DNA of 20,000 nt from the IMG/VR virus record IMGVR_UViG_3300020404_001307. One strand, 5' to 3'. The notes under the pieces were generated by a model. It ran no database searches and was not told the DNA's origin. It saw only the letters and a program-made list of their open reading frames with translations. This document shows positions 1 through 20,000 of this stretch, piece after piece; position 1 is the first letter of the stretch; each line of letters opens with the position of its first letter. The DNA is from an uncultured virus (IMG/VR IMGVR_UViG_3300020404_001307). Taxonomy: Duplodnaviria > Heunggongvirae > Uroviricota > Caudoviricetes > Crassvirales. Both the position numbers and the translations under genes were made by a program.

Positions 1-1
1 T

Positions 2-2179
2 TTACAAAATGTTGAAGCTGTAAAAAAAGTACTAGACCAGTTAGATATTAAGTCAGACGTAGTTCAAGCTAAAAGAAAGTTTAGTAAGACAGCTAGCGAA
101 AACTTTAATACTATATTAGAAGAGTCTCAAAATGTTAACAGGCAAAGAACGTACTCATATGCTGAAGCTAAAAGATCTGGCGCAAACAAGGGTTGGTTTA
201 GAATATTTGTTCCACCATCAGCTGAAGATTTTAAAGGTTTATTATATAGATTTTTAGGTAAAGGTAGGCAGGGTGAAATGCATATGAAGTATTTTAAAAT
301 AAAATTACTAGACCCATTTGCTAAAGGTATAAGATCTTGGAATATATATAAACAAGAAATGGTTAACGAATATAACCAATTAAAAAAAGATCACAAAGAT
401 GTTGTTGATATACTTTATGAAAACTTAGGAGACACAGGTTTTACTACTGACGCTGCGATAAGATTATACTTGTGGGATAAGGCTGGCTTTGATATACCAG
501 GTATAGATAATACAACCAAACAAAGGTTAATAAACTTTGTTAAAGAAAATCCAGACGTTAGACAATTCGCTGATAACTTAGGCGCTATAACAAAAACAAA
601 AGAAGGTTACGTTGCGCCTAGCGAAAATTGGTCTTTAGGCACTATAGCTAATGACTTAAACGATGTTGTTAACAAGGTTGGTAGAAAGCAATTTTTATCA
701 GAGTACTTAGCTAATGTTGAGGCCATGTTTACTCCAGACAATATGAATAAAATAGAAGCTCTATACGGAACTAGCTTTAGAGAAGCTCTAGAAAACATAT
801 TATACCGTATGGAAAATGGTGGTAATAGAAGAATGAGTACTGATAGAAATGTTAACAGAATGTACAATTGGATAAACGGTTCTATCGGTGCAATAATGTT
901 TATAAATATTAGATCAGCGGTACTACAGACACTATCAACTGTTAATTTTATAAACTGGAATGATAATAATGTTTTTAAAGCAGCGGCCGCATTTGCTAAT
1001 CAACCTCAATTTTGGGCTGACTTTGCAATGATATTTAATTCCGCGCAATTAAAACAAAGAAGAGCTGGCATACAAATAGATGTGTCAGCATCGGAATTAT
1101 CAAGAGCGTTTGCTGATGGTAGAGGTACGCCACAATCAGTTATAAACTGGTTACTAGAAAAAGGTTTTACGCCCACGCAAATAGCAGATAGTTTTGCTAT
1201 ATCATTTGGTGGCGCTACTCTTTTTAGAAATAGATTTAATACTTACAAAAAGCAAGGGTTTACAGATACTCAAGCTCAAGAAAAAGCTATGGTAGATTTT
1301 CAAGAGATAGCTGAAGAAACTCAACAGTCATCAAGAGAAGATTTAATATCACAGCAGCAAGCTGGCCCTATGGGTAGGTTAATACTAGCTTTTCAAAACG
1401 TTACAATGCAGTATACTCGTTTAACGAAAAAAGCTTTGGCTGATTTGTATTATGGTAGAGGTGATTTTAAAACCAACATATCTAAAATAGTTTATTATGG
1501 CGTTGCTCAAAATATAATATTCGCATCACTTCAGTCAGCGCTAGCATTTATACTTTGGGGTAATGATGAAGAAGAAATAAAAGACAGAACAACAAGAACT
1601 TTAAATAGTGCGCTAGACTCTTTTCTTCGTGGTACTGGTATATATGGAGCTATAATATCAACGGTAAAAAATACTATACTACAACATAAAAGACAAAAAG
1701 AAAAAAAGTGGGGAAGGGAAGATGGTAGAACTATATTAGAAATGGTTAACTTATCTCCACCTATAGGTAGTAAGCTTAGAAAAATATACAACGCTATAAA
1801 AACAGAGCAGTACAATAAAGGCGTAAGTGAAGAACTTGGTCTTCGTATAGAAAATCCTAACCTACACAAATGGGCCAGTGTAATAGAAGCGTTAACTAAT
1901 ATACCAACTGAAAGAGTTGTTAGAAAAGCAAACAATATAGAAGAAGCTTTAACAAGTAATCATTTACTATGGCAAAGAATATTGCTAGCTATGGGTTGGA
2001 GTACTTGGAGTTTAGGTATAAAAGATGAGGAGCTTACTAAAGCTAGAGGTGATGCTAAAGAAACTAAAAAAAGAGAAAAAAATAAAGGTAAAGTTAGGTG
2101 TAAAGCTATTAAAAAAAGTGGTGGTAGATGTAAGAACACTACTAAGAATAAAAGTGGTAGGTGTTATGCTCACCAATAA
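2..2179 (+). CDS. C-terminal part of a very large phage protein (probable internal virion/ejected protein) with a C-terminal CCCH zinc-finger-like tail; 5' truncated by window
   Basis: Frame of ORF 278..2179 is open back to position 2 (LQNVEAVKKVLDQLDIKSDVVQAKRKFS...). Helical-looking sequence with hydrophobic segments near the C-terminus (IVYYGVAQNIIFASLQSALAFILWG). Ends in C-x9-C-x10-C-x2-H. Lies just upstream of a tail-fibre-like gene; function is inferred. Confidence 0.6.
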   Translation, partial: LQNVEAVKKVLDQLDIKSDVVQAKRKFSKTASENFNTILEESQNVNRQRTYSYAEAKRSGANKGWFRIFVPPSAEDFKGLLYRFLGKGRQGEMHMKYFKIKLLDPFAKGIRSWNIYKQEMVNEYNQLKKDHKDVVDILYENLGDTGFTTDAAIRLYLWDKAGFDIPGIDNTTKQRLINFVKENPDVRQFADNLGAITKTKEGYVAPSENWSLGTIANDLNDVVNKVGRKQFLSEYLANVEAMFTPDNMNKIEALYGTSFREALENILYRMENGGNRRMSTDRNVNRMYNWINGSIGAIMFINIRSAVLQTLSTVNFINWNDNNVFKAAAAFANQPQFWADFAMIFNSAQLKQRRAGIQIDVSASELSRAFADGRGTPQSVINWLLEKGFTPTQIADSFAISFGGATLFRNRFNTYKKQGFTDTQAQEKAMVDFQEIAEETQQSSREDLISQQQAGPMGRLILAFQNVTMQYTRLTKKALADLYYGRGDFKTNISKIVYYGVAQNIIFASLQSALAFILWGNDEEEIKDRTTRTLNSALDSFLRGTGIYGAIISTVKNTILQHKRQKEKKWGREDGRTILEMVNLSPPIGSKLRKIYNAIKTEQYNKGVSEELGLRIENPNLHKWASVIEALTNIPTERVVRKANNIEEALTSNHLLWQRILLAMGWSTWSLGIKDEELTKARGDAKETKKREKNKGKVRCKAIKKSGGRCKNTTKNKSGRCYAHQ

Positions 2180-2216
2180 ATGTGTAATAATAATAGTATA
2201 ACAAAACAAAATAAAT
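2175..2216 (+). promoter_or_regulatory. Putative phage promoter/leader motif AATAAATGTGTAATAATA...CAAAAC (copy 1)
   Basis: Matches the - strand element at 18412-18453 at 16/18 positions in the core. The first G of GTGTAAT is 35 nt before the downstream ATG in both copies. Confidence 0.6.
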
Positions 2217-2396
2217 ATGATTAATTGGATTAATTCCTGGAAAGCAGGTAACAAGAAAGAAATATATGAATTAACATTTAGATTAGGAACGTGGACTATG
2301 TTTGAATTAATGTTTTGCCCTTGTGCAAAGTGCGATAACAAAGGAACATGTCCTAGATTTAGATTTATGATTTTAAACTTTGGATTTGAAATATAA
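2217..2396 (+). CDS. Small hypothetical protein (59 aa) with Cys cluster CPCAKC...C
   Basis: Translated by hand: MINWINSWKAGNKKEIYELTFRLGTWTMFELMFCPCAKCDNKGTCPRFRFMILNFGFEI*. Fills the gap between two + genes and has an A-rich leader; below the ORF-track length cutoff. Confidence 0.7.
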   Translation: MINWINSWKAGNKKEIYELTFRLGTWTMFELMFCPCAKCDNKGTCPRFRFMILNFGFEI

Positions 2397-2398
2397 AA

Positions 2399-4174
2399 AT
2401 GAAATGGATAGGTCAGCATATATGGGATTTTATATCTCGATTCCGAAATGATGTATACTTAGAAGATCTTACTGAGTCAGCTCAAGACCACGTTGTCGGT
2501 ATTGATACCAACGGCAAGCTATACAAACAAGATGTTTCTACTGGTGACATAACTAGTGTTACAGCAGGAGATGCTTTGACTGGAGGCGGAACAAGTGGAG
2601 CGGTTACTATAAACCACGAAGATACATCATCTCAAGCTAGTGTTGATAACAGTGGTTCAACATTTATACAAGATGTAACGCTAGACACATATGGTCACGT
2701 TACTGGACTAACTTCAGTAGCCGTACCAACTTTAAATCAAAACACAACAGGGCAAGCTGGTACTGTCGCTACTATAACTGGGTTAGCTCCTGATACAGCT
2801 ACAACGCAGGCAACACAACCAAATATAACTACCATGACTGGTTTTTTAGGTGGTACTGCAAACGCTTTAATAACAGATGATGGTGATGGAACCGTAACAT
2901 CAGAATCATCGCTTATTTATACTACTAGTTTTGGAACAGCATTAACTATGTCTAGTGTGCTACCAGTGATTAATATAAATAATACTAATAATGATAGTGG
3001 AGGTGGTGCTTTACGTCTTCAAAATCTTAGAGGTTCAGGTGGTCATAATCCTCTTAGTATTAATGATAAACTAGGAACTATTCAATTTAGTGGAGGCGAT
3101 TCACTTGGAACCTTTACTAACTACGCTATGATTTATGGTGACGTTAGAAGCTCTACTAATACAGACGAAGCTGGTCGTTTATATTTACAAGTAGCTACTA
3201 GTGACGGAACAACCACTGCTTTACAAAACGGTTTACTTTTAACTGGAGATCCTACTGGCAATAAAATAGATGTAGACTTAGGAAATGGAGGAACATCCAC
3301 TACAACAATAGCTGGAACATTAACAATGGGGACCACAGCGGCAATGACTAATGCTGGTTTATTATCTGTTGCAGCACAAACAAATATAACATCGCTAGGA
3401 ACTTTAACTAACTTACAAGTTGATGACGTTAATATAAATAGTAATATTATAGGAAATGTAGGAGGAGATCTGTCTGTATTATCAAGTGGAGATTTATTTT
3501 TAAGTGGCGCTACAAACGTTGTAGTTCAAGCGGGAAGGCTAGATATATCTGGTACTAGCGCTTCAGCTGGGCATGTAAATTTATACGAAGACACAGATAA
3601 TGGAACGAACGCTATAAAGCTTATAGGGCCAACATCTTGTAGCGATCAAACAATAACACTACCTGATGCTACTGGAACTGTAGCTTTAACTGATACAGCT
3701 AGATCATTTATTAATTTAAGACAAGATGATTTATATATTCAGTTTATGTCACAACAAAATAGATGGTACGGGACAAGAGCTGGTACAAGTATAGGTACAG
3801 GTAGCACATTAGATGGTGTTGGTATTAATAATAGAGTTGCTATACTTAATTCAGGATTCACGGCTACAAGAAACTGTACGCTACACAGAGTTCAAATAAC
3901 ATTTTACCCAAGTCAAACACATGATCTTGAATTTGAAATACTTAAAATACCTTTTGTTAATGATTCTACTTCCCTTATTACCGCAGCTAAAATGACACAT
4001 ACGGATTGTGATGGTAGTTATACAGCAAATAGAAATTACACTAAAACGTTTACAATAACAGGTGGTAATACATTAACAGCTGGACAAGGTATTATTTTTG
4101 CTTTAAGAAGAACAACAGCGGGTAGTACTCCTTTTATTAATGGTATGTTAATAGGGGAAATAGAAATGACTTAA
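2399..4174 (+). CDS. Tail fibre / receptor-binding-like structural protein (591 aa)
   Basis: G/T/S/N-rich beta-type composition. Fibre-like segments include GDITSVTAGDALTGGGTSGAVTIN, TQPNIT/AQTNITSLGTLT and DQTITLPDATGTVALT, followed by a distinct C-terminal globular-looking domain. Confidence 0.7.
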   Translation: MKWIGQHIWDFISRFRNDVYLEDLTESAQDHVVGIDTNGKLYKQDVSTGDITSVTAGDALTGGGTSGAVTINHEDTSSQASVDNSGSTFIQDVTLDTYGHVTGLTSVAVPTLNQNTTGQAGTVATITGLAPDTATTQATQPNITTMTGFLGGTANALITDDGDGTVTSESSLIYTTSFGTALTMSSVLPVININNTNNDSGGGALRLQNLRGSGGHNPLSINDKLGTIQFSGGDSLGTFTNYAMIYGDVRSSTNTDEAGRLYLQVATSDGTTTALQNGLLLTGDPTGNKIDVDLGNGGTSTTTIAGTLTMGTTAAMTNAGLLSVAAQTNITSLGTLTNLQVDDVNINSNIIGNVGGDLSVLSSGDLFLSGATNVVVQAGRLDISGTSASAGHVNLYEDTDNGTNAIKLIGPTSCSDQTITLPDATGTVALTDTARSFINLRQDDLYIQFMSQQNRWYGTRAGTSIGTGSTLDGVGINNRVAILNSGFTATRNCTLHRVQITFYPSQTHDLEFEILKIPFVNDSTSLITAAKMTHTDCDGSYTANRNYTKTFTITGGNTLTAGQGIIFALRRTTAGSTPFINGMLIGEIEMT

Positions 4175-4185
4175 AATAATTAATT

Positions 4186-4542
4186 ATGGCATTAGCAGAT
4201 AAAAAATATACAGAATTATATGGGTCAAGTAAAAAAACAGCTATAGAGGCTGTTCATGCAGAAGGCTTGCTATCGCATATGGCGGATAATCCAGAAGATG
4301 ATCCTTTTTTATCATCTGTTTTAAAAGAAATAAAAGACTTACAAGAAGAGTTAGATAGTCTTAGAACAGAGATAGCTACTAATAAAGCTAAAAAGCCTAT
4401 AGCAACTGGAGCTAATACAGTAGTATCATTTGGTGATATGGTTATAAGGCCAAAAGCTTCAAATATAGTAATGACTGTTACTTACACTGATCCTTCTAAC
4501 GGCAAAGTAACAACAAGAACAGCAAAACTAACATTAACGTAA
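4186..4542 (+). CDS. Hypothetical protein with central coiled coil (possible fibre-associated protein)
   Basis: 118 aa ORF with heptad-like VLKEIKDLQEELDSLRTEI; stop overlaps next start (TAATG). Confidence 0.65.
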   Translation: MALADKKYTELYGSSKKTAIEAVHAEGLLSHMADNPEDDPFLSSVLKEIKDLQEELDSLRTEIATNKAKKPIATGANTVVSFGDMVIRPKASNIVMTVTYTDPSNGKVTTRTAKLTLT

Positions 4543-4856
4543 TGGCAATATATAAAAACATAACTAGCGCTACAACAGAAGATCTTATTAAAAAAAATGC
4601 TGTTAAAGGTAATGTTAATTGCATAAACCTAACTAACTTTGGAGCTCAACCAGCTACCGTAAGTTTATTTACTGAAGACGCCGTTGCCGCTGAGACTACA
4701 AATATTGGCAATAACAAGTTTTTCTATATAAATACAATTATACCAAGCAACACAACTTTACAGTTAGATAAGAATCTTTCTTTTGACTCTAGAATTTATA
4801 ACTTAAGGATAACAATAGTGGGGACTGCCCCTAAAATATCAGTATTAATAACATAA
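4542..4856 (+). CDS. Hypothetical beta-rich protein (possible virion protein)
   Basis: 104 aa ORF, translationally coupled, alternating hydrophobic strand pattern. Confidence 0.65.
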   Translation: MAIYKNITSATTEDLIKKNAVKGNVNCINLTNFGAQPATVSLFTEDAVAAETTNIGNNKFFYINTIIPSNTTLQLDKNLSFDSRIYNLRITIVGTAPKISVLIT

Positions 4857-4857
4857 T

Positions 4858-5466
4858 ATGAAACTAAATAAAGAAATAATAGAAAAGGCCGTAAAAGAAA
4901 AAGGCTATAAATGGTTTGAAACAGGTGACTATAATATTAACATAGTCGGTGTAAGAAACTCAGACACTGGAAATGAAGTAACAAATAAGTTTGATGATAA
5001 AATAACATTATCCTTCAAGTGCGATGGTCAATGGGAGTTTTATTGTTATGATTGCACTACAGACCCCGGCAGATATTGGGTGGAGAATATAATGAGAAAG
5101 GAAGGTGTGGCAGTCTTAAAGGAAGGGCAATATCCCGGTTCTCATAAAATTAGATTACACCAAGGTAGATACGAAGCGTTAGGGCAAAATGGTCCTGTTA
5201 CAGTGTATAGAGATGCTAATAAAGATGATAAGTTTGATCTAAGTAATGACAATACACAAACGGGTTTGTACGGAATCAATATACATCGAGCTACTAAATG
5301 GGGTGGTAAAAAATCTAAGCAAGTAGATAAGTGGTCAGCTGGGTGTCAAGTAATAGCGGCTAATGATGATTGGCATGAATTTATGGATATATGTAGAGTC
5401 GCTAAAGATAAGTGGGGTAATAGCTTTACTTATACGTTATTAGATAGTAAAGATTTAAAATTATAA
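4858..5466 (+). CDS. YkuD/L,D-transpeptidase-motif cysteine peptidase; candidate endolysin
   Basis: GINIH-x16-SAGCQVI fits the YkuD-type H-x(14-17)-S-x-G-C catalytic signature. No signal peptide; lies after structural genes. Confidence 0.6.
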   Translation: MKLNKEIIEKAVKEKGYKWFETGDYNINIVGVRNSDTGNEVTNKFDDKITLSFKCDGQWEFYCYDCTTDPGRYWVENIMRKEGVAVLKEGQYPGSHKIRLHQGRYEALGQNGPVTVYRDANKDDKFDLSNDNTQTGLYGINIHRATKWGGKKSKQVDKWSAGCQVIAANDDWHEFMDICRVAKDKWGNSFTYTLLDSKDLKL

Positions 5467-5468
5467 TT

Positions 5469-6077
5469 ATGGCATTTAAAATGAAGGGTACTGGGGCTGG
5501 TCATGGCACAGGTTCTGGGCCAAGTCCAAATAAGCTAGACCCTGTTAAAAAACAGGCACTTAAAACTGGCGCTAAGTTAGTAGGTAAAAGATTACTTGGT
5601 GCTGCGTTGGGTCCTATTGGTTGGGCATGGACCGCTATGGACATTGCTAAAGCTGGTTACGATTATCACAAAAAAAATCAAGAAAAAAAGAACAAACAAC
5701 AGCCTACTAAAACTGTAGATGAAAACGTAGAAAAAAATACTAACGTAGTAGATCAGCCCTCGATAGAAAGAGGTACAACTATAGGTGCTGTAGAAGCACA
5801 AACAGCGGGGCCTTCACAAGAAGTACAAACAACTAAACCTTCGCAAGAAACAAAAACAGCGCCTACTGAAAATGTTAAAAAGAAAAGCACTGTTAGTAAA
5901 CCAAAAACTAGTACTAAAAGTTCTAGTGGTAAGCTTACTTACGCTCAAGCTAAAAAGAACGATCCTAATTTATCTAAATATATAGCTGAAAGAAAAAAAT
6001 ATAAAAAAGGATCGCCTGAATATAAAGTTGTACAAAACAAAATTAACGCAGCATACAGAGTTAAAAAAAGACACTAA
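5469..6077 (+). CDS. Basic low-complexity hypothetical protein (MAFKMK start)
   Basis: 202 aa ORF with one hydrophobic Gly-rich segment (LLGAALGPIGWAWTAM), a K/T/S/Q-rich linker and a basic C-terminus. Confidence 0.65.
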   Translation: MAFKMKGTGAGHGTGSGPSPNKLDPVKKQALKTGAKLVGKRLLGAALGPIGWAWTAMDIAKAGYDYHKKNQEKKNKQQPTKTVDENVEKNTNVVDQPSIERGTTIGAVEAQTAGPSQEVQTTKPSQETKTAPTENVKKKSTVSKPKTSTKSSSGKLTYAQAKKNDPNLSKYIAERKKYKKGSPEYKVVQNKINAAYRVKKRH

Positions 6078-7120
6078 TGAAAAAATTATTATTATTATTT
6101 CTGTTAGTTTGTACTGTAAGTACAGCACAGACAAAAGACTTCTTTAAATATTCTACTTTCTATACATCGATGTCTATGAATACGTCATTTGTTGAAAGAG
6201 AAGATTATAGAGCTGTAAATAAAGGTTATGAAGACATAACTAAAATTAATGCGTACGATTATAATTTAACGTTAGGTGTGCGCAAAATAGCAAGATTTAA
6301 TTATGAAACAAAAAGACAGACATGGTATACAGGTACTGAAAGAAACACTGCAGATAACGTCACTATTGGCAATGCTAATGGCTGGGAGTATTTGTTTAAT
6401 TATTCTTTTATACGTAGTCGTGGTGAAAAGTTTACTGAGCAAAATTTTTGGTTACGTTACCTCGGTGATTGGTTCGTTGCTAAAGCGCAGTATACAGACA
6501 ATGAAAGGGTAAACTTAAAATATTCATCGTTAGATTATAGAATAAGATTTAATAAAGGTAACTGGGATTTTACTATTGGAACAATATTTAGAGTGCACCC
6601 AGTATATGGAGTAAATCCTATAGAAGATTTTTGGGTGCCAGGCGAAAGTACATTTCAAGATTTAGCAGAAGACTTTGGTTACGTACCTCAACCTTGGAAT
6701 CAAGGTTTTTATATAGATCAAAACTGGTACGACGTTAGTGGTGGAGACTCGGTATTAGTAGCTACCTCTAATAATGAGTTCTTCAACCACTACTTCGGTG
6801 ACGCAGTCGCGAGATACAATGAACGTGAACTTGATAAATTAGGTTTACAAAAAGAATTAAGTGCCGTACTAGGAGTTGCTTATTATAAGTATACACCTAA
6901 ATTTTGGCTACACACGTGGTATAATTTTTTACCATATCACTATGGGCTAGATGATTACTCGTATAAATATGAAGACAGCATGGCAGAGTGGGACGCTGGT
7001 ATTATATTTGGAACTAAGATAACTAAAAGCTTAGGTTTATTTGTAGAAGGTATACACATGAGATATTGGGGTAAAGAAATATACGAAGTAAAATTTGGGT
7101 TTAACTATTTAATATTTTAA
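6077..7120 (+). CDS. Predicted outer-membrane beta-barrel protein with Sec signal peptide
   Basis: MKKLLLLFLLVCTVSTA|Q signal peptide; aromatic-rich amphipathic strands; terminal strand YEVKFGFNYLIF ends in Phe, as in a BAM beta-signal. Confidence 0.65.
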   Translation: MKKLLLLFLLVCTVSTAQTKDFFKYSTFYTSMSMNTSFVEREDYRAVNKGYEDITKINAYDYNLTLGVRKIARFNYETKRQTWYTGTERNTADNVTIGNANGWEYLFNYSFIRSRGEKFTEQNFWLRYLGDWFVAKAQYTDNERVNLKYSSLDYRIRFNKGNWDFTIGTIFRVHPVYGVNPIEDFWVPGESTFQDLAEDFGYVPQPWNQGFYIDQNWYDVSGGDSVLVATSNNEFFNHYFGDAVARYNERELDKLGLQKELSAVLGVAYYKYTPKFWLHTWYNFLPYHYGLDDYSYKYEDSMAEWDAGIIFGTKITKSLGLFVEGIHMRYWGKEIYEVKFGFNYLIF

Positions 7121-7123
7121 GAT

Positions 7124-7303
7124 ATGACATTTAAATTAAAAAAACTAAAAGACACTAAGCTTGGTAAGTTTTTTGGCGTAGGCCAAGGAGAAAAAAGAAA
7201 AGCTAATAGAGAGCGAAAAAGAGACACTCATAATAGACACGCTAGAAAGACAGAAGGAAGCAGACTTACACAATCGCTTAGAAGAAAATTTAATAAAAAA
7301 TAA
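7124..7303 (+). CDS. Small very basic protein (59 aa, MTFKLK start)
   Basis: Translated by hand: MTFKLKKLKDTKLGKFFGVGQGEKRKANRERKRDTHNRHARKTEGSRLTQSLRRKFNKK*; fills the gap almost exactly. Confidence 0.65.
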   Translation: MTFKLKKLKDTKLGKFFGVGQGEKRKANRERKRDTHNRHARKTEGSRLTQSLRRKFNKK

Positions 7304-7307
7304 AATT

Positions 7308-8021
7308 ATGAAGAAATATATTATAATACTATTTGCGTTTATTAGCTCGTTCGCTAGTGCGCAAGAACTGGACTTTCAACAATTATGCATTGAGTGTGCA
7401 GAGCAAAACGGTTTTTATTGCGGAGATGATCCAGCAAACTGGACACAGTATTCCCCTAACGGATGTGTGCCTAATGGTCCAGATTTGTTTTATTTAAATG
7501 ATGGTTGGTCAGATTGCGTTGACGGTGCTGATGAAGCAGAAGCCGAACCAACAACCATAGAAAGCTGTGGACCAATTGGGCCACCACCATGTGATACTGT
7601 TTATGTAACAGAGTTTGAAACTATTTATGAAACAATATATGACACTATAACTAACACAGAGTATGTATATGAAATTATAGTTGATACAGTAGAAGTAGAA
7701 GTATTTTTACCTGAATATATTTATATCACTGATACAGTAACAGTATATGAAGATATATTAGATACTTTATTTGTTGATGTTATTGAATACGTAGATGTAT
7801 TAGTATATGATACTATTGTAGAAATAGAGTATGTAGAGTTTATAGAGTATATTACAGAGTATGTAGACTGCGATACTGGGCTACCTTGTAGTTCTAATAT
7901 AGATGAGCTTATAAATAAATCTAAGCAAAATAGTGTAATATATAATATTAACGGGCAGGCAATAAAAGAGCAAGAAGGATTATATATTGAAGACGGTAAA
8001 ATAAAACTTAAAATAAAATAA
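7308..8021 (+). CDS. Secreted acidic protein: LDL-receptor class A-like domain, DT-repeat stalk, T9SS CTD-like tail
   Basis: Signal peptide ...SFASA|Q; FYC...GCVP...YLNDGWSDCVDGADE; repeated DT[VIL] units; ends IYNINGQAIKEQEGLYIEDGKIKLKIK. Confidence 0.65.
   Translation: MKKYIIILFAFISSFASAQELDFQQLCIECAEQNGFYCGDDPANWTQYSPNGCVPNGPDLFYLNDGWSDCVDGADEAEAEPTTIESCGPIGPPPCDTVYVTEFETIYETIYDTITNTEYVYEIIVDTVEVEVFLPEYIYITDTVTVYEDILDTLFVDVIEYVDVLVYDTIVEIEYVEFIEYITEYVDCDTGLPCSSNIDELINKSKQNSVIYNINGQAIKEQEGLYIEDGKIKLKIK
7593..7868 (+). repeat. Imperfect coding repeat (DTVYV/YDTIT/VDTVE/TDTVT/LDTLF/YDTIV, IEYV units)
   Basis: Residues ~96-187 of ORF 7308 consist almost entirely of D/E/T/V/I/Y, with recurrent GATAC[TA] codon blocks. 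Confidence 0.6.
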
Positions 8022-8023
8022 TT

Positions 8024-8182
8024 ATGTCAAAAGATAAAAGATACAGAGGTAAAACAACTCCTGGTTTAAAAATGTGTATGGATAATATCAAAGGTGCTAG
8101 TTACAAAAAAGAAACTGCTACAGTTGATGACAAGCCGCCACACTTAAAAAGGTATGATGTTAAAACTAACAAAGCTAGGTAA
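8024..8182 (+). CDS. Small basic hypothetical protein (52 aa)
   Basis: Translated by hand: MSKDKRYRGKTTPGLKMCMDNIKGASYKKETATVDDKPPHLKRYDVKTNKAR*. TAATTATG junction upstream and TAATG overlap downstream. Confidence 0.6.
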   Translation: MSKDKRYRGKTTPGLKMCMDNIKGASYKKETATVDDKPPHLKRYDVKTNKAR

Positions 8183-8526
8183 TGTCAAAAGAACTTTCAG
8201 AAGAAAGCAAGTTTCAAATAAGTGTTAAAACATTAATCAGTATAGTAGTAGCTGTTGCCACTATTATATCTGCTTATTTTGGTTTAATGGCTAGTATTAA
8301 TTCTAAGTTTGCAGAACTAGAAGGTAAAGTAGAAAAAGCTTTAGAGTTACCTAAACCAGGAACTGGCACTTATACAATAGACATGGGTGATCCAGCGGCT
8401 AGCAATACATGGCCGCCAACTCGTATGGAGTTTAATATGAAAGATCAAATGGCTCGTAATAAAATTGATGCAGTAATAAAGGAAGTAGATGAAATGAAAG
8501 ACGAAATAAAACTTTTAAGAAAATGA
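8182..8526 (+). CDS. Single-TM membrane protein with C-terminal coiled coils (holin/spanin-like topology possible)
   Basis: TM segment LISIVVAVATIISAYFGLMA, then two heptad-like stretches separated by a Pro/Gly linker; ATGA overlap with the next gene. Confidence 0.6.
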   Translation: MSKELSEESKFQISVKTLISIVVAVATIISAYFGLMASINSKFAELEGKVEKALELPKPGTGTYTIDMGDPAASNTWPPTRMEFNMKDQMARNKIDAVIKEVDEMKDEIKLLRK

Positions 8527-8918
8527 CATTAGATATATCTAACTTTATTTATGTATTCGTAATGCTGTTTATGTTTTGCATCGGTACATGTTCTGCTCAA
8601 GAGTTTGCTGACAATAGTAATTTTAAAAACAAAATAGCAAAAGATGTTGTTGCTGTAGAATTTTGGGCTGACTGGAACAAAATGAATCAGTTTAATGAAT
8701 TAAATAAATTAAAAGGATGTAATGTATATCGCGTGGATATTATGTCATCTATGGACATACAAACAGATTATAATATTACAGCTGTACCAACAGTTATTAT
8801 ATTTGATAATGGTGTTGAGAAAGCTCGCTTCAATCCTAACGTAATGTTTAAATTAGAAGCAGATAAAAAAACAGTACAACACGTTGTTGATACTATAACA
8901 CTAAATAAATTTCAATAA
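8523..8918 (+). CDS. Exported thioredoxin-fold protein lacking the CxxC active site
   Basis: VVAVEFWADWN in place of VVDFWAxWCxxC; YNITAVPTVIIFDNG cis-Pro region; hydrophobic leader ending CSA|Q. Confidence 0.75.
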   Translation: MTLDISNFIYVFVMLFMFCIGTCSAQEFADNSNFKNKIAKDVVAVEFWADWNKMNQFNELNKLKGCNVYRVDIMSSMDIQTDYNITAVPTVIIFDNGVEKARFNPNVMFKLEADKKTVQHVVDTITLNKFQ

Positions 8919-8920
8919 TT

Positions 8921-9268
8921 ATGGCGTTTAAATTAAAACATACCGGTAGAGCATTTCCTTTTAAAACACATAAAATGTATAAAGGAAATAAGACTGTTGT
9001 AGCTAATACTAAAAAAGAACACGAAGATCTTTCTGACAAAGGTTATGGCCACACGCCTCCACCTACTAAGCTAACAGACTTAAACAATGATGGTGAGGTA
9101 ACTAAAGCAGATCACCTTATAAAGTTAGGTAAGATAAACACAGATGGTAGTAAGACTTCTACTTATAAAAAAACTTTAAAGCCCTGTCAAAAGGCTGCGG
9201 CTAAAAAAAAGTTTGATGTATATCCTAGTGCATATGCTAACATGTGGGCTGCTAATCATAAATGTTAA
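8921..9268 (+). CDS. Small basic modular protein (MAFKLK start; DxNxDG loop; YPSAYA motif)
   Basis: 115 aa ORF containing DLNNDGEVTKAD and KKKFDVYPSAYAN; the latter recalls DUF5872-like phage proteins (from memory, unverified). Confidence 0.65.
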   Translation: MAFKLKHTGRAFPFKTHKMYKGNKTVVANTKKEHEDLSDKGYGHTPPPTKLTDLNNDGEVTKADHLIKLGKINTDGSKTSTYKKTLKPCQKAAAKKKFDVYPSAYANMWAANHKC

Positions 9269-9271
9269 GTA

Positions 9272-9586
9272 GTGCCTTACAAACAAAAAAGAAATCCAAT
9301 ACCTTTGACTGGATGCGGTAGACGTAGACCAGAAGAAATGACTAACCCTTTTAGAAAGGCTACTAGAAAGGTTTGTTTGCCTTACAATAAGATTAAAAGT
9401 ATGAGTAATGATGAAAAGAAAAAGGTAATTAACGCTAAAAAATCTGCAGCTAATAAAGGTAAGCAAGTTAGAGATAGTAAAAGTTGGATTAGAGATGGTA
9501 GTACTAGAAGTGATGGTTTAAAAGACTGGGTTAATCAAGACTGGAGACAAGTTGCTAATCCAGGTAAAAAATGCGGAGAAAAATGA
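9272..9586 (+). CDS. Small basic hypothetical protein (GTG start)
   Basis: 104 aa, K/R-rich, GLKDWVNQDW motif; tightly packed between neighbours. Confidence 0.65.
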   Translation: MPYKQKRNPIPLTGCGRRRPEEMTNPFRKATRKVCLPYNKIKSMSNDEKKKVINAKKSAANKGKQVRDSKSWIRDGSTRSDGLKDWVNQDWRQVANPGKKCGEK

Positions 9587-9882
9587 GTTACGATAATAGA
9601 AATGTAGACCCTTTAAAAATAACAGAGAAAGCTTATGAAAGACAAAATCGTAAGATGAGGTCTAAGCATAAGTCTGAAACCGGTAGAACTTTAGGTAATA
9701 GACATTTAACTGGAACTAGCCCGCGTAGAGTTAACTTTGCTTGTAGGTTTGCTGGTATGAAAGGTTCTATGAAAGATAAAAACGGTGAACCAACTAGATA
9801 TGCTATGGCTTTAAAAAAGTGGGGATTTGGAAGTAGAGAAGCTGCTAGAAATTTTTGTAATAAAAACAAAAGTAAAAAATAA
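9583..9882 (+). CDS. Small basic protein, DUF6321-like (RRVNFACRFAGMKGSMKDKNGEPTRYAMALKKWG)
   Basis: ORF track start is 9571; ATG at 9583 gives an ATGA overlap and is preferred. Family recognised from memory only. Confidence 0.6.
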   Translation: MSYDNRNVDPLKITEKAYERQNRKMRSKHKSETGRTLGNRHLTGTSPRRVNFACRFAGMKGSMKDKNGEPTRYAMALKKWGFGSREAARNFCNKNKSKK

Positions 9883-10157
9883 TGGCTATATACGGTTCGT
9901 TCTCATCACCGCAAAAGAAAACAATGGGCGAGTTTAAACACTCAGACGCACCTGATGCTAAAGGTAAGTTTAAAACGTTATCAGCTTCAGCGTTAGCCTC
10001 GTGGCTTATTAAAACTAGAAAAGGAAACTTGTCTAAAATAATAAGTAGTTTAAACCAACAGTACGTTTTTAACAGAGGTAAAAATCCTAGCTATGCTCGT
10101 AAAATGAAAACAGTTATGAACATAGTTAGAAAACGTTTAGGTAAAAAAGATAAATAA
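9882..10157 (+). CDS. Small basic hypothetical protein
   Basis: 91 aa ORF, TAATG-coupled, last gene before the terminator. Confidence 0.65.
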   Translation: MAIYGSFSSPQKKTMGEFKHSDAPDAKGKFKTLSASALASWLIKTRKGNLSKIISSLNQQYVFNRGKNPSYARKMKTVMNIVRKRLGKKDK

Positions 10158-10188
10158 AAAAAAAGGGGCCGAAGCCCCTTTTTATTTT
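10157..10188. terminator. Bidirectional rho-independent terminator
   Basis: A-run, GGGGC-CGAA-GCCCC hairpin (10165-10178), then TTTTTATTTT, between convergent stop codons at 10157 and 10187. Confidence 0.9.
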
Positions 10189-10366
10189 AGCTATTCTTTA
10201 TAGCTTGAATTGTTGTTCTCACATTTTGAGCAGCTTCTTTAATTGTCTGCATACTCTTTCTAGCCCTAGTTCCGGCTGATTTATTTCCACCCATAAACTT
10301 TTCTATTTCTTCGTGAGCACTGTGCATTTCATCTTGCATGGCATCTAGTAATTCATTTAAATCCAT
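10187..10366 (-). CDS. Histone H1-like (Hc1 family) small protein
   Basis: Translated by hand: MDLNELLDAMQDEMHSAHEEIEKFMGGNKSAGTRARKSMQTIKEAAQNVRTTIQAIKNS*. KFxxGNKSAGTRARK is the Hc1-family signature. Confidence 0.8.
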   Translation of the reverse strand: MDLNELLDAMQDEMHSAHEEIEKFMGGNKSAGTRARKSMQTIKEAAQNVRTTIQAIKNS

Positions 10367-10385
10367 ATTATAAAATTTTATTTAA

Positions 10386-12251
10386 TTAAACAACTTCACA
10401 GTTACCACCAGCGCAAGCAAGCTCACCTGATAGATCTGTGTTATCATCTGTCTCTGTTACTTTCGTTAAATCGACATCAGATAATACTTTAGACATTTTA
10501 TTGTATTCAGCTTCGTCAATGTCTTCAAACGGAGCTTGTGTATATGTACCACCGTCGTATGGTAATACTGATAACCCATTGTAATAATCTCTATTACTCC
10601 ACATCCACTCACCTGCTTTTTTCCACTCATCTTCTTTCAAAGATATTGTAGCTGATACATTGTGAGTATTACTACCACGTCTGTGACCAGGCTTAATCCA
10701 CTCTTGAGCTACACGTTTAACTCTTTCAAGAGTATCAAACGGTGATTCAGTTCTAAGTATTGATTTAGCTGGAGCTTTTTGTGGTACAGATATTACCGCT
10801 GTATCGTGCGGTCTGAAGTATTCATCTTCAATTAATTCTGGATGTGACTTAGATAAATATTTATATATAGCCTCGTTTTTTCCTACGCGCATCCTACGTA
10901 CATAATAATCATTATGCCACGCATGAATACCCGAAGACGTTCCGAGGACCAGAGATGTCGTCCCTGCAGGTTTTACGGTTGTACATCTGGCTGAAGATTT
11001 AATCCCTAAGATCTTTGCTGCTCTTGCATTTTCTTTTGTTACGATATTTGCAGCTTCCTTCATATCCATTTGGAGCACAGCGGCACTCCCTATCCCTGTC
11101 ATTGACACACCTATAAGAGCGTCTTTCTCTGTTGTCTCTTTCCATATTTCTCTAAGATAATGGAAGTCGGTATATGCGGCTTGCAATGTTCCAATAAACG
11201 CTGCTGCCTTGACTCTGTTATTAAAATCAGCTTGATCTTCTATATCAGAGACGTTTACTTCGCATAGATTACAGAACTGAAAAGGCCTTAGTGCTATCTC
11301 ACAACAAGGATTAGTTCCCCAGTCCTTATCATTGTTAAGATATATACCAGGCTCACCAGCTCCTGATAACTCAACCCTTTTCCATAAGTCCATAAAGAAC
11401 TCTTTAGTTACTTTATGCCTCATTAAAACAGCTGAGTTATTAGCTCTACCTCTTTGTGGGTTAGTTTCCCACCAATGTCCTGATTTACAACCTATCATTT
11501 CGTTATCGCTAGCAGTAAACAAACTAATTAAAGCAGCTCGTCTAATACCACCAGCTAATACAGCATCAGCTATATGACATATGATATCGTGTACTTCAAG
11601 AGAAGTTAAAGCGTCACCGTCTTCTTTTGATTGAAGTATACCTTCAACCTTGATTAAACATTCTTTTAATGGCTGTGGGCCAGGTGCTTTACCACCTGAT
11701 GTCACTAGCCTAGCACCTTTTGGTCTGATACAAGTATAATCAAAGTTTATCTTAGAAGCCTTCTTGCCGCCAAGGTAAGACTTAATTAATACTTTAACAG
11801 CATCAGACCAACCCTCAATTGAATCACCTATAACAAAACGCTTAGATCTTTTCATATAAGGTTTTGTTATTACAGGTAAGTCTTTAATGTGGTGCTGTTG
11901 AACCGAATAACCGACTCCACATCCTGAAAGTAATAGAAACATTATCTCGTTAAAAGCTTCGATATCATCTACAGGTAAGTATGAACAGTTATATAACCTA
12001 TTAGGACTTACTTGTATTGGTTTACCAGCAAATTGTAAACTACGCATTGATGGTAAAATCTTTTTATCAAATACATAAGTATACGCATCTAATATATCGC
12101 TTTTTAATTGTGGGTAATTCTTGATATGCATCTCCAAATTTCTAGTAACTAGCTCGTCCCAAGTTTCTCTACGATTTAACTCGGGCATATATCTAGCGTA
12201 CTTCATATGAACAGTAATATCAGAAAGTATGTTTCTATTAGTGTCTTTCAT
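10386..12251 (-). CDS. nrdJ: Class II (adenosylcobalamin-dependent) ribonucleotide reductase
   Basis: RRETWDE, LPSMRSLQ, YNCS, TNPCCEI, CNLCEVN, TTVKPAGTTSL and C-terminal CAGGNC; 621 aa; no adjacent beta-subunit gene. Confidence 0.88.
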   Translation of the reverse strand: MKDTNRNILSDITVHMKYARYMPELNRRETWDELVTRNLEMHIKNYPQLKSDILDAYTYVFDKKILPSMRSLQFAGKPIQVSPNRLYNCSYLPVDDIEAFNEIMFLLLSGCGVGYSVQQHHIKDLPVITKPYMKRSKRFVIGDSIEGWSDAVKVLIKSYLGGKKASKINFDYTCIRPKGARLVTSGGKAPGPQPLKECLIKVEGILQSKEDGDALTSLEVHDIICHIADAVLAGGIRRAALISLFTASDNEMIGCKSGHWWETNPQRGRANNSAVLMRHKVTKEFFMDLWKRVELSGAGEPGIYLNNDKDWGTNPCCEIALRPFQFCNLCEVNVSDIEDQADFNNRVKAAAFIGTLQAAYTDFHYLREIWKETTEKDALIGVSMTGIGSAAVLQMDMKEAANIVTKENARAAKILGIKSSARCTTVKPAGTTSLVLGTSSGIHAWHNDYYVRRMRVGKNEAIYKYLSKSHPELIEDEYFRPHDTAVISVPQKAPAKSILRTESPFDTLERVKRVAQEWIKPGHRRGSNTHNVSATISLKEDEWKKAGEWMWSNRDYYNGLSVLPYDGGTYTQAPFEDIDEAEYNKMSKVLSDVDLTKVTETDDNTDLSGELACAGGNCEVV

Positions 12252-12254
12252 TAT

Positions 12255-12392
12255 TTATTTTCTATTATACATTGTTAAACAAAAATCTACAAACGGTAGA
12301 TATAGTACGTGGTTATTTTTTTTCTTTTCTTTATATGTTCTCATACCTAAAAGTATGCCAGGGTAAAACCCTACACTAAATTCCCAATCCAT
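12255..12392 (-). CDS. Small hypothetical protein (45 aa)
   Basis: Translated by hand: MDWEFSVGFYPGILLGMRTYKEKKKNNHVLYLPFVDFCLTMYNRK*; fills the gap. Confidence 0.6.
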   Translation of the reverse strand: MDWEFSVGFYPGILLGMRTYKEKKKNNHVLYLPFVDFCLTMYNRK

Positions 12393-12393
12393 A

Positions 12394-12840
12394 TTATTTA
12401 ATTTTATTAGTTAATAATTGTATTACCATATCACATTCTTTTTGGTTCTGAGGTTTATATAAAGTTACATGCGGATAACATCTATTAATAAATTTTTTGA
12501 ACAACTTCCACCTTATTGGGAAACTTTCGTTCGCTCTACCCTTACACTCAATTATAAACCCATCACCTATAAAATCAGGCGTGTACTTTATTGGTAATAT
12601 TTTTTTATTTCCTCTGTTTTTAAATTCACCTTTACCGTTAGATTGTCTTTCATAACTTGGTGTTTCAAAGTTAAAGCTCTCTATTAAAGTAAATGTTTCA
12701 CCTTCATATTTATTTTTTATATTAGCTTTTTTAAGAGCTCGGTGCATATACTTTTCTAGACCAGAGGCGAAGGTTATACCATCATATATAACCTTCTTAG
12801 CCCTAACAGGTCCTCGTTGTTTATTCTTTCGACGTCTCAT
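12394..12840 (-). CDS. T7 endonuclease I-like / PD-(D/E)XK Holliday junction resolvase
   Basis: FASGLE, YTPDF and IIECKG motifs. Confidence 0.8.
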   Translation of the reverse strand: MRRRKNKQRGPVRAKKVIYDGITFASGLEKYMHRALKKANIKNKYEGETFTLIESFNFETPSYERQSNGKGEFKNRGNKKILPIKYTPDFIGDGFIIECKGRANESFPIRWKLFKKFINRCYPHVTLYKPQNQKECDMVIQLLTNKIK

Positions 12841-13099
12841 TTAATACATCTTTAAGTTCTTCTTGTGCAGTCTGTATATACAGTATTGCGTCCATAAGTT
12901 CTTCTTGAATATCAACTAAATATTTCATTAGACCTTTCATTTTCGTTGTTCTCTCTTCATGAAGAGTCGTGCCATACTTTTCAAAGCCTTCATCAGACCT
13001 TAATTTGAATTTATCTACAACACGTTTTACAACAGGATCTCTAAACTCGTCTACATCGACGATATAACCCTTAGCGCTCATTATTTCTCTATCGCTCAT
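12821..13099 (-). CDS. Small helical phage protein, possible all-alpha NTP-pyrophosphatase-like fold
   Basis: RSDEGFEKYGTTL...IQEELMDAILYI (EExxD-type acidic helix). Confidence 0.55.
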   Translation of the reverse strand: MSDREIMSAKGYIVDVDEFRDPVVKRVVDKFKLRSDEGFEKYGTTLHEERTTKMKGLMKYLVDIQEELMDAILYIQTAQEELKDVLNETSKE

Positions 13100-13100
13100 A

Positions 13101-13901
13101 TTAATTATTTTTTACAAATGTTCCATTAATCATATTACCTTCACGCTTAGCTATAGTATCATAAGCTGATTCAATGCACTCTTCAATTGATAGCCCGCTT
13201 AGTTCAGCTAAGTTAGTTAATACAACTACCATATCACCGATACCATCTTTTATTTCTGGTAAATCAGATTTTAATATAGCTCTACCAACTTCACCAGCTT
13301 CTTCCATTAGCTTGACATACTGAGTTTTTTGATCACCCTTATCATATATACCCCTGTCTTCAGCCCAACTTCTAATTAAGTCAAATATAGTAGGGCAATG
13401 ACAGTCTTCGTCTTCTGGAAATGGAAGCTCTTTGTTGTTATAAAATTTAGTTAATGCCTTGTTGTATACATAACATCTATTATCATTATACATAGACGTC
13501 CTTGCATTAGCAACTATCCAGTCAACTAAGTCTTCATCTAACATAACACTACCTTCGTGCGTGTCCCAACTCATCTCAAGGTTATCCATAAGGTTACCTT
13601 TTAATTTATTTATAGGACAAGGGAACGTAGTTGTTTGTTCTGTCACGTTTATCTTCATAGTCTTTAAATTAAAATTATTATTATTATTAAGTTTATTATA
13701 AGGAACACGATCAACTCTGTAACCGTATTCTTTTTGAAGTTCTAGTTCTCGCTTAGATATATAATTTATATCATTAGACTTTTCTAAAACTTCATATTCA
13801 CCTGGTTCGTAACCTTGTTGTTCAGTGACTCTATTATATAAGTCAGTTGTACAACCTATTTTTTTACCAGGTATATGGTATAATATATATTTTTTACTCA
13901 T
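13101..13901 (-). CDS. Multidomain protein: GIY-YIG-like N-terminus, unknown middle domain, C-terminal MazG-like nucleotide pyrophosphohydrolase
   Basis: C-terminal WAEDRGIY...KLMEEAGEV...IKDGIGDMVVVLTNLA...AYDTIAKREG is MazG-like. N-terminal YILYHIPGKKIGCTTDLYNRV...RELELQ only loosely resembles GIY-YIG. Confidence 0.7.
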   Translation of the reverse strand: MSKKYILYHIPGKKIGCTTDLYNRVTEQQGYEPGEYEVLEKSNDINYISKRELELQKEYGYRVDRVPYNKLNNNNNFNLKTMKINVTEQTTTFPCPINKLKGNLMDNLEMSWDTHEGSVMLDEDLVDWIVANARTSMYNDNRCYVYNKALTKFYNNKELPFPEDEDCHCPTIFDLIRSWAEDRGIYDKGDQKTQYVKLMEEAGEVGRAILKSDLPEIKDGIGDMVVVLTNLAELSGLSIEECIESAYDTIAKREGNMINGTFVKNN

Positions 13902-14586
13902 TTATTTTTTCTATTATATTATTATACAAATGTAAGTTGTGTGCAAAATGAAAATAAGTACCTAGTCTTATTTCTAACCTGTCAGCAATCATTAATTGTA
14001 ATCTTGAAAAACAATACTGATCGTTACAGAAACCGTACCAGAGGTCATTAGATCGCATCGTAACACACATATTAAGTTTATTATCAACAATTGTAAACTG
14101 TATAGCGTATGTACATGGAGTATCAAACTCATATTTAGAGTGCTCTTTGCCATCATATATACTTATTGTAGCTTGTCTAGTTTTAGGATTGTTCTGTAAC
14201 ATATCGATAACATAGCTTAACTGTGAAATATACTTAGTACCTCCTTCAAAAGGAACCCCATCAGTTCTTTTCCATTGCCAACCATAGTTAGAATTAACAT
14301 TACCATTTTTGTCAGCCATGCGTTTCCATATTTCAGGCACTTTGCCATATATATCACCTAGCTTTTTAATATTTCTATCGCCAGATAAATACCACTGCCA
14401 CTCAGCCTCAGCGTACTCATGCTTCCAGTTACGCTTCTCACAGTTTATATGATTATCCATAGGATTTTCTATTGTAAAACCTACATTAAATAAAGCTTTA
14501 GTATTATCAAAATCAATACCATGTGTTAGTATCTGACTTTTATAATGGTCAAAAGCTGAATTTGCATTATTAAATATCCACATCAT
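13894..14586 (-). CDS. Thymidylate synthase-fold enzyme, dCMP hydroxymethylase-like
   Basis: VNSNYGW, DTPCT (catalytic Cys), MRSNDLWYGFCND and NLHLY motifs; Asp at the position of ThyA Asn177. Confidence 0.8.
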   Translation of the reverse strand: MMWIFNNANSAFDHYKSQILTHGIDFDNTKALFNVGFTIENPMDNHINCEKRNWKHEYAEAEWQWYLSGDRNIKKLGDIYGKVPEIWKRMADKNGNVNSNYGWQWKRTDGVPFEGGTKYISQLSYVIDMLQNNPKTRQATISIYDGKEHSKYEFDTPCTYAIQFTIVDNKLNMCVTMRSNDLWYGFCNDQYCFSRLQLMIADRLEIRLGTYFHFAHNLHLYNNIIEKINE

Positions 14587-14921
14587 AATTTATTAATTGT
14601 TTTTCTCCACCGGTTACTAGATCTTTCGATTATTTCTGCTTTTACTTTCATATCATCTTTATTGGTACAGTACTTATCAAAGTAATACTTTGAATATTGA
14701 TATACTTGTTCCATAACATCTTTCTTTTCGTAAACTTTAGGATCTCTATTGTATTTATTATTTATTGTTATACCTATCCTCCATTCGTGTTTACCGTTAT
14801 TATAATGATATTCTGGTTTTATATCTATACCATTGTCTTCACACCAAAAGCATTTTACCATATCACCACCTTGTCTAGTGTGATGAGGGTAATTTGTATT
14901 ATCGTTATCTAGTTCTCCCAT
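14583..14921 (-). CDS. Hypothetical protein (start may be 14861)
   Basis: 112 aa ORF overlapping both neighbours by a few nt in the operon direction. Confidence 0.6.
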   Translation of the reverse strand: MGELDNDNTNYPHHTRQGGDMVKCFWCEDNGIDIKPEYHYNNGKHEWRIGITINNKYNRDPKVYEKKDVMEQVYQYSKYYFDKYCTNKDDMKVKAEIIERSSNRWRKTINKL

Positions 14922-16627
14922 GGTAATGGTTCTGATTCTGTTTCTGATATTATTGGTATATAACTACCAGACTTAGGTTCCCAGTTAAAATGAGCTTCAG
15001 CTTGGTTTTCACCTAGGTTTTGAAATTTAACTTTCAATACTTTAGCTTTAACTGTTTGAGCTTCATAATCCCTGTGAACTAATAAGCCATGGTAGCTAGC
15101 ATCGTACCATTCACCGCCACCTTTAATGCTATACATCGTTGGTTCTTCAATCTTACCATCTTGGTTTCTATACATTTTAGTAGGATGTGCTACAACAATT
15201 ACTAGCACGTCGTACTTCTTTGCAAACGTTTCTATTTTAGTAAGATATTCCATAGTATAACGATTAACATCTTCAGACTTACAGTTAACATCTCTAATTT
15301 TATTAAAAGGATCAATGACTAAACATTTAATACCTTTACGCTTTACAAGCTCAGCGCCTTTACTTAATACATCGTCAAGAGTATATCTATCCATATCAAT
15401 AAAGAAATAATTATCATTGATATGATTAGTAACTTCTTTCCATTTAGCGGTGCCAATATCATTTTTAGTTGGCATACCTTGCCATGTTTTACGTATTAAC
15501 TTGTGAGCATGTAGAAAATTAGGTTTGTTTTCTGGTGATGCATATGCTGTCTTCCAGCCGTAGTTTTTATTATAACCTATACACATCTGGTCTACAAAAT
15601 CTGATTTACCTGATGATGGTATACCTGTTACAGTTATAAACTGTGAAGTATATGTAGAAAATATTTTATCAAAATTTTCTAAACCAACTTGGTAACCAGG
15701 TTTAAAACCGTTGTGCACAAAGTCTAATAAATCAGCCTCAAGATCACGTAATGTTGATACACCTTCAAGCGGTACTTGAGTAGCAGACATTATAACTTTT
15801 TTAAGTTTATCTGCTCCGTGTTCAATTAAAAAATCATTAGGGTCTTTGTTGCCATTAAAGTCTACTAAGTAGCATACTTCAGCGCCAAGACGTCTAATAA
15901 ACTCGTACCTTAAAGCTTGGCCAGCTTCGTCAGCATCAACTGCTAGTATTATTTTTTCTTTGTCTTCAAAATAATCTATACAGTTATCTAAATAATCTAA
16001 GTTATTACTGTTTAACGTAGCTCCGTTAGGAACTGATATCACAGGTTTAATGCCAGCTTCGTGCAATGCTAACGCATCCATTTCACCTTCTGTGATAACA
16101 CACCAGTCATACCCTACAATACTATTAATATTGTAGAATATTTTTTCAGCACCTTTATACAGTTTAAAGTTTTTTCTACCATCTCTATACTTTATATTAA
16201 TAAGTTCTTCACCCATAATATAATTAAATTGTATAGTATTTTCTTTCTGCCCAGTCTGAGGCATATACTCTTCACCTGTGGTAACATTTAAGTCACGAAG
16301 GGAAGCTGGTGATATGCCTCTAGTCTTAAACCATTCAACTGCCTTGTCTTTAACTGGTTCATATATTTCAACCTGTTCAGGTTTTGTATACTCTTTAGTT
16401 GCATTACCTTTACGTTGATACGTATGTAATTGAAAACTAGTGTCACAGTTATGACAAGTACCGAGACCACGTTCCCAGTCATAAGAAGCACATTGTGCTT
16501 TTCTATTCTTAGGTTGTCTAGTGTGGGAACACAAGGGACAAATCCCCTGTGTCTTACCCACTTCTAAACCATGCTGATTGAACTTGTCAATCATAAATCC
16601 ATTGATCTCTGTATTCTCTACATTCAT
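14909..16627 (-). CDS. T7 gp4/Twinkle-like bifunctional DNA primase-helicase
   Basis: Zn ribbon CPLC...CHNC; TOPRIM EGEMDAL and DADEAG; Walker A GIPSSGKS; LVIDPFN and VAHPTK SF4 motifs. Confidence 0.92.
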   Translation of the reverse strand: MNVENTEINGFMIDKFNQHGLEVGKTQGICPLCSHTRQPKNRKAQCASYDWERGLGTCHNCDTSFQLHTYQRKGNATKEYTKPEQVEIYEPVKDKAVEWFKTRGISPASLRDLNVTTGEEYMPQTGQKENTIQFNYIMGEELINIKYRDGRKNFKLYKGAEKIFYNINSIVGYDWCVITEGEMDALALHEAGIKPVISVPNGATLNSNNLDYLDNCIDYFEDKEKIILAVDADEAGQALRYEFIRRLGAEVCYLVDFNGNKDPNDFLIEHGADKLKKVIMSATQVPLEGVSTLRDLEADLLDFVHNGFKPGYQVGLENFDKIFSTYTSQFITVTGIPSSGKSDFVDQMCIGYNKNYGWKTAYASPENKPNFLHAHKLIRKTWQGMPTKNDIGTAKWKEVTNHINDNYFFIDMDRYTLDDVLSKGAELVKRKGIKCLVIDPFNKIRDVNCKSEDVNRYTMEYLTKIETFAKKYDVLVIVVAHPTKMYRNQDGKIEEPTMYSIKGGGEWYDASYHGLLVHRDYEAQTVKAKVLKVKFQNLGENQAEAHFNWEPKSGSYIPIISETESEPLPWEN

Positions 16628-16628
16628 A

Positions 16629-16943
16629 TTAAAATGGCAGATCTTCTTTAGCTACAGGTGCTGATGCTGCTGGTGCTGTAGGCTGGTTACTATCCATTGG
16701 AGCTCTGTCAACATTGTTGCCATTTGTCCAAACAACTTTAACGTTACCTAAATAAGTTTTAGCAGATTTAGATTCACGTTCTTCCTTAGTTTGTTCAACA
16801 ACGACCGGTCCTTGATTACCGAACTGGTCGACATCGTCATTAAGGGTAATGGTAATAGGTAAATACTTACCTTTCTTACCAACATAAATTTTATCTTTCG
16901 GTATTTCAGAAAGATTTATAGAAGCTTTTATTATACTTGCCAT
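16629..16943 (-). CDS. Probable single-stranded DNA-binding protein
   Basis: Small beta-rich body, P/A linker and acidic EDLPF tip; sits between the recombination genes and the primase-helicase. Confidence 0.65.
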   Translation of the reverse strand: MASIIKASINLSEIPKDKIYVGKKGKYLPITITLNDDVDQFGNQGPVVVEQTKEERESKSAKTYLGNVKVVWTNGNNVDRAPMDSNQPTAPAASAPVAKEDLPF

Positions 16944-16946
16944 AAT

Positions 16947-17135
16947 TTAATCATTTATTAAGTTAACTAATTCTTTTACTTTACTTACAGATACTTTTAA
17001 TTTTCTTCTATAGTTATCCATAGTTTTAGAGTAAGGATGTAAACCGTCGCTTGAGCTGTTGTTTACATAGAAGTTTTTATTATTCGCTCTGTGTCTTTTG
17101 CCTGATATCGCGCAGGTCTTCATTTTATATCCCAT
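16947..17135 (-). CDS. Small basic hypothetical protein (degenerate zinc-finger-like, KTC...NFY...DGL)
   Basis: 62 aa ORF filling the gap in the operon. Confidence 0.55.
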   Translation of the reverse strand: MGYKMKTCAISGKRHRANNKNFYVNNSSSDGLHPYSKTMDNYRRKLKVSVSKVKELVNLIND

Positions 17136-17138
17136 GGT

Positions 17139-17858
17139 TTATAAGGTTTTAGTTATTAAATATTGCTTACTGTCAAAATCATCTGTCTTGTAGAACAGGT
17201 CGTACGCGTCAGAAGCTTTACGTACTTTGTCTTCACCAGCTTTATAAAATTCTGGTGAACAGTCGAACAAACCTATCTGGTGAGTTTCTTTATCTATTGC
17301 GATAAATAACATTTCATAACCAAATAGGTTGCTATAGATATAAGCTTGACTATCATAGTTAAATTTAGAAGCAGACCACCTAAACCTATCTATATCACTA
17401 GTAGTTTTTAAATCAATTACTAGCTTTTCTTCGTGGTTTATAATGTCGGCTTTACCCTTCCACTTGTTACCGAATAATTCAGTAATACCTGGTACTTCAA
17501 AGTCTCCTTTAATTAAACCTCTACAGATATTATTATCCATCATAACTTCTGTCATTAACTGTATCTTGTCAGCCTCATGCTGTAGCAAACATATCTCACC
17601 ATCAGACATCTCTTTATATTTCTTAGTATTCCTAGTGCTAGACTCTATAATCTTAAAACTTTTAAGCTTATTAGGTTCTAGTATTGCTGTATGAAAGTAA
17701 CCGCCCACAACCATTGCTGATGTTTTAGGTTTTGGCTCACGTAGCATTTTAGGATTTTTAAGTAACGTAGATATATCTGAATTACTTAAGAACTGCTTAC
17801 CATAGTCTCCATAGTAGTGTTCGTCCTGTTTTAATTTATTAATTATTTCTTTATCCAT
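17139..17858 (-). CDS. PD-(D/E)XK exonuclease VIII/RecE-like (DUF3799-type)
   Basis: LSNSDI, GGYFHTAILEP, KGKADII...IDLKTT, YDSQAYIY; adjacent to the ERF gene. Confidence 0.82.
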   Translation of the reverse strand: MDKEIINKLKQDEHYYGDYGKQFLSNSDISTLLKNPKMLREPKPKTSAMVVGGYFHTAILEPNKLKSFKIIESSTRNTKKYKEMSDGEICLLQHEADKIQLMTEVMMDNNICRGLIKGDFEVPGITELFGNKWKGKADIINHEEKLVIDLKTTSDIDRFRWSASKFNYDSQAYIYSNLFGYEMLFIAIDKETHQIGLFDCSPEFYKAGEDKVRKASDAYDLFYKTDDFDSKQYLITKTL

Positions 17859-18411
17859 TATTGTTTAGTTCTTTAAACGTTACCATCTGTGCTGGTGTAA
17901 TGGTATACTTAGATTCAATAGCTGTTATGCTACCTCCTCCTTTTACAAACTCAACTGCCTTCTTGTACTGATCGTCAGTCATTTTAGCTTTAGCTTTATT
18001 CACAATTTTACTAGCTGTACCTCCACTATTAGTAGAGTCAGCATCAGCTGTATCATCGATTAGAAATAAGTTGCCTAATGCATACTTTTTTCCATAAGAT
18101 GAAGCTGCTCCAAATTGTTGTGCCGTTTGCATACCTTTTTGATTAAGGTCTACACCGACTATTGCCGTTGCTGTAATTTGATTTTCACCATCAGACAAGA
18201 TGGCTGTTGATTTTATTATAGGCACTGTGTTTTCAGATATAATATCTTCTGTTATTCTAACTGAAACTTGGTGCGGTAATAAGAAAGGCTTGACCGCCTC
18301 GAGTATATCCTCTGCCTTACGGAAATAATACTTTCCGAAGGCATTGTATGAGGATTTTTTAGCTTTTAATTCTGTCTGAATTGTAGCTAATATTTCGTTT
18401 AATACATTCAT
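17851..18411 (-). CDS. erf: ERF-family single-strand annealing recombinase
   Basis: IQTELKAKKSSYNAFGKYYFRKAEDILEAVKP and QQFGAASSYGKKYALGNLFLIDDTADAD signatures. Confidence 0.88.
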   Translation of the reverse strand: MNVLNEILATIQTELKAKKSSYNAFGKYYFRKAEDILEAVKPFLLPHQVSVRITEDIISENTVPIIKSTAILSDGENQITATAIVGVDLNQKGMQTAQQFGAASSYGKKYALGNLFLIDDTADADSTNSGGTASKIVNKAKAKMTDDQYKKAVEFVKGGGSITAIESKYTITPAQMVTFKELNNNG

Positions 18412-18453
18412 GGTTTATTGGTTTTGGTCTATATATATAATTACACGTTTATT
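18412..18453 (-). promoter_or_regulatory. Putative phage promoter/leader motif AATAAACGTGTAATTATA...CAAAAC (copy 2)
   Basis: Intergenic between the sigma factor and erf; same core and same 35-nt spacing to ATG as the copy at 2175-2216. Confidence 0.6.
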
Positions 18454-18473
18454 TGTTAATTTACATTAGTAAC

Positions 18474-19229
18474 TTACAGATAATCAATCACTTGCGAGTA
18501 AGGAACTTTTTCTATAAGCTTGTCAATTGCTACTTTTTTTAACTGTGATATACGTACATAAGAGCTACTACCTTTTATACCTAAAATACTAGCTATTTCT
18601 TTAGCTGAGTATTTATCACAATCTAGCCCGTAAGATAATCTAAGCACTTGAAATTCTTTTGGATTTAAGTATTGCATCATTAAACCTTTCAAGTAAGATG
18701 CTAACATTTGCTTATTATAACTTGCTATATCAGGTATATTATATGCAGCGGCTTGTTGCTCAGGCGTGCCATCGTCAAGGCTTGTAAATACTGAGTTAAA
18801 AAATAACTCAACAGCTTTACGGTCTTCACCAAAGTCTTTACGTATTTCATTTAACTTATGCTCAGGTATACGCATTGTACCTCTATTAGTATTTATACCT
18901 CTACGTATAGCTCCTTTAATACGTTTAGATAAAAATGATTTTAATCTTTTATCTGGCTCGTCTGCGTCTAATATAGTTTCCCACTCTATTCTGTCTACAC
19001 CCGCGCACAAACCTCTATTACCCTCTTGTATTAAATCATTTATAGTTAGTATACCGCAAGCTGTTTGAGCTGTTGAAAATTTTCTAGCTAGATTTTCTAC
19101 TAGTGGTAAAAACTTAACTATTAATTCGTCTCTACTAAGTTTTTCGTAAGGAGCGCGTGGCAACTGCGTTAAACAGCTAGCCATATCGTGTTTCCACCTT
19201 ACATAATTCTGTATGTTATACTTTTTCAT
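18474..19229 (-). CDS. Phage-encoded sigma-70 family RNA polymerase sigma factor
   Basis: Region 2-like LPLVENLARKF...DLIQEGNRGL, region 3-like MRIPEHKL, region 4 LNPKEFQVLRLSYGL...SAKEIASILG...RISQLKKVAIDKL. Confidence 0.88.
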   Translation of the reverse strand: MKKYNIQNYVRWKHDMASCLTQLPRAPYEKLSRDELIVKFLPLVENLARKFSTAQTACGILTINDLIQEGNRGLCAGVDRIEWETILDADEPDKRLKSFLSKRIKGAIRRGINTNRGTMRIPEHKLNEIRKDFGEDRKAVELFFNSVFTSLDDGTPEQQAAAYNIPDIASYNKQMLASYLKGLMMQYLNPKEFQVLRLSYGLDCDKYSAKEIASILGIKGSSSYVRISQLKKVAIDKLIEKVPYSQVIDYL

Positions 19230-19665
19230 TTTCTAAGTTTTTAATAAATTTTAAACATGCTTTCCAGTTCTTATTAGTCCAGTTTTGATTGAACCAGAAC
19301 CAATCACCTTTAAAATCTGGTTGGCCTCTGTATTGACTATCATCAATTAGTACATCGCCGATTAATAAATCTTTTCTGTGCGTGAGTATTAGTTTACGTT
19401 TTAAGTCTGGGAACCATTGTTCAAGCCACGCACGCTTGTCAGCCCACACTTGTATTCTAGACCATGGAGGAGTCGATGCTATAAATACTTCATGATGCTC
19501 GTTCAAATAGCTTATCGCTTCTTCAGCACCAGGTATTACATCTAAGTATAGATAGTCGACGTGTAAGTCTGGCCTACCTTTACAAGGCTCTGGCAAAAGC
19601 TTTTTAGCTTTTTCAAAGTCAGCAATAACTCCGTCCATGTCTACATATATTCTAAGTTTCTTCAT
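19216..19665 (-). CDS. HAD-family 5'(3')-deoxyribonucleotidase (NT5C-like)
   Basis: YVDMDGVIADF, IPGAEEA, KRAWL and GDVLIDD motifs. Confidence 0.88.
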   Translation of the reverse strand: MKKLRIYVDMDGVIADFEKAKKLLPEPCKGRPDLHVDYLYLDVIPGAEEAISYLNEHHEVFIASTPPWSRIQVWADKRAWLEQWFPDLKRKLILTHRKDLLIGDVLIDDSQYRGQPDFKGDWFWFNQNWTNKNWKACLKFIKNLENEKV

Positions 19666-19999
19666 TTAATATTTGTTTTTCTTGTTTTAAAGCAGGGTAT
19701 TTAATCATACGCCTGTATATTGTTCTTGGTGTTACGTTTAATAATTTCGCAAGACCTGATATTGTTATCTTACTTCCTTCGTAATTAGTTTGTAACATAG
19801 CTTCGTATATATCAGAGCTGTTAACACCGTTAGCTCTACCTATTAATGTGCCTACAATACTAAGCTTTTGTTGTTTAGTTAAACCACAGTTAAACTTAAA
19901 TATAATTTTTCTAAGTTTGTTAGTTGGTGGGTGATCTAAATCTAATATACTTAAATCATCTATGAGTCTAGCTACGTTCCATTTGTTAATATTAAAGGT
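19652..19999 (-). CDS. C-terminal part of a protein with helix-turn-helix; 5' truncated by window
   Basis: Open frame translated by hand: ...KLRKIIFKFNCGLTKQQKLSIVGTLIGR...KITISGLAKLLNVTPRTIYRRM...NEET*. Confidence 0.7.
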   Translation of the reverse strand, partial: TFNINKWNVARLIDDLSILDLDHPPTNKLRKIIFKFNCGLTKQQKLSIVGTLIGRANGVNSSDIYEAMLQTNYEGSKITISGLAKLLNVTPRTIYRRMIKYPALKQEKQILNEET

Positions 20000-20000
20000 A

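Follow-up and report, generated by a model that had tools for sequence, protein, structure and literature searches.

How spanin-less phages, those of Bacteroidota included, breach the outer membrane of the host is an open question, to which the locus described here brings a concrete three-gene candidate. In a 20,000-nucleotide stretch of DNA from an uncultured Crassvirales virus (the window), a sequence-only reading had proposed a trans-envelope system of four genes, encoding an outer-membrane barrel, an exported LDLa protein, a membrane anchor (TM), and an exported, redox-dead thioredoxin (TRX). We found that the real unit is a trio of barrel, TM, and TRX, inherited together beside endolysins. 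Many uncultured marine Flavobacteria phages encode such a trio, sited by a wall-cutting enzyme; it probably links the two membranes of the host and may represent a means of breaching the outer one that has yet to be described; among the entries returned by literature searches, no description of the module was found.

Gene order and inheritance of the trio

All four genes were recovered in an ORF check (Table 1), and the proposed ATGA coupling of the TM and TRX genes was found as an overlap at positions 8523-8526; as a cassette, however, the four are not an uninterrupted set, two small basic ORFs lying inside it. Other basic ORFs occupy the equivalent gaps in relatives, and basic ORFs are also found away from the cassette. 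A disruptin role for them, after the model of phiKT gp28, a 56-aa cationic peptide linked to outer-membrane disruption in a spanin-less phage in the available part of its report (bioRxiv 10.1101/515445), is not favored, since they are variable and show no tie to the trio. Small 2-TM proteins are often found inside the cassette as well. The endolysin has homologs in Bacteroides and crAss phage records (34 to 48% identity), and the GC skew indicates a strand switch near 10 kb. No terminase was detected with PF03237, and viral scans with P0245 and P0265 gave no matches.

Table 1. Features of the locus and their positions in the window
Feature	Position	Strand	Assignment
Putative endolysin, 202 aa	4858..5466	+	phrog_33083 endolysin match, E 2.9e-15
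Core gene 1, barrel, 347 aa	6077..7120	+	AF2 model and fold searches; predicted SPI site between STA and Q18
Basic ORF, Lys/Arg-rich, 59 aa	7124..7303	+	Variable passenger outside the module; 3/80 loci
LDLa protein (accessory), acidic, exported, 237 aa	7308..8021	+	Predicted signal site between ASA and Q19
Basic ORF, 52 aa	8024..8182	+	Variable passenger; 3/80 loci by tblastn; cluster of 8 loci
Core gene 2, TM, 114 aa	8182..8526	+	Single N-terminal membrane helix and C-terminal domain of ~75 aa
Core gene 3, TRX, 131 aa	8523..8918	+	CxxC-less thioredoxin fold; predicted signal site between CSA and Q26
Bidirectional terminator-like hairpin	10160..10183	unassigned	Closes the late operon

The expectation that the genes occur together in relatives was borne out. 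The trio was complete in all 18 barrel clusters defined at 70% identity and in 67 of 71 defined at 95% identity, clusters with too little flank having been dropped (4 of 22 and 27 of 98, respectively). Searched in reverse from TM, with 18 of 80 loci left out for too little flank, a barrel was nearby in 58 of 62 loci, and three of the four misses had it elsewhere on the contig (61 of 62 on the same contig in all). The 81 loci used below (126 minus near-duplicates) were chosen for carrying all three genes and are therefore no test of co-occurrence; mirror-distance correlations (barrel-TRX, 0.48; TM-TRX, 0.60; barrel-TM, 0.26) are confounded by kinship and were given no weight. Barrel relatives are encoded in at least 589 IMG/VR stretches and relatives of one TM protein in 470; the trio had no match in 50,697 GenBank phage records. 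Three metatranscriptome runs from one study are represented by contigs only, which show neither transcription nor gene ranking. What stands of the trans-envelope proposal is a conserved module of Bacteroidota phages; an obligate four-part system does not, the LDLa protein being present in just 3 of the 18 barrel clusters.

Architecture of the three core proteins

The three Gln-type signal sites noted in the sequence-only reading are present, and conservation of the +1 Gln reaches 90% or more in each set (81 barrels, 49 LDLa proteins, and 81 TRXs). The barrel, modeled by AF2 with 12 long strands (pLDDT 75.7), is a predicted 12-stranded outer-membrane protein, in agreement with the earlier assignment. 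In Foldseek searches with this model the top matches were all outer-membrane barrels; the best VIA match was Tsx (Z 13.5, rmsd 3.9, 188 aligned), with which KdgM, EstA, and NanC were tied (Z 13.1 to 13.5 across four unrelated families). The features of a BAM substrate are all found, namely, a signal peptide, an even-stranded amphipathic barrel, and the terminal aromatic strand claimed earlier, the last residue being F, Y, or L in 118 of 123 homologs (beta-signal). The protein was matched to no listed family: the window barrel had no Pfam match, no family was common to more than 2 of the 81 members, a PDB sequence search gave no match, and profile searches returned no named porin or autotransporter family. 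Tsx, KdgM, NanC, and autotransporter beta-domains resemble it in fold and strand number (Z 12 to 13.5), but identity to all fold neighbors is at most 14%, and the phage barrel differs in carrying a long conserved periplasmic segment (residues 67-101) and an 80-residue helical outer insertion (residues 176-256), sidedness being assigned by counting strands back from the periplasmic C-terminus. Conservation of the insertion nearly equals that of the strands (0.62 versus 0.65 to 0.67), which implies a function outside the cell.

TM has one membrane helix, as had been noted, followed by a C-terminal domain of 55 to 84 aa in 81 homologs, in which two helical stretches surround a Pro-rich hinge in an i-spanin-like layout. 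The charges flanking the helix are neutral on either side; the domain may be periplasmic, with a putative coiled coil. For 102 of 105 distinct proteins, the TM gene lies within -32 to +9 nt of TRX. As proposed, TRX is an exported, redox-dead thioredoxin fold: it matches PF00085 above the cut-off (2e-7) and PDB thioredoxins down to 2e-11, bears WADWN in place of the active-site WCGPC, and keeps the cis-Pro motif in 110 of 112 homologs together with a conserved C-terminal KF[QNE]. CxxC was found in 0 of the 112, CxxC-bearing homologs having been kept out of profile training. No lipobox is present in the window TRX, whose conserved feature is Q26, and a lipobox-like Cys occurs in TRX at only 8 of 81 loci, in a scan that had no control or missed lambda Rz1.

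A T9SS-type cargo in the fourth slot

The LDLa protein comprises an LDLa-like calcium-cage head, a variable stalk rich in D-T-x, and a short T9SS-like C-terminal tail, the head being modeled by AF2 with a pLDDT of ~80 and the stalk with <50. The LDLa assignment stands for the acidic calcium cage D..DC.D..DE (74 of 80 proteins) and not for the full six-cysteine pattern: the fourth cysteine (that of C-D-G) is missing, with an invariant N64 in that place, as in glucosidase II beta, and PF00057 matches weakly in 30 of 49 proteins. All 22 PDB rows were modules of the LDL-receptor family or of the glucosidase II beta type (E 0.07 to 6.5); fold searches with the LDLa model yielded nothing significant (best E 2.5, Z 2.2), and an Atlas search gave no named match.

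The claim of a T9SS-like tail is likewise upheld in part. Short-CTD motif B is present in 77 of 80 proteins and B with D in 73 of 80, and terminal Lys residues (motif E) are visible, while CTD profiles (Por_Secre_tail, NCBIfam) match 0 of 49 members, and our own short-CTD profile gave no significant match to host cargos. With the short-CTD T9SS cargo of Prevotella intermedia, as described in the available part of PMC11969387, the protein shares a signal peptide, motif B (Y..G), motif D (GxY-I), a terminal basic motif E, and D(S/T)x O-glycosylation sites, of which it has six; it differs in being phage encoded, in having no Pfam or NCBIfam CTD match in the 49 members, and in the spacing between the presumed cleavage motif and motif B (~13 residues versus 6 to 11).

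Among the 81 trio loci the cargo is LDLa in 51, another T9SS type in 10, and none detected in 20, and T9SS-type cargos of 690 to 1353 aa occur at 18 of 80 TM loci. The fourth slot of the cassette is exchangeable: in place of the LDLa protein it may carry an unrelated T9SS-type cargo or nothing; at least three such cargos were found, one of which, of 994 aa (locus L086), matches Pfam Por_Secre_tail at 3e-13. Phages that repeatedly encode cargo for the T9SS of the host would represent a little-described route to remodeling infected cells, independently of any reading in terms of lysis.

A candidate bridge between the two membranes

Of the functions that the sequence-only reading had listed, disruption of the outer membrane at lysis has the strongest support. 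We give roughly an even chance to the trio replacing a spanin as a late bridge, linked to lysis, from the inner to the outer membrane, with the barrel as a new outer anchor. TM would be anchored in the inner membrane, its helical domain reaching into the periplasm, and TRX would serve as a protein adaptor, binding TM and segment 67-101 of the barrel, a predicted contact that is amenable to mutation. Peptidoglycan would hold the bridge extended; upon removal of the wall by holin and endolysin, the hinge would let it collapse, pulling the membranes together and rupturing the outer one. The LDLa protein, from the same operon, would leave through the host T9SS as an optional surface cargo and may dock on the extracellular insertion of the barrel.

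The bridge reading is based on several lines of evidence: (i) the linkage of the trio; (ii) its context, an endolysin-family gene lying within 1.5 kb in 68 of 81 trio loci and being swapped among M15 peptidase, DUF5675, the family of the window, and amidase while the trio stays constant; (iii) the lack of an ordinary spanin, since neither the window nor any of four near-complete trio genomes (G005, G006, G010, and G011) yielded an o-spanin candidate or a unimolecular spanin ORF (N-terminal lipobox plus C-terminal TMD), in an o-spanin scan that recovered all of its controls (lambda Rz1, Bor, and T7 gp18.7), and the N-terminally hydrophobic ORFs of G005, G006, and G011 are almost all cassette genes; (iv) a complementary distribution, in that the cultured capsid relatives elemoF and Panino have no match to the barrel and carry, upstream of the terminase, a one-piece protein of TM, stalk, and C-terminal beta-strand that has no tblastn match in trio DNA and is absent from the four trio genomes, a contrast of 2 genomes with 4 in which these unannotated proteins are candidate spanins at most; and (v) the loss of conserved residues within segment 67-101 in an orphan barrel.

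This orphan is a lone chromosomal copy, without TM or TRX partners, among 401 Flavobacteriales genomes; on its account the idea of a phage-only barrel was rejected, and none was found in 120 relatives of its bearer. A GTDB pattern scan gave only a 21-residue chance match and is insensitive, having missed two genomes later found by HMM. Within segment 67-101 the orphan keeps 3 of 10 conserved positions (7 lost) versus 45 of 52 elsewhere (7 lost; Fisher p 0.0006), in a single lineage and with conserved positions defined on the same 81 rows, the trio barrels, all of which keep at least 9 of the 10.

Judged by sequence, the trio would be a non-canonical spanin, with neither a lipoprotein o-spanin nor similarity to spanin families: the window genes have no sequence match to such families, and 1 of 81 TM proteins matched an Rz-like PHROG (E 0.005). 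Two-component spanins (lambda Rz/Rz1, T7 gp18.5/18.7), so far as the available part of PMC6139136 describes them, are alike in gene layout, the gene of an inner-membrane protein overlapping that of an exported partner next to the endolysin; this protein is held by an N-terminal helix and has a helical domain in the periplasm, as may be the case for TM. They are unlike the trio in that its partner is a signal-peptidase-I thioredoxin fold instead of a lipoprotein, and the role of outer anchor would fall to a third protein, an integral 12-stranded barrel, with no match at family level. A unimolecular spanin (T1 gp11) would similarly span the periplasm but requires an N-terminal lipobox and a C-terminal TMD. 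Elemovirus elemoF gp32 and Maribacter phage Panino CDS0090 would span it too: outer-membrane-type beta strands and a membrane helix occur together in these unannotated single chains, which show no sequence similarity to trio loci. The same part of PMC6139136 reports spanins to be absent from 91 of 677 genomes surveyed, offers as speculation that an OMP could serve as o-spanin (Kongari et al.), and notes that some marine phages may need no outer-membrane disruptor.

The bridge reading is weakened by the conserved outer insertion, by the missing link to spanin families, and by the distance of the holin: a recognizable one lies ~37 kb off in this phage lineage, so that the adjacency of trio and endolysin may merely reflect the end of the late operon. 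The recurring T9SS-type cargo counts against a pure spanin, since a spanin needs no such cargo. Somewhat short of an even chance goes to a new class of lysis machine, a three-part spanin with a BAM-inserted barrel as anchor and a dead TRX as adaptor, in which the outer domain of the barrel would couple lysis to T9SS-exported phage surface proteins and the one-piece TM-beta proteins would be a compact form.

Two other readings speak to the outer insertion and the cargo, and we consider either of them unlikely. In one, the insertion, with or without cargo, would sense phage or ligand, and TRX would relay the signal to TM or the holin, delaying lysis in a T4-like inhibition; this accounts for the lysis linkage, the conserved insertion, and the 2-TM proteins, and T4 RI is, according to the available part of PMC8385771, a cleaved periplasmic antiholin, but it leaves the trio genomes without any other membrane-bridging candidate, and the searches matched no known lysis-inhibition protein. 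In the other, a platform for surface remodeling or exclusion, the barrel would anchor or display phage T9SS cargo and mask receptors, with TM and TRX tethering it, which suits the unrelated cargos of the slot and the LDLa gene, directly or nearly directly 3' of the barrel in its lineage. The barrel would presumably act there in a PorV- or SprF-like role. Against it, TM and TRX are retained at the 20 loci with no cargo detected, PorV has 14 strands (available part of PMC11969387) versus 12 in the phage barrel, and a position at the end of the late operon would suit exclusion poorly.

Much less probable is that the barrel works as a channel for nutrient uptake, or as an outer-membrane enzyme hydrolyzing lipid A or phospholipid, and is gated by TRX and TM. 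The fold neighbors include channels (Tsx, KdgM, and NanC) and the enzymes LpxR (Z 10.6) and OMPLA (Z 10.1), many of the conserved Arg, His, and Glu residues are located in strands, and one host chromosome keeps an intact solo copy, but the low identity to these neighbors speaks against it, and His174 and His288 vary, leaving no invariant catalytic set across distant homologs. An HxSNG motif of the OMPLA type was not seen in the alignment. That these are ordinary virion proteins or a chance cluster is scarcely credible, for although the genes lie within the late structural operon, their signal peptides and beta-signal are conserved, and the same trio is found in phages with unrelated head and tail modules, on contigs of up to 158-173 kb.

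The trio and its phage carriers

The window is phage DNA: its minus strand carries replication genes and its plus strand a late operon. Of the 24 window proteins tested, 19 are matched at 100% by an IMG/VR contig (L001), which encodes a terminase, a portal and a capsid-type protein. The nearest cultured relatives of the capsid are Elemovirus, Maribacter phage Panino and Cellulophaga phages and, because of these relatives and of the Bacteroidota Q-rule (PMC5837995, in excerpt), we assign the phage to a Bacteroidota host; a distant trio copy lies on a phage contig within a 2.0-Mb genome sampled from the order of a Flavobacterium. The four genes of the envelope cassette proposed by the sequence-only reading lie where it placed them, with cleavage sites STA/Q, ASA/Q and CSA/Q and an ATGA overlap at 8523-8526, and two small basic ORFs, variable across relatives, are interspersed among them.

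As a unit of related phages, three of the four genes hold together: TM (an inner-membrane helix protein) and TRX (an exported thioredoxin) accompany the barrel in 18/18 clusters at 70% identity and 67/71 at 95%, but the LDLa head does so in only 3/18 and 43/71, counting clusters with enough flank. TM-TRX spacing is -32 to +9 nt in 102/105 proteins. A reverse search started from a distant TM protein, against the bias of barrel-based sampling, returned TRX at 61/62 and the barrel at 58/62 loci with enough flank; of the four exceptions, three carry a barrel elsewhere on the contig and one is a fragment with 61% completeness. Gene orders differ (barrel-LDLa-TM-TRX, barrel-TM-TRX, TM-TRX-barrel), and the carriers include phages with unrelated structural modules.

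Several small genes recur nearby (see table). The Trp/Cys-rich protein, found in 39/80 loci and immediately 3' of TM-TRX in several rearranged ones (L031, L048, L065), is a possible additional lysis component; two-helix membrane proteins, often within the cassette of other lineages and absent from that of the window, are possible holins. The Hc1 gene is found in 24/80 loci, and hypervariable Lys-rich small ORFs, many beginning MAFK, are dispersed over the late operon of the window's phage group and possibly encode DNA-condensing virion proteins.

Features of the window and of compared loci
Feature	Location	Remarks
Barrel	window 6077-7120
LDLa protein	window 7308-8021
TM	window 8182-8526
TRX	window 8523-8918
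Terminator-like hairpin	window 10160-10183	end of plus-strand late operon
Histone H1-like Hc1 gene	window 10187-10366 (-)	PF07432, 1.5e-17; directly after ribonucleotide reductase
Lys-rich small ORFs	window 7124-7303, 8024-8182, 5469-6077, 8921-10157
Trp/Cys-rich protein	window 2217-2396	conserved; 59 aa
Two-helix membrane protein	L013:10391-10603	example of families F22, F18
Second small exported protein	L088:8696-9103, L089:8764-9183	3' of trio; 135-139 aa; beta-signal-like end
T9SS cargo proteins, canonical	L086:4015-6999; L199-L278	690-1353 aa; near trio in large phages
GroEL/GroES-like genes	L171:3589-5401	5' of terminase in the window's phage group; labels by eye and from elemoF annotation
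elemoF gp32	L196:6392-6937	unannotated; three genes past endolysin
Panino CDS0090	L197:42701-43303	unannotated
Lone chromosomal barrel	L176:9379-10593 (G070)	neighbours prs, rplY, pth-like genes
Broken second barrel copy	L177 near 10700-10940 (G070)	within array of T9SS-cargo-like genes; 1.9-Mb genome

Structure of the components

The AF2 model of the barrel has 12 long strands (pLDDT 75.7), and its best Foldseek matches are all outer-membrane barrels at no more than 11% identity; in a VIA fold comparison Tsx, KdgM, EstA and NanC were tied (Z 13.1-13.5). No Pfam family was common to more than 2 of 81 members, no PDB sequence matched, and the closest Atlas clusters are viral and unnamed. A backward count of strands from a periplasmic C-terminus would make residues 71-101 periplasmic and leave the helical insertion 176-256 outside. 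The periplasmic segment has pLDDT below 50 at 74-98 yet high conservation (0.71), which suits a candidate partner-binding site. A lipobox-like Cys occurs upstream of the Q-rule site in 9/123 barrels (L024, L028, L030, L032, L041, L088, L142, L152, L161) and TRX at 8/81 loci has a lipobox-like Cys as well; these may be lipidated variants.

TRX is, as the sequence-only reading had it, an exported, redox-dead thioredoxin, a true thioredoxin fold with WADWN replacing WCGPC; CxxC occurs in 0/112 homologs and the cis-Pro motif is retained in 110/112. TM has a single hydrophobic helix, whose membrane orientation we infer, and a C-terminal domain of 55-84 residues.

The LDLa protein comprises a Cys-rich folded head with Asn at the place of one canonical cysteine, a stalk with no modelled structure and a small beta tail. 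The calcium-cage motif is present in 74/80 homologs, the 22 PDB matches, weak throughout, all belong to modules of the LDL-receptor-family or glucosidase II beta type, and D(S/T)x sites reach 8 times background (2.7 versus 0.32 per 100 aa). It had been called T9SS-like: the tail agrees with short-CTD motifs (from excerpts of PMC11969387), but a CTD profile matched 0/49 members. Across 81 loci its slot is held by an LDLa protein in 51 and another short-CTD protein in 10, with none detected in 20; large long-CTD cargos occur at 18/80 TM loci (one supported by Pfam), two further regex matches being barrels and excluded.

Linkage to lysis and a candidate bridge

Within 1.5 kb, 68/81 loci carry an endolysin-family gene, from three unrelated families, with an amidase elsewhere; DUF5675 presumably has an endolysin role. 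No plausible o-spanin was found in the window or four near-complete trio genomes by a scan that recovered lambda Rz1, Bor and T7 gp18.7 as controls; its other matches comprised a lipoprotein of 44 aa from an early region, the N-terminus of one barrel and ORFs that did not convince, most of them on the opposite strand.

We consider it an evenly balanced question whether the trio is a bridge that replaces the spanin, and infer every step past localisation and linkage: TM would join TRX, TRX the barrel, and the bridge would collapse once the wall is degraded. On this best reading the trio works like a two-component spanin, but lacks the lipoprotein that defines one. Counted against the bridge are (i) the conserved outer insertion of the barrel, (ii) the T9SS cargos recurring beside the trio, (iii) the distance of the holin in the window's lineage and (iv) the absence of spanin homology. 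The two main alternatives, both able to coexist with the bridge, appear unlikely: a lysis-timing sensor and, with similarly low probability, a platform for surface display or exclusion. A role as channel or enzyme is very improbable.

Among the literature listings, no description of the trio module was found. Excerpts of Kongari et al. (PMC6139136) raise an outer-membrane protein as o-spanin as speculation only, those of PMC12596118 give, for Bacteroidetes phages, unimolecular spanins alone, and those of PMC10136315 and PMC8776804 mention spanins without a module resembling the trio.

The cultured relatives Elemovirus elemoF and Panino, in which no barrel match was found, each encode 5' of the terminase a single protein that has a helix at its N-terminus, a D-T-rich stalk and amphipathic strands at its C-terminus, without a match in trio DNA. 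On a comparison of 2 genomes with 4, elemoF gp32 and Panino CDS0090 are candidates for a one-piece form of the same bridge, as inverted spanins of flavobacterial phages.

An orphan chromosomal barrel

An intact barrel amid housekeeping genes in 1/401 Flavobacteriales genomes shows that the barrel can be retained without its trio partners: no TM match and no close TRX match were found in that genome, possibly incomplete, and 0/120 of its relatives have a barrel. Segment 67-101 keeps at least 9/10 conserved positions in 81/81 trio barrels, and only 7/10 remain in 3/15 further divergent barrels, which have no assigned context. In the orphan, a comparison of one lineage, 3/10 conserved positions are kept there versus 45/52 elsewhere (Fisher p 0.0006); this concentration of loss points to the segment as the predicted contact to TRX or TM.
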